The notes under the pieces: generated by a model
What the model was told of the DNA's origin: nothing
What the model saw: only the letters and a program-made list of their open reading frames with translations
Databases searched by the model: none
Program-made: the position numbers and the translations under genes
Origin: a virus
Virus record (IMG/VR): IMGVR_UViG_3300025853_009406
Span: 32,001-96,000 of that record
Reading direction: 5' to 3' (one strand)
DNA length: 64,000 bases
Shown: one piece after another, positions 1 to 64,000 of the stretch
Layout: each line of letters starts with the position of its first letter
How positions within the stretch are numbered: position 1 is the first letter of the stretch

Positions 1-86
1 GTTACCTCAAGTACAGTAGAGTTTTCGGTATAAGAAGATATACCGACGCTAAGATTCCTTTTACGTTCGCTTAAAAACTTTGGCAT
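1..86 (-). CDS. 5' end of a structural/fibre-associated protein (runs off the window)
   Basis: Manual translation from ATG at 86 gives MPKFLSERKRNLSVGISSYTENSTVLEV, the same N-terminal motif as ORFs 10980-11492 and 13107-15125. Confidence 0.7.
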   Translation of the reverse strand, partial: MPKFLSERKRNLSVGISSYTENSTVLEV

Positions 87-154
87 TAGTCAACCTATAC
101 ATTTGTGGTATATACCGCAGATCCAGTTATATAACTGAATATAATAATATTTAT

Positions 155-442
155 TCAATTAAATATTTCTTCATTATCCAAAATACTTTCTTCTTCGTCT
201 TGTTTTGCTAACGTTACTTTAGTTTTTCTGGAGGTTCTTTTCTTCAGTTTTTCTTGTTCTTTAGTAATATCTCCAATAGTTTCGTTGAGATTTTCTACCA
301 TAGAACTAAGAGTTGCTACCTTAGCTTCCAATGAGATGTTTTCATTAAACAACTTAAAAGTTTTTTGTTGATATACTGAGATTAAAGTTTTATAGTCATC
401 CTCAGAGATATACTGAAACTCATCTTCTTTATTTCTAGACAT
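155..442 (-). CDS. hypothetical coiled-coil protein
   Basis: ORF track; start moved to MSRNKED (442), downstream of a CATAAATA box at 468-475. Confidence 0.65.
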   Translation of the reverse strand: MSRNKEDEFQYISEDDYKTLISVYQQKTFKLFNENISLEAKVATLSSMVENLNETIGDITKEQEKLKKRTSRKTKVTLAKQDEEESILDNEEIFN

Positions 443-502
443 AAAAAAATAGGTGTAATAATACACCTATTTATGTGGATTTGATTATATTATTTTTTTA
501 AA

Positions 503-844
503 TCAGTTTAGGGTCTCAAGAACTGAAACGATAAACTTGACATCACTACTTGTACTTCCTTCAACCTTGAGGGAATCTCCCTGCTCCATAACTAGTTTTC
601 CTGCTAATAGATTGACAGCATCATTTGCTGGGATTGGAAACTCACGGAATAGTTCGGTTGTTACCGCAATACCAGATTTGGTTCTTACATGAGAAACGCT
701 AATATCTTGACTAGATGCTCCCACGTTTGATGCTTGTGCCAGGAGGAGTACTCCCGTGTAACCCACGGGAGCAGTATAAATTCCTACTGGTTCTGTTGAG
801 ACAACATTAGTGATTGTCTTGAATACGTTAAGGGCTAATGCCAT
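503..844 (-). CDS. small putative virion structural protein
   Basis: 113-aa beta-rich ORF starting 3 nt after the stop of the giant gene. Confidence 0.6.
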   Translation of the reverse strand: MALALNVFKTITNVVSTEPVGIYTAPVGYTGVLLLAQASNVGASSQDISVSHVRTKSGIAVTTELFREFPIPANDAVNLLAGKLVMEQGDSLKVEGSTSSDVKFIVSVLETLN

Positions 845-847
845 GGA

Positions 848-3800
848 TTACTCTCCTCCGAGTGCTAGAATGAATGGGGTTAGGGTTGAGAACAACGACT
901 TGGAATATGCCGTTCCAGAGATAGTACCAGTATTCTGGTTAATGATTAGTCCGTCACCAATCTTGAAGTTACCTGACTGATCAGTACTGGTGAATACGAC
1001 CAGACCACCATTCAGATTCACAGTTTCATTTTCAGCAATAGTAACGCCACCATTCTGAGGAAGTGCAGCTTTTACATCGATACCAGAACCAATGTATTCA
1101 AATGCATGAGATGATGCGAGAACTCTACTTTGCTTGTAGAACTCAACTTCCATTCCAGCGGTTACTTCATATGGAACCTGTGCGTCAAGGGTGATTGTTG
1201 AGATTCCTGCAGAAGGATATGTTGCCTTATTAACTGTGTAGTAACTTGGATACATATCAATCACGATTCTTGCAGGTGTTCCTCCACCTATAGGAGCACC
1301 GATTGTAACGGTTGGAGGAACAATGAATCCTCTACCGCTAGAAACAACTTCAACTCCAGTTACCTGACCATTCTCGACTGTTGCGATTGCCTGTGCAGGT
1401 ACGCCCCAAGCAGTTGTTGGATTACCAATAGTAACTTCTGGAGTACTGGTATAACCAGAACCTTTAGTTGTTACTCTAATCTTGTCAACCTGATAGTATA
1501 ACTTATCAAACACAGTTACTTGACCGTCGAATGGTCTCTGTGGATTAATCTGTACTGTACCACCAGAAGTATAGAAGTGTGGGAATGGACCTTTACCTAC
1601 GTTAGCGGTAAAGTCTGTTGAAGTTGTAGCAACCGAGCATGTGGTTGGTTGACCCTTAACGATTGCGTCAGTTGCGATACCAATGAGGTTATCAATAGTA
1701 TCTTGAACATTTTGGCAAGCGTCTGGATCGTTATTGGAGTTAAGAACAGGATCAGGAGCGAGCTTGAAGTTCTTGCTATTTAGTTGATTATTGATAGCAA
1801 GTTGCATATAGTCAGCAGATGCACGGAAAGCAGTTACGGTTTCAACTTCTTCACCGATTAGTGCATCAGAGAGTGGCTTGCCAGTCTCTTGATCGAAGTA
1901 GTAGTTGGTTGCACTAATGATATTTTTATTAGTGAAGTTAAGAAGATCATTCTTAACTGCATCAACGATGTAACCAATGTCTCTTCTGCACTTAGTCTCT
2001 TGATCTAGGAGTCTACCTGCATTAGGTAAGAAGTTATCTAGTTCAGTTAGAGTACCGATTCCGATTACAGTTGTAACGATTCCGATTCTATTGTCAACTA
2101 CGTCCTGAACATCTTGACAGGTTTCAGGATTACCCGATCTTGTATAAGTGATTACTGGACCAACACCGTAGTTTGCACCACCGAAGGATAGAGTTAGATC
2201 CTTAGTATAGAGTTGGTTAGTTAGAGCACCCTTCATGTAATCACCTGCCTTACCGAAAGCAGTTACAGATTCAGATCTTTCACCATACAGACCTGGAGTT
2301 AGTGGTTGACCAGTTCCAGTGAAGTATTGCTTAGTGAAGTCTCTTGAATAAGTATTACCTCCGAGGAATACGTCAGTTGAAACAGCGTCAACTAGGTATC
2401 CAATGTCTCTTGCACACTTATAACCACCTGGGGAAGAAGTAGTTCCGAGACCAACGAAGTCATCTGCATCAGTTCCATAACCAACTGTCTGACCAAACTC
2501 GCCTGGTTGTAAGTAGAAATAACCATTGTTGATACCGTATGTTCCATCATAAAGTGCTGCAGTGTTACCTGCGGCAACTACGACTGTTACAATACCAACT
2601 AGGTTTTCAATGTTTGCCTGAACATCTGCACAGGTTTCACCATTACCCGAAGCATTATACTGGATATTACCACCAGCACCATTGTAAGATGCAGGACCGA
2701 AGGTTAAAGTTAGATCCTTAGAATATAGTTGGTTAGTTACTGCTCGCTTCATGAGAGGTTCAGCAGCTTCAAATGCGGTTAGTGAAGGTGCGAGTTCACC
2801 GTCTAGTCCGCCTCTGATTACTGATCCATCAGCGTAGTAGTATTGCTCAGAGAATCCTCTGGAATATCTATTACCACCAGTAAACACGTCAGTTGATACT
2901 GCATCAACTAAGAATCCAAGGTCTCTAGCACACTTGTAACCGCCAGGGTTCTCAGTGGTTCCGATACCAGTTCCTCTGTCGAAGATTCCAGTATCATAAG
3001 TTAGAGCGCCGAATGAAGCAGTGCTTCCAGCACCAAGAGAAACAGTTACAATACCAACCAGAGTATCAATGTTATCCTGAACATCTAAGCAGGAATTCTC
3101 GTTTCCAGACTGTAGAACAGGGATAGAGGAACCGATACCATAGTACTGAGGACCAGATGAAATACCAAGATCCTTAGTATAGAGTTGGTTAGTGATTGCA
3201 TCCTTCATCCACTCACCGCCACCCATTAAACCAACGATTGTTGGAGCAACTTCATTTCCATCAATGTGAATAGCACCAGACTGGTTGAAGTATTGCTTGG
3301 TAAACTCTTGTGAGTATCTGTTACCAGAAGTGAATACGTCGGTTGCGACGGCATCAACAAAGAATCCAACGTCTCTTGCACACTTATAACCACCTGGAGT
3401 GTTAGTTGTACCAACACCAACTGATTGATCAAATAGACCAGTGTTGAGTGGGAATGTAATAGAAGCAGTGCTTCCAGCACCAAGAGAAGATGTTACGATT
3501 CCAGCGAGAGTATCAATGGTATCTTGAATATCCTGACATGCAGTTGAAGAAGTGTTAGCAACGTCTGAACCCTCATTTCCTGCATTATATGTTGGGTTAC
3601 CAACTGAGATTGTTAGATCAGAGTATGTAGCGCCAACTAAAGAGTTAGTAATTGCATTGAGCATGTACCCTCTTGCTTGATCAAAGACATAGAGTGACTC
3701 ATCCATCTCACCCTGTAGACCATTAGAGATTAGTGAACCATTTTCAAAATATTGGAAGGTGAACTCAGAAGCATAAGTATTACCACCAGTTAGTACATCA

Positions 3801-6800
3801 AGAGCAACTGCATCAATGAAGAATCCAGTATCTCTCTTACACTTCTCTTCAACTGAAGCGAAGTTGAATGAACTGAATAGTGGGTTATTGACTGCATCGG
3901 TGAACGCTGCGCCAACGATTACCTCCTTATTGAGTTGAATCATTCTGTAAGCATCATAATATCTTGATCTTCCGTTAGACTGTGCGTCACCTGGGAAGTA
4001 GAATGCATCATAAGCATCATAACCTTGAGCAATAGAACCGATAGATCTATCGATAACTTCTTGCTTGTTCTGTTGGATTAGACGATATGAATCGAAGTAT
4101 CTGTACTGCTCATCATCTCTCTCATCAAATCCAGTGTTAAGAGTTGGGAGTTGTGAAGTGGTTCCTAGACCAACTGCAACAGTTGCAATACCAACTAGGT
4201 TCTCGATTAGGTCTTGAACATCTGCACAAGATGATGCGCTTCTGTTATCATTAGTGACGTAATCGGGAGAAATAGTTAGGTCTTGAGCATTGAGTTGGTT
4301 AGTTACTGCTCCTCTTGCGAGATCGCCAAGTGCAGTGAATGCGGTAACTGACTCAGACTCTTCACCGAGTAGACCATCAGAGATTGGATTACCATTACCA
4401 TCGAAGTATGATAGAGCGAATCCAACAACATTATCGTTAGAACCTGCCCATACATCCTCTGCGAGTGCGGAGTGTAGATAACCAAGATCTCTAGCACACT
4501 TAAATCCGCCTGGGGATGCTACAGTACCAACACCCGACTGGTTAAAGTAACCAACATTTAATGTTGGAAGACTATTGGTTGATCCAAATCCTACTGCAGT
4601 GGTAACCACTCCAACTAGGTTTTCAATGTTTGCTTGGACATCAACACAAGCTTCAGCATTACCAGAAGGTAGTACAGGGATGGAAGAACCAGCGCCTGCA
4701 TAAATCGCTTTACCTGGTGAGATTGTTAGATCTTTGACGTTGAGTTGGTTAGTGATTGCCTTTCTTGCATAGAATCCTGCGTAATCGAAGGAAACAACAC
4801 TTGGAGACTCTTCGCCAGTCAGACTTGCTGTTGGTGAACCTGCCCCATCAAAGTAGAATAGAGTGAAATCTCTTGTGTAGCTATTACCACCTGTAAATAC
4901 ATCAGTTGCAACGGCATCAACAAGGTAACCAATATCTCTTGCACACTTAGTACCACCAGGAGATAGAGTACCGAAGTCTTCCATCTGGAGTGATAACTTG
5001 GTGAATGGATCAGTGTTGACTACAAAGTTACCAGTATTGAGAGCATCGCCAGAAGGTAGTTGTGTAGTGGTTCCGAGACCAACTGCAACTGTTACGATAC
5101 CAACTAAGTTCTCAATAGCAGACTGAACATCAATACAAGCATTAGCATTACCAGAGATTAACACAGGTAGTTTAGTATCATCGGTACCGTATCTAGCAGT
5201 ACCAGAAGAAATGCCAACATCCTTAGAGTTAAGTTGGTTGGTAACTGCCTTCTTCATGAAGGTCTCTGCAGAATCAAATGCTACAAGTGATTGTGCTTCT
5301 TCACCAACCAGACCATTGCTGATTGGAAGTCCAGCGCCATCAAAGTATTGAAGAACGAACTCTCTAGAATAGCTGTTGCCTCCAGTAAATACGTCGGTTG
5401 AAACTGCATCAACTAAGAATCCAATATCTCTAGCACACTTGAATCCACCTGGGGATGAAGTAGTACCAATACCAGATTGTGAGAAGTAACCATCGTTGAT
5501 TGATGTAGGAACGTCTGCGAATGTTGCGGTTGTACCAATAGAAACAACTGCAGTAACAACTCCAACGAGAGTATCAATGTTATCCTGAACATCAATACAT
5601 GCTGCTGCATTACCCGAAGGAAGAACTGCAATATCTCCACCAGCACCACCATAAGTAGCAGCACCAGAAGAAATGCCAACATCCTTTCTATAAAGTTGGT
5701 TGGTGATTGCGTCCTTCATGAACTCACCAGCAGCAATGAATGCAGTGTTTGAAGGAGCTTCTTCGCCTAGTAGACCTGTCTTAATCCATCCACGATAGGT
5801 TGGTTCATATGACTTGACAGAATCGATTGTTGTTCTTACGAATGTATGTGCAGACTGTGGAAGATGCTTGATTGCTCCAGCGATTGCACTTACAAATGTA
5901 TGTGCTGTTTGTGGTTCATGTCTAATAGCATTACACTCAGCACGTACAAATGTGTGTACAGAACCTGATGCAGAACCAGCATTTCCAACATTAACTGTGA
6001 ATGTACCAGTCTGCCTCTCAAGACCGTTTGCAGATGCACTTACAAATGTGTGAGTTCCAGTGTAGTCAGCAGCACCAATATTAATCTTGAAGGTGTTATC
6101 AGTCTTCTCACTGATCTGTAACCAGCGACCTGATGGATAATCATATCCAGCGCGTGGATATGACTTAGATACTGTGTTACCATCTAGTTCGCAAGTGAAG
6201 GTTAGTGAACCATCATCAAGTTTAATATAATCTTCATTAGCAAATCCATGAGAAGCAACTGTTAGAACAACATCTCCAGTTGCAGGGTCATAAGTTGCTG
6301 CAGTTACAGTATGAGTGGAAACGCCAACTTCATTGATCGCAGTTGCGATACCTGAGATTGGATTGCCTGCTGCAGGATATGCATGTTCAGTAGCATTTCC
6401 ATCCTGGTCACAAGTGAAGATCATTGACTCATCTTCAATAATGACTGCACGACCAACGCCAAGACCATGCTGACCAACAGTAACAGTTAGATCACCAGTT
6501 GCTGCATTATAAGTAGCAGCAGTTGGATCAAAGTACTTGTTAGGACCAGACTTACCTACATTAACGGTTAGAGAATCATCTGTAACACCAGTAATCTTGA
6601 TTGATCTACCTGCGTATGGATCGATTCCTGGACGTGGATATGTCTTCTGTGCTTGATTATTATCAAATGCACAAGTGAAGGTGAAAGAGTTGTCCTCGAT
6701 GATAACACCCTCTCCAACACTCAGTGAGTGCTCACCAACAGTAACGGTGAAGTCACCAGTTGCAGGATCATATGTTGCTGCAGTTGGGTTGAATGACCAG

Positions 6801-9800
6801 TCAGTACCAGAAGCACCAACATTAACAGTCACTGATGTTGCACTAGTTCCAGTAATCGTTAGAGGAGAGTTATATGCAACTTGACCTTTTGCTGGTAGAG
6901 AGTGCTCACTCTTATTGCCATCCATTGCACAAGTGAAAGTGAAGCTTTCCTTGTCTAGGAAGATAACATCAGATGTTTGTAGTGGGTGATCTGCACCAAC
7001 AATCATCGTGAAGTCGCCAGTTGCAGGATTATAAGTTGCAGAAGTTGGTGTCCAACCTGCTGCCTCTTGGAAGTTATTTTGTAGATAACCAATAGCGTAG
7101 GAGTTACCTCCAGTAAATACGTCAGTTGAAACAGCGTCAACTAAGAATCCAAGATCTCTAGCACACTTAAGTCCACCAGGAGAATAGGAGCTAATACCAA
7201 GTGCCTGGTTAAACTCACCTACGTCTAGAGTTCCTTGACTTGTAGGTAGTTCTGAAGTTGTACCGATACCTACAGCGTAAGTAACAATTCCGACTAGTGC
7301 ATCAATACTATCCTGAACATCTAGACATGCATTTGCATTACCAGATCTTAGAACCTCAATGTTAGGACCGCCACCTCCGAAGTATGCTTTACCCGAAGAA
7401 ATGCCAACATCCTTATTGAAGAGTTGGTTAGTTACTGCATCCTTCATGTATTCGCCAGCAGATTCAAATGCGACGACTGAAGGACCTTCTTCACCTAGAA
7501 GACCATTAATGATTGGAGCAGCATTATCAAAATACTGCAATGCAAATCCATCTGCATAGTAGTTACCAGCAGTGAATAGGTCAGTTGAAATAGAATCGAT
7601 GAAGAAACCAAGGTCTCTTGCACACTTATAACCACCTGGTGATGAAGTAGTACCAACACCAACAGACTGGTTGAAGTAACCATAGTTGATAGTTGCCGTT
7701 ACATCAGATGCAGTTGCAGTGGTTCCTAGACCAACAACTGAAGTAACGATACCGATTAGGTTATCAATGTTGTTCTGAACGTCAATACATGAAGCTTCGT
7801 TACCAGATCTTAGAACAGCAATATCACCTCCACCACCACCATAAGAAGCAGGACCAGATGAAATACCAAGATCCTTAGTATAGAGTTGGTTAGTGATTGC
7901 GTCCTTCATGAACTCACCAGCTCCGATGAATCCATATAGAGACTGTAGTTCTTCTTCGTATAGACCCTCACTGATTGGATTACCAGTTCCATCATCGAAG
8001 TACTCAAGGATAAACTCTCTAGAATAGAGGTTACCGCCAGTAAATACGTCAGTTGAAACTGAATCGATTAGGAATCCGATGTCTCTAGCACACTTGAATC
8101 CTCCTGGAGTTGCAGTGGTTCCGATACCTGCTTGGTTGAAGATACCGAGATTTCTTGTACCAGCGAAGGAGGTTGTATTTGCCTCAGTAATAGCATCAGT
8201 TACGATTGTAACTAGGTTTTCAATGTTTGTTTGTACGTTAGCACAAGCACCAGTATCAGTATTTGAAGATGCTAGAGGATCAGTTGTAATACCAACATCA
8301 GTATAGGTTAGGTTGTTAGCAATAGCTAACTTCATTCTGTCTCTTGCTTCATTGAAAGCGTAGATGGATTGAACCTCTTCGCCACCAATACCATTATCAT
8401 AGATAGCATCATTCTCAAAATATTGTAGAGTAAAGTCTTGAGAATATGCGTTACCACCAGTTAGAATGTCAAGAGAAATGGCATCAATAAAGTAACCAAG
8501 GTCTCTCTTACACTTAGTTTCAGTGCTAAGGATACCAGGATACTGAGTTCTTGTAGCATTCCAAGAACCATTAATAATCTCATCTTTGTTTTTCTGGATC
8601 AGACGATATGAATCATAGTATCTGGAACGTGCATTTGTCTCTTCATCACCAGGGAATACCCAATCAGTTGGATAAAGATCATAGTTAACAGTGATGTTAC
8701 CAATAGATCTATCAATAATTTCTCTTCTGTTCTGTTGGATTAGACGATATGAATCGAAGAATCTTGATCTTTCATTAGTTTGAAGATCGTTAGGGAAGTA
8801 GAAATCAGGATAACTGATAGAGATAGATGCTAGTGACTTATCAATAATCTCCTGTCTATTCTGTTGGATTAGACGATATGAATCATAGTATCTGGATCTT
8901 GCTGTAGTTTGAGAATCGCCTGGGAAATAAAAGTCTGGATGCTCTAATGAAATAGCAGCAAGTGACTTATCAATAACTTCTTGTCTGTTCTGCTGGATTA
9001 GGCGATATGAATCGAAATATCTTGAGCGAGCATTGGTCTCAAGATCTCCAGGGAAGTAGAATTGATCATACTTAGTTGCAATAGAAGCAAGTGACTTATC
9101 AATAATCTCTTGCTTGTTCTCATTGATTAAACGATATGCATCATAGAATCTTGATCTTGCATTGGTCTCTGTATCGCCAGGGAAGAAGAAATCGTCATAG
9201 TTGTCATAATCTAATGAGATAGAAGCAAGGGACTTATCAACAATTTCTTGCTTGTTCTGAAGGATTAGACGATAAGAATCATAGAATCTAGATCTATCAG
9301 TCGTCTCTGCATCATCAGGGAAGTAGAAATCTGGGTGATATAGACCGATAGTCGCAAGAGACTTATCAATGATTTCATCTTTATTTGAGTTAATAAGATT
9401 AAATGAATCTTTAAATCTGTTTCTTGAAGTATCTGGGAAGTAGAAATCTGGGTGGCCAATAGCAATCTGTGCTAGCGACTTATCAATAACTTCCTGTCTG
9501 TTCTTCTGGATCAGACGATATGAATCAAAGAATCTTGATCTTGCGTTTGTCTGATTATCATTAGGGAAATAGAAATCAGGATGCTCAACAGCAATCTCTG
9601 CAAGTGATCTATCAATGATCTCTTGCTTATTATGTTGGATTAGACGATATGAATCAAAGAATCTTGATCTTGAGTTAGTCTCTTCTTCGCCTGGGAATAC
9701 AAAATCAGGATGCTTATAAGAGATAGAAGCAAGTGCCTTGTCAAGAATCTCAGTTTTGTTTGCTTCGATTGACTCGCTAGCATCACTATATCTACCAGGA

Positions 9801-10897
9801 GCAACAGACTTAACTTCAAAAATAGTACCGTAGTTACCTGTTGGATATAGAAGTGTCTCCTGACCACCGTCTGAAGTGCAAGTAAATCCTAAACCTGCAA
9901 TGGTAACACCCATACCAACACTTAGTTCGTGTTGTCTGTCGAGTGTGAATGAAGTAACTCCTGTTACATGATCATAAACAGCATCAACAACATTCATTAC
10001 AGGGGCGTTTGCATCAATCTTAATCTCAAAAGTAGATGCATCTACACCTGCATTTGATGTTACGACACCAACATATTTGAGAGGTCCGACGCCATCAGCG
10101 ACAAGACCGAAGTTGCCGAATGATGAGTTAGAGTTGGTAAGGTCGCAAGCACCACCTGACTGGCAGAGGATTGCGGTATCTGAACAGATGGTGAACATGG
10201 ACACCAACTGAGCGAATGCTTCGTTGAAGATTTTAGCACCTAAACCACCTGGGTTAATCTGGGTATAGGAGTCAAGAACCATGGACTTAATAGGTCCAAT
10301 GGCATACTTACCATCAATGTTTAGACCAATAGTGCCTGGAATGAAGTTTGTACAGTTCTGAATATATGGCGATTGGTCAATATAAGGAACAACTTCTGGG
10401 TTAAATGTAACGATTGCGCCATCGGATTTTTGTGCTGGTCCAATGAATGACATCTCTGCGATGTAGCATCCATTGTCTAACCAGAACAAGTCTCCTTGAT
10501 TTTTTGGTGTAACCGTAACTTCACGAAGTGAGTCGCCAACGACTGACACATTGTCGGGAAGTACGATTGGGTTATCTTCTAGATAAACTCCAGCACTAAT
10601 TTTAATAACAGTTCCTGGGACAGACTCTGCGACGGCAGCTTTAATGGTTCTTTTTGCGTCTCCGAGTTTCTTACCTGTGTTGTTGTCGTTACCATCTTGT
10701 GTTACATATAGGACATTAATAACGGTCGCACCAGCACCAACTCTTACAATGTCTGTTCCAATACCTGGCCTATTTCTGGCCATGTAAAGTTCGCCATCAT
10801 TAGTATTAATGGCCATTTCTCCTAGAGGGAGATCAGAGACTGTAGGTTTTTTGTTAGGTACTGAAGACCTTTTGAATCTAATTTTAGGACTTGCCAT
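848..10897 (-). CDS. giant (3349 aa) fibre-like structural protein with 12 phycobiliprotein-like split repeats
   Basis: Uninterrupted ORF. N-terminal IRFKRS..P....L..GEMAIN motif resembles T4 gp37; YVTQDGND..G....RTIKAA beta-helix cap; 12 KC[AKR]RD and 12 Cx[DN][VI]Q motifs; CATAAATA box upstream. The ORF is certain, the function is inferred. Confidence 0.8.
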   Translation of the reverse strand: MASPKIRFKRSSVPNKKPTVSDLPLGEMAINTNDGELYMARNRPGIGTDIVRVGAGATVINVLYVTQDGNDNNTGKKLGDAKRTIKAAVAESVPGTVIKISAGVYLEDNPIVLPDNVSVVGDSLREVTVTPKNQGDLFWLDNGCYIAEMSFIGPAQKSDGAIVTFNPEVVPYIDQSPYIQNCTNFIPGTIGLNIDGKYAIGPIKSMVLDSYTQINPGGLGAKIFNEAFAQLVSMFTICSDTAILCQSGGACDLTNSNSSFGNFGLVADGVGPLKYVGVVTSNAGVDASTFEIKIDANAPVMNVVDAVYDHVTGVTSFTLDRQHELSVGMGVTIAGLGFTCTSDGGQETLLYPTGNYGTIFEVKSVAPGRYSDASESIEANKTEILDKALASISYKHPDFVFPGEEETNSRSRFFDSYRLIQHNKQEIIDRSLAEIAVEHPDFYFPNDNQTNARSRFFDSYRLIQKNRQEVIDKSLAQIAIGHPDFYFPDTSRNRFKDSFNLINSNKDEIIDKSLATIGLYHPDFYFPDDAETTDRSRFYDSYRLILQNKQEIVDKSLASISLDYDNYDDFFFPGDTETNARSRFYDAYRLINENKQEIIDKSLASIATKYDQFYFPGDLETNARSRYFDSYRLIQQNRQEVIDKSLAAISLEHPDFYFPGDSQTTARSRYYDSYRLIQQNRQEIIDKSLASISISYPDFYFPNDLQTNERSRFFDSYRLIQQNRREIIDRSIGNITVNYDLYPTDWVFPGDEETNARSRYYDSYRLIQKNKDEIINGSWNATRTQYPGILSTETKCKRDLGYFIDAISLDILTGGNAYSQDFTLQYFENDAIYDNGIGGEEVQSIYAFNEARDRMKLAIANNLTYTDVGITTDPLASSNTDTGACANVQTNIENLVTIVTDAITEANTTSFAGTRNLGIFNQAGIGTTATPGGFKCARDIGFLIDSVSTDVFTGGNLYSREFILEYFDDGTGNPISEGLYEEELQSLYGFIGAGEFMKDAITNQLYTKDLGISSGPASYGGGGGDIAVLRSGNEASCIDVQNNIDNLIGIVTSVVGLGTTATASDVTATINYGYFNQSVGVGTTSSPGGYKCARDLGFFIDSISTDLFTAGNYYADGFALQYFDNAAPIINGLLGEEGPSVVAFESAGEYMKDAVTNQLFNKDVGISSGKAYFGGGGPNIEVLRSGNANACLDVQDSIDALVGIVTYAVGIGTTSELPTSQGTLDVGEFNQALGISSYSPGGLKCARDLGFLVDAVSTDVFTGGNSYAIGYLQNNFQEAAGWTPTSATYNPATGDFTMIVGADHPLQTSDVIFLDKESFTFTCAMDGNKSEHSLPAKGQVAYNSPLTITGTSATSVTVNVGASGTDWSFNPTAATYDPATGDFTVTVGEHSLSVGEGVIIEDNSFTFTCAFDNNQAQKTYPRPGIDPYAGRSIKITGVTDDSLTVNVGKSGPNKYFDPTAATYNAATGDLTVTVGQHGLGVGRAVIIEDESMIFTCDQDGNATEHAYPAAGNPISGIATAINEVGVSTHTVTAATYDPATGDVVLTVASHGFANEDYIKLDDGSLTFTCELDGNTVSKSYPRAGYDYPSGRWLQISEKTDNTFKINIGAADYTGTHTFVSASANGLERQTGTFTVNVGNAGSASGSVHTFVRAECNAIRHEPQTAHTFVSAIAGAIKHLPQSAHTFVRTTIDSVKSYEPTYRGWIKTGLLGEEAPSNTAFIAAGEFMKDAITNQLYRKDVGISSGAATYGGAGGDIAVLPSGNAAACIDVQDNIDTLVGVVTAVVSIGTTATFADVPTSINDGYFSQSGIGTTSSPGGFKCARDIGFLVDAVSTDVFTGGNSYSREFVLQYFDGAGLPISNGLVGEEAQSLVAFDSAETFMKKAVTNQLNSKDVGISSGTARYGTDDTKLPVLISGNANACIDVQSAIENLVGIVTVAVGLGTTTQLPSGDALNTGNFVVNTDPFTKLSLQMEDFGTLSPGGTKCARDIGYLVDAVATDVFTGGNSYTRDFTLFYFDGAGSPTASLTGEESPSVVSFDYAGFYARKAITNQLNVKDLTISPGKAIYAGAGSSIPVLPSGNAEACVDVQANIENLVGVVTTAVGFGSTNSLPTLNVGYFNQSGVGTVASPGGFKCARDLGYLHSALAEDVWAGSNDNVVGFALSYFDGNGNPISDGLLGEESESVTAFTALGDLARGAVTNQLNAQDLTISPDYVTNDNRSASSCADVQDLIENLVGIATVAVGLGTTSQLPTLNTGFDERDDEQYRYFDSYRLIQQNKQEVIDRSIGSIAQGYDAYDAFYFPGDAQSNGRSRYYDAYRMIQLNKEVIVGAAFTDAVNNPLFSSFNFASVEEKCKRDTGFFIDAVALDVLTGGNTYASEFTFQYFENGSLISNGLQGEMDESLYVFDQARGYMLNAITNSLVGATYSDLTISVGNPTYNAGNEGSDVANTSSTACQDIQDTIDTLAGIVTSSLGAGSTASITFPLNTGLFDQSVGVGTTNTPGGYKCARDVGFFVDAVATDVFTSGNRYSQEFTKQYFNQSGAIHIDGNEVAPTIVGLMGGGEWMKDAITNQLYTKDLGISSGPQYYGIGSSIPVLQSGNENSCLDVQDNIDTLVGIVTVSLGAGSTASFGALTYDTGIFDRGTGIGTTENPGGYKCARDLGFLVDAVSTDVFTGGNRYSRGFSEQYYYADGSVIRGGLDGELAPSLTAFEAAEPLMKRAVTNQLYSKDLTLTFGPASYNGAGGNIQYNASGNGETCADVQANIENLVGIVTVVVAAGNTAALYDGTYGINNGYFYLQPGEFGQTVGYGTDADDFVGLGTTSSPGGYKCARDIGYLVDAVSTDVFLGGNTYSRDFTKQYFTGTGQPLTPGLYGERSESVTAFGKAGDYMKGALTNQLYTKDLTLSFGGANYGVGPVITYTRSGNPETCQDVQDVVDNRIGIVTTVIGIGTLTELDNFLPNAGRLLDQETKCRRDIGYIVDAVKNDLLNFTNKNIISATNYYFDQETGKPLSDALIGEEVETVTAFRASADYMQLAINNQLNSKNFKLAPDPVLNSNNDPDACQNVQDTIDNLIGIATDAIVKGQPTTCSVATTSTDFTANVGKGPFPHFYTSGGTVQINPQRPFDGQVTVFDKLYYQVDKIRVTTKGSGYTSTPEVTIGNPTTAWGVPAQAIATVENGQVTGVEVVSSGRGFIVPPTVTIGAPIGGGTPARIVIDMYPSYYTVNKATYPSAGISTITLDAQVPYEVTAGMEVEFYKQSRVLASSHAFEYIGSGIDVKAALPQNGGVTIAENETVNLNGGLVVFTSTDQSGNFKIGDGLIINQNTGTISGTAYSKSLFSTLTPFILALGGE
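1655..9793 (-). repeat. intragenic repeat array: 12 A units (~43 aa) and 12 B units (~150 aa)
   Basis: A consensus R[FY]xD[SA]YRLIxxNxxE[IV]IDxSLxxIxxxxPDFYFPG. B-unit first Cys codons at 8510, 8090, 7622, 7163, 5435, 4943, 4496, 3839, 3380, 2930, 2414, 1988. Confidence 0.95.
5817..7054 (-). repeat. four beta-rich repeats (ATYxPATGD...FTC...P) inserted within B unit 4
   Basis: Four opening segments followed by four HTFV closing segments in the translation. Confidence 0.9.
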
Positions 10898-10932
10898 TAA
10901 CCCATCCAGAAAAATTTTCGGTACTTTTACTT

Positions 10933-10940
10933 TATTTATG
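10933..10940 (-). promoter_or_regulatory. T4-type late promoter CATAAATA
   Basis: NATAAATA box 35 nt upstream of the giant gene ATG. Confidence 0.6.
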
Positions 10941-10979
10941 AAATATCTTTATTAAGTTACATTACAATATTATAAATCT

Positions 10980-11492
10980 TTAAAGTCCGTAGAGTCCACA
11001 ATCAACAGTAATATTCTCCATCAATCTCTCACCATCTTCACAGGTGATGACTTGAGACTGACCAGCGCAATCATTCAACCATAGTGCTCCAATTTCAAGA
11101 GCAGCATATGCTTCTGCAAGAACACTATTACTATTTAATATAGCTCTCTGAGCAAACTTCATTCTATCATCATCATTATCATAATACATTGCTGCTTTCT
11201 CTGAAGAGTTAGTAGCAGTATCAAAATAGTTCAGAACAACGCCAACATCATTACCCAAATCTTGAGTTGGAGGAACTAACTCTCCAGTAGCCTCATCTAA
11301 TATTAAACCAAGTTCGATTAAAGGATCTCTGAGCGTGAAAGTTTCAGAATCTACAAGGAATCTTCCACCATCAATAAGCAAATCACCAGTAATATTGGCA
11401 TTACCAATAACTGTTAGTACAGTTTCAAAGTCAGTGTATCCCTGAACACCAAGTGTTAACTCCCTTTGAGTAGGACTTAAATATTTTGTCAT
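10980..11492 (-). CDS. fibre-associated structural protein
   Basis: ORF; MTKYLS...LGVQGYT N-terminal motif; structural gene context. Confidence 0.65.
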   Translation of the reverse strand: MTKYLSPTQRELTLGVQGYTDFETVLTVIGNANITGDLLIDGGRFLVDSETFTLRDPLIELGLILDEATGELVPPTQDLGNDVGVVLNYFDTATNSSEKAAMYYDNDDDRMKFAQRAILNSNSVLAEAYAALEIGALWLNDCAGQSQVITCEDGERLMENITVDCGLYGL

Positions 11493-11541
11493 TTAGAAAT
11501 AACCCTTCTTAACCGTAAAGTTATTTAGTGAAATAATGTAC

Positions 11542-12108
11542 TTAATATTCCCCACCATCAAAATCGATACGGTTATCAAGATCTGTGTCAAGTTGATCAA
11601 TAAAGACTTCTGGTAGACCTGGATTCTCGGGTTCTTCAACAGCAGCAGAAAGAACGTTGTCTGGGTTTTCCGCTCTCCACTTATCGAGTAGTTCATTATA
11701 CATGAGAGTGTATCTATCTTTAGCATCATCGACATCAGTATCGACAAGATCGGATAGACGAAGACCACTAAGTTTATCAAGGATAGCTTGCAGAAGCTCG
11801 TTAGATGAGTCTAGTTGTAAGTTAGATCTTAAGTATGCTAAGAAATCTTCAGGTAATCCTGGTTGAGTAGTTTCAGTTAAAGCAGCAGCACTAAAAATCT
11901 CATCGGGGTTAACTGATTCATATTTTTCAGTATTCTCATTAAACATTAACACATATTTATCCAATGTGTTGTCTATGTCAACATCCTGAAGATCGGAAAG
12001 TTTCCTTGCCATTACTATTCCTGATTTAGTAACTACTTTAATATTTCCTAATGGGAGTTTACTTTTTACATTAAATAGTTTTTTTCTTACTCTGACTTTG
12101 ATTGTCAT
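11542..12108 (-). CDS. structural protein with an internal duplication
   Basis: Two copies of LSDLxDxDxD...YxLMxNE...NPDxxxSAA...PGLPExF; ends DGGEY. Confidence 0.7.
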   Translation of the reverse strand: MTIKVRVRKKLFNVKSKLPLGNIKVVTKSGIVMARKLSDLQDVDIDNTLDKYVLMFNENTEKYESVNPDEIFSAAALTETTQPGLPEDFLAYLRSNLQLDSSNELLQAILDKLSGLRLSDLVDTDVDDAKDRYTLMYNELLDKWRAENPDNVLSAAVEEPENPGLPEVFIDQLDTDLDNRIDFDGGEY

Positions 12109-12437
12109 ATGGTAGTATCCTCGACAATTATTGTTCCAGTTACAACTCTAGTGACAAAATCTAACTCACTATTTTGAATAAACACATCAAAATAGTTTCT
12201 TCCAGAGCTCAACTCCGTTGTCATGGATCTCCCCATGGAGATATTTACCTCTGCATCTGCTGTAGTAATACCAACAACAAAACTATGCGACTTAGTTGCT
12301 GTTGGATGTTTTTTGATCTTTGCAAATGCAGTAGTATATAGCAAGTTGAGCATGTCGCCGTCATCACCAGTTAGATAGAATGATGCTTCAAAATCTGCAC
12401 CTTTTTCTATTGTTAGGTTAACAACAGATGCACTCAT
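12105..12437 (-). CDS. putative baseplate/fibre-associated protein
   Basis: NLTIEKGADF N-terminus, Ig-like pattern, AATAAATA box upstream. Confidence 0.6.
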   Translation of the reverse strand: MSASVVNLTIEKGADFEASFYLTGDDGDMLNLLYTTAFAKIKKHPTATKSHSFVVGITTADAEVNISMGRSMTTELSSGRNYFDVFIQNSELDFVTRVVTGTIIVEDTTI

Positions 12438-12467
12438 TTTCTTATACCTTTACCGTAATTCTATTTA

Positions 12468-13094
12468 TTAAAAAGCACCGCCATCAAAATCTGTGATTGC
12501 TCCTACTGTTCCAACATACCTCCATCCTTTAATATAAACACTTGCGCCGCCAGTAACTAAAGTTGGTACATTTGTTCCCGCAAAGTTTAATATCCCAGAT
12601 GAGTAATCAAAAAACCATTCATCATTATTACCGCTACCTCCAGCAGAAAGTTTCGTCCCCCCAGATGCTGGATTTCCTGCATAAACTTCTACAATATAAT
12701 CTGACCCAAACTGAGTATCAATCCAGTTAGTTACATTGGCAGAAGTATTTACTCCAACTATCTCTCTGGCAATAAAGCTTCTTCTACCACCAACAGTGTT
12801 ATCCTCTGTCATTGGATAAGCATTGGATGTTCCATATGTTTCAATCAAAGTATATGATGGATATCCTTCTCCAGGAACAATGATCAAATCTCCTGTCGGT
12901 GGAGTTGATGGTATCCTAGCAGACTCAAACCAAAGACCGTTGTTTGGTATTATTATGGGTGATGGTATTGGTTCCGCAAACGGAGCTTTTTTAGTCCCCG
13001 AAAGAGTGGAATCCTCAGCAATACCAGTTTTACTTGATGAATATCCTAACTTCTTTAGAAGAAAGTCAACCTTTTGCTGTTGAGATAATGCCAT
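12468..13094 (-). CDS. putative virion structural protein
   Basis: 208-aa ORF with WFFDYSSGILNF motif; ends DGGAF. Confidence 0.6.
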   Translation of the reverse strand: MALSQQQKVDFLLKKLGYSSSKTGIAEDSTLSGTKKAPFAEPIPSPIIIPNNGLWFESARIPSTPPTGDLIIVPGEGYPSYTLIETYGTSNAYPMTEDNTVGGRRSFIAREIVGVNTSANVTNWIDTQFGSDYIVEVYAGNPASGGTKLSAGGSGNNDEWFFDYSSGILNFAGTNVPTLVTGGASVYIKGWRYVGTVGAITDFDGGAF

Positions 13095-13106
13095 TAGATC
13101 CTAGTA

Positions 13107-15125
13107 TTAAGTATTGCGGAATGACAATGTGTTAATCTGATCTCCAGAATCCAATCTGATTCTTATGAGTATTCTATTAAAAGCATCATTAGACGATGAC
13201 TCAGTACCAAATACGCATGTAAAAGTTCCTGTCCCTCCAGTCATATTTCCTGCAAAAGCGCATCCAGGAAGGGCGCTATTAGGAATACCAGAACCTCTAT
13301 ATGCTTCGAACATATCTGCCCAACCATTGGTTCCAGATAGGGATGTATTCCATTGGGTATTGTTTGGCATACAAACCCAAAATCCACCATAAGATCCATT
13401 GATTGAAATCAAAAACTCTGAAACGTTTGTTCTAAACATTTCAAGTTGAATGTATTGAGCTCCAGTCCTACCAGAAGAATAATCTGGTCCTACTGGAAGA
13501 TATCCAGTAGAATAGTTTGTTTGATCGTGTCTTAAATCACCACCAACAACAACAGCTTCATAAGTTGCTATTGGGTTTGATGCAACCCAAGAAGTAGTAA
13601 CAGGTGTTGGATTATCTCCAGAAGAACCAGCATTAACTCTTCTAGCATTTCCAGATCCCGTTCCTAAAGTTTGAATGAGAATATTATCTTCATCTATCAC
13701 ATCAGTTCTAGCAGTTGTACCCATGATATTTACATTCTCAGTTATAGTTGCACGAACACTATTTGATCCATATGGAGTGGTTGCAGTATAGTTTGAGAAT
13801 TTCTGAGTGTTGGTGGTTACAGTGACATGAGAATTTCTAGGAACTTGAGACAATGTACATGTAACTCCAACACCAACACCAAAGTTTCTTACTGGTGGAT
13901 TAACACCGTCAGTAAAATCTGGATATGATTTATTTCCCCCATTTTGAAATCCAGTAGTTTGACCAGAAGAAGTCAAGAATGTATTTGTAGAATACATATC
14001 TCCAGTTGCATTCTGACAAACAATCTCATATACAAAAGCATTATTTGTTGCTTGTGTATAATGAGGAATACCCGAAGAATAGTTTAGTGTTGGTGATGCA
14101 GGTGTTACTGGAGTAGTTGCTGCCAAAACAGGAGCAGGTACTACACTAGGATCTTCATAATATAAGTATTTTTGAGATTCATATATGATAGTTCCAACTT
14201 GATGTTTAATATAACCCATATTAAATCCATCAGGTGATGAAGCATTTAATATTCTTGAGTCGTATACCTCATAAAAGTTTGATGTAATACCAGGATTTCT
14301 AGATGATAAAAATGCGTCTTTATCATTTGCAATCTCCAATGATGTGTAAACACCATTATCACTGTTAATATCATTAGAGATACTATTATCAGGATTGATA
14401 ACATCATTTGTTATCATCATCCTAGTTCCTTTAGGATCAAAGTTTATCATAGCAGAAACATCACCATCATCACCAGGACCATACTCAGTCAACCAGGTTG
14501 ATGTAACACTGTTGCTAGTATTTCTTGGATATTGTGTTCCTGCTACTGGAGAAAATACCCCAACAGTATTATTAGTAAAAGAAAATCCTGAGCACAATCT
14601 ACCAACATTAAGTCCAACTATACTAAAAGAAGCGTCAAGAATAGTTGCTGGTGGTTTTGGAACTAGTTTTCCTAGAATAAAGTTAATATCATTAATAGAG
14701 TTTTTTGTAAACTGAGTTTCATCTATTTCAATAGCGCCAGGTTTAAATCCACCAGCAGGTTCACCAAATCTTAAAGGACCATTATATTCACCAGCAGAAA
14801 CAGCATTACTTATATCAACGGTTCCTCTGAATAGTGAAGGACCATTAACATCAAAATCTGTAGTAGGTTCACTATCAGTATTTCCAATAGCAACCTTACC
14901 CCTAAAACTACTTATTCCAGTTGCAAACGTATCTTTTGGTTTTAATGTAGTATCAACACTCAAAACGCCAGAGACTAAACCGTCTCCAACGACATGAAAA
15001 TCTGATCTGGCAATATCAGTTTTAACTCCAACATTGCCAGTAACTTGTAGTGCTGTAGTGTTGTCAGTATATGATGGTATACCAACCCTAAGTGTTCTGT
15101 TAAGTTGACTTAAATACTTTGCCAT
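13107..15125 (-). CDS. putative fibre/structural protein (672 aa)
   Basis: Gly/Ser/Thr/Asn-rich; GNVGVKT...FHVVG fibre-like segments; shared MAKYLS N-terminus. Confidence 0.65.
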   Translation of the reverse strand: MAKYLSQLNRTLRVGIPSYTDNTTALQVTGNVGVKTDIARSDFHVVGDGLVSGVLSVDTTLKPKDTFATGISSFRGKVAIGNTDSEPTTDFDVNGPSLFRGTVDISNAVSAGEYNGPLRFGEPAGGFKPGAIEIDETQFTKNSINDINFILGKLVPKPPATILDASFSIVGLNVGRLCSGFSFTNNTVGVFSPVAGTQYPRNTSNSVTSTWLTEYGPGDDGDVSAMINFDPKGTRMMITNDVINPDNSISNDINSDNGVYTSLEIANDKDAFLSSRNPGITSNFYEVYDSRILNASSPDGFNMGYIKHQVGTIIYESQKYLYYEDPSVVPAPVLAATTPVTPASPTLNYSSGIPHYTQATNNAFVYEIVCQNATGDMYSTNTFLTSSGQTTGFQNGGNKSYPDFTDGVNPPVRNFGVGVGVTCTLSQVPRNSHVTVTTNTQKFSNYTATTPYGSNSVRATITENVNIMGTTARTDVIDEDNILIQTLGTGSGNARRVNAGSSGDNPTPVTTSWVASNPIATYEAVVVGGDLRHDQTNYSTGYLPVGPDYSSGRTGAQYIQLEMFRTNVSEFLISINGSYGGFWVCMPNNTQWNTSLSGTNGWADMFEAYRGSGIPNSALPGCAFAGNMTGGTGTFTCVFGTESSSNDAFNRILIRIRLDSGDQINTLSFRNT

Positions 15126-15181
15126 TTATTCGTTTACTAAAATGCAATGACAAAAAGATTATTATAGTTATATGTTTTTAT

Positions 15182-15706
15182 TTAGTCAATTTGTTTGTCG
15201 AACTCAAACATCCCATACTCTGATCCCCATACCATTTTTTTAGTTACAGGATCATATCCCCTATCAATAACTCTATAAGTATTTTTTCTCAATTCAGACA
15301 TGGTAAATAAGAACGATTCTTTACCATTTTTATTTACCATACATTCACACCCCATGATCATACCATAATAAACACCATTCTGTTTAGTAAAAATACAATC
15401 ACAGTTCTCATTCTTTTCTAAATCATCTTCAGTGATTTTATCTATATCAGTGAAATATAAAAATCTTTTACCATCCTTCACTTTATAACTACTAACTATT
15501 AGTTTATCTTCATACTGATTTATCTCCAGAACAAACTGTCTATAAGGAGGTTGTTTGCGAACAGAATATTTCTGTTCTCCATAAATCATATTATTACTTA
15601 ATAACTCATGACGTAAACTAATCTGAGAATATTGTGAAGGGTATGAAAATGCTTGTTTTCGATTATGAAAAGATCCAAGTAACCATTCTGTAAACTCCTC
15701 AATCAT
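15182..15706 (-). CDS. cpeT: CpcT/CpeT (T-type) bilin lyase
   Basis: Family motifs GxFxNxxQAFxYP, EQxY...PYRQ, DRGYD...VWGS..G.FEF. Confidence 0.92.
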   Translation of the reverse strand: MIEEFTEWLLGSFHNRKQAFSYPSQYSQISLRHELLSNNMIYGEQKYSVRKQPPYRQFVLEINQYEDKLIVSSYKVKDGKRFLYFTDIDKITEDDLEKNENCDCIFTKQNGVYYGMIMGCECMVNKNGKESFLFTMSELRKNTYRVIDRGYDPVTKKMVWGSEYGMFEFDKQID

Positions 15707-16398
15707 TCAGTACTACCTCTTCTTTGATGACGTATTAATGTAGAAAATAATACCTTACCAATAGCAGATATTAGATTACCTTCAATTTCATTAAAGACAT
15801 TCATATTTAGTTTGAATGCTAGATTAGCTTCTTTGATAATCTCATCGATTTCATTTTGATCGAAAGGAAGAGTATCTAATACATCTCTATAATCTCCCTT
15901 AAAAACTTTTTCATCTTTAATATCTTTAAAAATATAAAAGTTCATCCCAACATCAGGAACTTTTAAAGCAGATTGAGCAATATTTTTCAATACTTGTCCA
16001 CCAGAAAGATCGCCAATATACCTAGTATAATGATGTGCAATCAATAAGTCTTGATTTTCATTAGATACCTCTTTAATCCTGGCAACATATTCTTTGCAAG
16101 ATTTTGTTTGAGTAATCCTTTCTTTCCAATCATATCCTAGATAATATTCTAAATCTTTTTCTAAAGATTTTTTTCTGAAGAGTTGTGGAAAATAAATGTT
16201 TGACACAATCATATCATCTTTGTGTCTTTCAAACTCTTCTTCCATCGCGGAATAGATATGGTACAAGTCTGATAGTAATCTTACATAAGATTTCTTTTCA
16301 ACCACACCTTTGAGAAAACAGGTAATGAAACCTGTATTCTCTGCCATAGTGTGAGATTTTTTAGTACCTTCTCTTATTTGTTGTGATAGGTTAGACAT
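15703..16398 (-). CDS. ho1: cyanobacterial-type heme oxygenase
   Basis: REGTKKSHTMAENTGFITCFLKG (proximal His), HHYTRYIGDLSGGQ, C-terminal RGSTE. Confidence 0.97.
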   Translation of the reverse strand: MSNLSQQIREGTKKSHTMAENTGFITCFLKGVVEKKSYVRLLSDLYHIYSAMEEEFERHKDDMIVSNIYFPQLFRKKSLEKDLEYYLGYDWKERITQTKSCKEYVARIKEVSNENQDLLIAHHYTRYIGDLSGGQVLKNIAQSALKVPDVGMNFYIFKDIKDEKVFKGDYRDVLDTLPFDQNEIDEIIKEANLAFKLNMNVFNEIEGNLISAIGKVLFSTLIRHQRRGSTE

Positions 16399-16403
16399 AA
16401 GCT

Positions 16404-18173
16404 CTACTTGGTATTAGAATCCGACACCTTTCCAAGATATGGATCATAATCAGTAATCATGTTTACATCAATATCTGATCCGTTCGCTTTCCAGAAGTTT
16501 AAAACTCCTCGATAAGAAGCTTTATGGAATTTATCAACATGATCTGGGTGGATTGTCGATCCTAGGTCTGTTTTATAAAGTAAAAGTGGAGTGGCGTAAG
16601 TCGCACCAGAGTTGTAGATTAGATCATCTGCAACAGGTCTTGGTTTAACACCATTGTCAAGTTTATATTTAGCGCCTCTCACATGATTTTTTATGATTTT
16701 TTCTGCATGATGCCTTGTAATGACATAACATGCGGTTGAAAAATCATTAACAAACCTGTTATGTACGGGAACTACGATATTACCAGTACAAATAATAGCT
16801 AGTTGTAAAACATCCCAAGAGTAAGGTGCTTTAGCAATAAAGTCTTGCCAAGTAAAGTTCCAATAGAGAACAGTCTCTAAACTACAATCATCTTCCATGA
16901 TGACTGCATAAGGAGAATCTGATGTTTCATACCAATGTTTGATTGCTTTAATATGAGAAGTAACACATCCAATCTCACCTGATGACATCATCGGAGGATA
17001 AGTTCCTTTGATAATATCACTTAGATCATCTTCTCTACCATCGTATGCAGAGATACGCTCATAGTTTTCAATTTCCCAATACTTAAACTGATCTTCCATC
17101 CACTTACGACGCTCAGGTTGACCATCTAGATTTAGATAATAGATAGGACCAAAGTTTTTAAGTTTGTAAGCTGCTTTGTTTTTTTCTGAGAAATCAAAAT
17201 CCAACTCCATTTTTTCCTCTTCTTTAGGAACATAAGATTCAATAAGTTTTTCCATGAAGGGAATGTGATATTTCTCTAGAGTATTTTTCCACTCAAACTG
17301 TTTTGCATACTCTAGGATTTCTTGACGATTAGCGACTGAATACTCTCTGTTCTTGATGATTTCGGATTCAACATATTCAATGTCGTTGATTTTATCTTCA
17401 GGGATTACAGTAATAAATCCTCTATCAATATCAAGATTTGCTTTACCCCATTCGCTAACAACAACACCTAGTCCTGCAGCGAATGCTTCCATACACACTA
17501 ATGGATGAGCTTCTCCATCAGAAAGAAGAACTAGATTTCCATATTCAGTCAACTCATCATATAGAGTTTCTTTAGTCCATTCCCCAAGATAGTTTTTGTT
17601 AATATCAAACTTTTTATCATCAACAATACCAGCATAATAAAGAGAACTAATAGACTGGAATAGATGCTGTCGTTTCCGATAGTCTACCTTTGCGACATAA
17701 ATGCTTTTATCACTTTGTTTTGGTTCTTCAGTTACTCTAAAGTTTTTCGAGTTTACGCCATTAGGAGTAACGAATACTTGATCTTCTGGAATATTATTAT
17801 TGACGTATACTTCTTTAATGCCTTCAGAAAGAGCAAATACATTTGGTTTGTAAACCTTGAATGCATCTAGTACAGCTCGATAACCGCCAATCTTTTCTGG
17901 TTGCTCAAGATATGCATAATGTGTTGTAATCGCTGTCGGATATTTAAGATGGGGATATAGTCCGACCATATTGTCAAACTCGATATGAACAAAATCTGGA
18001 TTAAACTCATCAATCTGCTTAATCGCATCAGATCCATTTGTAGTATTGACAATCTGAACTTCATGTCCAAGTTCTTCATAGCAACACTTCATGTCCCAAA
18101 TAAGAATTTCTACAGCACCCCACCCTTTAGGTGGAATAGGCATCACGCCAGGACCTACGATTGATACTTTCAT
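16404..18173 (-). CDS. bifunctional glycosyltransferase (GT4-like N-terminal, GT25 C-terminal)
   Basis: PIPPKGWGAVE and EAHPLVCMEA (GT-B); YYLNL...ERR, GEIGC..SH, IMEDD (GT25). Confidence 0.85.
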   Translation of the reverse strand: MKVSIVGPGVMPIPPKGWGAVEILIWDMKCCYEELGHEVQIVNTTNGSDAIKQIDEFNPDFVHIEFDNMVGLYPHLKYPTAITTHYAYLEQPEKIGGYRAVLDAFKVYKPNVFALSEGIKEVYVNNNIPEDQVFVTPNGVNSKNFRVTEEPKQSDKSIYVAKVDYRKRQHLFQSISSLYYAGIVDDKKFDINKNYLGEWTKETLYDELTEYGNLVLLSDGEAHPLVCMEAFAAGLGVVVSEWGKANLDIDRGFITVIPEDKINDIEYVESEIIKNREYSVANRQEILEYAKQFEWKNTLEKYHIPFMEKLIESYVPKEEEKMELDFDFSEKNKAAYKLKNFGPIYYLNLDGQPERRKWMEDQFKYWEIENYERISAYDGREDDLSDIIKGTYPPMMSSGEIGCVTSHIKAIKHWYETSDSPYAVIMEDDCSLETVLYWNFTWQDFIAKAPYSWDVLQLAIICTGNIVVPVHNRFVNDFSTACYVITRHHAEKIIKNHVRGAKYKLDNGVKPRPVADDLIYNSGATYATPLLLYKTDLGSTIHPDHVDKFHKASYRGVLNFWKANGSDIDVNMITDYDPYLGKVSDSNTK

Positions 18174-18286
18174 TCTACTTCTCCCATGTCATAGTCACAC
18201 ATTTCCTTTACAAGATCTTCAAAAGAATATTTTGGATCCCAGTTTAGAGTTTTTTTGGCAAAACTGGGATCTCCAACAAGAGTATT
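18170..18286 (-). pseudogene. C-terminal remnant of a second GDP-mannose 4,6-dehydratase
   Basis: Translates as NTLVGDPSFAKKTLNWDPKYSFEDLVKEMCDYDMGEVE*, matching the end of the intact gmd ([29 protein letters not shown]); no start codon. Confidence 0.8.
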
Positions 18287-19098
18287 TATCTCTTAGATAA
18301 CTCCTGAATAAACTCGTAGTCTCTATGCTTTCCAGCATGATTTTCAAAGGCAATAAACATATCTGGATTATTTTTATAAACATATGCCATAGCACTTTGC
18401 TCATTGTTGATTAGATTGTTAGCGATCATTTTGTTTTGAAGGACATCATCTACAAGATCACAGAACTTACTCATGACTTCTGCTCCTCCACACCAAAGAC
18501 CTCCCATTACCCACGTTCTACCATCCCACAAATCTTCTAAGGTATATGATTTAGCATTAACCAAATCTCCATAGTAAGACATGAAGGTTTGTATTATAAC
18601 ATGGTCTTTGCAATCTAGCAATGTTTCCATGGCAGTCTGTGATGGATACTCCAAATCCATGCCAAAGAAAAATCTAGATAGACCAGCATCCATCCACATA
18701 AAAAGTTCAGTATTAAAGGGATTGTCGGAAATAATCCGATTTACCCATCGAAACTTAGAATAGATAACTGAGTTATAAAGAGCTAGTTTACATTCTACTC
18801 TGTTGGGAGCTTGAACTTTTTCCTTAAAGTTATCAGAGTTTAAAATACCATCAATCTTCTCAGTTAAATGATAGTAAGGAATATCTTCCAATGCTTGGGT
18901 GATTATCTTTGTAGGCAACCCTTCCCTACATTTTTCTACAAATGAAACAAGAGACTCTTCTACAAAGATTACCATCGGTCTGGTAACTTTTAGAGTTTCT
19001 TCAAACCAAGAAAGATATTCTTGAAACTTTCTACCATCTCCATCTTGTTCTCTATTGATATCATAAAGAGCAGTTACTATTGTGATAGAATCAGACAT
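18286..19098 (-). CDS. HtrL/WlaTC-family glycosyltransferase-like protein
   Basis: TIVTALYDI, NPFNT..FMWMDAG, NNEQ motifs. Confidence 0.75.
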   Translation of the reverse strand: MSDSITIVTALYDINREQDGDGRKFQEYLSWFEETLKVTRPMVIFVEESLVSFVEKCREGLPTKIITQALEDIPYYHLTEKIDGILNSDNFKEKVQAPNRVECKLALYNSVIYSKFRWVNRIISDNPFNTELFMWMDAGLSRFFFGMDLEYPSQTAMETLLDCKDHVIIQTFMSYYGDLVNAKSYTLEDLWDGRTWVMGGLWCGGAEVMSKFCDLVDDVLQNKMIANNLINNEQSAMAYVYKNNPDMFIAFENHAGKHRDYEFIQELSKR

Positions 19099-19807
19099 GA
19101 TATTTTGAATTATTTTTACTTAAATGAACAATCTTAGGTTCAAAATCACAGTATTGACCGAACATTTCTGGGTATGCAAACTGTGGTCCTAAGACATTTG
19201 TATTATCTCGGTTTTCTATAAGAAACTTATTAAGGTGACTTTCATCATGCCACTGAGCAATTACATCATTATCTAAATCTATTTGAACTCGACGATCGAG
19301 TTCACAAATAAGATTCATAATCTTTGAAGACTTTCCTCCCCATAAGCATCCTTGGAAATACACAGATAAATCATCATCCTCTGAAATGGCAGATGTAGAT
19401 TTTTTATTCGTCTCAAACGCACCAAACTTCTGATTATGTGGGGGCATCTTAAGAAAATGGCAAGGATGATGAACACCAAAGAAATCTTTAGTATCATCAA
19501 AGAACTCTTCTTCAGTTACAGTATCTACAACTAAAGCATCCGCATCAATAAAAACAAACCAATCTGTTTCTGAGATTACATCTTTTGCTTTTTGAATAAT
19601 CTCAAATCTTTTTAGTGTGATATAAGGCCATTCAATATGCTCATAGTCATAGGTATTAATATCTTCAGGAAAATCTCCATCACCATCAGTAAAAACTAAA
19701 AACTGTTTTTCGGTATTAGGCAAAAAATATTCATGAATATTTTCATAGTATCTGGGAAGAAAGTTTAAATACTTTCCTGTTCCAATAAAACAAATAGCAA
19801 CTTTCAT
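19091..19807 (-). CDS. family 6 glycosyltransferase
   Basis: IGTGKY, WPYITLKRF, FIDAD, WHDESHLNK, PKIVHLSK. Confidence 0.9.
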   Translation of the reverse strand: MKVAICFIGTGKYLNFLPRYYENIHEYFLPNTEKQFLVFTDGDGDFPEDINTYDYEHIEWPYITLKRFEIIQKAKDVISETDWFVFIDADALVVDTVTEEEFFDDTKDFFGVHHPCHFLKMPPHNQKFGAFETNKKSTSAISEDDDLSVYFQGCLWGGKSSKIMNLICELDRRVQIDLDNDVIAQWHDESHLNKFLIENRDNTNVLGPQFAYPEMFGQYCDFEPKIVHLSKNNSKYHV

Positions 19808-20433
19808 CGTTTTAAAAAATCATAGTTTACATGTTTACCTGCAATGTCAGAGAAGTCACTTCTTTGCCATGCCAAATGAGGTCTGAAAATATAAGTCCTT
19901 AAGTAAGATTGCAGTTTTGTATATATTACATCTAATGGTCCTTCCATCTTAGACACAAAATCAATAAGCAGATCATAGCAACTACTGTTTATTGCATATG
20001 CATGAGTAGCGTGAGCATTATAAACTTTATATACATGATCCGTTACTTTGATTGGCGGTCTATTCATGTATGGATAGCATAATGCATGAGTAGCACCAAG
20101 ATATAAAATATCCCATTCAGGAACTTCTTTTATATACTCTGAGAAAAGTTTATCAAAGTTTGAACAAAACTCAACATCATCTTCTAAGATCAAAACATTT
20201 GACACATTATCTTCTTTACACTTTTTTAAAATGTTTAAATGTGAAAGAAGACACCCTACTTCTCCATGACTCATTTTTCCAACACGATCATGTTTAGTGC
20301 CATCTACGGCTTCATACCTTTCAACATTAATATTATATTGAGAGAATACTTCTTTACAAATATCCCATCGTTCTGGTCTTCGTTCTAGATTGACACAATA
20401 GATTTTTTCAAAGCAGTCATTAAGAGTTTTCAT
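19804..20433 (-). CDS. family 25 glycosyltransferase
   Basis: YCVNLERRPERW, GEVGCLLSH, LILEDD. Confidence 0.88.
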   Translation of the reverse strand: MKTLNDCFEKIYCVNLERRPERWDICKEVFSQYNINVERYEAVDGTKHDRVGKMSHGEVGCLLSHLNILKKCKEDNVSNVLILEDDVEFCSNFDKLFSEYIKEVPEWDILYLGATHALCYPYMNRPPIKVTDHVYKVYNAHATHAYAINSSCYDLLIDFVSKMEGPLDVIYTKLQSYLRTYIFRPHLAWQRSDFSDIAGKHVNYDFLKR

Positions 20434-21076
20434 CGTATCTTGTTAAATATTTTCTAAAAATAGAAGATCCTGCATTAAATTTTACTGCTTGAGTAAACAA
20501 ATCTTTTTGCCCACGATCATGGGCACTAATGTTATTATAGATTCTAATATATCCCTTCTTTGATTTGCTGTTTAACTCTTCAATATTATCCAAGTATCTT
20601 TGCCAATTTGGACGCTCTACAATATCATTACTGTCTAGTATTTTTTTAATACAGTCTGGTTGCAACTCAAGATTAATCAGATCTTCATAGTAAATAAAAG
20701 TTGCTTGATTTTTGCTCCAGTCATAATAACGAAGAAGATTGCAATAATCTTTTATTTGATCATTTAAAGATCTAGATGATCCTCTCTTTGAATGAGAAAC
20801 AATAGCATCATAATAATCTCTAATAATAAGAGTTACTTTTGAATCTTTGATAAGTTCTTTTTCATTGAGTGTTGGATCTACCAAATGAAACTTCCTAAGA
20901 ATCGGAGGATTCTTAGGTTTAACTTCTAGGTTTCCACCAACCAGATAGTCGATTGCACTATCTGGAATGTCTTCATTAAAATCAACAACAACCCTTTCGG
21001 TAATGTATTCAATCAAAAACCTCAATAAAGTATTACCACTTCTAGGGTAAGATATTAAACAGTTTGGTTCACTCAT
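20420..21076 (-). CDS. sulfotransferase-domain protein
   Basis: SYPRSGNTLLR PAPS loop, IIRDYYDAIVS, YEDL. Confidence 0.75.
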   Translation of the reverse strand: MSEPNCLISYPRSGNTLLRFLIEYITERVVVDFNEDIPDSAIDYLVGGNLEVKPKNPPILRKFHLVDPTLNEKELIKDSKVTLIIRDYYDAIVSHSKRGSSRSLNDQIKDYCNLLRYYDWSKNQATFIYYEDLINLELQPDCIKKILDSNDIVERPNWQRYLDNIEELNSKSKKGYIRIYNNISAHDRGQKDLFTQAVKFNAGSSIFRKYLTRYDENS

Positions 21077-21861
21077 AACACAATCCAATCACTACAATAT
21101 ATATCCTTAGTTTCAAGGTGTGCATTATTTGGACCAAACCATTCCTTAGGAGCAACAATAGTTTTTGCCTCCGATATATAAGCTCCCCACCAACTAAAAG
21201 TACTACTAGCAGTAATGATATATTGACACTTTGTCATCAGACATAGGTCAAGATATGCATCATCAGTTTCAGAAACTAAGAACCTATCAGAAGAAAAAAT
21301 AGATTGCTTTTTGCACCATGCAGGATCATCAGAAAAGATTAGAACCTCACAATCTCCAGGAATCTGATTCAAAGCTAGTTGAAAATAGTTTTCATTCTGA
21401 GAGTTATGACTCGGATTATTTACATAATCAGTTCTTCTAATGTGAATAGCGGCAACGTTTTCACTAAAAGAATCTCTTACTTCAGTTGCAACAGATTCAT
21501 ATTCCGATTTAAATTTAAAATCTTTTTTGATTTCATCTTTAATATGATCAAACCATTTAGCACTTTGAAAGAAACCAAATAAGTTTACGTTTCCTTCTGG
21601 TAGATTTTCAAATAACTCTGGATCAAATCCAAACCCTTTCTCCTGAACAGTAGGAAAATCAGAGATACCACGTTGGCAAACAATGTCAAAGCAATCGTCA
21701 ATATTACTTCTAAGTTTTGTATAATAATGTTTACCAAATACCTCAGTTGGAGGAATCATAAAATCCTTACCATGCTTTACAGCAATACCTTTAGTAGCTG
21801 CGTACTGGAACATTTGATTTCCCAAATGTCCATTATTACCAAGATGATTAAACGATATCAT
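21073..21861 (-). CDS. family 11 alpha-1,2-fucosyl/colitosyltransferase
   Basis: GHLGNQMFQYA, HIRRTDY, FSDD, STFSWWGAY. Confidence 0.93.
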   Translation of the reverse strand: MISFNHLGNNGHLGNQMFQYAATKGIAVKHGKDFMIPPTEVFGKHYYTKLRSNIDDCFDIVCQRGISDFPTVQEKGFGFDPELFENLPEGNVNLFGFFQSAKWFDHIKDEIKKDFKFKSEYESVATEVRDSFSENVAAIHIRRTDYVNNPSHNSQNENYFQLALNQIPGDCEVLIFSDDPAWCKKQSIFSSDRFLVSETDDAYLDLCLMTKCQYIITASSTFSWWGAYISEAKTIVAPKEWFGPNNAHLETKDIYCSDWIVL

Positions 21862-22657
21862 AGTTTTCTAAAATAAAATCTTCTAGCACTCCAATCTTTT
21901 TAACACGCTCTAGATTATCTTCTATAGCATCCATTTTATCATAATAGATTTCTTCAGAAACTTCAAACTCCTCAGTGAGTTCAATAATACCTTCTGCATT
22001 AAAATACTCACTGATAGAAGGAGATCCCATATAGACTGGAATAGTTCCAGTTGCAAAACAATCTAAAATCTTTTCAGTATGATAGGAATCGTAGAATCCA
22101 TTCTCAATCGCCACTGAAAACATATAATCACAAAGTCCTTCTTCTTTCAAAGGGATTTCATTAAATCCTCTACCAAAAAGATCCACTTGATCACCAATCA
22201 TATCAACCCATTTTAGTCTGAGTTTATGTCCTGGTGTACTATTTTTATTTGATGTAATAAAAGATAGCATCTTTGTTTTTGGATATACTTGTGGATCTTT
22301 AATCCAAGTTCCATTTGGAGGACACCATTTAAATCTCTCATCAAGATCCAATAGTTCTTTATTGTGAGTGAAAATATATCTAAAAACTTCTAGATATTCT
22401 TTATAATCTCTTTTTACATCATTAACAATATCTGGAGTAACATACTTTGACTCTAGCAACCACCCATATTTAATACCTTTTACATTATCAGAGAATGCTT
22501 GTGTCATGCTCCGATCAACATAAAATGAAATCCCATTGCTATCATCAAAAACCCACTCTACAGTTTTTGCTTCTTTCCCATGAACAGAGTATCCTTTATT
22601 TCCATGAGTGAGATGGGTAAAAGAATCTCCAACCAAATTTAACTTAGTTTTACTCAT
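21848..22657 (-). CDS. family 10 fucosyltransferase-like protein
   Basis: YMFSVAIEN...YHTEKILDCFATGTIPVYMG; start set at MSKTKL. Confidence 0.85.
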   Translation of the reverse strand: MSKTKLNLVGDSFTHLTHGNKGYSVHGKEAKTVEWVFDDSNGISFYVDRSMTQAFSDNVKGIKYGWLLESKYVTPDIVNDVKRDYKEYLEVFRYIFTHNKELLDLDERFKWCPPNGTWIKDPQVYPKTKMLSFITSNKNSTPGHKLRLKWVDMIGDQVDLFGRGFNEIPLKEEGLCDYMFSVAIENGFYDSYHTEKILDCFATGTIPVYMGSPSISEYFNAEGIIELTEEFEVSEEIYYDKMDAIEDNLERVKKIGVLEDFILENYDIV

Positions 22658-23003
22658 CAAATACACCCTTGTAAAGTTTAACACTATCTTCCCTGATAGG
22701 AGTTCCATTAACAATGGAATCTTCAACTAGAAGATTAATAGCTTGGACCAGTTTAGGTCTTTTTACTTTGAAGCAGATATCGATCTTTTTCTTTAGTTGA
22801 GCAATCTCTTCATCAGTTGTTGCTTCCTGAATGGCATCTTCTAACATCCAAGTTCTAATATGAAGAATAGCAAGTTTCTCCACAACTTCCCCAAGATTAT
22901 CTGTTGCAATATACTCAACATCAGGGATCTCTCTCTTGGAAAGAAATGTTTTAATAGTTTCTTGAAGACAATCTTCTAAAAGTGTTCCGAATGTAGTAAT
23001 CAT
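22650..23003 (-). CDS. hypothetical protein
   Basis: ORF overlapping its neighbours in the glycan operon. Confidence 0.65.
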   Translation of the reverse strand: MITTFGTLLEDCLQETIKTFLSKREIPDVEYIATDNLGEVVEKLAILHIRTWMLEDAIQEATTDEEIAQLKKKIDICFKVKRPKLVQAINLLVEDSIVNGTPIREDSVKLYKGVFDE

Positions 23004-23004
23004 T

Positions 23005-23871
23005 TTAGTACATAATAGGTTTTTTGATTTCAGTTTCAATCAAATCATATACAACATTTAAGTTGTGTTGATCTGTATTAACTTGCTTTGCTACTGAGTT
23101 GTCATACCAAATGCCTTCACTAGGATACTTAGAAAAACTAATATAAGTTTTTGTCTTATCCAAAAGATTTTTTTTAGTATGTGTGTAGCAATATGGACCA
23201 GATGCCCTTCCAATTATTATATCACATGATATTGAAATATATGATATTAGGAGAAGGTCGCAATCGATATTACCAGTTATCTGAGGAACTCTGATAATGC
23301 TTTCATGATTTATCTTTGTTTTATTAGTCATCAAGAAAGCAACCTTAGGATATTCTTTAGCAAGGCGCTCTATAACTGGATCAAAATCAAAGTTTTTAAT
23401 CTGACCAGACATGCAATCATTATTACATACCAAAACTATTTTGTCATAACAGGCTCTTATTGTACACAAATCATTGATTACATTATCTGGAACATATGGA
23501 TCCATATCAAAGAACTTTACTGTAGGCAAAAGATCTTCTTCATGATCATATTTAATGCCATAGTATTGAAAGATTTCATCTGCTAGAGGAACATATCCCC
23601 TAAAAGAACATGCATCTTTTTTAACAAACTTTGCTTTTTCTTTCCCAATCCAAGTGTTGATAAGATTTTCCTTATAGTTGTTTGCACCTCTTGGGATATG
23701 AATATTTGGGTTTGTGGGACCAGCATACAATCCTGGATAATCATTTAGAATTTTAGGATTCATTCTATGATAATACTTTACATCAAAATCATTTTTTAAA
23801 AACTGATCGATGATTATCCTAGAATAAAAAACATCACCATTATGAAAATCATTATAAAGTTTAATAGTCAT
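23005..23871 (-). CDS. hypothetical protein, possibly a GT-B glycosyltransferase
   Basis: HNGDVFYSR and CDIIIGRASGP motifs; operon context. Confidence 0.55.
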   Translation of the reverse strand: MTIKLYNDFHNGDVFYSRIIIDQFLKNDFDVKYYHRMNPKILNDYPGLYAGPTNPNIHIPRGANNYKENLINTWIGKEKAKFVKKDACSFRGYVPLADEIFQYYGIKYDHEEDLLPTVKFFDMDPYVPDNVINDLCTIRACYDKIVLVCNNDCMSGQIKNFDFDPVIERLAKEYPKVAFLMTNKTKINHESIIRVPQITGNIDCDLLLISYISISCDIIIGRASGPYCYTHTKKNLLDKTKTYISFSKYPSEGIWYDNSVAKQVNTDQHNLNVVYDLIETEIKKPIMY

Positions 23872-25028
23872 AATACTTCTAAAATATCAGATAAAAGTTG
23901 TAGATGATCTGGACCAACAAACTGACTGTTACCAATATAAATCCCATTTTCATGAATAAGATCTACATTTAAAGTACCTTCTTTGTTACTGCAGATTTCA
24001 TAGTTTAAGTATGGTTGTCGTAACAAGTTTCCACCAACAACTGGTCGATATTCAACTCCACGGTCAATAAGAAGATCAATAAGACGCTTCTTAACTTCAA
24101 CCGTTTTACAGATTAATGGAAAGCAAAAAGAACTATTTCCAAGGTTATGTGCAATGGGGTAAAGTTTAGAGCAGTTGTTTACAATATCAACATACTCATC
24201 ATAGTTTTCTCTCCTAATATCAATAATTGTATCAAGACGTTTTAGTTGAGAAGATCCAAGCACGGCACCTAACTCAGTATTCCTAAAGTTATACCCATCA
24301 GTTACAAACAAAAAAGACTTTTCAATCTCTGGGTTTTGTTTAGAATAATAGTCAAAATGATCAGATGCTCTAGCAAGACCATGCGTTCTTTTCATCTTCA
24401 TCAGATCATATAGCTCACTATTGTTAGTAGAAATCATTCCACCTTCAATGGTTGACATATGGTGTCCAAAGTAAAAACTGAACGTAGATCCTAGACTATT
24501 AGAACCAACTTTTTCTCCAAGTAGTTCACATCCATGAGATTCGCATACATCATCTAAAAAGATGGCGTCTGGAAAATAGGACTTATATACAGGAACATTG
24601 GCAGGAATACCAAGCAAGTGTGTTACAAAAACTAACTTAATATCTGGATGTTGTTCTTTAACATACTGCAAGGATTCTAAATCAAATCCATAATCTTCCA
24701 AACTAACGTCACAAAAAATAGGAGTAAGTCCAAGTTGAAAGATGGGATTAATATTTGTCACCCATGTACATGCTGGTAGCAAAACTTTATCTCCTCTCTT
24801 GAGTCCATAAAGTTCCATAACTGCAGCAATAAGAAGAAAGTTTGCCGTACTGCCAGAGGTTACATAAAGAGAATGTTTACAACCTAACCAGTTAGACCAC
24901 TCATCCTCAAACTTTTTTACTCTTTCTCCTTGAGTAAATCTATCTGACGTAAGAATAAACTTTGCTAATTTTAATCTGTCCATAAAAGACAGAGTATTTT
25001 TCATCAATGGCCAGTTATACCCTTTCAT
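23868..25028 (-). CDS. DegT/DnrJ-family PLP enzyme, probably ColD-type 3-dehydratase
   Basis: SGSTAN, DVCESHG, SFYFGHHMSTIEGG (His at the usual Lys position), GYNFR. Confidence 0.85.
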   Translation of the reverse strand: MKGYNWPLMKNTLSFMDRLKLAKFILTSDRFTQGERVKKFEDEWSNWLGCKHSLYVTSGSTANFLLIAAVMELYGLKRGDKVLLPACTWVTNINPIFQLGLTPIFCDVSLEDYGFDLESLQYVKEQHPDIKLVFVTHLLGIPANVPVYKSYFPDAIFLDDVCESHGCELLGEKVGSNSLGSTFSFYFGHHMSTIEGGMISTNNSELYDLMKMKRTHGLARASDHFDYYSKQNPEIEKSFLFVTDGYNFRNTELGAVLGSSQLKRLDTIIDIRRENYDEYVDIVNNCSKLYPIAHNLGNSSFCFPLICKTVEVKKRLIDLLIDRGVEYRPVVGGNLLRQPYLNYEICSNKEGTLNVDLIHENGIYIGNSQFVGPDHLQLLSDILEVL

Positions 25029-25959
25029 ATGTGCTCCTATTCTTCAAGAACCAATCAATAGTAATCTTAAGACCATCTTCTAAATTTGTTTTAGCAGACC
25101 AGTTTAATGATTTCATTTTAGAAGTATCCAACGCTCTCCTCGGAGTTCCGTTGGGTTTTGACGTATCCCATGAGATAAGTCCTTCATAACCAACATACTT
25201 TGCAACGATTTCTGATAACTCCCTGATACTAACTTCCCGATCTGGTCCAATATTTATAATCTCTGGATCATCATAGTTATTCATCAAAAAGATAAGACCA
25301 TCTGCTAAATCATCAGAGAATAAAAACTCTCTAGTAGGACTACCATCACCAAAACAAGTTACAATAAGACTATTATTATCTTTTGCAGTGATAAACTTAT
25401 TAATAAAACTTGGAATAACATGACACTTTTCGATATTGAAGTTGTCATTGATTCCATATAGATTGTTTGGCATTACAGAAATAGTATCAAAACCATATTG
25501 CTCTGAATACTTTTTACACATAATGTAACCAGAGATTTTTGCCAGTGAATATGCAATGTTAGTCTCCTCTAAAGGAGAAGTCATTAAATATTCTTCTTTG
25601 ATTGGTACTGGAGCATGTTTAGGATAGATACATGCTGATCCAAGAAATGCAAGTTTTTTAGCTGCGTTTTGATATGCTGCATCTATAACATTTGTTTGGA
25701 TCTGTAGATTATCTCTAATAAAATCGGCAGGGATTGCTTTGTTATAACTAATACCACCTACTCTTGCAGCAGAAAGAAACACATACTCAGGTTTATGATA
25801 TTCAAAAAAGTCTTCTACATCAACTTGACGAGTAAGATCTACTTTTGATTTATCTGCTGTAATAATATTGGAATATCCTTGGTTTGTAAGTTGCCTGATT
25901 AGAGCAGATCCTACTAGACCTTTATGTCCTGCAACATAAATTTTCGAATCATGATTCAT
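25015..25959 (-). CDS. fcl: GDP-L-fucose synthase / ColC-like epimerase-reductase
   Basis: [39 protein letters not shown]. Confidence 0.92.
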
Positions 25960-26950
25960 TTTGACACATCTCCATAACTAGATCACAAAAAGATACAGTT
26001 GGTTCCCAACCAAGTTGTTCTTTTGCTTTTGTTGGATCTCCCAAAAGAGTTTTTACTTCTGCTGGTCGATAATATTTTGGATTAACTGTAACAATGGTTT
26101 TTTTAGTCTTTTGATCCATACCAATCTCATCTTCACCACTACCATGCCACTCAATATCCATTCCAAAATAAGGAGCTGCTTTTTCTACAAACTCTCGAAC
26201 AGAATGCTGAACACCAGTAGCAATGACATAATCTTCAGGAGTTTCTTGCTGGAGCATCATCCACATTGCTTTACAATAGTCTCTGGCATGTCCCCAATCC
26301 CTCTTTGCATCTAGATTTCCAAGTTGCAGAAGAGTTTGCTTCCCTTCAGAGATTGCTTTTAGTCCTCGTACAATTTTACGAGTTACAAATGTCTCACCGC
26401 GTCGTGGAGATTCGTGATTAAAAAGAATACCACTACAGGCATACATTCCATATGACTCACGATAGTTCTTTACAATCCAATATCCATACAGTTTTGCAAC
26501 ACCATATGGAGAACGTGGATAAAAAGGTGTCGTTTCTGTTTGAGGAATCTCTTGCACCTTTCCATAGAGTTCGCTAGTAGATGCTTGGTAAATACGAATC
26601 TTATCTTCCATACCCAGAAGACGAACTGCCTCAAGGACTCTAAGAGTGCCCAGTCCATCAGTCTGTCCTGTGTACTCAGGCATCTCAAACGATACCTTGA
26701 CGTGACTCTGAGCGCCAAGATTATAGATTTCGTCTGGTTGAACTTGCTGAATAACCCCTACTAGGTTAGTAGAATCAGTCAAATCTCCATAATGAAGATT
26801 AAGTTTATCGTAAATATGATCAATACGATGTGTGTTGATCAAAGAAGCACGACGAACAATACCATGAACTTCATAACCTTTTTCAAGGAGAAGTTCTGCG
26901 AGGTATGAACCGTCTTGTCCCGTAATACCAGTGATTAAAGCTTTTTTCAT
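25949..26950 (-). CDS. gmd: GDP-mannose 4,6-dehydratase
   Basis: [50 protein letters not shown]. Confidence 0.98.
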
Positions 26951-26953
26951 AAA

Positions 26954-27295
26954 TCAAACTCTTCCAAAATCATCTTCAAGTCTAACAATGTCATCCTCAT
27001 CGCAAGGATCACCAATCTGAACTTCAATAAGGGTTATTCCTGTTTCGCCTCCCGTAACTCTATGCACAGTAGTTCTTGGTACAAAAATAAAGTCTCCAAC
27101 TTTTACATCTCTTTCAGACTCACCCACAATAACTTTAGCATCTCCTTGAACAACTGTCCAGTATTCGTTTCTTAAGTTATGATACTGGAGAGAAAAACTT
27201 TTTCCAGGATCGACATAAAGTCTTTTACATTTATAGTTGGAGGTTTCGGAAAAAACTTCCTCATACCACCCCCAAGGTTTTTCAACTCTTTCCAT
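26954..27295 (-). CDS. type II phosphomannose isomerase C-terminal cupin
   Basis: KPWGWY, SLQYH..RNEYW.VVQG, IEVQIG...EDDIVRLEDDFGR. Confidence 0.9.
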   Translation of the reverse strand: MERVEKPWGWYEEVFSETSNYKCKRLYVDPGKSFSLQYHNLRNEYWTVVQGDAKVIVGESERDVKVGDFIFVPRTTVHRVTGGETGITLIEVQIGDPCDEDDIVRLEDDFGRV

Positions 27296-27330
27296 GTACA
27301 TAAACATAGTGACTATGATATGTATACAAG

Positions 27331-27359
27331 AAAAAAGGAGGGTTATTACACCCCCCTTT
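27331..27359 (-). terminator. intrinsic terminator
   Basis: AAAGGGGGGU-GUAAUA-ACCCUCCUUUUUU on the minus strand. Confidence 0.75.
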
Positions 27360-27510
27360 GTAGGTCTTTTCATGCACGCCACTTGCTCTTTAGAGAAGCA
27401 AGAAACTCATATTAGGGTCATATGACTCCACCACACATTTTTGAGAGAAATGAGAAACTCCAGGGGTCAATGACCATCCCGACCAGGATTTTTATAGACT
27501 CTCCATGTCT
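27360..27510 (-). ncRNA. manA/wcaG-like structured RNA (tandem pseudoknot-like units ending UGGYG)
   Basis: Units GAGUUUCUCAUUUCUCUCAAAAAUGUGUGGUG and GAGUUUCUUGCUUCUCUAAAGAGCAAGUGGCG; lies upstream of the isomerase and gmd genes, the context reported for these cyanophage motifs. Confidence 0.65.
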
Positions 27511-27725
27511 TAGGCAACTTCAACAGTTTCAAGATCATTATAAAGATATTCCATTAAAATCTCATAATCATCAAGAGGATCTCCAGAGAAAACTACTCCA
27601 CTATTTCCATAAAAGCGTCGAACTTTTTTATAAAGTTTTGGATTTTTAACATCCAAAAAGATTTCTCCATTTGCAGCAGACCTAAGTGTATTGATGTCTT
27701 TTTTGAACTTTTCTGTAAGTGCCAT
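27510..27725 (-). CDS. hypothetical protein
   Basis: ORF downstream of a consensus promoter; start MALTEK. Confidence 0.7.
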   Translation of the reverse strand: MALTEKFKKDINTLRSAANGEIFLDVKNPKLYKKVRRFYGNSGVVFSGDPLDDYEILMEYLYNDLETVEVA

Positions 27726-27747
27726 TTTTTTGAGTGTTGACATTTAT

Positions 27748-27776
27748 ATTATAATGGTTTGACAGTTTACTGTCAA
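27748..27776 (-). promoter_or_regulatory. sigma70-type promoter
   Basis: TTGACA-N17-TATAAT, perfect consensus. Confidence 0.85.
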
Positions 27777-27800
27777 TAGGACATAAGTGGTTATGTCCAA

Positions 27801-27874
27801 TGCAGGTTAAGGGAATTGAACCCTTCTTAGCCGCTTTATGAGAACGGAGCATTCAACCAGATTGCTAAACCTGC
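27801..27874 (-). tRNA. tRNA with CAU anticodon (probably Ile2; elongator Met not excluded)
   Basis: Cloverleaf GCAGGTT...CCGTT-CTCATAA-AGCGG...GGTTCAATTCC...AACCTGC-A; no encoded CCA. Confidence 0.88.
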
Positions 27875-27897
27875 TCGTCTAGAAACTCTGCTAGAAG

Positions 27898-28089
27898 TCA
27901 AGATCCTTCTTGGTGATCTGTGTACAAGCGTATGAGTTCATCATCTGCTGGAACCATAACTGCAGTTTGCTCATTTTCTTCGTTTTTGATTCCTATATGC
28001 TCCCCATTCTCAACTCTTTCAATCAAAGTTTCCCAGTTATTTTGCCAATATTCCACTGTGTAAATTTCAATAGTTGTTGTATTTATCAT
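27898..28089 (-). CDS. hypothetical protein
   Basis: ORF; LIERVENGEHIGI pattern loosely resembles Phd/YefM-type folds. Confidence 0.55.
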   Translation of the reverse strand: MINTTTIEIYTVEYWQNNWETLIERVENGEHIGIKNEENEQTAVMVPADDELIRLYTDHQEGS

Positions 28090-28657
28090 ATGATTCAAAG
28101 AATATTTTTTTGTAATCAGAAATAAAATTATAGAATGCTTTTGAAGGTCTTTGAGATTTTAGATTAAATGTCAATGAAGTTGATATATGTTCTTTAGGAA
28201 TAACATTTTCCAACTCGTAAACTTTTAGATAATCTATAATAAACAAAGAACAGATTTCTGGATCTAAACTTTGCATGAATAATCTCTCAAGTCTTTCCGT
28301 AGATTCTTGACAGTTTTGAGGTATTTTATAATAGTTATCAGAAAAGTCTTTGGTTTCTATTCTATTGTTTTCTATGTGGTCTTCAATCGGGGATGTATTT
28401 TTTTCCAAATAATATCTGCAGAATCTTGTAAAGATATTTTCCATATAAACTGCATTATATTCTGCAACCTCATTGACATCTAGTTTAAAGTTCCAAGGCA
28501 TTCCACTGAAGCAACATACGATATGTGCAATATCATGTGTTGGAGTTGTTGGAGGAACCTCATCACTATGTAAAGTTAAAACTTGATTGTCAGAATAAAA
28601 AACTTTAAAGAGTGTATTTCCTTTATCCCAAGACCAAAAAATTTCTTTTACTTCCAT
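28067..28657 (-). CDS. hypothetical protein
   Basis: 196-aa AT-rich ORF. Confidence 0.6.
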   Translation of the reverse strand: MEVKEIFWSWDKGNTLFKVFYSDNQVLTLHSDEVPPTTPTHDIAHIVCCFSGMPWNFKLDVNEVAEYNAVYMENIFTRFCRYYLEKNTSPIEDHIENNRIETKDFSDNYYKIPQNCQESTERLERLFMQSLDPEICSLFIIDYLKVYELENVIPKEHISTSLTFNLKSQRPSKAFYNFISDYKKIFFESYDKYNNY

Positions 28658-28675
28658 CAGAATAATAAAGGGTAA

Positions 28676-28696
28676 TCGGAATGACAGGATTGGAAC
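28676..28696 (-). pseudogene. 3' remnant of a tRNA-Pro-like gene
   Basis: GTTCCAATCCTGTCATTCCGA resembles the T-loop and 3' acceptor strand of tRNA-Pro; no 5' half. Confidence 0.45.
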
Positions 28697-28724
28697 GTCT
28701 CAAGTTCCTGATGTAGTAATCATA

Positions 28725-28889
28725 CTACTTTTTATGCCGTTTGTCAAATGGTTCCCAATGTTCCCATCCATATTTGTGAACTGCCCACATACCAAGGATA
28801 GGGACAAAGACGAGAGACGCTGAAAGAAATCCCATAGTCCATGGATTATTTAGTACCCATCGAGAAAAATGTGCTACTTCATGTATCAT
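28725..28889 (-). CDS. small membrane protein
   Basis: ORF with a hydrophobic segment. Confidence 0.55.
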   Translation of the reverse strand: MIHEVAHFSRWVLNNPWTMGFLSASLVFVPILGMWAVHKYGWEHWEPFDKRHKK

Positions 28890-28932
28890 GGATTTTAAGG
28901 TATAAAACATGAAAGTAAAATTAAAGTTTCCA

Positions 28933-29058
28933 TTACATACTCCCATTTCTAAATCCTACTATATACCCAAGTAGAAGTCCGCACATAAATGATACCCACA
29001 GGTATAGCACATGAGATGTAAATGCAATAAACTCCATCCATTCAGTATACGTCATCAT
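28933..29058 (-). CDS. small membrane protein (41 aa)
   Basis: Manual translation MMTYTEWMEFIAFTSHVLYLWVSFMCGLLLGYIVGFRNGSM. Confidence 0.5.
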   Translation of the reverse strand: MMTYTEWMEFIAFTSHVLYLWVSFMCGLLLGYIVGFRNGSM

Positions 29059-29152
29059 CCCCCTCGTAAAGTGGGCATGGTTCTTCGAATAACAATAGCA
29101 TTCGCATCTCTTTAACTTTTTCCTGCAACTTTTCGTAGTCTTCTTCAGTCAT
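29042..29152 (-). CDS. small acidic protein (36 aa)
   Basis: Manual translation MTEEDYEKLQEKVKEMRMLLLFEEPCPLYEGDDDVY; ATGA overlap with the upstream gene. Confidence 0.5.
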   Translation of the reverse strand: MTEEDYEKLQEKVKEMRMLLLFEEPCPLYEGDDDVY

Positions 29153-29352
29153 AATGTGATGTTCATCCATGAGAATACGGGTGGTATTACTCCAATAAGT
29201 CGAAGTAAACCCTCAGCAAAAAGTGCAAGAACAACCCAACCAACACACATACTAATAATCGAAGCATTCCGATTATGACGACGTATTGCAGCATCGATCA
29301 TCTCCTGGACTTCACTGCGACTTACATAATCATCATCAAAAGGACTCATCAT
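29149..29352 (-). CDS. small membrane protein
   Basis: ORF track; transmembrane segment; overlapping start/stop codons. Confidence 0.6.
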   Translation of the reverse strand: MMSPFDDDYVSRSEVQEMIDAAIRRHNRNASIISMCVGWVVLALFAEGLLRLIGVIPPVFSWMNITL

Positions 29353-29498
29353 TTCTCGTCCCCCAGATACTTTGCTGCTGGATCTTTTTTAGTCTTTACT
29401 ATAGCACAAGCTCTTTTGTAAAACATGTTGTCTGTATTCCCAGACTCTTCAAAAACAGCTTTGACCTTTACCCAGTTTTGATAAGTATGATCGTCCAT
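29349..29498 (-). CDS. small hypothetical protein (49 aa)
   Basis: Manual translation MDDHTYQNWVKVKAVFEESGNTDNMFYKRA... Confidence 0.55.
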   Translation of the reverse strand: MDDHTYQNWVKVKAVFEESGNTDNMFYKRACAIVKTKKDPAAKYLGDEK

Positions 29499-29619
29499 GT
29501 GTTTTTAGCTTATTTACTAGTTATGATATTATTCTAGTGACTAGTAAAAAACTTGCATGGTTTATATCGATACCGTAACACTGTTTAAGAAAATATTAAA
29601 TATTAAATATTAAATAAAA

Positions 29620-29639
29620 AGGAAGATCAGGGATTCGAA
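29620..29639 (-). pseudogene. 3' remnant of a tRNA-Ser-like gene
   Basis: TTCGAAT-CCCTG-ATCTTCC-T: T-loop, 3' T-stem and acceptor strand only. Confidence 0.55.
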
Positions 29640-29642
29640 GTT

Positions 29643-29903
29643 TTAGCGGACTTCAAAGTCCAACTTACGAACATTGCGTTGTCTTCTTGCCTCTTGCCAG
29701 GCAATATCTTCAGGACTTAAAACATTATTTGATTGCTTTGACTTGTAAGTGTTTAACATAACTACCTGAGATAAGTCAACTGCAGAAATATTTTCATAAT
29801 CTCTAATGGTTGCCATATTTGGACAACCACAAGTAACAGTTTTTCCGACAACCCCTAAAAGTTCTTTAGAACATGACTTGCATCTTATTTTTACAGGATC
29901 CAT
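29643..29903 (-). CDS. putative Zn-binding hypothetical protein
   Basis: CKSC...CGCPN; start MDPVK; TATAAATA at 29924-29931. Confidence 0.7.
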   Translation of the reverse strand: MDPVKIRCKSCSKELLGVVGKTVTCGCPNMATIRDYENISAVDLSQVVMLNTYKSKQSNNVLSPEDIAWQEARRQRNVRKLDFEVR

Positions 29904-29932
29904 AATATAACATGCTTTCTTATTATTTATAA

Positions 29933-30005
29933 TGGAGAATAGCGGACTCGAACCGCTGACAGCCTGCTTGCAAAGCAGATACTCTACCAACTGAGCTAAT
30001 TCCCC
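29933..30005 (-). tRNA. tRNA-Ala(UGC)
   Basis: Full cloverleaf, TGC anticodon, G3:U70 pair. Confidence 0.97.
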
Positions 30006-30006
30006 T

Positions 30007-30033
30007 TGCCCGTTAGGTTGGACTCGAACCAAC
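30007..30033 (-). pseudogene. isolated tRNA T-arm remnant
   Basis: GTTGG-TTCGAGT-CCAAC followed by CTAACGGGCA; no D or anticodon arm. Confidence 0.5.
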
Positions 30034-30062
30034 TACTGAATGTAAGGAACCAAAAGGTTCAG

Positions 30063-30133
30063 AGCGAAATACGGGATTCGAACCCGTGACACCAACTTGG
30101 AAGGATGGGATGTTACCACTACACCAATTTCGC
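30063..30133 (-). tRNA. tRNA-Gly(UCC)
   Basis: GCGAAAT acceptor stem, CTTCCAA loop, GGTTCGAATCC, U discriminator. Confidence 0.95.
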
Positions 30134-30200
30134 ATTTGATGGAGTAAGTGTGATATATCTCATAAGGATATAACAGTGACTTACCCTCTATCACTTTTAT

Positions 30201-30229
30201 ATATTACACCAGTTCTTGGATATTGTCAA
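30201..30229 (-). promoter_or_regulatory. sigma70-type promoter
   Basis: TTGACA-N17-TAATAT; the -35 box overlaps the HNH stop codon. Confidence 0.65.
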
Positions 30230-30696
30230 GTCCAAAGGTTATGGTCATATTCCCAGTGGCAATTTGGACATAATGGCATTATGTTTTCCTTTGAGTTTAT
30301 AACACTAATCATAACTTCTTCACTAAAAGAAGATATTGGTTTTATGTGAGCAATTTCTATATGTTTATTATATCCACATTTAACACATTCGGTAAATCCA
30401 AGTTTTTTTCCAAATGCTCTTGCTCGTGTTCTTACCAAAGCAAATGCTGAGGACTTGTGATGTTTTTCATATATTGCTTCTTTAAGGGTCATATCTTTTA
30501 CTTCTCTATCTTTTAACCATATCAAATAGTGTTCTTTACAACGAGCACGATTTGCTGTTATTGCTTTTCCACAATCAATACATTTATGCTCTGGTTTTCT
30601 TTTAGGAACTTTTTTATTATTATAAGAAGCAGCACAACTTCTTCCACAAAATTTTGGATTTTTTGTTTCTACTTTACAAAACAAGCACTTATTCAT
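30226..30696 (-). CDS. free-standing HNH endonuclease with N-terminal Zn fingers
   Basis: CVKCG...EIAHIK...NIMPLCPNCH; CLFC...FCGRSC and CIDC motifs. Confidence 0.88.
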   Translation of the reverse strand: MNKCLFCKVETKNPKFCGRSCAASYNNKKVPKRKPEHKCIDCGKAITANRARCKEHYLIWLKDREVKDMTLKEAIYEKHHKSSAFALVRTRARAFGKKLGFTECVKCGYNKHIEIAHIKPISSFSEEVMISVINSKENIMPLCPNCHWEYDHNLWT

Positions 30697-30700
30697 AATG

Positions 30701-30739
30701 GAACCTTAAAGTTATTTTTATTTATAAACCTTAAGGTTC
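30701..30739 (-). promoter_or_regulatory. 13-bp hairpin with late promoter TATAAATA in its loop
   Basis: GAACCUUAAGGUU-UAUAAAUAAAAAU-AACUUUAAGGUUC, ending 4 nt before the HNH AUG. Confidence 0.85.
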
Positions 30740-30745
30740 AAAAAA

Positions 30746-31028
30746 CGTCTCAGGAGGGACTCGAACCCCCGACCAACTGCTTAGCTTACCACTACGGATT
30801 TCCCCGCCATTTCTGTTTGTGGTCTGGACTTTCTCTTTACCATATCCTAAAAGGACTTAGGCACTTCCCGTCAAGTCTCTACACCTTCATCTTACGATGC
30901 TTGGCTCGGGATTATCATAGTCTTAAGACTTTAGAGTTCCCCGAATTTGAGAAGTTACATTTATAAAGTTTCCCTTATAAAGCTCCTTTGTTAAAGGCAG
31001 ATGCTCTTTCCAACTGAGCTACTGAGAC
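30746..31028 (-). tRNA. tRNA-Arg(UCU), split by an intron (exons 31028-30994 and 30784-30746)
   Basis: Joined exons give GTCTCAG...TCTGC-CTTCTAA-GCAGT...GGTTCGAGTCC...CTGAGAC-G. Confidence 0.92.
30785..30993 (-). ncRNA. group I intron (IC3-like), 209 nt, no ORF
   Basis: Exon ends in U, intron ends in G. Core elements CUCAAAUUCGGGGAAC, AAUCCCGAGCCAAGC, GAAGGUGUAGAGACUUGACGG, AAAGAGAAAGUCC; P2 GAAA tetraloop. Confidence 0.93.
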
Positions 31029-31114
31029 AAGAGACCTCCCTGTTTGTGCATCGTTGAGAGGCATGGGAGGGGTGAGACTTATACGAAGTGTGGACCTTCG
31101 CTGCTCATAAGACA

Positions 31115-31143
31115 ATCATACCAGTTAAAGATTTGATTGTCAA
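31115..31143 (-). promoter_or_regulatory. sigma70-type promoter for the tRNA cluster
   Basis: TTGACA-N17-TATGAT with an extended -10 TG. Confidence 0.8.
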
Positions 31144-31210
31144 GTGTTTTGAGGTCTTACTGGATTTATGAAGTGGCCAGTTTCTACACTAGTTAAAACC
31201 TCATTTTTAT

Positions 31211-31396
31211 TTATTCATCGCCCAAAACAAGATATGTCATTTCTTCTTGATCTGGAGGAATATTGATCCATTCATCAAACTCTTCTGCAATCGCTACTGC
31301 GTCAAACTGAGATTCAATATCACCTTCTGCAAGGTCATGGATTCTATTGATTGACCATTCACGAATAAGTTTTACTGGTTCAATCGTCTTTTCCAT
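31211..31396 (-). CDS. hypothetical protein (61 aa)
   Basis: Start reassigned to MEKTIEP; the longer called ORF overlaps a pseudogene in another frame. Confidence 0.6.
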   Translation of the reverse strand: MEKTIEPVKLIREWSINRIHDLAEGDIESQFDAVAIAEEFDEWINIPPDQEEMTYLVLGDE

Positions 31397-31622
31397 AATA
31401 ATCTTTTCTGAAGTATCTGCTGAGGATGTTACTATTGTAGTATGCTGGTTCTCCTGTGTCAAGGGATTCGGTGAGGACGTTGTTCTGGAAGAGTTGTTTT
31501 GTTTCTTCAAAGTTTGTTTTGCCTTTTGTTTTGTGGAGGGAGAGGATAGTCCGTCTGAATATCCCCTTGCCATATTTTTCCACATCTTCTTTAAGTTCTG
31601 GGCAAGATCCATAATAGTTTTT
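31380..31622 (-). pseudogene. C-terminal fragment of a disrupted GIY-YIG endonuclease gene
   Basis: KNYYGSCPELKEDVEKYGKGIFRRTILSL...YYNSNILSRYF; in-frame stop just upstream. Confidence 0.8.
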
Positions 31623-31661
31623 ATAGGTGTTATCATCTTAAGATATTTATGGAATAAAGTC

Positions 31662-31706
31662 AAGAATATTTTCAGTATAAATATTTTTATGGTAGAAAAT
31701 ATTTTT
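31662..31706 (+). promoter_or_regulatory. hairpin with late promoter TATAAATA in its loop
   Basis: AAGAAUAUUUUC (31662-73) pairs with GAAAAUAUUUUU (31695-706); TATAAATA at 31676-83; stem abuts ATG 31707. Confidence 0.7.
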
Positions 31707-32411
31707 ATGACTTGGAAGTATAACAGTGAAGATTTTATAGAGTCCCCAAAGGGGATAGAAGGATTTGTTTATCTAATAACAAACTTAACCAATGATAGAA
31801 AATATATTGGAAAGAAATCTTTTTGGACAAGAAGAAAAGATAAAAAAACTGGTAGAAGAAAAACAAAAGAAAGTGATTGGAAAAATTATTTTGGTTCCTG
31901 CGATGAACTAAATGAAGATGTAAAACTTCTTGGTAAAGATATTTTTTTGAGGGAAATTCTTTATTTGTGCCCTCACAAAAAATCAATGTCTTACTATGAA
32001 ACCATGGAACAATTCAAAAGAGATGTTCTAATGACTGATGATTATTATAACACAAATATTGAAGGAAGATTTTTTGTTAGTGAAAGATCTGGAATATATG
32101 AAGTTGTTATGAAAAATGATAAGTTTTGTGATATGAGAAGTGAGAAAATGAAAGACAAATCATATAACCCAATGTATAAACCAGAAGTTCGTGAAAAATT
32201 TAGTAAGATGTATTCGGGTGAAGGGAATCCAATGTATGGAAGAAAACTCACAGAAGAACATAAAAAAACACTTACTACATCAAGAAATGTTAGAGTAAGT
32301 GATGGAGAAAATGTTTGGGAAAGTGTTACTTCATATATGAAAGATAAAAAAATTGGGTTTAAAAAATATAAAGCACAATTACAAGAGGGATTAATTTTTA
32401 TCGTTAACTAA
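31707..32411 (+). CDS. GIY-YIG (Seg-like) homing endonuclease with a NUMOD3 motif
   Basis: GFVYLITN...YIGKK, YFGS, YYNTN, GEGNPMYGRKLTEEHKK; the only clear plus-strand gene. Confidence 0.9.
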   Translation: MTWKYNSEDFIESPKGIEGFVYLITNLTNDRKYIGKKSFWTRRKDKKTGRRKTKESDWKNYFGSCDELNEDVKLLGKDIFLREILYLCPHKKSMSYYETMEQFKRDVLMTDDYYNTNIEGRFFVSERSGIYEVVMKNDKFCDMRSEKMKDKSYNPMYKPEVREKFSKMYSGEGNPMYGRKLTEEHKKTLTTSRNVRVSDGENVWESVTSYMKDKKIGFKKYKAQLQEGLIFIVN

Positions 32412-32559
32412 TTCTATTATATTTTCTCCCAACGTATTGTCGTTGGTTGGAGAGATTGGTAATGTTATAAACAAAACCAAAGTAGTCCCCAATATCATCG
32501 CTATTAAAAGCTCGTTCCATGTAAATCCAAGGATTTTCATAATCAATATCGATATTCAT
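32404..32559 (-). pseudogene. N-terminal fragment of the disrupted GIY-YIG endonuclease gene
   Basis: MNIDIDYENPWIYMERAFNSDDIGDYFGFVYNITNLSNQRQYVGRKY then NRIS*. Confidence 0.8.
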
Positions 32560-32704
32560 CAAGTATATCAAGAACTTTGTTTAAGTATTTATGAGCAAGA
32601 TCTCTCTCACCCTTCAATACTGATGAAGGTTCTTGATCTACCTGAGTCTTTAATTTTAGCACACGAACCTTGAGTTCGTCTTTCTTTACTCCATTGCTTG
32701 GCAT
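32543..32704 (-). CDS. hypothetical protein (53 aa)
   Basis: Manual translation MPSNGVKKDELKVRVLKLK...AHKYLNKVLDILDEYRY. Confidence 0.55.
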   Translation of the reverse strand: MPSNGVKKDELKVRVLKLKTQVDQEPSSVLKGERDLAHKYLNKVLDILDEYRY

Positions 32705-32908
32705 AAAAAATGTTGTATCTTCACTATCTATGTTGTTATTCCAGTAAACTCATCAAGCACATCATGATTTCCAAACATAAAGTCATCATATTCTGCTGCT
32801 CGTTTATAAGCATCTAAACAAAGTTTAACTTCATCCTTGCTTGGTTTAGGAGGAGTCAATGGTTCGATTGAATCCATAAACTCCCACTCTTCTTTATATT
32901 TTTCTATA

Positions 32909-34090
32909 CTATAGCTTGAATCCTGAGAATGTGTTGGACTGGACATCTTGTTTAATTCCTCCTACTAAGTAAGATTCTGATTCAGTCTCCTGAGGAGCAA
33001 CTTGAAGACCTTTGGAAGAAATCCAATGCTGCGTCCATGGGAGTGGATTATTATTCGCAGAAATATCATACTGAGGTTTTAACCCGATTGCTTTTAATCT
33101 CCTATTGGCAATCCATTCTACATACTGTTTTAGCAGTTTGTCGTTCAAACCAATCATAGATCCATCTTTGAACAAATAATCTGCCCACTTCTTTTCTTCA
33201 TTTACGGCAAGATCAAATGCCTTATAAGTCCACTCTTGTTCTTCATCTATGATCTTTTTCATTTCAGGATCATCACCAGATTTCCATTTGTTCAAAATGT
33301 TTTGAGTAATTGCAAGATGCTGATTTTCGTCTCTGGCGATGAGAGAGATAATCTTAGCGGATCCTTCCATAAGTTTGAGTTCTCCAAATGCAAACGAGCA
33401 AGCGAAGGAGACATAGAACCTAATACCTTCAAGAATATTGACATTTGCAACTGCTCTGTACAGTTTTCGTTTGACATCATTGATCTCCCATTTAGAACTT
33501 GGTGAAGATCTGAAGTCTTCTTTCCACATATTGCCAGTGCCCCACATTTGAGCACTACGAATAAAGTCATCATATGCTTCTGTAACGCTTCTAGAACGCT
33601 CTAGAATACGCTCGTCAGTGACAATCTTATCAAATACTTCAGATGGGTCTGAATAAACGTTTTTAATGATGTATGTATAAGAGCGACTATGGATCATTTC
33701 CATGAATCCCCACACTTCTATACATGCCTCAAGTTCAGGGAGTGAGCAATATGGAAGGAATGCCATATTAGGTCCACGACCCTGAATAGAATCAAGCATG
33801 ATCTGATACTTCAAGTTAGAAGTATAGATGTGTTTCTGTTCTGGTTCTAGTGTTTGATAATCTCCACGATCTTTTTGTAGTGAGACTTCCTCTGGTCTCC
33901 AAAAATATCCAAGTTGTTGAGTAGTAAGTTTATCAAAGATTGGATATTTGTAAGAATCATATCTTTGTGGACCTAAAGGTTTACCAAAGAACATTGGTTG
34001 CTTTTTAGTGTTCACTTGTTCAGTATTAAATACTGTCATACCTTCAATCGTATTAATCTGTTCTTTGGTTGTCAGAAAGTCGTATTGCAT
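32909..34090 (-). CDS. nrdB: ribonucleotide reductase class Ia beta subunit
   Basis: FWRPEE, EMIHSRSY, LEGIRFY, RDENQH, APQETE. Confidence 0.98.
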   Translation of the reverse strand: MQYDFLTTKEQINTIEGMTVFNTEQVNTKKQPMFFGKPLGPQRYDSYKYPIFDKLTTQQLGYFWRPEEVSLQKDRGDYQTLEPEQKHIYTSNLKYQIMLDSIQGRGPNMAFLPYCSLPELEACIEVWGFMEMIHSRSYTYIIKNVYSDPSEVFDKIVTDERILERSRSVTEAYDDFIRSAQMWGTGNMWKEDFRSSPSSKWEINDVKRKLYRAVANVNILEGIRFYVSFACSFAFGELKLMEGSAKIISLIARDENQHLAITQNILNKWKSGDDPEMKKIIDEEQEWTYKAFDLAVNEEKKWADYLFKDGSMIGLNDKLLKQYVEWIANRRLKAIGLKPQYDISANNNPLPWTQHWISSKGLQVAPQETESESYLVGGIKQDVQSNTFSGFKL

Positions 34091-34117
34091 TCGTTGCCTC
34101 GTTAAAATATAAAGTCG

Positions 34118-36415
34118 TTAGATTTTGCAGGATTCACAATCCTCTTGTTCATACTCTTCTATTTGATTTAGTAAATCTTGAAGTTCTGATTTTTCTTCAT
34201 CAACTTCATCACTCTTACTATCGTAAGTATTTTGATAATAAGATGTCTTCCAACCGTACTTGTATGTGGTTAGTAAGTCTTTTGCCATTTCCGAAACAGG
34301 CACTTCTTTGTTTGGATAGTTTTCTGGATTATAAGACCAGTTTCCACTGATTGCCTGATCAAAGAACTTTTGAATGACTGAAATGCACTTGATGTATCCG
34401 TCATTATTTTCCATATCCCATAGAAGAGTATAGTTATTCTTCAGTGTAGAATAGGATGGAACAATCTGCTTAAGAGGCCCTTGTTTTGACTTTTTAATGG
34501 ACAAGTATCCTCTAGGAGGTTCGATTCCATTGGTAGCGTTTGACACAACGGAACTGCTTTCTGAAGGCATTTGTGCGGACAATGTTGAGTGCCTAAGACC
34601 GTGATCCAAGATGGATGCCCTAAGCTTCTCCCAATCACGTTCTAACTCCTGGTTGCTAATCTCGTCTACATCTTTCTTATATGTATCAATCGGAAGAATT
34701 CCATCTGCATACTTTGTACGACCAAAGTTTTCGCACCAACCCTTTTCCTTTGCAAGTTGATTAGAAGATTTCAAGAGATAAAACTGAAATGATTCTGAGA
34801 GACCATGAATTGCATCCCATGCTTCCTGAGAGTCATATTTAAACCCTAGTTTAGCAAGGTAATGTGCTAGACCAATAAAACCAATTCCAAGGGATCTACG
34901 TGCCCTTGTAGCGCGTTCTGCTGCCTTCACAGGATACTCCTGGTAGTCAATCAGTTCTTCGAGTCCACGGACGGAAAGATCACACAACTCTTCAAGTTCA
35001 GAATCCGATTTAATCTTACCAACATTAATAGCAGAAAGAATACACAGAGCAATCTCACCAAACTCATCATCAATATGAATGATAGGATCTGTTGGGAGTG
35101 TAATCTCTTGGCAGAGGTTAGACATGTTAACCTTGTCTTTAAAAGATGAGTGTGTATTGGAATGGTCGATATTCATAATGTAGATACGACCAGTCTCTGC
35201 CCTCTCCTTCAGAAGGTTTAGAATGAGTTCTTGAGCACCGATAGTTTTTCTTGGAATAGACTGATCTGATTCATAATCATTGTATAGTGCATCAAATCTA
35301 TCAGTACCAAAAGCATCATACAGAACAGGAACGTCGTGCGGACTGAAGAGGGAGATGTCTTGGTTGTTGATGAAACGCTCATAGAACAGCTTGCTGATTT
35401 GAATGGAGTAATCTAGTTTACGAACTCGGTTATCTTCTGTGCCTTTGTTGTTCTTAAGGACTAGAATGTCTTCGATTTCTTGGTGCCAGATTGGGAAGTG
35501 GACAGTCGCTGATCCACCTCTGATGCCATTCTGAGTGCAGCATCTGACAGTTGCTTCAAACTTTTTGAGGAAAGGGACAACGCCTGTGTGCTGAACTTCT
35601 CCGCCTCTGATTTTGCTGTTGATGCCACGGATGCGACCTGCGTTGATACCGATGCCCGCCCTTTGTGCAACGTATCTGCCAATAGCCATATCAGAGCTAA
35701 AGATAGAATCGAGGGTGTCATCAACATCAACAAGAACACAGCTAGCAAATTGTCGAAGTGGAGTTCGCACTCCCGCCATGATAGGTGTGGGAATGTTGAT
35801 TTTGTGTTTGGAGATGGCATCGTAGTAATCCTTAACGTATTTGAGACGTGTCTCTTTAGGATACTTGGAGAAGATGGTTGCCGCAATCAGAAGATACATG
35901 AACTGTGGCGTTTCGTAAAGAGAACCACTACTCCTATCTTGTACAAGATATTTATCTACAACTTGCCGTAATCCAGCATATGTAAACAAATAGTCACGAC
36001 TATGATCAATCATTGATTGAAGTTTATCAAACTCTTCATTAGTATAAAGATCCGCAATTTCTGCATCATAAACTCCTTTTTTGATGCATTCATCTACATG
36101 TTGTTTTACAGTCGGAACCTCATGCATACGTCCATACAGTTGCTTTCGAGTGGCAAACAAAAGCAGACGTGCCGCAACAAACTGATAGTTGGGGTGATCG
36201 AGGTCAATTAGGTCACTTGCAGAACGAATCAGGATCTCCTGAATCTCTGCTGTAGTAATACCATCATAAAATTGAATACCAGATTGCATTTCAACCTGAG
36301 AAGCAGAAACTCCTGCCAGATCTTTACATGCTTCCTCCACCATTACGTGAAGTTTATTTAAATCAAGAGGTTCAGTTTTTCCATTTCTTTTGACGACCTT
36401 TGTACCGTTACTCAT
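34118..36415 (-). CDS. nrdA: ribonucleotide reductase class Ia alpha subunit
   Basis: ATP cone VVKRNG, QFASCV, SNLCQEI, C-terminal CESC. Confidence 0.98.
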   Translation of the reverse strand: MSNGTKVVKRNGKTEPLDLNKLHVMVEEACKDLAGVSASQVEMQSGIQFYDGITTAEIQEILIRSASDLIDLDHPNYQFVAARLLLFATRKQLYGRMHEVPTVKQHVDECIKKGVYDAEIADLYTNEEFDKLQSMIDHSRDYLFTYAGLRQVVDKYLVQDRSSGSLYETPQFMYLLIAATIFSKYPKETRLKYVKDYYDAISKHKINIPTPIMAGVRTPLRQFASCVLVDVDDTLDSIFSSDMAIGRYVAQRAGIGINAGRIRGINSKIRGGEVQHTGVVPFLKKFEATVRCCTQNGIRGGSATVHFPIWHQEIEDILVLKNNKGTEDNRVRKLDYSIQISKLFYERFINNQDISLFSPHDVPVLYDAFGTDRFDALYNDYESDQSIPRKTIGAQELILNLLKERAETGRIYIMNIDHSNTHSSFKDKVNMSNLCQEITLPTDPIIHIDDEFGEIALCILSAINVGKIKSDSELEELCDLSVRGLEELIDYQEYPVKAAERATRARRSLGIGFIGLAHYLAKLGFKYDSQEAWDAIHGLSESFQFYLLKSSNQLAKEKGWCENFGRTKYADGILPIDTYKKDVDEISNQELERDWEKLRASILDHGLRHSTLSAQMPSESSSVVSNATNGIEPPRGYLSIKKSKQGPLKQIVPSYSTLKNNYTLLWDMENNDGYIKCISVIQKFFDQAISGNWSYNPENYPNKEVPVSEMAKDLLTTYKYGWKTSYYQNTYDSKSDEVDEEKSELQDLLNQIEEYEQEDCESCKI

Positions 36416-37383
36416 ATCTTTTTCCAATTGTTAAATTTAATCTTTGCTTGTAAACCAGAATAGGTATTTAATTTTAACATAGACATAACATCATGTCCAG
36501 AAAGAACCATATCATTGATATCTTTTTCTATGATGTTGGTTGGCCAGATGACGACTTTTTGATTTCTTTCGATACATCGTTCAATCCTTCCAACAATTTC
36601 TCGATTCCTGGGCTCGTTATCATAAACAAAAATGAGATCGCTTCCCTCAAGATAACCCAGGTCACCATCACTACCACACAAAGCCACGCTATTGTTGACG
36701 AAAGTGCTGTCAAAGGGTCCTTCGACCACATAGACAGGTAATTTTGTATTGATTGTGTCAAGTCCATATATCTTTGGTGCATTATCCGTAAGCATAATGG
36801 TGATATATTTATTGGGTGATTTATCTAGTGCTCTGCCCTGAAATCCCAATAAGTTCTTTTGCTCATCATAGAGAGGAATAATGATTCGACTATTGTCATA
36901 GTTGACATTATCGAAAGTTTGTTTCTGAGAATTTGTCCACTTTTTAAACTTTGGGGCGAAATAAAACTTATCTGGATTAAGTTTACGATTCTCCAAATAT
37001 TCTTTTGCGGCAGGAATCTCAGATGCTTTTGGTAGATCAATAGATTGCTTAAATAATGGTTTTTTAAATTCAAACTTCGGTTCTTCTACAACAAAGTTTT
37101 TGCCAGTATGTCCCTCTTTAAATTTCTCAATTGTATATTGCTTATGAAGTGTTGTATCTAACTGCTTCAAAAAATTATTCAAAGACATGCTAGCACCACA
37201 GTTATGGCACTTAAAGTTACTGTTATTCTTTACCTGATAAATGTAACCACGTGTCTTATTTTTATTTTTTTGAGAATCACCACAGATTGGGCAACGAAAA
37301 TTGAAAAGATTGTTTTTTACTTTCTTAAATTTCTGAAGACGGGTAGAAATTAGACTAATATATTTACTGTCAATAAGGTCCAT
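36412..37383 (-). CDS. gp61: DNA primase (gp61)
   Basis: RCPICGDS...CHNC Zn finger, EGPFDS, YDNEPRN, KDINDM. Confidence 0.96.
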   Translation of the reverse strand: MDLIDSKYISLISTRLQKFKKVKNNLFNFRCPICGDSQKNKNKTRGYIYQVKNNSNFKCHNCGASMSLNNFLKQLDTTLHKQYTIEKFKEGHTGKNFVVEEPKFEFKKPLFKQSIDLPKASEIPAAKEYLENRKLNPDKFYFAPKFKKWTNSQKQTFDNVNYDNSRIIIPLYDEQKNLLGFQGRALDKSPNKYITIMLTDNAPKIYGLDTINTKLPVYVVEGPFDSTFVNNSVALCGSDGDLGYLEGSDLIFVYDNEPRNREIVGRIERCIERNQKVVIWPTNIIEKDINDMVLSGHDVMSMLKLNTYSGLQAKIKFNNWKKI

Positions 37384-37856
37384 TATTCACCGATTTCGTG
37401 GATTACTGGTTGTTCGTGAACAAGAACACGATATAGTTCAGGGTTATTTCCAGCACTTACAGGAATAAACTCTGTATCTGGATTAAACTCTGAGTCACGA
37501 ACTGCCTGATTGATTACAATAGAACCATCTGGACCCGAAATACTACGATGATATGTTCCGATAGGAACTACTAGTGCCCCACTCTTACGATTCATGTGAA
37601 CAATGTGATAAGGAAACTTCCAATCAAAGTTCACAAGTTCAAACGTTCTTTCACCTGAGAGGACACGATTATGGTCCACTTGATGATGGTGGATGTAGAA
37701 CTGTTTTGCACCGATGACATCGTCTGGTGGTGAAACTGCTGGTCCTTCGTGTACCACAAGATCAGATGCGTTTGAATCATCTACCGAAATATCATAAAAA
37801 ACAACATCGGGGGTCTCACGAAACACCCGATGCTTACGAAACTGAACCGAACTCAT
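37383..37856 (-). CDS. cupin-fold hypothetical protein
   Basis: HxHQxD...G...F and PxGTYH motifs. Confidence 0.6.
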   Translation of the reverse strand: MSSVQFRKHRVFRETPDVVFYDISVDDSNASDLVVHEGPAVSPPDDVIGAKQFYIHHHQVDHNRVLSGERTFELVNFDWKFPYHIVHMNRKSGALVVPIGTYHRSISGPDGSIVINQAVRDSEFNPDTEFIPVSAGNNPELYRVLVHEQPVIHEIGE

Positions 37857-37864
37857 TCGGAAAC

Positions 37865-38281
37865 CTACTTTGCTCCGTCAATTATAACCTGAGGTGGTTG
37901 ACTTGTCAACAAAGATGGTATGAGATGACTTCCAGCAGTAATGAGAGATACTGAAAGAATCAAAACTCCACCAAGTTGCCATCTAAATTTTAATAAACCT
38001 TTTATTTCTAATTGAACTTTATCAATTCTTTCATGCAATACAGCGTGTGTCTTTTCTTCAGTCAACTTCATTTCATCAATCATTTTTATGATGATGCCAT
38101 CAGTTTTAATACTTTGATCAATTCTCTCATCATGTTTTGTTAATATCTGTGCTATACGATTATTACCTTCCGAAATTTTATCTACAGCTGCTTCCAACTT
38201 CGCAAGCATCTCTCTAGAGAGATCTTCGTACATGTCTAATTTAGATTCTAAGACTGCTATTTTGGGATTTTGACCAAACAT
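37865..38281 (-). CDS. coiled-coil protein with a C-terminal transmembrane segment
   Basis: Heptad pattern and hydrophobic tail. Confidence 0.65.
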   Translation of the reverse strand: MFGQNPKIAVLESKLDMYEDLSREMLAKLEAAVDKISEGNNRIAQILTKHDERIDQSIKTDGIIIKMIDEMKLTEEKTHAVLHERIDKVQLEIKGLLKFRWQLGGVLILSVSLITAGSHLIPSLLTSQPPQVIIDGAK

Positions 38282-38472
38282 TATTTGCCCCTTAAATATT
38301 GCAACCACCACTTACGAGAATTCAATCCACCTTTTGCATAAGTCTTTTTATTTCTTTTTCTGACAGGAGGCAAATCTCCAGCTTCATGAGTTCCAGCAAT
38401 TTGACCAGAACCTAAAGTCATTCCCTCCTCATTTAGAGTTCTAACAATAGAAATAATCTTGTTTATATCCAT
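38281..38472 (-). CDS. hypothetical protein
   Basis: ORF coupled to both neighbours. Confidence 0.55.
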   Translation of the reverse strand: MDINKIISIVRTLNEEGMTLGSGQIAGTHEAGDLPPVRKRNKKTYAKGGLNSRKWWLQYLRGK

Positions 38473-38843
38473 TAGATAGAGTTTAATGTGCGTGTACAAT
38501 AATCATCATCAGGTATATTATTTAATTCAGTTTTTGGATATTCTGGTATTCTTTTAAGAAAAATTAAAAAACTTTTTAGCGATGGCCACAAGTCTTCTTC
38601 CATATTATAGAAAAGCAAAGGAACTGCGGCATCATCAAATACATTAAATAAGACAGTTAAATGATTAAGTAAAAGATGGGACTTTAAAATCCCATCTTTT
38701 CTATATTTACGCAATAATTTTTTTATATATCGTATTCTCTTCAAATCCTCATCAAAATCATCCTTAGTCAAAGCTTGGGGATTATTATAAAATTTTATAG
38801 CGAAAAGCATATAATTACTTTCCGTCAATTCATTAAATCTCAT
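38472..38843 (-). CDS. conserved T4-like phage hypothetical protein
   Basis: FAIKFYNNP...FDEDLKRIRYIK...LLNH..LFNVF. Confidence 0.75.
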   Translation of the reverse strand: MRFNELTESNYMLFAIKFYNNPQALTKDDFDEDLKRIRYIKKLLRKYRKDGILKSHLLLNHLTVLFNVFDDAAVPLLFYNMEEDLWPSLKSFLIFLKRIPEYPKTELNNIPDDDYCTRTLNSI

Positions 38844-38859
38844 ATTACATCAGTCTAAA

Positions 38860-39384
38860 TCAAGAATCAGGTAAGATATCATCGTCTGCGGTTCCACCAG
38901 GACCAGCATCTCCAGTAATGTGGCTACCTGCAACTAATACTTCAGTCTTAACTCTAAGTACTTGTCCACCAGCACCATCTGTTCCCATGTAGGTTGTAAT
39001 TCCAACCCATCCAGCATGAGCAGGTTTGTATTGTGACCCATCGTCAACGGCAGCAGTTTGCTCTGCTACATCTACACCATAAATTTCCTCACCACCCCAA
39101 TTGGAGTCTTCATTGACATAAACTGGTTGCTCAGAAATGTTATATGTTACAGCACTAATTGCAGTTCCATCAAGACCAGTGGTATTGACGATTGTGCATG
39201 TGGTATTTCCTGTACGCTCATTTATAACTGCGCTTCCTTTACCTGTAATGGTAATAACCGCACCCTCAATGGTGGCAGCAGCAGGAAGAGTGGCACCACC
39301 AGCGAAAGTTGCAACCTTAGTTGTAAGGTCAACGCTAACGGTACCAGTCGAGTATAAAGAGTCTGATGATCCCCAAAGAGACAT
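38860..39384 (-). CDS. putative virion protein
   Basis: MSLWG...HAGWV...RVKTEVLVA; TATAAATA at 39414-21. Confidence 0.65.
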   Translation of the reverse strand: MSLWGSSDSLYSTGTVSVDLTTKVATFAGGATLPAAATIEGAVITITGKGSAVINERTGNTTCTIVNTTGLDGTAISAVTYNISEQPVYVNEDSNWGGEEIYGVDVAEQTAAVDDGSQYKPAHAGWVGITTYMGTDGAGGQVLRVKTEVLVAGSHITGDAGPGGTADDDILPDS

Positions 39385-39423
39385 GTTTTCTTACCTTTAA
39401 TTCTTTATATTGATATTTATAAA

Positions 39424-39627
39424 TTATTCCGCTTCCCTGGCAAGAATCGCTTTCTTAACAACTTCAAGAAGTTGATCGTCCATATCAGTTTTAGTTAACT
39501 TAACCGCTTTACCCAAGATAATAAGACAGATCTCAACCAACTTTTCACCGAGTTCTTCGTTTTCTGGAATTTTGTTAACGGCATCTGAGATTACCTTTGA
39601 GGCGATTGGGAGTAAAAATGCAAGCAT
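39424..39627 (-). CDS. hypothetical protein
   Basis: 67-aa ORF. Confidence 0.65.
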   Translation of the reverse strand: MLAFLLPIASKVISDAVNKIPENEELGEKLVEICLIILGKAVKLTKTDMDDQLLEVVKKAILAREAE

Positions 39628-39663
39628 GATCTTATACCAAATGATCTACAAATATATAGGAGA

Positions 39664-40059
39664 TCATTTTTTATTTTTTGCTGCTTCCACTTCTTTTGTA
39701 AAGTCTTTGAATGATTTTCTTCCAGGAGAATCGGCATGTTTAAATGTACGTTTCTTTTTAGAAGACTTATCAATTTCCCTCATTTTCAAAGCATCGCTAA
39801 CTTTTCTTCTCAAACTTGGTCTTCCTATAGGTGGTTTAGTCTTATCAATCGCTCTCGCAATTTTTAAACCAACACCTTCTTCAACTTTCTTCTTTTCAGG
39901 AAGACCTTTATGCTTAGTAGAAGCAAAGTCTTTTACATCCTTCTTTTTCATAGAGGCAGCAACTTCGGCAGTTTCGGGAGTTGTAGGTGCCATCTCACCT
40001 TTTTGGATGGCACGAACTATTCCAAAAAACTTTTGCTGGGCTTTAGATACTGCAGGCAT
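39664..40059 (-). CDS. basic hypothetical protein (DUF3008-like N-terminus)
   Basis: MPAVSKAQQ...DFASTKHKGLP. Confidence 0.65.
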   Translation of the reverse strand: MPAVSKAQQKFFGIVRAIQKGEMAPTTPETAEVAASMKKKDVKDFASTKHKGLPEKKKVEEGVGLKIARAIDKTKPPIGRPSLRRKVSDALKMREIDKSSKKKRTFKHADSPGRKSFKDFTKEVEAAKNKK

Positions 40060-40060
40060 A

Positions 40061-41230
40061 TCACTTCCTTTGGGTTTTCTTTGCCATAACTGCTTTATCA
40101 CCGTACTTTGCTTTAAGATCTCCAACTACTTTATCAAATGCAGACATTTGAGTGTCTCCAGATGATTTCTTCTTAGGACCTGTTGCTGTTCTGGGGGGAC
40201 GACGATAATCAGTATTACCGTCAACACCACCACGCTCCATACGCTGATCTCTTAGACGATCTTCCGCAGATTCAATCATATCACCTTCCATATCATAAGA
40301 CATTTTGATACCCATTGCTCTCAACTTGTTCCTACCAAGATTAATTTTTGTCTTCATAGATCTTGGATCTTCATCATTGTTTTTCTCTTCAGGTTTACTA
40401 GAATCACAACCCTCACTATAATTCAAAGGAAGTTTTCCTTGCTTTTGCATTTGCATTGTCTGCCTTTGAAGCATCATTTTCTTCTGAAGCATTTTTTTCT
40501 TCATTTCAATTTCTTTTTGATCCTCTGGATTAGCAGACTCAACAGTTGGCTTCAAGTTAATATATTTTTTATTATTAACTTTTTTACCAGTTATTTTATC
40601 ACCACAGGATCCACAATCTTTTTCATAGATAACTTCTTCACCAACAGATTCTTTTCTAGTATCTTGCCCATCAGGTTTTCCACCCTTCTTACGCTGAATA
40701 GCGTTATGAACTGCACCAGCATGTTCTTTAGAAGAAGATTCTACTTTACCATCTCCATCATAATCTTTCTTTGCCTTTTTCTTAGTACTATCATAAGAAG
40801 TCATTTCAACTGAGGCAATATTTGGATTTGCGCGAAGTTCTGCAATCTTTGCACGAGTCGCATCTCTTGTGTATGAATTACCAGTCTTCTTATCAGTTAC
40901 TCTAATATGATACTTTTGGTCCTCTTCTGTAAAAACTTTTTTAAAAACACTTTTTACAGTATCTTCTGCAAGTTGTGGAATATTATACTCTTCTTTTAAT
41001 CCACCAGTAAGTTTTTTCTTTGCTAAAGCTTTAACAGCAGAGGGTGCTGGAGATTTTGCCAATTGTGCAAGATAAGCTTTTGCAACTTGAGCAGGATTAA
41101 GATTAGTTTGTCCACTCAGGGATTTTCTAACTTTGTATTTTACATCTGATGCAAGTTGGGATGCTTGCTTTTCAATATCAGTATCACCAGCGGCATGACC
41201 ACGGCGAGCACCGCCTGTATTTTTAGACAT
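40061..41230 (-). CDS. charged low-complexity protein, possibly an internal head protein
   Basis: K/E-rich, LKEE-type motifs, late-promoter box upstream. Confidence 0.6.
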   Translation of the reverse strand: MSKNTGGARRGHAAGDTDIEKQASQLASDVKYKVRKSLSGQTNLNPAQVAKAYLAQLAKSPAPSAVKALAKKKLTGGLKEEYNIPQLAEDTVKSVFKKVFTEEDQKYHIRVTDKKTGNSYTRDATRAKIAELRANPNIASVEMTSYDSTKKKAKKDYDGDGKVESSSKEHAGAVHNAIQRKKGGKPDGQDTRKESVGEEVIYEKDCGSCGDKITGKKVNNKKYINLKPTVESANPEDQKEIEMKKKMLQKKMMLQRQTMQMQKQGKLPLNYSEGCDSSKPEEKNNDEDPRSMKTKINLGRNKLRAMGIKMSYDMEGDMIESAEDRLRDQRMERGGVDGNTDYRRPPRTATGPKKKSSGDTQMSAFDKVVGDLKAKYGDKAVMAKKTQRK

Positions 41231-41245
41231 GGAAATCTCGTAATT

Positions 41246-42463
41246 CTACTTTTTTCTATATTTATTTATGAATTGCTTACTCCAACATCCTGGCACCATA
41301 CCTTCAACATACTTCCTATAAGAATCTGTACCAACAAGTCTTTGATCTGCAGGAACTCCTTGTTTTGCTTTACTATTTACAACCGCTTCATTTACATCCT
41401 TAATCCAAGACTTAAACATAATCTTATCTTCAGTTACACAAATTAAGTAATTAGTTCCACGACGAATTATCTTACCAACTAATCCAGTATTTACATTCTC
41501 TACAATTTGACCTACTTTGAAAATTTTATTATTAACAAAGTTTTCACGAAGATTTTTCCAATCAAATTTAGGAGCAATCTCCCAGAGATTCCATCCTTCT
41601 TTAATTTGCATAGCAGTGCGAAGATTATTGTAAAGTTCTCTTGCCTGCTTATTATTCAAAGTTGATGGAACACCTTTGCGGAATGATGCAAAGTCTCCTT
41701 CTGCTGCTGCCTTTCTCTGCTTGGATGCAGACATGCCAGAAACATCATCACCATCAGGATCTCTATCACCTGCCGAACGAACTTCTACATTATCAAAAGC
41801 ATATAATTTTCCATTATAATTGTTTGAAAGATTTTCAAATTCTTTTACCCTGTCTCCACCACCGATAATACGAACACCAGAATATCCATCCATGTGCGCC
41901 TTCTTCAAGACATCAAATATAGTACGATTTTGTGGGTCATTAACAATTTTCTCACTATGCTGAGGGAACATCTGACGCATCACAGATACTTTAGTATCAG
42001 CATCTAATGGATTTTTTTTCTTATCATTAGATCTTGAAGGGACAATAATATAATCACCATCATCAGAACTTGATGCTACGGTATCCAAAAGTTTTTCATG
42101 ACCAGTTGTTGGTGGATTAAAACGTCCAAATGCAATAGTCAGTGTACCTTTAGTTTTTTCAACCTCTGGTGGAACCATAGGTGGTTTTTCTGATGTTGGT
42201 TGTTTTTGAGTTTCAACTCCTGCTGCTGGTTCTGAAGTCGTATTTGAAAGATTTTTTTCCTTATCAGTTTGTGGAGGATCTTGCTTCCCAACTCTTTGTC
42301 TTTTATTAAAAAACTTTAATCTTCCTTTTTCCGTTTTCGCTACAAATTCACCATCTTTATCATACCAACCACCATGACCATCACTCTGCAATCCCATTCT
42401 AGAAGCTTGTTGGACTGCTACTGATGCTGATGCTTCCTTGATAAAATTTAAAAAACTTTTCAT
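41246..42463 (-). CDS. cytidylyltransferase-like (HxGH fold) protein
   Basis: FGRFNPPTTGHEKL, GGDRV, MSASK. Confidence 0.85.
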   Translation of the reverse strand: MKSFLNFIKEASASVAVQQASRMGLQSDGHGGWYDKDGEFVAKTEKGRLKFFNKRQRVGKQDPPQTDKEKNLSNTTSEPAAGVETQKQPTSEKPPMVPPEVEKTKGTLTIAFGRFNPPTTGHEKLLDTVASSSDDGDYIIVPSRSNDKKKNPLDADTKVSVMRQMFPQHSEKIVNDPQNRTIFDVLKKAHMDGYSGVRIIGGGDRVKEFENLSNNYNGKLYAFDNVEVRSAGDRDPDGDDVSGMSASKQRKAAAEGDFASFRKGVPSTLNNKQARELYNNLRTAMQIKEGWNLWEIAPKFDWKNLRENFVNNKIFKVGQIVENVNTGLVGKIIRRGTNYLICVTEDKIMFKSWIKDVNEAVVNSKAKQGVPADQRLVGTDSYRKYVEGMVPGCWSKQFINKYRKK

Positions 42464-43650
42464 TTATCCCAATTTTTCGCTACTGTAAAGTTCGCTTTAC
42501 TAAATTCTAAACGATCTACAAGTTTTAATGCAGATCCAGATTTGATTGCAACAAATCCTTCTGGTGAAGTCTGTCTGTAACCATCTTCGGTGTTTATAAA
42601 CGTCCCGAGAGATTTAACCTTTTCAAGTTGTCTAATTACAATTGTTTTTGCAGTTTGAAGATTCATATAAGAAGCAACTGTCATATAAACAGATTGCTTA
42701 TTTTTTTGTATGAAATTCAAACCATCTATCTTCATCTTTAGATATTTATTCTTAGTTGTTTTTGTCTTTTTGGACATTATTTCTTTATCCAAGACATCAG
42801 AATAATAATTTGAAAATTGTGATGTTACTTCTCTAACGTTTGGCAAACGTTTTCCGTTCTTAACATAGGTATTGAAATACATTTTAAAAAGTTTTGACAT
42901 GATGAATTTCGATTCGCCTGTAGATGTCAAAACATCTAAAAATTTAGAAGCTTGCTTTAATGATCCTTCAGCCCGATTTACTGCAGATATATATTTCCTA
43001 TATTCTGGTTCAGTAAAATTAGCAATTCCAGTTGCATCAGTAAAAGAAGCAGATGCAACATAAACATCAGATGTTTTAGTCAAATTGGAAGTATTAGCAC
43101 CAAATGAAGCAGACATTTCTGGAATAGTTTCTCCAGTATATTTTGTATGGAATACTATTCCTATTTTTGCAGTTTTAATAATATCCGCTAATGGAGATTG
43201 AATATCGACAGCATATGTTATTGTATTTGGTCTAAAAGAAATTACTCTTTCACCATTAATTGTTTGTACAGATTTATCATCAGTAAACAAAAGATCTCCT
43301 TGCAAAACTCCAGTTATGTTTAATTTTTTCAAGTGCTTCAAACATAATTTTAATTTTGCTGCCAATTGCCCAGTATACCAAAGATCAATATCTTCTTCAT
43401 GATAGCATATCTTAGGTTCTGTTTTTGCAAAAACTGATTTCGTTCCAACAAAAAATAAATTTGTTTGTGGATCTACACCACAAACAATAGCTGGAGCACC
43501 ATCCCATTTAGTGGTAACACTAATTGATGATGTTTTTTGATGTAGCATATCACCAAGTTCTCTCAAAAATGCTATAGCATTTTTTCCACCATCGGATCCA
43601 TTATTAAGAATGTCATCTTCTAAATGTTCTAAGTGTGTGTTCTTTGCCAT
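42460..43650 (-). CDS. conserved T4-like phage protein (ligase-like nucleotidyltransferase motifs)
   Basis: HLEHLED, TKWDGAPA, QGDLL, EGFV, KLVDRLEFS. Confidence 0.7.
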   Translation of the reverse strand: MAKNTHLEHLEDDILNNGSDGGKNAIAFLRELGDMLHQKTSSISVTTKWDGAPAIVCGVDPQTNLFFVGTKSVFAKTEPKICYHEEDIDLWYTGQLAAKLKLCLKHLKKLNITGVLQGDLLFTDDKSVQTINGERVISFRPNTITYAVDIQSPLADIIKTAKIGIVFHTKYTGETIPEMSASFGANTSNLTKTSDVYVASASFTDATGIANFTEPEYRKYISAVNRAEGSLKQASKFLDVLTSTGESKFIMSKLFKMYFNTYVKNGKRLPNVREVTSQFSNYYSDVLDKEIMSKKTKTTKNKYLKMKIDGLNFIQKNKQSVYMTVASYMNLQTAKTIVIRQLEKVKSLGTFINTEDGYRQTSPEGFVAIKSGSALKLVDRLEFSKANFTVAKNWDK

Positions 43651-45014
43651 TATGCTTGAACTCCAAGTCTGTCGTTAAGTGGTGAACCTTTGGATGCTTT
43701 AGTTCTCAATACAAGTCTACTGTTTACATTAAATTCATTATGAAACTTGTTCTCAATCTTGAACTCTGGCATCCCGTTGTTGTTAATCTTGAACTTATAA
43801 TAAGACACTTTCTCCATGAGAAAGTCCCTAACAATTTCAAGATAGTTAAGACCACTAGTGCGTCTTTGACTAATCTTTCCTACAGCAACTGCCATTAGAT
43901 AAGAAAGTTGATTGTACTTACCTTTCGCTCCAGTGGTCAAAGATGGATTGCTAAGATACCTTGCACCACTCATCCAAGTATCGTACATTGAATTCCAGGT
44001 TTCCATATTATCATCGATGATTGTATCAGTAAAATTTTGATGTGAAGGGTTCTCTGGTATGATCTTATCTAGATTAGCAGGTAGAACGCTCTTAAAGGGT
44101 TGAGTCTGTGCCAGATATCTGATTGTCTCATATGTGGTCTCGGCAACGCCCTTATTGGTTTGACCTAAAAGACGAAGAACTTCATATTCTGGAGTATTCT
44201 TAAACTTAATGATAAAAGCATCTCGTGCATTATCATCCACAAATTTCATTAGGTCTTGTGGTTTAATAACGTTAGTTGTGGAAGACATTGCTTTCACAGA
44301 GAAAGGATACTCTCTACCTTCAGTGTCATTTATTATAAAATCAACCAAAGGATAATTTCCTGCTGTTGGCACAAATATAGATGCATTATTCACATTCAAA
44401 TTGGCAAAACCCATCTTTACCAAATAGGAACTTCCTCTTTGTAAGACACATATTGGTGCTATTAATTCACTAAAATCTTTAATTATTAGATTGACACATG
44501 AACTATAAGCAGAATCATTTAGTAAAGAATATGCTGAAACTAAATCTACTCTATCTCTCTGACTATGTGTATTACAATATTCAACCAATTGAATAAGATA
44601 GTTTTTTACAACATCTGGTAAATCAGATCTATTATTAATAGATCCCATTATATTATTATAATAGTCCGAAAAACTTAATCTAGTACCACCAACATTTGGA
44701 AAATCTTGTGGTTTTAATGAAAAACTAACTCTATTAGATCCAGTTGAAGGTTTTCTTATTCCTAAACTTCTAACCCAACCCTGTACTGGATCATTATCAC
44801 CTTGCCTGTATGTAACAGGCATTCTGGGAATATAGTTTGGTGCATTTATTGGTCCAACATGTATTACTGCATTTTTAGGAATCGTACCAACTTTCTTAGC
44901 AGTTCTGCTACTACCATTATAGAGTATTAGATCTTCTTTAGATGTAGTTTGTACTCCTCTTCTAAAGGCAGAAACATATCTACTCCACACTTGATTAAGT
45001 GGTCTTGCAGACAT
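43650..45014 (-). CDS. hypothetical protein, possible PD-(D/E)xK nuclease
   Basis: 454-aa ORF; NYPLVDFII...FSVK motif. Confidence 0.5.
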   Translation of the reverse strand: MSARPLNQVWSRYVSAFRRGVQTTSKEDLILYNGSSRTAKKVGTIPKNAVIHVGPINAPNYIPRMPVTYRQGDNDPVQGWVRSLGIRKPSTGSNRVSFSLKPQDFPNVGGTRLSFSDYYNNIMGSINNRSDLPDVVKNYLIQLVEYCNTHSQRDRVDLVSAYSLLNDSAYSSCVNLIIKDFSELIAPICVLQRGSSYLVKMGFANLNVNNASIFVPTAGNYPLVDFIINDTEGREYPFSVKAMSSTTNVIKPQDLMKFVDDNARDAFIIKFKNTPEYEVLRLLGQTNKGVAETTYETIRYLAQTQPFKSVLPANLDKIIPENPSHQNFTDTIIDDNMETWNSMYDTWMSGARYLSNPSLTTGAKGKYNQLSYLMAVAVGKISQRRTSGLNYLEIVRDFLMEKVSYYKFKINNNGMPEFKIENKFHNEFNVNSRLVLRTKASKGSPLNDRLGVQA

Positions 45015-45044
45015 TTTTTAACAACACACTTTCTTTTATTTAGT

Positions 45045-45569
45045 TCAAGTAGCGAAAATTTGAATAGTACATCTAAAATCTTTTGCATGGGGTGATATTG
45101 GTGTCACCATATGTAATTGTTTTTCATCATTTATAATGATCATATTTTCTTCTGGTACAACACATCTGAACATATCAATTTCACATTGTTCATCTTCTTC
45201 ACTTTTCCACATAAAAAGACCACCATCATATGTCTCACTCGTATTCAGATATAGAGTAGCACCAAATATATAATCATGATCATTGTGATCAGAAATAGCA
45301 GAATAAGAATCCCAAATATAATATTGAAATGCCAAAGAATTGTAAGTATAATTTTTAAAAATTACAGATAACTCTTCTTCTAGTTTTTCAACTATAGATT
45401 TATCTGTAATTGGTGTCATCATACATGGACCATCAATATTTTTTAATAAACTAGGTTCCCATCTGAAAGAACTAGATCCCCATACGTTTTCTTTTACTTT
45501 ATTTGATATTAAATCTGTTTTACATGCATCCAGAAGTTGATCACTTAAAACATCAATAAAAATTTTCAT
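45045..45569 (-). CDS. 2OG-Fe(II) oxygenase
   Basis: HxD (HND), TLYLN, GGLF, distal H, RxT. Confidence 0.85.
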   Translation of the reverse strand: MKIFIDVLSDQLLDACKTDLISNKVKENVWGSSSFRWEPSLLKNIDGPCMMTPITDKSIVEKLEEELSVIFKNYTYNSLAFQYYIWDSYSAISDHNDHDYIFGATLYLNTSETYDGGLFMWKSEEDEQCEIDMFRCVVPEENMIIINDEKQLHMVTPISPHAKDFRCTIQIFAT

Positions 45570-45760
45570 TTGTTTTCTTCTGAAAGAAATTCATCAATCT
45601 GCTCATCAATATCATTAATTACATTACGAATTTCTACAATTCGTGGTGGAACATACTTAGGATCATAAGTATATCCTTTGGTATCAGTAAAAAGTGATGC
45701 ACGAACTGCTGCTGCCTGATATACAGACAGTTCTAATGTTACTTTCTTTTCTTCACTCAC
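45566..45760 (-). CDS. hypothetical protein
   Basis: GTG start overlapping the upstream stop. Confidence 0.6.
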   Translation of the reverse strand: MSEEKKVTLELSVYQAAAVRASLFTDTKGYTYDPKYVPPRIVEIRNVINDIDEQIDEFLSEENK

Positions 45761-45918
45761 AGGTCTACCCCCTTCACTTTCCAATCTGGGTCAAATTCTT
45801 TTCTTGCTTTGGACAAAACTTCAATCTTTTCTTTCAGTTCCTCTTCCGAATCTGCTTCAACAACCCAATCAGTAATACCTAAATTGGGGAGATTGATAGT
45901 TGCTGATACTTTACTCAC
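45757..45918 (-). CDS. hypothetical protein (53 aa)
   Basis: Manual translation from GTG; GTGA overlaps at both ends. Confidence 0.45.
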   Translation of the reverse strand: MSKVSATINLPNLGITDWVVEADSEEELKEKIEVLSKARKEFDPDWKVKGVDL

Positions 45919-46322
45919 AGGTCTCCCTCCGCACGATTTTCAGAATAGTATACATCAAATGCACCACCAGGATATCGTGCTTCAAGTTTCTTGACATTAC
46001 GTGCAATCACTTCGTCAAAAGAAACTTCAAGTGCCATACATGCCTGAGCAGCATACCACATAAGGTCACCAAGTTCAATAATCATGTGCTCACGATTATC
46101 TTCGTTGAACGGTTTACCTTGAAAAATCATCTTCTTAATGATCTCAAGAAACTCACCACCTTCGGCATTGATACCTACACCAGCAGTCAGAAGACGTTCG
46201 ATGTTTGCACCTTTCTCATCGAGTTCAACCAAGCGATCAGAAAGTGCCACAAAGTCTGTAGATGCTTCAGAAGTAACCGCATCTACAAATTTTTCGTAAC
46301 GTTGAAAGTCAATTTTAGTCAT
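45915..46322 (-). CDS. mazG: MazG nucleoside triphosphate pyrophosphohydrolase
   Basis: EGGEFLEIIKK, ELGDLMWY, N..KL..RYP. Confidence 0.93.
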   Translation of the reverse strand: MTKIDFQRYEKFVDAVTSEASTDFVALSDRLVELDEKGANIERLLTAGVGINAEGGEFLEIIKKMIFQGKPFNEDNREHMIIELGDLMWYAAQACMALEVSFDEVIARNVKKLEARYPGGAFDVYYSENRAEGDL

Positions 46323-46636
46323 ACTTCAAAAGGTTGTTGTTGATTTTGTTTCAGTTGTTTTAGTTTTGGGGAAGGGAACATCTCATCAAATTCTTCTTCA
46401 GAAACGTTTTTCCAAGAACCACCGACACCACCGTTCATATTGACGACAATATCACTAGTTGGAAGTTGTTTATTGTTGGCAATATCAATTATATCACCAG
46501 GAAGAGGATTGAACATAAAGTAGTGTCCATCCCATCTTCGATTTCTCATATTCATGAGATTGACTGCATCTCTTTCGATGCCACAGTCAACAATTTTTTC
46601 CCCTTTAGGATTAAATACAGAATAATAACCGTTCAT
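46319..46636 (-). CDS. hypothetical protein
   Basis: ORF coupled to mazG. Confidence 0.6.
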   Translation of the reverse strand: MNGYYSVFNPKGEKIVDCGIERDAVNLMNMRNRRWDGHYFMFNPLPGDIIDIANNKQLPTSDIVVNMNGGVGGSWKNVSEEEFDEMFPSPKLKQLKQNQQQPFEV

Positions 46637-46681
46637 ATTATGTTATTTTCTTTTAAATTTTAATTCCTTTTGTACTATTTG

Positions 46682-47257
46682 TCAACTAATTTGATGTATC
46701 CAACAATATTCAGATACATCAAATTGTTTTATTTTTTCATTAACTGCAGGATAAACACCACAGGAATCTTTATCATCAGGATTATAATCATGACCAGCTA
46801 AGATTCCTCCAATTTTTACTTTTGGTTTCCAATAATCTATATCATTACAAACGTCATCATATTCATGAGAAGCATCTAAAAATACAAAATCTAAACTTTT
46901 ATCTTCAAAATGAGTAGATGCTTCCAAAGAAGACATTCTGAGAGGAGTATAATACTTTTCAACTGGTTTCATATTATTTAAAAAAGTATTATATAACATA
47001 TGAATATTTGGTTCATATGCATGATGATTTCTATCATAATGCTCTCTACTCCCCAACCAATGGTCAACGCAATAAAATTGAATATCTTTGTTGGAATTAG
47101 CAATTTCCACTGCCATAAACGAAGAAGATTTTCCTTTCCAGGATCCAACTTCAACAAATTTACTGCCAGATGAAAATTTTTCAACTACAGATTTATATAA
47201 ATTTGGATAAGAAAACCAATGTTGTCCAAAGTTTGAATTTTGATAGATATGATCCAT
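46682..47257 (-). CDS. class I SAM methyltransferase (Methyltransf_24-like)
   Basis: VEVGSWKGKS, DFVFLDASHEY, GGILAGHDY. Confidence 0.88.
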   Translation of the reverse strand: MDHIYQNSNFGQHWFSYPNLYKSVVEKFSSGSKFVEVGSWKGKSSSFMAVEIANSNKDIQFYCVDHWLGSREHYDRNHHAYEPNIHMLYNTFLNNMKPVEKYYTPLRMSSLEASTHFEDKSLDFVFLDASHEYDDVCNDIDYWKPKVKIGGILAGHDYNPDDKDSCGVYPAVNEKIKQFDVSEYCWIHQIS

Positions 47258-47259
47258 TA

Positions 47260-48633
47260 TTAAAATTTAAATCCGTCGAATGTTTTTTTAGGTTTATCTT
47301 CATATGTATACTCTTCTTCTTTGCCAGAATCAAGTATATCTTCCTGTGCAGTTTGCTCACAATCATATAAGCGCATCTTGGCACGATCAATACCAACAAT
47401 AAATCTCTTATTAATAGAAATATCATTGTATCGATTCTTCAACTGCTTCACCATTATCTGACCAAGTTGTTCAAGTTCCTCAGTGCTAATAAGGGCAAAC
47501 ATAAGATCAGCAGTAGCAGGGAGACCAAAGGACTCAGAAGTGTCAGTAAGGTCAACGTCACTGCTGCCATAACCAGAACGAGTGGTCTGGGTGGCAGATA
47601 CGATAGGGACCTCGGCTTCGACAGCCAACCCTCTAAGCTCCTCTGCAATAGATTTAATATAGCTATATGAATTGATAGAGCCGTTCTGCCTATAGCGGGA
47701 GGAAGCACATATATTAAGGTAATCAATGAAAATAATATCAGGTCTAAATGACTTCTTAAGTGCAAGTTCATTAAGAAGTGCCTTAAAGTGTCCACTGTGT
47801 GCGCTAGCAGTCGGATACTCTTTAATTATAAGAGTTCCTTGAGTCTTTGCTGCTAACTTAGTTACTTTGTTTTCAAACGAAGACCTGGGAAGATCAGTAA
47901 GATCTTGAATGGGTACGTTGAGCAAGTTTGCATCAATACGCTCAGCAATTTTCTCTTCTGCCATCTCCATTGTAATGTATAGCACGTTACGTCCACTAAG
48001 CAAAACGGAGCTAGCCATATGGCACATGAACAAAGACTTACCGACACCTGTCCCAGCAAGAGCGACATTAAGAGTCTTGTTAGGAAGACCACCTTTCGTA
48101 ATCTTGTTGAAATACTCAAGATCAAAAGGAATACGGTCTTCTTTCCTGTGGTAAGAATCGTATCTTGCTTCATAATCATTTAGATAGTCATGACCAATAT
48201 GGTTGTCAAAAGATACTGCCAGAGCATCTGAAAGAATGCTTGGAATTGCATCCCGATTCTTTTTATCATCTTGCCCATCAGCAATGCTGATAGATTCCAT
48301 CAAAGCAAGATAAATCGCACGATCACGGCACCACTTCTCAGTAGTATCTAGCAGCCATTGATGATCTACAGGAGAGTCATTGAAAGAATTACAAACATCT
48401 CTAGTCTCTTTAATTTCAGTCTCGTTTAGATCTGTTCTATTCTCAACCTCAATATTTAATGCTTCGGTTGTAATTGCAGATCCATACTTAACAATGAACT
48501 GAGTAATCTCCTCAAAGATCACTTTTTCAGATCGTTGTTCAAAATATGATGGTTCAATAAATGGAATAACTTTACGAGAATATTCCTCATTGTGTATTAA
48601 ATTTTTGAGAATAGTAGTCTCAATTCGTTCCAT
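47260..48633 (-). CDS. gp41: replicative DNA helicase (gp41)
   Basis: AGTGVGKS, IKEYPT, IDYLNIC, SESFGLPATAD, KQLKNRY. Confidence 0.97.
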   Translation of the reverse strand: MERIETTILKNLIHNEEYSRKVIPFIEPSYFEQRSEKVIFEEITQFIVKYGSAITTEALNIEVENRTDLNETEIKETRDVCNSFNDSPVDHQWLLDTTEKWCRDRAIYLALMESISIADGQDDKKNRDAIPSILSDALAVSFDNHIGHDYLNDYEARYDSYHRKEDRIPFDLEYFNKITKGGLPNKTLNVALAGTGVGKSLFMCHMASSVLLSGRNVLYITMEMAEEKIAERIDANLLNVPIQDLTDLPRSSFENKVTKLAAKTQGTLIIKEYPTASAHSGHFKALLNELALKKSFRPDIIFIDYLNICASSRYRQNGSINSYSYIKSIAEELRGLAVEAEVPIVSATQTTRSGYGSSDVDLTDTSESFGLPATADLMFALISTEELEQLGQIMVKQLKNRYNDISINKRFIVGIDRAKMRLYDCEQTAQEDILDSGKEEEYTYEDKPKKTFDGFKF

Positions 48634-49627
48634 AAGAGAATTCGTTTTTTGCAATCTCATCAAGTTTTAACATCACTTCTTCAGTGAAATATGTTTCTGG
48701 ATCTTTCAAGATTTGTTTTGCATAGATTTTTTTACCATCTATTTCATATCTACCAGCAACGTTTTTCCAAAGTCCGCCAATCTCACCAAGTTCAAGAAGA
48801 CCATAATATCGATCAAGACCACGCTCATCGTAATAAAGACGCACCGTAACATCCTTGTTCTCCTTGCTTAAACGCGACTTAGCAGTCTTTGCCTTAATAA
48901 GATTTCCGACAATTTCTGTTCCGTCTTTTTCTTTTTTCTTGCTGAGATAAATGATGGTACTGGCAGCATACTTAAGACCAGAACCACCGCCCATCTCTTT
49001 AGTAGGAACGTAAGCACCAATGACATCGTAGGTGTGGTTGGTAACAATCATAGGAATATTAGCCTGCCCCAACTTCAATGTCAACATCCTGAAAGCACCT
49101 TTGATAAGTTGAGATTTCGTCATGTCACGAACCTGCTTATCATTCAGAGCATCATTAATTTCCTTTTCCGTTGAAAGCATTCCTAGAGAGTCTAAGACAA
49201 ACATGCAGGGTTTGCGCTCATCTTCAGGTTTTTTTAAGTAAATATCAACTGCCTTGAGTGCCTTGGTACGGAACTCTTCAACAGTCACAACATTAACAAC
49301 AACAGTCCTCTCAAGATCTACCCCACGACTTGCGAGTAGAGACTTATTAACAGCGGCTTCAGTGTCAAAATATAGGCAATACCCATCAGGGTTAGAATCC
49401 AAAAAGTTCTTGACGACAGCAAGGGAGAAAAAAGTTTTTCCAGTGCTAGACTCGCCAGCAATGGCAGTAATCTTATTCCCAGATACACCACCAAATATAG
49501 ACCCTGAAACAAGTCCATTAAAAATGTAAGAACCTGTGTCAACATAAGTTTCAGTTTCATCAATATCTGATGCGAGTTTTGTATACTCATCTCCAATTTC
49601 TTTTACAATATCTTTAAGAAAGTCCAT
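48620..49627 (-). CDS. uvsX: RecA-like recombinase UvsX
   Basis: GESSTGKT, FDTE, LDSLG, NHTY, MGGGSG. Confidence 0.96.
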   Translation of the reverse strand: MDFLKDIVKEIGDEYTKLASDIDETETYVDTGSYIFNGLVSGSIFGGVSGNKITAIAGESSTGKTFFSLAVVKNFLDSNPDGYCLYFDTEAAVNKSLLASRGVDLERTVVVNVVTVEEFRTKALKAVDIYLKKPEDERKPCMFVLDSLGMLSTEKEINDALNDKQVRDMTKSQLIKGAFRMLTLKLGQANIPMIVTNHTYDVIGAYVPTKEMGGGSGLKYAASTIIYLSKKKEKDGTEIVGNLIKAKTAKSRLSKENKDVTVRLYYDERGLDRYYGLLELGEIGGLWKNVAGRYEIDGKKIYAKQILKDPETYFTEEVMLKLDEIAKNEFSYGTN

Positions 49628-49784
49628 AATCTTTGTTTCTGTAGTTCATTTTCCAACACCAAAACTTCCAATAAAGTTTTGTTTCATCACCATTCCTTTT
49701 TAATGAGTCCATCAAACATTGCAACTCACTATCTGACAAATCATTAGGAGTCCAATAATGATTCTTTTTAGACGACCATGCCAT
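49614..49784 (-). CDS. small hypothetical protein (56 aa)
   Basis: Manual translation MAWSSKKNHYWTPNDLSDSELQCLMDSLKRNGDETKLYWK... Confidence 0.45.
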   Translation of the reverse strand: MAWSSKKNHYWTPNDLSDSELQCLMDSLKRNGDETKLYWKFWCWKMNYRNKDYGLS

Positions 49785-49938
49785 ACTGCTCCCTTAGAAT
49801 TTTTTTATAAGATCCACCAGGGTTTTCTTCACGGATCTCTTTCACAATCTTTAACTTTTGATATAGTGATGTATCTCCACCTAGACGGAGAGCATTCACG
49901 ATCGTAGCAAGTTCTTTATCAGTAATAGGAAGTTCCAT
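49768..49938 (-). CDS. small hypothetical protein (56 aa)
   Basis: Manual translation MELPITDKELATIVNALRLGGDTSLYQKLK... Confidence 0.55.
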   Translation of the reverse strand: MELPITDKELATIVNALRLGGDTSLYQKLKIVKEIREENPGGSYKKILREQYGMVV

Positions 49939-50136
49939 TTATTCCCAACGTAAGGTCTTAAGGTATTCTAGCACATTTTTACGAACATCCATCAACTCAT
50001 GATAACATCTTTGATTGTGAGCACACTGTCTAAGTGCAGAATCTGGTTTATGAACCGATTCAATGAAAATATCAAGTCCTCTATTCCATTTATCTTGTTT
50101 TGATTCTCCATCATCAATTACATACTTATCATTCAT
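49939..50136 (-). CDS. hypothetical protein
   Basis: ORF coupled to the gp43 stop. Confidence 0.65.
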   Translation of the reverse strand: MNDKYVIDDGESKQDKWNRGLDIFIESVHKPDSALRQCAHNQRCYHELMDVRKNVLEYLKTLRWE

Positions 50137-52634
50137 AAGAAAAATTCCTCCAAGTTAATTTTTTTCTCAATATTCCACCCAATAGCATCAAGTATTGCCT
50201 TAAGTGGTTCTACAAAACTTTTTTCAAATTGTAGATCATAATCAATATATTGTTCAAGATTAAGCTCTTTAGGAAAATCTTGAATAAAAGAGATAATATT
50301 CTCTTGTATAATATTTGGTTTTTTTAAATAGATAAATTTAATTTTCTCACCATTGTTAATTAATGAATACTTTTTATCCAACTTATTTTGCTTAATATAA
50401 TGATTAAACAATAAAGCTCCGCGACAATGAATGGGAGTACCCTTTATATAGATATCAGAAGATGAATGGTATTTACGAATATCAGAAGCTGTTCTTGGAA
50501 AAGCGATAGATTCTGGTGGAAGTTCTTTAAATTCTTGACGACACTTATCAATAAAATTAATTACGTCATCTTCAGTTCCATTCATCATCAACTTGAGTCC
50601 ATCTTTAATCATCTTCCGACATGGTGCAGGAGTAGATGATTTAACTGCCTCAATACCCATCATCTTGAGTTTGGGTTCATTATATTGAACTCCCTCACTA
50701 TTCCATACGTTCAGAATGTATCGCTTCTTAGCAGTCCAGATACCACGTTCTGCGATGTTCTCACGCTTCATGATCATTTTTTGTTCATATGCCTGAACAT
50801 AATTCGCAAGTTCCTGATAAGATTGTTCGATGAATGGTTCCAACTTATCTTGACAGATCTTATCAAGTAGCGAAACAACTGCTGTTTTATCACCAGACTT
50901 GTTACTAAGAAATTTATCAACAAGAGGTCCCATATTAAGATAGATTGAATCGGTGTCAGATGCAATGACATAATCCTCACCATCCGTTTGCAAAATCTTA
51001 TTTAGATATCCATTCATCCTGTTCTCAATCCAGCGGATTGAAACCTGCCCAGAAAGAGTAATTGCTTCAGCATTAGCAAGTTTAAAATATCGAAAATACT
51101 GATTACCAATAGCACCATAGGCAGAGTTCAGTTGAATCTTACGCGCCATCTGGATATTATTGCATCGAGAAATTTCTTTTTCGAGTGCTTTAGATGGATT
51201 TTTTTCATAATCTTGCTTTGCCTGAAGCATTTTCTTTTTAAAGATAGTTCTATCTTTATAAATCTTTTCCATCAGTTCTGGCAGAAATCCACGAACATCC
51301 TTCCGATACATGGCACCATTGGCACATACCGCGTTGTCCTTATACATCTCAAAAGTCAGTTCTTCATTAAGTATCTTATCAACGGTAGCACTTGGATGTC
51401 TGATATCCTGTAAAGTCTCTGGCGAGATGTTGTACTGCATAATGAGATGAGGATACAGGCTGTTAAGGTCAAAACTAACAACCCAATCATACTTTCCTGG
51501 AATCGGTTCCTTGACATACGCTCCCGCATATTTGGAGTCTTTATCAGAACGTACTTTTGGTGGGATAGCAATTTTTCTATCCTTTAAATAGTTATAAATG
51601 ATAGTATCCCACATTCGCACTTGTGAAAACACATCTTCATAATTAGCTTTTGCGTCATATGCAAGAGTTAATGCCAAATCAATGAGTTTCATTTTGTCTT
51701 CCATGCGGTCAACAAGTTCCACGTCAATGATATTGTACTCTACAAATTTTTGCCACCCCTTTGTATAAAAATCTTTAAATGTATCAAACTCGGAGTGATC
51801 CAGTTTTTTCTGTCCAAGTTCTACACTCGCAATGTAGTCCAAACGATAAGATTCCTGCGCTTTATAAGTAAACTTCTTATAAAGATCCAAATAGTCGAGT
51901 TGAGAAACTCCACCAACATCGTATGAAATATTTTTACGACCAGAAATATAAACCTCCTGCTCTGTAATCAATCCCCATGGAGAAATTCTTTTCATAAGTT
52001 TCTCGCCAAGAATGCGTTCAATTCTACGAACAAGATATGGAATATCATAAAGTTTACTATTCCACCCAGTAATAACTTCGGGAGTATTTCCCTCAATCAT
52101 CCACCAATTGATAAAGTCATTCAGCAATTCATATTCAGTTCTAAATCCTTTGTAAGTAACATTTTGTTGCTTATTATTAAAAGGTCCAAGACCCCAGGTT
52201 CTGATCTGCTTCGTAGCATAATCCTGAATTGTAATCAACAACACCTCTTCAGCAGCAGATTCCACATCAGGGAATCCATTCTCTGATGCAACCTCAATGT
52301 CGAGGGTTACTACTTTAATTTTACTAATATCAAATTTAATTTCATCTTCTGGATACATTTCAGAAATGTACTGATAAATGTATCCTGTATTTCCATAAAC
52401 TTTAAAATTTTCAACCCCATCATATTTTTTAATGAATTCACGAGTCTCTCTTACAGTTCCAGGATTAATTGGATCAACGTACTCACCATTCAAAGTTGTA
52501 TATTCTGTTTGCTTATTGGAAGGCACAAAAAGAGTCGGAAAAAACTTCTCTCGGGTTGCAAAATGTTTTCCATTTTCATAACCTCGGACCAAGAAGTGAT
52601 CTCCGACCATTTGAACATTAGTATAAAAACGCAT
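50133..52634 (-). CDS. gp43: family B DNA polymerase (gp43)
   Basis: DIEV exonuclease motif, SFDLNSLYP, KIQLNSAYG, SDTDS, KKRY. Confidence 0.98.
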   Translation of the reverse strand: MRFYTNVQMVGDHFLVRGYENGKHFATREKFFPTLFVPSNKQTEYTTLNGEYVDPINPGTVRETREFIKKYDGVENFKVYGNTGYIYQYISEMYPEDEIKFDISKIKVVTLDIEVASENGFPDVESAAEEVLLITIQDYATKQIRTWGLGPFNNKQQNVTYKGFRTEYELLNDFINWWMIEGNTPEVITGWNSKLYDIPYLVRRIERILGEKLMKRISPWGLITEQEVYISGRKNISYDVGGVSQLDYLDLYKKFTYKAQESYRLDYIASVELGQKKLDHSEFDTFKDFYTKGWQKFVEYNIIDVELVDRMEDKMKLIDLALTLAYDAKANYEDVFSQVRMWDTIIYNYLKDRKIAIPPKVRSDKDSKYAGAYVKEPIPGKYDWVVSFDLNSLYPHLIMQYNISPETLQDIRHPSATVDKILNEELTFEMYKDNAVCANGAMYRKDVRGFLPELMEKIYKDRTIFKKKMLQAKQDYEKNPSKALEKEISRCNNIQMARKIQLNSAYGAIGNQYFRYFKLANAEAITLSGQVSIRWIENRMNGYLNKILQTDGEDYVIASDTDSIYLNMGPLVDKFLSNKSGDKTAVVSLLDKICQDKLEPFIEQSYQELANYVQAYEQKMIMKRENIAERGIWTAKKRYILNVWNSEGVQYNEPKLKMMGIEAVKSSTPAPCRKMIKDGLKLMMNGTEDDVINFIDKCRQEFKELPPESIAFPRTASDIRKYHSSSDIYIKGTPIHCRGALLFNHYIKQNKLDKKYSLINNGEKIKFIYLKKPNIIQENIISFIQDFPKELNLEQYIDYDLQFEKSFVEPLKAILDAIGWNIEKKINLEEFFL

Positions 52635-52912
52635 TAGGAAATAATATCAATATATTTTGTTAAAATGTCTTTGTTGGGATCAATAATTGTTAAAACACTA
52701 TCAGAACTAATCAACATAGTGTCTTGAGATGTATATTCTGATAACCATGGTGTTAAGTAAATACTATCTCCATTTTTATGGACTTCACATGGTTTTATCA
52801 GTTTACAATTAGGTTCACCAAGTTCAACATCAACTTCTTCAACCTGAGATACAATAGCACAATTTTCTCTAAGAATCAAACACTTAATTGTTGCTTCCAT
52901 TTCATTCCTCAC
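52634..52912 (-). CDS. hypothetical protein
   Basis: ORF; similar beta pattern to 52902-53207. Confidence 0.65.
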   Translation of the reverse strand: MRNEMEATIKCLILRENCAIVSQVEEVDVELGEPNCKLIKPCEVHKNGDSIYLTPWLSEYTSQDTMLISSDSVLTIIDPNKDILTKYIDIIS

Positions 52913-53207
52913 CTTCGGTTTGATTCAGAGGTTCATACATTTTCACCAATGATTCTACGGGATCTACAATTGTTACGACCCAATCAAAAGGAATGATCAT
53001 TTGAGTATCTTTTGAAAGAATCATCCATCGTGAAAGAGAAACATTCACAACACTTTCTTTTTCTGCTTCATTAAGAACGGGAGATTCGTAAGTAACTCGT
53101 TGTGGATTTGTGAAAAGATATCCAAATAGTTCATCTTCTTTTTGAACTTCTTTAATATCACTGATAACAGTTTCACCAGATTTGAGCAAAATCAACTTAA
53201 CGGACAT
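52902..53207 (-). CDS. hypothetical protein (Sm-like pattern)
   Basis: KLILLKSGETVIS N-terminus. Confidence 0.65.
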   Translation of the reverse strand: MSVKLILLKSGETVISDIKEVQKEDELFGYLFTNPQRVTYESPVLNEAEKESVVNVSLSRWMILSKDTQMIIPFDWVVTIVDPVESLVKMYEPLNQTEGEE

Positions 53208-53250
53208 TTTTTATCAATAAAGACTAGTAGTATATATGCATCTTAGCAAT

Positions 53251-53292
53251 AAAAAGGAGGGGTGTCAACTGGATTGTGCCAGTTACCCCTCC
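53251..53292 (-). terminator. terminator after hsp20, overlapping a sigma70-like promoter
   Basis: GGAGGGGU-AACUGG...CCAGUU-GACACCCCUCC-UUUUU; TTGACA-N17-TAAGAT. Confidence 0.75.
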
Positions 53293-53356
53293 GTCTGCGA
53301 CGACGATATTCAATTTTATTTATCAAAGACCCAGATAGCAGAATTTAGTGAGGATA

Positions 53357-53791
53357 TCAGAACCAATCCTTTCTTTTATGATGATCAGGTACAATTCTAC
53401 CGAGAGTTACACTCAGAAGCCCATCCTCAAAGCTAACTGATCTAACTTCCGTCTCGTCACTGAGGGTCCATGCTCTAGTGAAAGATCTTTGAGCCACTCC
53501 TCTATGGATGTAATCTGTTCCAGTTTCTTTGTCCTCTTTTTGTCCTTCGACAAAGAGTTTACCATCTTGTGTGTAGACATTGACTTCTTTCTTTTTGAAT
53601 CCTGCTAGTGCTAGTTCAAGTCTAGATTCTACGTTACTAACTTGAACTAAATTGTATGGTGGATAGTTTTTCGTCGTTTCATGCAGATTAAACAGACGAT
53701 CAAAGTATTCATCCATACCGATGCTATTCTTATTTATACGATCCATGAGCGCAGGAAGATCTGCAGCAGTATACCTTGTGAGGTTAGTCAT
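53357..53791 (-). CDS. hsp20: small heat shock protein
   Basis: YPPYN, LAGF, HRGVAQRSF, DGLL. Confidence 0.95.
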   Translation of the reverse strand: MTNLTRYTAADLPALMDRINKNSIGMDEYFDRLFNLHETTKNYPPYNLVQVSNVESRLELALAGFKKKEVNVYTQDGKLFVEGQKEDKETGTDYIHRGVAQRSFTRAWTLSDETEVRSVSFEDGLLSVTLGRIVPDHHKRKDWF

Positions 53792-53799
53792 TATTGTAG

Positions 53800-53844
53800 C
53801 TCCTTAAAAAGCGAGTTTGTATTTTGTGGACCCTTACGGCATCC
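53800..53844 (-). promoter_or_regulatory. ROSE-like structured 5' leader of hsp20
   Basis: CUCGCUU pairs with AAGGAG (SD) leaving a bulged G; upstream GGAUGCC-GUAA-GGGUCC hairpin. Confidence 0.55.
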
Positions 53845-53869
53845 ATAAGTATATATTAACACAAGTCAT

Positions 53870-53893
53870 AAAAAACGGGGTGTAGAACCCCGT
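53870..53893 (-). terminator. intrinsic terminator after regA
   Basis: ACGGGG-UUCUACA-CCCCGU-UUUUU. Confidence 0.8.
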
Positions 53894-53899
53894 AATTTT

Positions 53900-54340
53900 T
53901 TATTCGGTTTCTTCAACCTTTTTTTTCTTAGATCCAATATTATATTTTGTCTCTAATATCCAATCGGATTTATCTTTATATGCAAGAACTTTAATCTGAT
54001 TCAGAGGAGCAATATCTTGAATTTTAGACACATCTACAATACCAATGAGCCCCCAATCAGCAAGCAGTTGAGCAATACGGTTACGACGTTGGACATCATT
54101 CTGGGTCAGATTTGCATATTTACCATCTAAAGCAAACAATTCTTTAAAATGGACTAAAAAATATCTACCTTGCTTGTGCAGAATATGACAACTTTGATAG
54201 ATTTTTTTCTCCTTTCTTGATGCAACACCAATTCTTGTTAATGTTTCACGAACTTTTAGAAAATCATCTGGTTCATTCAGAATCACTTCTACCATTTGAT
54301 CAGGCGACCATTTTACCTCAGTTTCTTGAACCACACTCAT
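53900..54340 (-). CDS. regA: translational repressor RegA
   Basis: DFLKVRETLTRIG, QSCHILHKQG, HFKELF. Confidence 0.96.
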   Translation of the reverse strand: MSVVQETEVKWSPDQMVEVILNEPDDFLKVRETLTRIGVASRKEKKIYQSCHILHKQGRYFLVHFKELFALDGKYANLTQNDVQRRNRIAQLLADWGLIGIVDVSKIQDIAPLNQIKVLAYKDKSDWILETKYNIGSKKKKVEETE

Positions 54341-54717
54341 CTTTTTCCTCCAGTATCAAATTTTGATTTAATAAAATTAAGTTGTTCTTGGGTAAGAATT
54401 TTCAAAGCCTGCTTTGCCTTTTCATTACTATATCCATAATAACGTTTGACATAATCAAGATCTTTGATCTTATCTTGTCGGATCCAGGGAGAAAATCTCT
54501 TCTTTTTCCTAACGATATTTATAAGAAAATCATATTGAAGTTTCTTAGGAAGAAAGTGATACTTATTCATTTCATTTGCGAAGATGATAGTATCAATGTG
54601 ACCAGAAAAACAACGATTAATAATATAAGGAGGATATTCCTTCTCGGTAGAGGGATCTTCTTCAATTAGATGTTTCTTTGTCTGATTGATACTGTTCAAC
54701 CAATCCTTCAATTCCAT
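54337..54717 (-). CDS. gp62: clamp loader small subunit (gp62)
   Basis: YIINR, ANEMN, RKKKRFSPW, YYGYS..KA; synteny. Confidence 0.92.
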   Translation of the reverse strand: MELKDWLNSINQTKKHLIEEDPSTEKEYPPYIINRCFSGHIDTIIFANEMNKYHFLPKKLQYDFLINIVRKKKRFSPWIRQDKIKDLDYVKRYYGYSNEKAKQALKILTQEQLNFIKSKFDTGGKR

Positions 54718-55540
54718 AATTAAAAAGTAATAGTTCTTTGCGTTTTTGTTGTTCTCGCATATATTCTCCAACAGATCTCATAGTATAAGTGAGATCAAAT
54801 TCAGCAGCATTCCATTTAGAATCAGTAAATCTATCTCTAACAAGTTGATCCGAATTATAACTCACTAACTGAGGCATAGAACAGGTAGAACAATCGTTAG
54901 CAAACTTGTCATGATCAAATTCTTTATGCATTGATCCTTTCTTACCATAAAGATTATCTTTAATGTCATAAGGAGGATCAAGATACACAAAAGTACTATC
55001 TTGTTCATTAAGAAGATAATCATATGAATAATTGCTTATCCTCCAATTTCTAATTATATTAGAATAACCAGGCAACTTATCAATTCCTCTCATAGAAAAA
55101 TTGGAATCAGAAGCTTGTGGAGAAAAAGAAGAACTTTCAGTTAATCCAGAAAAACTACACTTGTTTATAATATAAAAACTAATGGCTCTCCAAAAATAAT
55201 CAGTTTCACCACTATTCAAATAATCTTTAGATTCAAGAAATAATCCTTTAGCAGAACCACGATCAGGATAACGAGATTTTAACTCTACAAGTTTATTTCT
55301 CATTTCTGGTCCAAACATCTGCAATTGTTGCCAGAAGTTTACCAAAGGTTCATACAAGTCATTAACCCACACATTAAGATGTGGATACTTCTTAGTAATG
55401 TGAATTGCCACACTACCACCACCAAGAAATGGTTCTCTAAATTCATCATACTCTCTCAGATCTGGAAAGTATTGATCCATTTTTGTACAAGCGCGAGACT
55501 TACCGCCAGGGTATCTCAATGGTGTTTTCAGGGATTTCAT
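54662..55540 (-). CDS. dam: Dam-family DNA adenine methyltransferase
   Basis: RYPGGKS, EPFLGGGSV, NDL, YLDPPY. Confidence 0.92.
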   Translation of the reverse strand: MKSLKTPLRYPGGKSRACTKMDQYFPDLREYDEFREPFLGGGSVAIHITKKYPHLNVWVNDLYEPLVNFWQQLQMFGPEMRNKLVELKSRYPDRGSAKGLFLESKDYLNSGETDYFWRAISFYIINKCSFSGLTESSSFSPQASDSNFSMRGIDKLPGYSNIIRNWRISNYSYDYLLNEQDSTFVYLDPPYDIKDNLYGKKGSMHKEFDHDKFANDCSTCSMPQLVSYNSDQLVRDRFTDSKWNAAEFDLTYTMRSVGEYMREQQKRKELLLFNYGIEGLVEQYQSDKETSN

Positions 55541-55736
55541 AATCAGGTTTGTTATACTTCAAATACTCCCAGAAGGTTAGTTTCATTTCCTTATGGGTCA
55601 TACCACAATGTTTTGCGGCAGCGGGTAAAGTCATTTTAGCACGAAACAATGCATCATTTGCTTCTGCAACATTCTGTGATGTAGTCTTTACTCTTGGTTC
55701 TACCAAAGTTTTATAATCATTTTTAAAAAAACTCAT
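55500..55736 (-). CDS. hypothetical protein (possible HTH)
   Basis: MTLPAAAKHCGMT motif. Confidence 0.6.
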   Translation of the reverse strand: MSFFKNDYKTLVEPRVKTTSQNVAEANDALFRAKMTLPAAAKHCGMTHKEMKLTFWEYLKYNKPDYEIPENTIEIPWR

Positions 55737-55942
55737 AGTAAATCTCCATAGGGAGTATCATCTTTATGAAGGAGAACTCCATCAACTTTATCCAAAAGTT
55801 CTCGCATGTCACCATGAAGAATATGATAACCAGTTCCAACGTACCATTGCCCTGTAACAACGGCAACAGTAGCAATACCCCAGAAAATATAATAGAACCT
55901 AGACTTTACTTGTGCTCTCAATTTTTCTTTTTTCATAATCAC
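55733..55942 (-). CDS. small membrane protein
   Basis: Single transmembrane segment. Confidence 0.55.
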   Translation of the reverse strand: MIMKKEKLRAQVKSRFYYIFWGIATVAVVTGQWYVGTGYHILHGDMRELLDKVDGVLLHKDDTPYGDLL

Positions 55943-56235
55943 AAAATGAGTTTCTTTTCATCTGGAGTAATCAACTTACTACCATATATTTCATTATACT
56001 TTTTCTTAACAGGTTCTTCTAAATTTACCAGATAAACAATATGATTTCTTGAAATTTTAATTTCTGGATCATCTTTATCAATAACTGGTGCCCAAGGTGT
56101 AAATCCAATACTACCATTCTGTGTTGGGATAATGACCAGAGCATTTACTACTGTAACAAAATTATCATCTTCACTAATAAGTTCAGCGATAATTTCTTCA
56201 CCCGTAATGATTCTCAAAAGTTTTGCATCAATCAT
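55939..56235 (-). CDS. hypothetical protein (Sm-like pattern)
   Basis: KLLRIITGEEIIA...FTPWAP. Confidence 0.65.
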   Translation of the reverse strand: MIDAKLLRIITGEEIIAELISEDDNFVTVVNALVIIPTQNGSIGFTPWAPVIDKDDPEIKISRNHIVYLVNLEEPVKKKYNEIYGSKLITPDEKKLIL

Positions 56236-56456
56236 TTAGTTTCTCCATGTTTTATACGTTTTTCATTTAAGAGTAAAAAATTTGAAAATTCTTCTTCAAG
56301 ATTATCAGTTGAAGTATTACCTTGACTAACCCAAGTATGACAAAATTCATACAAAAACTGAATTTCACTTAGGTTTAAATGATGTTTTAACTTTAGAAAA
56401 ACATCTTGTCTGAGATTCATTCGTTCATCACTATAACGCCAATCAGAATCAATCAT
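56232..56456 (-). CDS. hypothetical protein
   Basis: ORF coupled on both sides. Confidence 0.6.
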   Translation of the reverse strand: MIDSDWRYSDERMNLRQDVFLKLKHHLNLSEIQFLYEFCHTWVSQGNTSTDNLEEEFSNFLLLNEKRIKHGETK

Positions 56457-57394
56457 TTGAATTCACACTCCACCATAATTTCAGTTAGACATGCAAGCAT
56501 ATTGATTTCTTGATCTGCTACGAATGCTGCCTGATACTGATACTTAGCGAGAACAAGGACAGCAGCAGGAATGCTGCCAGGAACCAAGGCTTCGTAAAGA
56601 GAGTCATAAATGCGACGGAGAAGTACAGTAGTATCATTATCCAAATTACTAACGATCCACTTTCGTACCTCAGCAAAGTTTTTAGTCTTGAGATTTTTGA
56701 CAAGTTCATTTACAGCAACATCAGAAAACGTAGCAAGAATGCCAGAATCAATTTTACCACTTACGGAGTAGCGTTGGCATTCATTCAGCACTCTCCTCCA
56801 ATCAGGAAAGTGCTTATTGATGAGTTCTACCAGGACCTTGTTATCGTATTCAATACCTTCTGCACCCAAGATTTCTTGGATACGCTTGAAGAATTGTGCT
56901 GCAATTCCCTGTCTTTCTTTTCCCTTAATTCCGAATTCAACCACTGCACATCGGGAGTGGAGAGGTTCAAGGATTTTATTTTTGTAATTACAGGTGAAGA
57001 TGAATCGGCAGTTACCAGCAAACTCCTCAATAAACGCCCGTAGGAGGAGTTGTACATCATTGGACGTGTTATCTGCCTCATCAATGATGATGACTTTGTG
57101 TTTTGCATCTGAAGAAAGTGAGACGGTCGAAGCGAAGTTTTTCGCATTGTTTCGGACAGTATCCAAGAACCGCCCTTCATCGGATCCATTGATGACATAA
57201 ACATCTACCCCCAGTTCGTTACAAAGTGCCTTTGCTACTGTAGTTTTACCAATACCAGGAGGTCCCGCAAGTAGCATATTTGGGATCTCACCTTTATCTA
57301 GGAAACTTTGAAATGTCTTCTTAGTTGCCTCAGGGAGAATACACTCTTCAATTGTTTTTGGTCGATACTTTTCAACCCAAATAAAATCGCTCAT
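56453..57394 (-). CDS. gp44: clamp loader large subunit (gp44)
   Basis: WVEKYRP, GPPGIGKT, IIDEAD, SRC. Confidence 0.97.
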   Translation of the reverse strand: MSDFIWVEKYRPKTIEECILPEATKKTFQSFLDKGEIPNMLLAGPPGIGKTTVAKALCNELGVDVYVINGSDEGRFLDTVRNNAKNFASTVSLSSDAKHKVIIIDEADNTSNDVQLLLRAFIEEFAGNCRFIFTCNYKNKILEPLHSRCAVVEFGIKGKERQGIAAQFFKRIQEILGAEGIEYDNKVLVELINKHFPDWRRVLNECQRYSVSGKIDSGILATFSDVAVNELVKNLKTKNFAEVRKWIVSNLDNDTTVLLRRIYDSLYEALVPGSIPAAVLVLAKYQYQAAFVADQEINMLACLTEIMVECEFK

Positions 57395-57453
57395 AATAAA
57401 TAAAAAGTTTTAGTTTTCAATCAATAGCAAAATTAAAGTATAACATGTATTGA

Positions 57454-58014
57454 TCAAATATCATGAATTAAGTTAAAACTCACAGATATTCTATCATTAT
57501 GCTGATTATCTTGTCCACCAGATCCATGCTTTAACCAGGATGGAAACAACACTAACTGATTTATTTTTGGATAAACAACATGAATTTCCTGATATTTTGT
57601 ATATTTTATCTTAGAAAAATAAAAAGTATTTTGATTTGGATTTTCAAATACTAACTTGTTACTGTTTTGATTAACATTAAGATAAAGGCAACCAGAAACA
57701 ATACTATCACAATGTAAATGTGATAGGAGATTGGTTTTTTTATTTTGAATAATAGACCAATATCTATCCATTTTTAATTTTTTTAAATGAATAGATTTTC
57801 CATACAAATTAGATACTTTTTCTATTCGTTTTATAATATTTTTATCTAAAAAATTATTATTTTCTACGTAATGATATGTTCCAAATCCATCACCATTTAA
57901 AAGATGATGGGAATGATATTTAAGTTTTTTGATTCTTTGTGTCAATATTTTATTTTCTTTTGGAGTTATAAAATTCTCCAGTATACCAATTGGTATTGAA
58001 AATATTTCACTCAT
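57454..58014 (-). CDS. putative 2OG-Fe(II) oxygenase (TIGR02466-like)
   Basis: HxH, SGCLYL, LFPSWLKH, RISVSFN. Confidence 0.85.
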   Translation of the reverse strand: MSEIFSIPIGILENFITPKENKILTQRIKKLKYHSHHLLNGDGFGTYHYVENNNFLDKNIIKRIEKVSNLYGKSIHLKKLKMDRYWSIIQNKKTNLLSHLHCDSIVSGCLYLNVNQNSNKLVFENPNQNTFYFSKIKYTKYQEIHVVYPKINQLVLFPSWLKHGSGGQDNQHNDRISVSFNLIHDI

Positions 58015-58607
58015 GATTCATCACTATAATCACGTATTAAATTGAAACTAATAGAAACTCTAGTATCAGTTTCATTCATAATGTAATCAGAACCATGCTC
58101 TAACCAACCAGGAAATAATATCAAATCTCCATTTTGAGGATGAACTTCATGCGTTGAAGTGTTATACTTATTTTGATGTGTATAATATCCACTTCCAATA
58201 AATGGATTTGGATTTTTAAAAACTAATGGATGAGAATTTTGATCAACGTTGACGTATATAACTCCAGAGATAGAAGAATTGGGATGATTATGTTCTTTCA
58301 TTAAGCATCCTGGTGTTTCTATGACAGACCAATATGAAGATAGCTTGACTTTTGGAATACCAATTTTATCAGCATAGTGATTGGAATGTTTTTCTATTCT
58401 AGAAATAATATCATTAGAAAGAAAATTTAATTTTTCACAATTTCTGAAAGAACAAAAAGATTTACCAATGAGCATTGGATGATTGTCGTCATGCATTTCT
58501 TCATTGTCAAATATTCCATCAAATATACATTTTCTTTCAATTTCGTCAATGAAGTTTGGAAATTGATATATTAATGTTGGAAATATTTCAATCATGTTTA
58601 AATCCAT
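58011..58607 (-). CDS. putative 2OG-Fe(II) oxygenase (TIGR02466-like)
   Basis: HNHP, SGVIYV, LFPGWLEH, RVSISFN. Confidence 0.85.
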   Translation of the reverse strand: MDLNMIEIFPTLIYQFPNFIDEIERKCIFDGIFDNEEMHDDNHPMLIGKSFCSFRNCEKLNFLSNDIISRIEKHSNHYADKIGIPKVKLSSYWSVIETPGCLMKEHNHPNSSISGVIYVNVDQNSHPLVFKNPNPFIGSGYYTHQNKYNTSTHEVHPQNGDLILFPGWLEHGSDYIMNETDTRVSISFNLIRDYSDES

Positions 58608-59113
58608 TCTGGTTTTCTCTCTGGAATACGACGATAGTTATCTTTTACCCAAGGTTTAGATGCAATATACATCTTATACTTGCTGTAGATGTCAACAGTA
58701 TCATACTTGAATTCATCAGGACCAGCAAAAACAAATGGAGTCAACTTACTTCTATGTGCACCATCAATCGGAAATAGTTGATTTGCATATGCAAGAGTAT
58801 GAAGACATGAATGAATCTTTGCATATCGATCAGAATACTCTTCACAAAGTGCTAATCCATGCCGAATCAACCACCGTGAATTCGCAAGCGTTTCGTTTGC
58901 CCACACAGTACATGGGTGATTACGAAAAGCACCCTTCTCCGTAGCATAGGGTGTGCCGTCTGCCTTGGGAAGAGTGCCATATCCATGCCCCCATTTCTCC
59001 GATGCCACAATAGAGAGCATCTGACAGCACTCTAGGGGCATCTTGACGATATGCTTGTCAGGTAGGACCTTTGCCGAAACAACAGGGTCAGGGTCTGATA
59101 CAAAGATGTTCAT
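58598..59113 (-). CDS. pyrimidine-dimer DNA glycosylase-related protein
   Basis: MNIF...DKHIVKM..E..QMLS, NHPCTVW. Confidence 0.65.
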   Translation of the reverse strand: MNIFVSDPDPVVSAKVLPDKHIVKMPLECCQMLSIVASEKWGHGYGTLPKADGTPYATEKGAFRNHPCTVWANETLANSRWLIRHGLALCEEYSDRYAKIHSCLHTLAYANQLFPIDGAHRSKLTPFVFAGPDEFKYDTVDIYSKYKMYIASKPWVKDNYRRIPERKPEWI

Positions 59114-59322
59114 GATAAAAGTTTGCTAAAGCTGATTGCTAAGAGAAATCCTAGCATAACTACGATGTCCCATGATTTTGTTTTTACAAAATATGGAATT
59201 GAAATGGTGTCAGCAATAACATTCATTAAGACACCAGCAGTCAAATTAACATGTAAAACAACAAAATAGGCAGCAATAACTGTAATACTGCCTACGACTC
59301 TCATTGCCGTTAGTGTTTTCAT
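59110..59322 (-). CDS. small membrane protein
   Basis: Hydrophobic 70-aa ORF. Confidence 0.6.
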   Translation of the reverse strand: MKTLTAMRVVGSITVIAAYFVVLHVNLTAGVLMNVIADTISIPYFVKTKSWDIVVMLGFLLAISFSKLLS

Positions 59323-60005
59323 CCAAATGTAGAATCAGGTTCCAGAGCAATATAGTACTTAAGATTGTGCTGAGTGTTGGTAAATTGTGACAAAAGTTTA
59401 GAAGACACTACAACGTCATAAGCACCAGGAATAATTTTGATGTTCTCAACTTTAAAGTTAAAAGCAAACTCTTTGTCAGTCTCACCAACTACAATTGCAT
59501 ATTCGTTAGAAGTATCATTCTTCTTATCACGAACAACTAGTTTAATGACACCTGCCTCACCAATTGCGGAGAAATCGGGGAGTTGATAGACTTGTGCTGC
59601 TTTGACAAGTTTTTCAAGTGAAGCACTATCAAGTTGAAAACAAATATCCTGAGATGGAAGATTAATTTCTTTTTCGGGAGGAGCAACAATCACATTAGGG
59701 TCAGCAAAGAAATACTTCACACGACGCTTACCTTCTTTAATACTCAGGTAAGAAGGTTCCTGAAAATCGAGATCTGGATCATGGTGGAGAGATAATCCAT
59801 TCAAAAATTGATTCAGATCGTAAATAGCAAAATCGCGAGGAAAGTCTTCTTTAATATCTGCTTCTGCAAGAATATTCTTAGCAACAGAAATTGTACGAAG
59901 ACGATTACCCTCTTTTACCAGAATTGAATTATTAATTCCAGCAAAATTTTTGAGAATATTGAGGGTATTATCAGACAGTTTCATAGTTTTGGGTTTGAGT
60001 TTCAT
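59319..60005 (-). CDS. gp45: sliding clamp (gp45)
   Basis: MKLS..T..ILKNFA.IN, IYDLNQFL, YYIALE. Confidence 0.95.
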   Translation of the reverse strand: MKLKPKTMKLSDNTLNILKNFAGINNSILVKEGNRLRTISVAKNILAEADIKEDFPRDFAIYDLNQFLNGLSLHHDPDLDFQEPSYLSIKEGKRRVKYFFADPNVIVAPPEKEINLPSQDICFQLDSASLEKLVKAAQVYQLPDFSAIGEAGVIKLVVRDKKNDTSNEYAIVVGETDKEFAFNFKVENIKIIPGAYDVVVSSKLLSQFTNTQHNLKYYIALEPDSTFG

Positions 60006-60511
60006 CACTGGGGGTAGGTTTCACGTTGTGCATTTTTGTCATTAAAATGCATCAGAAGAACAGCATAGTGCAGAATCTTCATAATGTCACGTCGTGCAGT
60101 GCCTTTCTTATCATAGCGAGAGGCATACTTGAGGATATTACTGCGGCAGAAGGATTCACCATCGCCACACGCTTCAATCAGATCAAGTGTCTGAATTTTA
60201 TCATCACCAGCAGAGTAGTGCTGATTGTATGTTGCAGAAATATAATCGGACAGTTCTTTAAGAATAGTATCTTCACTATACTTAAATCGATTAGGATTAT
60301 TACTAGTAGTCATATCAAGATCAAAGGAAATGTGGTCTTCACCTAAACCCATAAAACTTTCATAGGGAACAGGTTGTGCTGCACCAAACGTAACAACATC
60401 ATCTTGAGGGACATTGAACGAAATAGTATCACTACTTTCTCCACCTGGGAGAAAACTATTAGCATTTATGTTCTGATCACCCATAGACATAAAATTAAAA
60501 CTTTCAGTCAT
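60005..60511 (-). CDS. DUF3310-like protein
   Basis: HY...IQTLDLI...FCRSNILKYASRYDKKG...DIMK..HY. Confidence 0.7.
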   Translation of the reverse strand: MTESFNFMSMGDQNINANSFLPGGESSDTISFNVPQDDVVTFGAAQPVPYESFMGLGEDHISFDLDMTTSNNPNRFKYSEDTILKELSDYISATYNQHYSAGDDKIQTLDLIEACGDGESFCRSNILKYASRYDKKGTARRDIMKILHYAVLLMHFNDKNAQRETYPQ

Positions 60512-60520
60512 ATTTAATGA

Positions 60521-60556
60521 AAAATAATAAAAGTAGAGGTGGTTTTTCACCTCTAC
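60521..60556 (-). terminator. intrinsic terminator after cobS
   Basis: GTAGAGGTG/CACCTCTAC stem followed by a U-rich tract. Confidence 0.7.
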
Positions 60557-60564
60557 AAATTATA

Positions 60565-61662
60565 TCAGGAGAAGTTGTGAGAGTCAAGGCATTCTTTCTG
60601 ATCTTCAGAAGGCATCTGGAAATCAGCATCAACTTTGTCATATAGTTCCAAAAATGCTTGCTTAGTCTCATCATCAAAACGGTTCACACATACTTGAATT
60701 GCCTTCGCTTTATCGTTAAAGATACGATATGCCTTAACAATATGAACCAGGCGACGAGTACTGATAATTTCCTCAATGCCACCATCATAAAAGGTCTTAC
60801 GAATAATATCTGCCCAATCAGAAAGACGCTTACAAAAATCGTCATCCTTACAAAATTTATTCAAGATCTTCTCTTCAATTTTCGGAGTAGGATACTCTTG
60901 TTCAAAAGTTACAGGGAATCGCTCAAGGAATGCTTCGTTGAGCACGTTAGTTCCAACGAATCGCCCATCATCTGAACCTTTACCTTTAGTGTTTGCGGTT
61001 GCGATGACATTGAAACCTGCAGCGGGTCGAACAAACTTGCCGATTTTTTTAAGGAAGACTCCATTTCCTTCAAGGATAGATTGGAGACAGAGAATTTTAT
61101 TAGAGGCAAGGTCGATCTCGTCAAGGAGCAGGATAGCTCCTCGTTGAAGTGCTTCAATGACTGGTCCATTGTGCCAGACGGTTGCACCATCAACAAGGCG
61201 GAAACCGCCGATAAGATCATCTTCATCAGTTTCAATAGTAATGTTTACGCGGATCAGTTCCCGTCCGAGTTGAGCACATGCTTGCTCAACAGAGAACGTT
61301 TTACCGTTGCCCGAAAGACCCGTGATAAACGTAGGGTAGAAAATACGGGACTCAACAATTTTTTTAATGTCGCCAAAATTACCAAACTTGACAAAGGAAT
61401 CATCTTTTTGAGGAATAAGATTTTGTTCAATTGCAGGAATTGCTGCAGGAGAATTATAAGTTACTTCCAGATCTTCAACTGTTTCCTTTGTTACTTCCAG
61501 GTTCCATTTACCACGACCTACTTTACAATCAGTAAGTTTATTAGTAACAGTTTGATAGTTAGAACCATTCATAGCACACCAAGCACGAATATCTGCAGCA
61601 GTTACAGATTCTCCGTAAAGTTGCTGAAGAGAAGTGCGAATGTATTCAGAAGACATGGTCAT
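60565..61662 (-). CDS. cobS: CobS/MoxR-like AAA+ ATPase
   Basis: GLSGNGKT, LLDEID, TANTKG, LNEAFLERF, STRRL. Confidence 0.92.
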   Translation of the reverse strand: MTMSSEYIRTSLQQLYGESVTAADIRAWCAMNGSNYQTVTNKLTDCKVGRGKWNLEVTKETVEDLEVTYNSPAAIPAIEQNLIPQKDDSFVKFGNFGDIKKIVESRIFYPTFITGLSGNGKTFSVEQACAQLGRELIRVNITIETDEDDLIGGFRLVDGATVWHNGPVIEALQRGAILLLDEIDLASNKILCLQSILEGNGVFLKKIGKFVRPAAGFNVIATANTKGKGSDDGRFVGTNVLNEAFLERFPVTFEQEYPTPKIEEKILNKFCKDDDFCKRLSDWADIIRKTFYDGGIEEIISTRRLVHIVKAYRIFNDKAKAIQVCVNRFDDETKQAFLELYDKVDADFQMPSEDQKECLDSHNFS

Positions 61663-61738
61663 GATGTAAGTTGTTTGTTTCAACTGAAGTTATTATAAAT
61701 GAAAAAGGAGGAGTAGTCCTCCCCAGTGTGCCAGTAAA

Positions 61739-62050
61739 TCAATTGGATAAAAACTCTTCCAATTCATTCAAGAGTGTTGCTTTGTTGTGTCTTCTATCTA
61801 ACTCAAGACCAACAGTTCTAGCATATTCTTCAAGTTCTCTTTTGGTCATGTCATTGAGTGATACATCACTTTCATAACCATCTTCCTCAGATACTTCTCT
61901 AAGTTCTTCTTCAATTACCTCATCATAGTTTGTAGTATCTTCATCCACAATAGGAGATTCTACAACTTCTACAGTTTCTTCTACTACAGGTTCTGGAGCA
62001 GGTGTAGGAGGTGTCTTTTTACCTGCGAGTAAATCTCCAAATCTAGACAT
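61739..62050 (-). CDS. acidic hypothetical protein with a C-terminal Rho-N-like motif
   Basis: LNDMTKRELEEYA...KATLL; GATAAATA box upstream. Confidence 0.6.
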   Translation of the reverse strand: MSRFGDLLAGKKTPPTPAPEPVVEETVEVVESPIVDEDTTNYDEVIEEELREVSEEDGYESDVSLNDMTKRELEEYARTVGLELDRRHNKATLLNELEEFLSN

Positions 62051-62081
62051 TTTAATTACCTATAACTTATAAAAATATTTA

Positions 62082-64000
62082 TCACGCAATGAGTTCTACA
62101 AACTCACCCAAGATTTTTTTATTCATTTTTTTAGTTTTCAAACTTTTTGCAAAGGCAGACTTAATTTGTGTTTTAGTCGCATCATCAGAAACACTAAAAT
62201 CACTATTCTTTGATAGAGAATTTGAAGAAATTCCAAAATAAAGATCGTATCCAGAATTTTTAATAGAAAACGATTTCATCTTTTTCCAATCCTTCATTGC
62301 AGTCTCATAACTTTTCCCACTATATCCACAATATCTGCGAATAAAAGAACCAGAATCACGAGATACGAGAACACGCATACCAATAAAATTTACATCGGGA
62401 AATTTGTCTTTCAAATTCTTAAGAAGAATATCAGTGAACTGATGCCAATCACAATCTAGAGAATAAGTAGTACCAATTTTTCTATCACGAAGGACACAAC
62501 GAGGTCCAATAGTAGCCAATCCAATATATGGCTCTTCTTCCCATGGTCTCTGAACTTCAGTATGACGCTTTAGGTCATATCCTTCACCATCAGTAAGAAC
62601 AACACACTGAACTTTTTGAAGATTATTTTCTTTTTTGAATTTTGGAAGAATTTGGTGTAGTGCAACCATACTTTCATTCAGAGGAGTACCCGAAAGACTC
62701 AGACCAGGAGGAACAGAATATCTTGCAGAACCCCATCCCTCAAAGCAGCGAGAAAGACGATAAATGGTTTTCATTTGTTCGTTAAGTTCTTTACCATTCA
62801 CTTTACTAGTAAGAAGATTCATAAGGCTAAACCACTCACCAATATGGAAAATTCCTGCACGCTCTTTATAAGGGCGAGACCTTGTCACAAGGTTTCCATC
62901 TTCATCGTCAGAATTAATAGGATAATCAGATGTAAAAGCGTATACTTCAAAAGGAATTGAAACTTTTTTACAGAACCAAATCAAATTAAACAACTGTTTG
63001 ACGGTATCAGAAATAACATCACACATAGATCCAGACCAATCCAAAACAAATACCAAACCATGATTCTTACCATCAGCAAGAGTGGTCACTTTCTTGAACA
63101 AATCTTCATTGTACTTGTAGGTATGAAGTTTGGAGCAATCAAGAACACCAGTGCGAGCAGTCGTAGCACGAGCATAAGAATCTGCTGCTTTCTTACACTC
63201 AAACTCCTTGACTAGGTAATTAACTTCTTTCTGTGCAGTTTTTTTAAATTTTTCAAAGTCTTTGTCTACAAATTCAAACATCAAATGATCTCCAGTTTGT
63301 TTGGAGTATTCGTGCCAATAGTTATTACACCTTGTGTGAATTTCACGGTTATCAACGATAACTTTATCGATATCAATTTCTGGAATTTCCAGATAAATTT
63401 TTTCACTAGCATTAAAATCTACAAGATTTTTAAGAGATTCTTCTAGAGAATCAGCAGTCTTAATATCAAGATCATTATCTTCTTGATCTACTTCATCTAC
63501 AATTTCTTCATCAAATTTATTACCATCATCCTTATTTTCAGCAGTGCCACCATAGGATTCATTAGATTCTGGTTCAATAGAATCGTTATTGTTATCACTT
63601 TGGTCTTCAGAATCTGATTCTCCATTATTCTCAGAATCATTCCGAGAAGACGAATTATTACTTTCAGATTTACAATACTTGTATAGCATTTCAGATGCTA
63701 CAAGAACATCATCAAATGTTTCACAATTATCAATGTAATTGATAATTGTTTTCTCGGTTTCTTTAAAATTAATATCTACAAAATTACCAATCTTAAAATA
63801 AAGATTTACACGATCTGCAAGATTCATTGTATCAACATTTTCACCCTCAAGTTGAAAAAAATCTTGATCTGAAAGTTCTTGATAACCACGATAAAACGTT
63901 TTAGCAAGACCCACATATCGACGTTTCATCATCTTTTCGATACGAGCATCTTCGACAATATTTACAATTTGTGGTGGAATATTCACCTCTTTCAACCAAT
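62082..64000 (-). CDS. CobT-like peptidase/vWA protein (5' end outside the window)
   Basis: NIVEDARIE, LDWSGSM (MIDAS), LSGTPL, LTDGEG; adjacent to cobS. Confidence 0.85.
   Translation of the reverse strand, partial: WLKEVNIPPQIVNIVEDARIEKMMKRRYVGLAKTFYRGYQELSDQDFFQLEGENVDTMNLADRVNLYFKIGNFVDINFKETEKTIINYIDNCETFDDVLVASEMLYKYCKSESNNSSSRNDSENNGESDSEDQSDNNNDSIEPESNESYGGTAENKDDGNKFDEEIVDEVDQEDNDLDIKTADSLEESLKNLVDFNASEKIYLEIPEIDIDKVIVDNREIHTRCNNYWHEYSKQTGDHLMFEFVDKDFEKFKKTAQKEVNYLVKEFECKKAADSYARATTARTGVLDCSKLHTYKYNEDLFKKVTTLADGKNHGLVFVLDWSGSMCDVISDTVKQLFNLIWFCKKVSIPFEVYAFTSDYPINSDDEDGNLVTRSRPYKERAGIFHIGEWFSLMNLLTSKVNGKELNEQMKTIYRLSRCFEGWGSARYSVPPGLSLSGTPLNESMVALHQILPKFKKENNLQKVQCVVLTDGEGYDLKRHTEVQRPWEEEPYIGLATIGPRCVLRDRKIGTTYSLDCDWHQFTDILLKNLKDKFPDVNFIGMRVLVSRDSGSFIRRYCGYSGKSYETAMKDWKKMKSFSIKNSGYDLYFGISSNSLSKNSDFSVSDDATKTQIKSAFAKSLKTKKMNKKILGEFVELIA

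Follow-up and report, generated by a model that had tools for sequence, protein, structure and literature searches.

The closest precedent for the architecture described here is the Si3 insertion of cyanobacterial RNA polymerase beta' (RpoC2), composed of nested sandwich-barrel hybrid motif (SBHM) domains. Copies of the same fold are inserted in one another, single domains are assembled from distant stretches and the chain doubles back into a long rod. According to the published accounts, SBHM-2 to -5 include elements that come from distant regions and the rod measures 150 Å in length (PMC10895346), and Si3 goes through six levels of recursive insertion, with bifurcating nodes, deeper than any other case in a survey covering 2.7 million domains (PMC13114784). 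The window analysed in this work, a stretch of 64,000 nucleotides from a virus record, encodes a protein which, judging from its sequence and from structure models, probably consists for the most part of twelve phycobiliprotein-like copies, each inserted in the previous one, with one branch.

The ORF list and translation located all the repeat units in a single ORF of 3349 aa on the minus strand. The encoded product appears to be a giant fibre-like virion protein of a T4-like cyanophage, a role predicted from family matches. The PHROG families matched by the protein were 'short tail fiber', 'tail fiber' and 'virion structural protein' (the name 'short tail fibre' is taken from the RefSeq and PHROG annotations and reflects family names of the T4 gp12 type alone). 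The tblastn search with the whole protein gave matches in 424 phage records, all of cyanophages or marine viruses, and in S-PM2 and P-RSM6 the homologous gene sits amid baseplate and virion genes. About 2700 residues in the middle of the protein are made up of twelve copies of a helical domain. The N-terminal region, outside the A/B tree, closes with a single 'opener' of a beta-type repeat (LGFTC at aa 336). The C-terminal region is common to relatives with plain tandem domains.

HMMs built from the units located 12 A units (two helices each) and 12 B units (four helices each), listed in Table 1, in the order A10 B7 A2 B5. This is a balanced word with a nesting depth of 10 levels, the greatest encountered in this analysis, and one branch, so that the 12 openers and 12 closers of the original prediction, never unbalanced along its span of 1655-9793 (approximately aa 369-3081, A1 to B12), were borne out. 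After HMM position 37, B4 is interrupted by 423 aa of a different repeat, first four beta-type 'FTC' openers and then four 'HTFV' closers. The C, R and D of the cysteine motif are present in 12/12 B units of the protein and were kept in 1772 of 1816 B units from 240 proteins; the motif reads KCARD in the nine units other than B1, B8 and B12. The signs of pairing noticed earlier also held: KCKRD occurs in both tip domains and in no other B unit, DRSIG was found only in the two penultimate A units, and, tip units aside, the lowest HMM scores, with A and B units ranked separately, belonged to the two pairs described as divergent, namely A1 (51.8) with B12 (144.6) and A4 (58.0) with B7 (148.9).

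Table 1. Features of the 3349-aa protein gene, with positions in the window and the proposed place of each unit in the nested fold
Feature	Position	Strand	Residues	Proposed place	Evidence and remarks
Whole gene, putative giant fibre-like virion protein	848..10897	-	3349 aa
N-terminal region	9800..10897	-	aa 1-366	outside A/B tree	phrog_17885 match aa 5-296
A1, divergent	9701..9799	-	aa 367-399	trunk level 1, stack partner B12	HMM
A2	9572..9670	-	aa 410-442	trunk level 2, partner B11	HMM
A3	9443..9541	-	aa 453-485	trunk level 3, branch point hosting both arms, partner B10	HMM
A4, divergent	9326..9424	-	aa 492-524	base of 7-domain arm, partner B7	HMM
A5	9197..9295	-	aa 535-567	partner B6	HMM
A6	9059..9157	-	aa 581-613	partner B5	HMM
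A7	8930..9028	-	aa 624-656	partner B4	HMM
A8	8801..8899	-	aa 667-699	partner B3	HMM; AlphaFold2 model residues 9-38, pLDDT ~90
A9, DRSIG	8672..8770	-	aa 710-742	partner B2	HMM and AlphaFold2 model
A10, tip half-domain	8534..8629	-	aa 757-788	contiguous with B1	HMM; fold match over model 97-247
B1, KCKRD	8171..8515	-	aa 795-909	tip of arm 1	HMM and fold search
B2	7715..8095	-	aa 935-1061		HMM
B3	7253..7627	-	aa 1091-1215		HMM and fold search
B4 first part	7058..7168	-	aa 1244-1280		HMM positions 1-37
Insert inside B4	5789..7057	-	aa 1281-1703		423 aa
B4 second part	5525..5788	-	aa 1704-1791		HMM positions 39-125
B5	5063..5440	-	aa 1820-1945		HMM
B6	4577..4948	-	aa 1984-2107		HMM
B7, divergent	4154..4501	-	aa 2133-2248	closes A4	HMM
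A11, DRSIG	4010..4108	-	aa 2264-2296	base of 2-domain arm, partner B9	HMM; AlphaFold2 pLDDT 92-97
A12, tip half-domain	3875..3970	-	aa 2310-2341	contiguous with B8	HMM and AlphaFold2 model
B8, KCKRD	3464..3844	-	aa 2352-2478	tip of arm 2	HMM
B9	3017..3385	-	aa 2505-2627	closes A11	HMM
B10	2558..2935	-	aa 2655-2780	closes A3	HMM
B11	2048..2419	-	aa 2827-2950	closes A2	HMM
B12, KCRRD, divergent	1643..1993	-	aa 2969-3085	closes A1	HMM
C-terminal region	848..1642	-	aa 3086-3349 and stop		phrog_3442 match aa 3117-3346

By profile comparison and in the models, an A unit followed by a B unit is one phycobiliprotein-like domain of the globin fold, which makes the A units the split-off N-terminal halves of such domains and not a separate repeat. 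The Pfam profile PF00502 scored 36.4 bits against the whole protein (cut-off 22.2, E 6.3e-9), with no single stretch passing alone; the best one, aa 762-828, runs from A10 into B1 and covers profile positions 33-108. When a profile of 8 tip domains was compared with the PDB, all 48 sequences obtained at E<=1 were phycobiliproteins (best 7efv_A, E=1.8e-4), and the cysteine of the B-unit motif KC(K/A)RD was aligned on that of KCARDIGYY in C-phycocyanin alpha, the Cys-84 bilin-attachment site with the following Arg and Asp. The sequence alignment starts at phycocyanin residue 39, and no N-terminal X-Y hairpin was detected in it. Many relatives contain the same two halves as plain tandem (AB)n arrays.

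Nested fragments of the kind that the original prediction proposed for checking were modelled with AlphaFold2. The A8-B3 model (565 aa, 29-row alignment) reached a pLDDT of 82.9 and the A11-B9 model (382 aa, 58 rows) one of 86.4, both with a pTM of 0.88, and each fragment is predicted to fold as a rigid body; the separated A units had a pLDDT of about 90-97. The tip domains of the models matched the globin-like helical fold (helices A, B, E, F, G and H). In the fold search (VIA wide search) the A8-B3 model was matched by 5aqd_M (Z 16.0, rmsd 2.0, 138 residues aligned) and by ApcE 4xxi_A (Z 14.6), and the A11-B9 model gave Z 15.5 and 13.8; in a second look all 50 rows listed were phycobiliproteins with Z 15.4-17.2. 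Some structural alignments begin in the second helix of the parent domain (model 66-70), and Foldseek against the PDB gave E-values of 0.05-0.3, no stronger. The BFVD model of an S-CAM1 tail protein superposed on all 382 columns (TMq 0.77, E 3e-18). In these predictions, domains composed of two distant stretches enclose a complete domain of the same fold.

By chance, 12 A and 12 B units placed in random order would form a balanced word with a probability of 1/13; it is the homologues that carry the real weight. Among the 120 matches listed as near relatives, including the window's own protein (P0002), 48 were of the nested type; 44/48 were balanced by HMM at E<=1 and 46/48 after reading P0006 and P0043 by eye. 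In the list of shorter proteins 112 of the 120 matches listed were balanced, and each of the remaining eight was a prefix or suffix of a balanced word. For locus ORFs closed at both ends the figure was 51/68 at E<=0.01, rising to 66/68 with rescued or explained misses: 11 belonged to the window's own family, with A12 below threshold, 4 were rescued by weak matches, and the last two were halves of one split gene (L062). The three isolate genomes were all balanced (S-PM2, ABA4B4; S-RSM4, A2BA4B4AB2; P-RSM6, A2B2(AB)4, read by eye). The different balanced words numbered at least 28, the branched A2BA3B2AB3 and A3B2A2B3 among them.

Unequal numbers of A and B units in homologues, named beforehand as a result that would refute nesting, were almost absent, with one clear exception. 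This protein, P0024, has 9 A and 10 B units; it lacks B3 and B4 together with their stack partners A8 and A7, and keeps B5 though the stack partner A6 is missing. P0052 among the near relatives (A2BA4B4) is also unbalanced, and it and the 8 short unbalanced proteins are probably truncated. In 5 of 6 other usable homologue comparisons the extra A and the extra B could be read as a stack pair.

The A units follow one another in tandem at a regular spacing of approximately 43 aa, like many solenoid repeats, and could be imagined as an independent helical solenoid or spacer next to self-sufficient four-helix B domains, the equal counts being coincidental. This explanation is hardly credible and already close to refuted, since A followed by B aligns to phycobiliproteins as one domain, equal balanced counts recur in at least 28 different architectures, the A-B covariation is specific to mirrored levels, and the pLDDT of B9 itself, 67-70 when modelled with A11, falls to 39-43 with unrelated partners.

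Covariation was calculated as MI with APC between A and B columns of 3-level cores. In cores without base units (N=128, Neff 42) the stack pairing, in which the last opened A is closed first, ranked 1 of 6 bijections, with 30, 55 and 99 pairs at top-50, top-100 and top-200, and won 196/200 bootstraps; in the unfiltered 3-level set 74 of the top 100 column pairs were anti-diagonal. The anti-diagonal A-B signal looked for was found at the level of columns. The column pairs A13-B72, A13-B74, A30-B53 and A8-B74 were high in A2-B2 and A1-B3 and approximately zero off the anti-diagonal, A13-B72 being high in the tip block too. The stack pairing did less well in exact A4B4 modules (N=89, Neff 25), with ranks of only 2, 6 and 8 of 24 and 24/200 bootstraps won. 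The proposed congruence of A and B units was seen in part: in Mantel tests of A-A against B-B similarity the stack pairing was favoured in 9/14 proteins and first-in-first-out in 5/14, those with simple A^nB^n modules. The Mantel result is confounded by the position-specific divergence of tip and base units.

These five proteins, the bijections which outscore the stack pairing in exact A4B4 modules and the L024 vs L037 comparison, where the best matches indicate A3 and B3, not a stack pair, would suit a one-to-one pairing within the chain that is not last-in-first-out, e.g. the tip pair combined with some other permutation. Such a pairing is very unlikely in view of the rank and bootstraps of the stack pairing in 3-level cores and of the contact-like column pairs, high on the anti-diagonal only. 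First-in-first-out would part tip A from tip B, which adjoin each other and make up a single domain in the models, and crossing pairings would be expected to knot or strain the short A-A linkers. Moreover, the haemoglobin chain 8wix_B (146 aa) was aligned to the A8-B3 model over 141 residues (Z 6.2, rmsd 4.0) in the span 8..557, that is, to A8 plus B3; other haemoglobins reach a similar score, Z 6-7, on the uninterrupted tip domain.

Fibres of phages are usually oligomeric, and the one-to-one pairing of A with B could also take place between chains by domain swapping, the 'tree' then being a property of the assembly. Count parity and covariation would be expected equally in this case; sequence cannot separate pairing within a chain from pairing between chains. 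Modelled as separate chains, A11 (45 aa) and B9 (142 aa) did associate, with an ipSAE of 0.59 against 0.01 for the best control, classed as 'weak support': the mark was reached by 58/80 solved complexes and 2/110 mismatched pairs, and values at 0.60 or under comprised 7 of the 80 solved complexes and both passing mismatches. At least 78% of contacts were in agreement between the runs and the partner pLDDT was at least 62; the pass may come from the likeness to solved phycobiliproteins. Pairing between chains is nevertheless improbable: in the monomer models all units already lie in a single rigid body, and tip A and tip B, separated by a linker of only about 8 residues, make up one domain there. 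Nesting within the chain calls for a strict, never-negative succession of units, whereas swapping between chains needs equal totals only.

Nested insertion within one chain, as originally predicted (the same loop used at every level, the chain running out and back, a 3-domain trunk with 7- and 2-domain arms), is supported, and the tests run largely fit it. Each copy would be inserted in its predecessor at the loop joining helices two and three. The chain would first lay down the two-helix N-terminal halves A1 to A10, A10 and B1 forming one uninterrupted tip domain, and return through the four-helix C-terminal halves, each docking on the A half already in place (from B2 on A9 through to B7 on A4). 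The second, two-domain arm (A11, A12 with B8, B9) would be made before domain 3 closes, and the trunk would be closed last by B10 on A3, B11 on A2 and B12 on A1. The physical docking of every separated A unit on the matching B, inferred from pTM, one fold-search row, covariation and the weak two-chain score, all of them computational, would yield a single-chain Y-shaped rod with both chain ends at the base and two strands crossing every interdomain junction; 'antenna-like', as the stack had been called, is a statement of shape only. Folding would necessarily proceed from the tips inward, and relatives would change length and branching by gaining or losing A and B jointly, as might suit a structural stalk of adjustable length. 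Self-nested domains up to ten deep would be a rare way of building a protein rod.

The tandem (AB)n giant virion proteins of other cyanophages share with the phage protein the half-domains, the CxRD motif, the C-terminal domain and the beta-type repeats. Their complete domains (up to 22 detected pairs) follow one another head to tail and are not nested, with a shorter B part, and the second conserved cysteine is absent from most of them. Phycobiliproteins (PF00502: phycocyanin, phycoerythrin, allophycocyanin; the ApcE bilin-binding domain) have the fold in common with the phage domains (Z 15-17, rmsd about 2 Å over some 130-138 residues), and the motif K-C-x-R-D-[IL]-G-[YF] aligns on the Cys-84 bilin site, with just 11-18% identity in the structural alignments. 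In ApcE a loop is inserted between the corresponding two helices. Phycobiliproteins possess an N-terminal X-Y helix hairpin and assemble into alpha-beta monomers and rings. The phage protein has no separate alpha and beta subunits, its domains being concatenated and, as predicted, nested within 3349 aa. Si3, whose structure is solved while that of the phage protein is predicted only, uses a beta sandwich-barrel instead of a helical globin-like fold and is a part of a cellular enzyme instead of a putative virion fibre. The ten levels predicted here exceed the six given for Si3 and, unlike Si3, the phage protein belongs to a whole family with many different balanced architectures.

All 12 A units and all 12 B units, located by motif scans and by HMMs built from the units themselves, lie in one giant ORF whose product is matched by the PHROG models for short tail fibre, tail fibre and virion structural protein. 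An A unit comprises ~33 aa plus a linker, with a consensus like RSRFFDSYRLIQQNKQEIIDKSLASI..PDFYFPGD, and the B unit has a core of ~125 aa that starts with KC[AKR]RD and ends with C.DVQ..I..LVGIVT. The order of ten A, seven B, two A and five B units agreed with the original prediction, as did the motifs used in its support: KCKRD was restricted to B1 and B8 among the 12 B units and DRSIG to A9 and A11 among the 12 A units, and by HMM score A1, A4, B7 and B12 diverged most among the units other than the tips. The HMM match of B4 breaks after position 37, where 423 aa of another repeat are inserted. tblastn detected relatives of the giant gene in 424 records of phages, whose names were without exception Synechococcus, Prochlorococcus, Cyanophage or Marine virus, and a megablast search of phages with the gene as query gave two short matches and nothing more. 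The virus record has 116,740 bases and is ~61 % complete by the CheckV estimate. S-PM2 and P-RSM6, both isolates, have their homologous genes among baseplate and virion genes.

Coordinates of the giant gene, its parts and related features (nucleotide positions in the window unless a locus is named)
Feature	Nucleotides	Strand	Protein positions (aa)	Remark
Giant gene	848..10897	minus		3349 aa
A1-A10			367-788	
A11-A12			2264-2341	
Modelled fragment A8-B3			658-1222	
Beta-type repeat inside B4	5789-7057		1281-1703	
Fifth beta-type opener			336	LGFTC; region ~300-365
Possible divergent beta-type closer			~3100-3130	PHFYT
Second Cys of B units			885, 1037, 1191, 1767 ... 3061	C.DVQ
Small ORF	12105-12437	minus		between cpeT and giant gene
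cpeT	15182-15706	minus		PF06206, E 4e-36
Heme oxygenase ho1	15703-16398	minus		PF01126, E 1e-78
Ferredoxin-dependent bilin reductase	G000:C1:7312-7965			PF05996, E 2.6e-54; elsewhere in the same virus record
S-RSM4 cpeT	L095 16528-17052			
P-RSM6 giant gene	L096 7833-33551			8573 aa

An A unit directly followed by a B unit is one phycobiliprotein-like domain, A being its N-terminal third and B its C-terminal two-thirds, and in the 3349-aa protein these two parts are sorted into separate arrays. The Pfam phycobilisome-protein model PF00502 scored the whole protein above its cut-off while no single stretch passed alone; the best stretch spans A10 into B1 (profile positions 33-108). A profile of eight tip domains (uninterrupted A plus B) from the window and three loci retrieved 48 PDB sequences at E<=1, all 48 of them phycobiliproteins (best E 1.8e-4), and the Cys of the unit fell on that of KCARDIGYY in C-phycocyanin alpha. 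AlphaFold2 models have two helices per A unit and four per B unit. In VIA fold searches the tip domain of the A8-B3 model matched phycoerythrin (Z 16.0, rmsd 2.0 A, 138 residues) and the ApcE bilin domain (Z 14.6), and that of the A11-B9 model gave Z 15.5 and 13.8, respectively; in a second look all 50 rows listed were phycobiliproteins (Z 15.4-17.2). Globin-coupled sensors and globins came next, at Z 6-11. Foldseek against the PDB returned nothing at E<=0.001, its best rows being phycobiliproteins at E 0.05-0.3. In many relatives both parts occur as complete domains in plain tandem, (AB)n, where as many as 22 pairs were detected, and the apparent surplus terminal B of such arrays is preceded by a divergent A missed by the HMM.

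The order of the units is best explained by recursive self-insertion, each domain being placed in the loop that connects helices two and three of its parent. The A halves would then form the outward path of the chain and the B halves its return path, with a trunk of three domains (A1/B12, A2/B11 and A3/B10), the third of which would host two children, seven domains (A4/B7 to A10/B1) in one arm and two (A11/B9 and A12/B8) in the other. The trunk of three with arms of seven and two, as proposed from the sequence, fits this explanation. The resulting nesting depth of 10 is the greatest among the balanced proteins tallied, the others reaching at most 6. From this arrangement we infer a rod shape, double-stranded junctions, folding that starts at the tips and use of the rod as a stalk whose length can be tuned.

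Homologues with unequal numbers of A and B units, named beforehand as evidence that would speak against nesting, proved to be few exceptions in all the sets inspected. For this comparison the A and B-start HMMs were iterated over the fetched proteins and each protein was written as a word of A and B units. The 'near' list of homologues (120 listed, including the window's own protein) comprised, at E<=1, 48 proteins of nested type, 53 tandem, 7 divergent B-rich and 12 without units. Equal counts and balance were found in 44 of the 48; reading by eye showed that P0006 has its A12 and P0043 one further A, which makes both balanced, and left as exceptions P0024 (A7B5A2B5) and P0052, whose A2BA4B4 is a prefix of the common word A2BA4B4AB2. 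In the 'shorter' list 112 of the 120 listed were balanced (A4B4 75, A3B3A2B2 17, A3B3 9, A5B5 7, A6B6 3 and A3B2A2B3 1), and each of the remaining 8 matches the beginning or the end of a balanced word, the pattern expected of genes cut at contig ends. Among 68 locus ORFs closed at both ends (some contigs counted twice), 51 were balanced at E<=0.01, 11 were the window's own family with A12 below threshold, 4 became balanced once hits at E 0.02-0.11 were admitted, and 2 were the halves of one split gene (L062). All three isolate genomes sampled were balanced: S-PM2 (ABA4B4), S-RSM4 (A2BA4B4AB2) and P-RSM6 (A2B2(AB)4, by eye). At least 28 different balanced words were found in all, many of them branched. 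The P-RSM6 protein, a virion structural protein, carries many beta-type repeats besides; its host, Prochlorococcus, is not known to have a standard phycobilisome.

Equal totals follow from any one-to-one pairing of A with B, so the order of pairing needed tests of its own. The linker from tip A to tip B is only ~8 residues and the two form one domain in both models, which rules out first-in-first-out pairing. Nested fragments had been proposed for structure prediction, and A8-B3 (565 aa, 29-core alignment, pLDDT 82.9, pTM 0.88) and A11-B9 (382 aa, 58-core alignment, pLDDT 86.4, pTM 0.88) were each a single rigid body in AlphaFold2, with pLDDT of ~90-97 for the separated A units. The VIA result lists were filled by the uninterrupted tip domain, and the split domains were probed by one row, the haemoglobin chain 8wix_B, of whose 146 residues 141 were aligned (Z 6.2, rmsd 4.0) to residues 8..557 of the A8-B3 model; in the predicted structure this span can only be A8 plus B3. 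The score resembles those of other haemoglobins on the tip domain. For the A11-B9 model the sole VIA row covering both levels was an unrelated protein (2i2x_B, Z 5.4), and the BFVD model of a tail protein from S-CAM1, made separately, superposed on the whole two-level model with TMq 0.77. The N-terminal helix of phycobiliproteins (chain residues ~1-17) was often matched in the A8-B3 model by the second helix of A9 (model residues 66-81), and many fold alignments in the second look began at model residue 66-70. Judging by these alignment ranges, the parent half-domain may occupy the position of the X-Y arm in true phycobiliproteins.

Covariation was measured as APC-corrected mutual information (MI) between A columns and B columns in three-level cores (A A A B B B around each tip) taken from all fetched proteins and loci, with the units aligned to the HMMs. 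In the full set (179 cores, Neff 68) the three anti-diagonal blocks contained 74 of the 100 top pairs. A filtered set, in which each core has at least one more A before and at least one more B after it, removes the trivial switch between base and middle units; in it (128 cores, Neff 42) the last-in-first-out or stack pairing ranked first of 6 bijections at top-50, top-100 and top-200 and won 196 of 200 bootstraps. The column pairs A13-B72, A13-B74, A30-B53 and A8-B74 had high MI in the two split blocks alike and almost none in off-diagonal blocks; A13-B72 was also high in the uninterrupted tip block, and such recurrence in the alignments is what a conserved physical interface predicts. Whole MI maps correlated between blocks at 0.0-0.23, the top cells alone being informative. 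In exact A4B4 modules, a small set (89 modules, Neff 25), the stack pairing ranked 2 to 8 of 24 in the block test; the named column pairs were anti-diagonal there also, in sequences that belong to the same data. Congruence of A-A and B-B similarity, expected from the original prediction, was obtained in part: by Mantel tests on identity matrices, 9 of 14 proteins favoured the stack pairing and 5 the first-in-first-out pairing; the test was judged confounded because tip and base units diverge for positional reasons. Pooling stack pairs across levels would not discriminate either, since every fixed pairing would score alike where a family has one fixed architecture.

Gains and losses of units were compared between relatives as well. 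P0024, a close metagenomic relative of 2483 aa with 9 A and 10 B units, lacks counterparts of B3 and B4 together with those of their exact stack partners A8 and A7, and of A6 besides. Either an unpaired B is tolerated here or the repeats collapsed in assembly. In five comparisons (L044 with L024, L024 with L040, P0068 with P0079, L011 with L041 and L021 with L078) the additional A and B could be read as a stack pair; in L024 with L037 they could not, and L016 and L065 were too divergent for comparison. Pairing of A and B units between chains of an oligomer is a possible alternative to pairing within one chain. When A11 and B9 were modelled as two chains, ipSAE was 0.59 (runs 0.60, 0.55 and 0.59) against 0.01 for the best control, with contact agreement between runs of at least 78 % and partner pLDDT of at least 62; B9 itself had pLDDT 67-70 when modelled with A11, compared with 39-43 for unrelated partners. 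Of 80 solved complexes 58 reach the ipSAE mark, as do 2 of 110 mismatched pairs; at 0.60 or under it is reached by only 7 of those 80 and by both passing mismatches. These two-chain models lend weak support to the pairing of A11 with B9, and the pass may be due to likeness to solved phycobiliproteins.

The beta-type repeat inside B4 has four 'FTC' openers followed by four 'HTFV' closers and, from this order, may also be nested. With the fifth opener directly ahead of A1 and the possible closer behind B12, the A/B tree as a whole may be an insert. Openers and closers, counted roughly by motif in 241 proteins, were equal and non-zero in number in 40, and many of the remaining proteins had n openers and n-1 closers. 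The small ORF upstream of the giant gene resembles the LtfC-like / L-shaped tail fibre assembly family (PF23926 E 6e-4, below the cut-off; phrog_3304 E 1e-18) and could, by this similarity, encode a fibre chaperone.

The genes cpeT, for a CpeT-type lyase, and ho1 lie on the same strand as the giant gene, 4.3 kb upstream of it, and in S-RSM4 cpeT is ~1 kb upstream of the homologous gene for a 4482-aa protein. All 12 domains here possess the phycobiliprotein bilin site, Cys-x-Arg-Asp, whose C, R and D are conserved in 1772 of 1816 B units. Immediately ahead of the last helix, 12 of 12 B units have a second Cys, which may pair with the first or be another attachment site; its motif is matched in 815 of the 1816 overall, mostly of nested type. 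The bilin-gene context and the conserved C, R and D make a bilin-carrying fibre conceivable; that the nested tree is a pigmented antenna on the virus particle, and that cyanophage bilin genes at least partly serve to attach chromophores to the phage's own fibre, is considered improbable. Recursive nesting would in that case hold the chromophores in a rigid branched array, which could be used in light sensing, light-dependent adsorption or mimicry of host antenna proteins. Cyanophages, including those of Prochlorococcus, carry bilin-synthesis genes, whose benefit is described as unclear (PMC2984593). With relatives of host light-harvesting proteins placed in the virion, the reason for these genes becomes directly testable.

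A search of the main texts of the open literature gave no account of phage virion proteins with phycobiliprotein-like domains, and the preprint 10.1101/2024.12.13.628456 contained no occurrence of the terms sought. The same search likewise yielded no paper on a phage family with deep self-nesting and a bracket grammar. Domain insertion is common and deep self-nesting very rare; here a whole phage protein family obeys a bracket grammar with dozens of different trees. It thus offers a natural system for studying protein growth by insertion, chain folding, which should run from the tip inward, and the tuning of fibre length and branching. The nearest precedent for the nested fibre is the Si3 insertion of cyanobacterial RNA polymerase. 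Its crystal structure has domains of the same fold assembled from stretches far apart in the sequence, and the chain folds back over itself (PMC10895346); a 2026 survey of 2.7 million domains describes it as recursive insertion over six levels with bifurcating nodes, deeper than any other case (PMC13114784). Unlike Si3, the phage array has another, helical fold and lies in a virion protein; compared with Si3 as described there, it is deeper, with ten levels predicted and one branch, and belongs to a large family of varied trees.

Follow-up and report, generated by a model that had tools for sequence, protein, structure and literature searches.

In the genome of an uncultured phage, a tRNA-Arg(UCU) gene is broken inside its anticodon by a 209-nt insert, which raises the questions of what this insert is, how a tRNA could be recovered from the split gene, and what may have brought the element there. 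The window—the whole stretch of DNA that was analysed—comprises 64,000 nucleotides (positions 32,001 to 96,000 of the IMG/VR virus record IMGVR_UViG_3300025853_009406) with a G+C content of 36%. It contains T4-like cyanophage genes (nrdA/nrdB and primase) that are ~77% identical to those of Synechococcus phages; together with the origin of the record, these bear out a phage as the host of the element, as put forward in the initial annotation. From the sequence, we conclude that an ORF-less group I ribozyme very probably splits the gene between U34 and C35.

The split gene lies on the minus strand, as do all features described below, and extends from 31028 to 30746. In the window, it was missed by a standard ARAGORN run and recovered by ARAGORN with introns allowed, which places a 209-nt intron in a tRNA-Arg(tct), with the borders gcctt|...|ctaag, and by the Rfam model RF00028. 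According to ARAGORN, exon 1 (31028-30994, 35 nt) provides the 5′ strand of the acceptor stem, the D arm, the 5′ strand of the anticodon stem, and C32 U33 U34, and exon 2 (30784-30746, 39 nt) provides C35 U36 A37 A38, the 3′ strand of the anticodon stem, the variable loop, the T arm, the 3′ strand of the acceptor stem, and the discriminator G; CCA is not encoded. The intron itself (30993-30785, 209 nt, ending in G 30785) is supported by RF00028, ARAGORN, covariation and identity to its relatives. The RF00028 match, a check suggested at the outset, scores 66.5 bits (gathering threshold 50; E 1.2e-14 over all 64 kb of the window), runs from 31004 to 30803, and covers model positions 1-253, the Rfam alignment ending 18 nt before the true 3′ end. 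Position 30803 was rejected as a splice site, because the 3′ exon left over would not form a tRNA; the family alignment and intronless alleles place the terminal G at 30785. The borders are fixed and cannot slide, since the intron and exon 2 begin with different bases, and exon 1 and the intron likewise end with different bases.

When spliced in silico, the exons give a tRNA-Arg(tct) with a UCU anticodon, a 7-nt anticodon loop and a cloverleaf (ARAGORN). An intronless copy with contiguous exons, 98.8% identical to those of the window, is present in Synechococcus phage S-SZBM1 (68.5 bits, Rfam tRNA), and a second cultured cyanophage, S-SRM01, also has an uninterrupted tRNA-Arg(UCU); no cultured phage with the intron was found by blastn of the precursor. 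The position, length, coordinates and strand of the intron as initially annotated are thus borne out by RF00028, ARAGORN and the intronless alleles. A20 and C35 are arginine identity elements, as established in E. coli. In the window's tRNA, the D loop is AGUUGGAAA, in which G18 G19 are followed by an A, and exon 2 begins with C35; we take these two bases to be the corresponding identity elements.

The intron has a complete, covarying ribozyme fold with exact borders. The internal guide AGGAG (30987-30983) comprises GAG (30985-30983), which pairs with C32 U33 U34 (CUU, 30996-30994) to form P1, and AG, which pairs with C35 U36 of exon 2 (P10). Support for the fold comes from alignment A1 of 38 related introns, i.e., 38 rows leaving out L012, L014, L018, L038, L064, L081, L112, L120 and the bacterial introns. 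Therein, the three P1 pairs (38, 38 and 37 cells) and the terminal G 30785 are invariant; U34 (30994) and G (30985), which form the wobble at the 5′ splice site, are a U-G pair in all 37 cells. Opposite anticodon base 35, the guide base follows the anticodon: it gives a U-A pair in 20 rows, from Leu and Ile introns, and a G-C pair in 17, from Arg introns.

The helices of the body vary in their sequences and keep their pairing. P2 (30981-30960; 9 bp, GAAA tetraloop) has changes on both sides in eight of nine pairs among the relatives. It is followed by P3, ACUUCUC/GGGAAGU (30955-30949 with 30869-30863), which shows compensatory changes in six of seven pairs and encloses, within 30955-30863, P4, P5/P5a, P6/P6a and the 5′ strand of P7 (30877-30873). 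P5 shifts from CC/GG to UC/GA among the relatives, and P5a is an insertion in only 4 of the 38 rows. P8 (30861-30840) and the 3′ strand of P7 (30831-30827) make up the segment 30861-30827; across the rows, P4, P6 and P7 are paired in 100% and P8 in 92-100%, the last pair of P7 (GACUU/AAGUC) being U-A in 23 rows and A-U in 14. In the 3′ domain (30823-30788), whose tail lies outside the Rfam alignment, a P9.0-like helix ACCAC/GUGGU surrounds two small GAAA-loop hairpins, P9a and P9b; covariation is seen in P9b (compensatory in 4 of 4 pairs) and in the tail helix (98.9% paired, with both-side changes at three of five pairs). Altogether, 92.8% of the cells of the 61 proposed pairs can pair, compared to 76.3% after shuffling (none of 500 shuffles was as high) and 29-46% in a control with slid partners, and 39 of the 61 pairs, from P1 to P9, have changed on both sides. 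Each of the elements that had been named from the sequence alone—P1, the GAAA loop of P2, P3, P7 and the terminal G—is thus present and part of a covarying structure.

Transcription of the precursor would probably start from a sigma-70-like site (31143-31115), situated ~80-90 nt upstream of the tRNA, in which TTGACA and TG-TATGAT are spaced by 17 nt; this is a consensus match only (11 of 12 positions, extended -10), and similar TTGAC and TAnnAT boxes align at the same place in related loci. Further downstream, a leader hairpin (31070-31034) matching the "abiF RNA" motif (RF03085, 53.8 bits against a gathering threshold of 37) ends 5 nt before tRNA position 1; the same motif also precedes the intronless tRNA-Arg(UCU) of S-SRM01. 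In the predicted splicing pathway, the guide AGGAG would hold both exons, a free guanosine would attack after U34, the terminal G 30785 would dock next, and joining of the exons would yield a normal 74-nt tRNA reading AGA.

The RNA data cover the first part of this transcript. Metatranscriptome contigs from two runs, X13 (depth 32, 30884-31400) and X16 (depth 33, 30870-31400), are identical to the window and unspliced from the leader through exon 1 into the intron, of which they include the 5′ half; their ends at 30884 and 30870, in the most conserved core, are read as assembly breaks. A phage-specific exon–exon joint was not seen in these runs, which consist of contigs, the two RNA contigs ending inside the intron; stretches without coverage carry no information. 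Joined forms at 30784 were considered and rejected as spliced RNA; they occur also in a DNA run and have another D arm, hence derive from intronless genes of other organisms. Likewise, a "skip" joint in X16 from 30774 to 31000, with 16 other letters in between, is another tRNA.

The element is not confined to this phage. The same site of tRNA-Arg(UCU) is occupied in 33 IMG/VR loci and at least three bacterial genomes, and the IMG/VR loci together with the window contain 17 distinct intron sequences, all inserted at one position, in several different tRNA-Arg bodies whose fold is kept; the exons keep the cloverleaf in at least three sequence types. At the other loci, raw ARAGORN intron calls were often mislabelled as SeC, Phe, Ser or Ala, with a junction off by 1-4 nt. 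The introns were remapped from U(-1)/terminal-G candidates and the conserved tail, a rule under which 11 of 48 stretches were left without assignment, and the borders of L014, L018, L064, L081 and L112 are doubtful. To 14 other distinct phage tRNA-Arg introns, the window's intron is 84-92% identical, and to the fifteenth member of the clade, L124, 77%. Outside the Arg introns, it comes closest to those of phage tRNA-Leu genes (75-77%). Of 120 matches to the core pattern, at least 24 are phage tRNA-Leu(UAA) genes split after U34. Besides Leu(UAA) and Arg(UCU), Ile(UAU) and probably Gln(UUG) and Lys(UUU) are occupied after U34 in a CUU loop, with guides that fit each anticodon. When a 15-base junction pattern was searched for in bacterial genomes, 117 of the 120 matches listed had no intron core and are chance matches; a frequency does not follow from this list.

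The intron is assigned to the tRNA-Leu(UAA) intron family, as initially proposed. All 23 cyanobacterial tRNA-Leu introns that were mapped have the junction ..GGACTT|..G|AAAATCC and a ..GAG guide near their start; they share with the window's intron the site after U34, the CUU/GAG P1 with its U-G wobble, the P1-P9 plan and the lack of an ORF, and are 56-62% identical to it over ~205 aligned positions. Differences concern the host gene (here a phage tRNA-Arg(UCU)), the guide, which here reads C35 U36 instead of A35 A36, the size (209 nt versus 212-304 nt in the 23 sampled) and the 3′ tail, which ends ..UAGUGGUAAG and forms a helix with ACCAC in the window, whereas the cyanobacterial introns end ..GGGAGAAUG. 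The phage tRNA-Leu(UAA) introns of IMG/VR and of LR756501 come closer, having the same 3′ tail, sizes of 189-216 nt (one of 258 nt) and, often, a location in phage tRNA clusters; they differ by the guide UUGAG in place of AGGAG and by the extra P5a hairpin of the window's subclade. Compact, ORF-less introns of the same class occur in Azoarcus tRNA-Ile(CAU) and Agrobacterium tRNA-Arg(CCU) ("Ile2.5Ug" and "Arg.5Ug" in Williams 2020), a likeness that for Azoarcus is by description; these sit 3′ of the anticodon (position 5) instead of inside it and in another isoacceptor. Two Arg(CCU) position-5 introns from our scan of viral contigs fall into the same broad clade and are 62-64% identical to the window's intron. 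The subgroup label for this compact tRNA intron type, IC3, is taken from Williams 2020 and applied by homology, not computed.

In a maximum-likelihood tree, to be read with the caveats that the bootstrap had not settled, long branches were flagged and L014 was left out, the window's intron and the tRNA-Leu introns are separated from cyanobacterial tRNA-Asn introns with support 100/100, and the cyanobacterial introns form a clade of their own (99/99). The phylogeny that had been called for places the intron in the Leu family; by identity, its closest Leu relatives are phage and not cyanobacterial. It had further been proposed that a Leu-type intron moved to tRNA-Arg; while the Leu type stands, the move itself is not established by the tree, because AU tests do not reject a single clade of all phage Arg(UCU) introns (p 0.227) or of all Arg(UCU) introns (p 0.224). 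Moreover, the tree has no root in the part that matters here, and two tRNA-Arg(UCU) introns from Vibrionaceae branch at its base. An Arg intron of the L030 type groups with a Leu intron (99/92), apart from the window's clade; the tree thereby hints at independent colonisations of tRNA-Arg(UCU), a single clade nonetheless being compatible with the AU tests.

A free-standing HNH endonuclease gene of 156 aa (30696-30226; PF13391 HNH_2, 34.1 bits against a cutoff of 21; PHROG HNH families) starts 50 nt after the tRNA; the initial annotation had not connected it with the intron. The intergenic region contains a 13-bp hairpin (30739-30701; -14.7 kcal/mol, z -3.5), the sequence of which is conserved in related loci; its loop carries UAUAAAUA, and its 3′ arm lies over the AAGG ribosome-binding site. 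The TATAAATA box is presumably a T4-type late promoter. A similar arrangement serves translational control in T4 homing endonuclease genes, as far as described in the accessible parts of PMC2988022.

The HNH gene is closely associated with the intron. Of 27 sister loci, 22 have a homolog (85-92% identical) whose start lies 46-51 nt downstream of the tRNA, and two more contain a 35-aa HNH remnant, leaving three with the intron and no HNH gene, whereas none of 107 intronless loci with the same tRNA has a homolog (107 being those of 120 uninterrupted loci with at least 520 nt downstream). The intron–HNH unit is found in 9 upstream and 12 downstream sequence contexts. Among cultured cyanophages, a protein search retrieved no HNH homolog at E 1e-8 or better. 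Since most of the linked loci are close kin, with introns ~90% alike, the link may reflect shared descent and not function. Both in its layout, in which the gene split by an ORF-less group I intron of predicted self-splicing type adjoins a free-standing endonuclease gene, and in this co-occurrence, the locus is a candidate for collaborative homing. The model is the ORF-less psbA intron of cyanophage S-PM2 with the free-standing F-CphI gene (Zeng, Bonocora and Shub 2009, as summarised in PMC6083498). Going by the accessible text of PMC6083498, T4-like cyanophage background, conserved interrupted gene, adjoining endonuclease gene and co-occurrence are common to both; in the window, the interrupted gene is a tRNA gene, and the nuclease is of HNH and not Endo VII type. 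By analogy, we favour, on balance, the reading that intron and HNH gene form a two-part selfish unit. In co-infections, the HNH nuclease would cleave the uninterrupted tRNA-Arg(UCU) gene of the other phage; during repair, the intron-bearing tRNA gene and the HNH gene would be copied in, and the intron would disrupt the nuclease's own target.

A serious competitor, to which we give rather less than an even chance, holds that the ribozyme is real and was inherited vertically or by ordinary recombination in a hyperplastic tRNA region, the HNH gene being an independent selfish gene with another target. T4 SegB, which acts on a tRNA intergenic region, would be the parallel; following the accessible parts of PMC2988022, this free-standing homing endonuclease, of the GIY-YIG family, has its gene between tRNA-Arg and tRNA-Ile; there, too, a hairpin with a late-promoter-like box covers the ribosome-binding site, T4 differing by the lack of an intron and by the nuclease family. 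That the HNH gene can stand without the intron is evident from ten loci with an intronless tRNA-Arg(UCU), in two of which it is 92-93% identical and lies beside a tRNA of another sequence type and in eight of which it is 55-69% identical; the intron is thus not required for the presence of the HNH gene beside this tRNA in general. The family also follows tRNA-Ile(GAU) in three loci, and a 50%-identical homolog lies inside an intron-free tRNA cluster of Erwinia phage Ep030. Conversely, the intron occurs without the gene not only in the three sister loci, but also in the six loci with L030- and L124-type Arg introns and in the three bacterial ones, where no HNH homolog is nearby. What an independent gene does not readily account for is the distribution on one and the same tRNA body, the fixed spacing, and the cyanophage psbA/F-CphI precedent of the same layout (as given in the accessible text of PMC6083498).

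The two other alternatives concern the route of the intron and the fate of the tRNA. Reverse splicing into RNA with a CUU context, followed by reverse transcription and recombination, could have spread the intron independently of a nuclease and more than once; it would suit the series of occupied CUU loops with fitting guides and the position of the L030-type Arg intron away from the window's clade. Considering that a single Arg(UCU) clade passes the AU tests and that no reverse transcriptase is known at the locus, we regard this route as unlikely. Still far less probable is a dead tRNA, i.e., an intron that splices no longer or too poorly, with tRNA-Arg(UCU) supplied by the host. Such a state would agree with RNA contigs that are unspliced only, spliced RNA not having been seen, and with L414 and L415, where the tRNA-Arg-like gene next to the HNH gene carries, at the same position, an insert of ~46 nt that has no core and looks like decay. 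It is opposed by the preserved core helices, U-G wobble and terminal G, by compensatory changes over 17 distinct Arg introns and 21 relatives, by the cloverleaf-keeping exons, and by the codon usage of the phage, in which AGA is the main Arg codon (255 of 529, or 48%, in the window).

In the literature, a 2019 paper states that introns in phage tRNAs had not been reported till then (PMC6784885). Our search found no paper on a group I intron in a phage tRNA gene (Williams 2020 was covered by its main text, and its 21 types may include Arg(UCU)), nor one describing the phage tRNA-Leu(UAA) introns of the IMG/VR contigs and LR756501. The accessible portions of PMC6293099, PMC8557907, 10.1101/2021.08.26.457843 and PMC7886860 have no bearing on phage tRNA group I introns, and the word "intron" does not occur in PMC7162821. 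Such introns are common in uncultured phages, given the numbers of tRNA-Arg(UCU) and tRNA-Leu(UAA) loci listed above. Intron-split genes escape standard tRNA finders, and phage tRNA inventories and the codon-usage arguments built on them are, thus, incomplete. Apart from the ARAGORN default run on the window, this is seen in LR756501 (L003), an unannotated GenBank record of a huge phage, in which a tRNA-Leu member of the family was recognised by ARAGORN with introns allowed and by eye, RF00028 giving no match at the gathering score or at E 0.01.

Taken further, and more tentatively than the two-part unit as such, the data suggest a large, undescribed family of compact phage tRNA group I introns, which one or two guide changes may retarget from one U34 tRNA to another (Leu, Arg, Ile, Gln, Lys). 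The tRNA-Arg(UCU) intron would provide the immunity half of a pair whose HNH nuclease cuts the uninterrupted tRNA of rivals; if true, collaborative homing would for the first time involve an RNA gene. The intron–HNH pair offers a tractable test of how ORF-less introns are mobilised, and the covariation of guide and anticodon provides a natural series for ribozyme retargeting. The Azoarcus intron has 205 nt. With 209 nt, the window's intron was fairly described as close to the smallest of its kind, and some of its relatives are shorter still (down to 189 nt, from remapped borders); introns of this very small size (189-219 nt) are relevant to minimal ribozyme work.

The insert in the tRNA-Arg(UCU) gene of this cyanophage is a true group I intron, intact and belonging to the tRNA-Leu family. 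The gene (31028-30746, minus strand) is composed of a 35-nt 5' part, comprising acceptor, D arm and anticodon stem and ending in C32 U33 U34, the 209-nt insert (30993-30785), and a 39-nt 3' part that resumes with C35 U36 A37 A38, followed by the stem, a 5-nt variable loop, the T arm, the acceptor and the discriminator G. It is not called by ARAGORN under default settings; with introns allowed, tRNA-Arg(tct) with a 209-nt intron is returned, exactly at the position between U34 and C35 given in the initial annotation. An RF00028 search, as suggested there, matched the insert with 66.5 bits (gathering score 50; E 1.2e-14 for the 64-kb window), the alignment stopping at 30803 and leaving the last 18 nt of the intron uncovered. 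Since the end bases of the intron are unlike the adjoining exon bases, the borders are unable to slide.

The structure drawn from the window's sequence comprises P1 (CUU/GAG), a P10 in which AG is paired with C35 U36, a 9-bp P2 with a GAAA loop, P3 (ACUUCUC/GGGAAGU), P4, P5, P5a, P6, P6a with a GUAA loop, P7 (GACUU/AAGUC), P8, a P9.0-like helix (ACCAC/GUGGU) enclosing a pair of small GAAA hairpins, and the terminal G. Its pairs were counted over an alignment of the intron, with 10 and 8 exon bases, and 37 related introns of viral contigs (20 Leu(UAA), one Ile(UAU) and 16 Arg(UCU)). Pairing is found in 92.8% of 2187 cells vs 76.3% in shuffles (sd 0.5; none of 500 as high) and 29–46% with slid partners; because one of the counted sequences was itself the source of the structure, the structure has an advantage over the slid versions, which leaves the compensatory counts unaffected. 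Changes on both sides occur in 39 of 61 pairs, while the P1 pairs are invariant and P5a is an insertion present in only four of the 38 rows. All five structural statements of the initial annotation, on P1, P2, P3, P7 and the terminal G, were borne out.

An uninterrupted copy of the same tRNA gene is found in Synechococcus phage S-SZBM1 (exons 98.8% identical; annotated as tRNA-Arg, tRNA score 68.5 bits). Its 28-base exon-exon stretch recurs exactly in at least 120 IMG/VR contigs; judged from these contigs, the uninterrupted allele is thus the commoner one.

A core pattern taken from the window matched at least 119 viral-contig stretches, for which splice sites were remapped before isoacceptor assignment. 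At least 24 of these are tRNA-Leu(UAA) genes split after U34, and many split viral-contig tRNA-Leu(UAA) genes are located in phage tRNA clusters; other matches fall in Arg(CCU) at position 5, in an fMet-like CAU tRNA at position 2 and in Ile(UAU), and Gln(UUG) and Lys(UUU) are probably also among the tRNAs with such introns. By junction pattern and core filter, tRNA-Arg(UCU) is split at the same place as in the window at 33 IMG/VR loci, which hold 16 distinct intron sequences of 197–219 nt besides that of the window. The same split is present in at least three bacterial genomes, apparently in chromosomal tRNA genes, namely in Vibrio floridensis (280-nt intron), Enterovibrio nigricans (256 nt; CCA encoded, adjoining tRNA-Leu) and Fibrisoma limi (597 nt). 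Williams 2020 lists four classical bacterial types (Leu.3Ug, Arg.5Ug, fMet.2Ug and Ile2.5Ug, all IC3) and raised the tRNA intron types in bacterial genomes to 21; Fibrisoma limi and the Vibrionaceae show that a position-3 intron type of Arg(UCU) exists in bacteria.

Identity to the window intron is 91.8% for L126, a syntenic cyanophage contig with a different tRNA body, 89–91% for the common 202-nt phage Arg type, 84% and 77% for the compared loci L158 and L124, respectively, 75–77% for the best phage Leu introns, 71% for the Arg intron of the L030 type, and 60–67% for the bacterial Arg introns. In the cyanobacterial set of 30 intron loci, from which 23 distinct tRNA-Leu(UAA) and five tRNA-Asn(GUU) introns could be mapped, it is 56–62% for Leu and about 47% for Asn. 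The introns in cyanobacterial tRNA-Asn(GUU) are 302-nt group I introns inserted after U35 (L374, L380, L383, L385 and L386).

Regarding the fit to the anticodon, the guide base facing position 35 forms U-A in 20 rows (Leu, Ile) and G-C in 17 rows (Arg), being unpaired in one of 38; at the next guide position, U-A is found in 19 rows and A-U in five, and 14 Arg rows are unpaired. By eye, the Gln(UUG) and Ile(UAU) guides also fit their anticodons. Based on these counts, one or two substitutions would suffice to refit the intron to another U34 tRNA sharing C32 U33 U34. In a maximum-likelihood tree (76 rows, 210 columns), the root of which rests on a distant outgroup, the window intron falls into a starred clade that comprises 16 phage Arg introns (96/85). 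This clade is nested in a phage group of 45 rows (87/94, not starred), separate from the cyanobacterial Leu clade (99/99). An Arg intron of the L030 type lies elsewhere, grouped with a Leu intron (99/92), and the Vibrionaceae Arg introns are near the base. By the AU test, a single clade is not rejected, either for the phage Arg introns (p 0.227) or for the Arg introns as a whole (p 0.224). Given this and the distant root, the description of the intron as Leu-type stands, but the proposed move from Leu to Arg is not established.

The split tRNA gene is followed, 50 nt downstream, by a free-standing HNH endonuclease gene (30226-30696, minus strand), the start of which lies at 30696 and the tRNA end at 30746. 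The 156-aa product matches Pfam HNH_2 (34.1 bits; cutoff 21) and several PHROG HNH endonuclease families. Between tRNA and ORF lies a 13-bp hairpin (minus strand; -14.7 kcal/mol, z -3.5) that carries UAUAAAUA in its loop and covers with its 3' arm the AAGG preceding the AUG; the loop motif TATAAATA is presumably the T4 late-promoter consensus. The layout resembles that of I-TevI, I-TevII, I-TevIII, SegB and MobE, for which PMC2988022 describes hairpins covering the ribosome-binding site and a late promoter positioned such that transcripts started from it are free of the hairpin.

In the window's intron clade (27 IMG/VR loci), an HNH gene 85–92% identical to this one starts 46–51 nt past the tRNA in 22 loci, three of them cut by contig ends; two further loci hold a 35-aa remnant and three have no HNH homolog. 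None was found at the six L030- and L124-type loci, at the three bacterial loci, or anywhere in the locus for the 107 uninterrupted same-tRNA genes with at least 520 nt downstream, among the 120 matches listed. Conversely, of the 25 loci that hold an HNH gene at least 85% identical and have sequence upstream of it, 21 have an intron-bearing tRNA-Arg(UCU). In two, the tRNA-Arg(UCU) is intronless and of a different sequence type (anticodon stem AUUCU/AGAAU), and two (L414 and L415) have a tRNA-Arg-like gene with an L124-like body, in which the U34 site, some 130 nt ahead of the HNH gene, is occupied by an insert of about 46 nt that has no ribozyme core. Here the usual 3' exon seemingly lacks its first base, and the whole may represent a degenerate intron or a tRNA that is no longer functional. 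Among 22 distant HNH genes (36–71% identity), eight follow intronless tRNA-Arg(UCU) with other anticodon stems, three follow tRNA-Ile(GAU), ten have no tRNA directly upstream and one has a spurious tRNA call only. Cultured cyanophages yielded no homolog at E 1e-8 or better; the best cultured match (50% identity) is from Erwinia phage Ep030, where the gene lies within a group of 20 clustered tRNA genes that have no intron. We read this family as a putative free-standing homing-type gene tied to tRNA genes, above all tRNA-Arg(UCU).

The arrangement of an intron and an adjacent free-standing HNH gene matches the collaborative homing of cyanophage S-PM2, where, according to PMC6083498, F-CphI, encoded next to psbA, cuts this gene when it is intronless, and the intron protects psbA from it. 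On our reading, HNH gene and intron would be coupled in the window's lineage, a candidate reading that we slightly favour; the coupling may also reflect shared descent. The tRNA-intron-HNH unit is found in nine upstream and 12 downstream sequence contexts, and the loci with an HNH gene beside an intronless tRNA indicate that the intron is not the sole way to co-exist with such a nuclease. A leader matching the Rfam abiF RNA motif (31034-31070, minus strand; 53.8 bits vs 37) lies 5 nt upstream of the tRNA and also precedes the intronless tRNA-Arg(UCU) of S-SRM01 (L002, 1531-1567). The 15-base core of the motif precedes the tRNA in 12 of the 27 intron-bearing loci, with four more one mismatch off by eye, and in only four of 118 intronless same-tRNA loci among the matches listed; instead of being tied to abiF genes, the motif may belong to the tRNA-Arg/HNH cassette as its leader element. 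Just upstream of the split tRNA, on the opposite strand, lies a second homing-type gene (31347-32411, plus strand), SegE-like GIY-YIG (127.5 bits) with NUMOD3.

The source record comprises 116,740 bases at an estimated completeness of 61% (IMG/VR). The region of nrdA, nrdB and primase shares about 77% identity with T4-like Synechococcus phages (e.g., S-B43, S-H68 and S-SRM01), and of 358 phage records matching the 24 kb around the locus, 337 bear the name Synechococcus phage or Cyanophage; by these matches, the virus is an uncultured cyanomyovirus. The G+C content of the window is 36.1%, and AGA makes up 255 of 529 arginine codons in a crude count over open stretches of at least 250 codons in six frames, so that the predicted spliced tRNA-Arg(UCU) would read the main arginine codon of the phage. 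Uninterrupted genes for tRNA-Met(CAU) (27801-27874), tRNA-Ala(UGC) (29933-30005) and tRNA-Gly(UCC) (30062-30133) lie downstream on the same (minus) strand.

Twenty public runs contain all or part of the stretch, and six of these are RNA libraries, mostly freshwater or aquatic; contigs of three RNA runs and one DNA run were compared with the window. Two metatranscriptome contigs are identical to it over 30884-31400 (X13) and 30870-31400 (X16) at a depth of 32–33, and the HNH region has a depth of 0–4 in the same RNA runs; in the DNA run, depth stays level at about 22 wherever the sequence is unique. The uneven depth of the RNA runs weakly suggests that the leader, exon 1 and the 5' half of the intron are present as RNA, and is no demonstration of splicing. 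Loose contig ends at 30784 lead into exon 1 sequence of other tRNA-Arg genes, which are intronless; the DNA run shows such ends as well.

According to a 2014 review, all phage introns known by then were in protein-coding genes; Devoto 2019 (PMC6784885) called phage tRNA introns previously unreported and its own examples enigmatic, and our literature search turned up no account of a group I intron in a phage tRNA gene. The window intron, paired with a free-standing HNH gene, is a member of a widespread and apparently undescribed set of phage tRNA introns, of relevance to specialists in introns and phage mobile elements.

An unannotated tRNA-Leu(UAA) with a 205-nt intron of the same family is present in the 735-kb uncultured phage LR756501 (GenBank; about 1443-1733), where RF00028 gives no match even at E 0.01; the Rfam model thus misses some compact introns of this family. 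In three IMG/VR tRNA-Leu(UAA) genes (L076, L073 and L085), the introns are predicted from sequence mapping to be 189–193 nt long, shorter than the 205-nt Azoarcus intron, to our knowledge the smallest self-splicing example. Finally, a wcaG RNA motif lies at 27368-27462 of the window (minus strand; 53.9 bits vs 42), with a stronger copy near the S-SZBM1 tRNA-Arg (95.2 bits; L001, 4381-4479).
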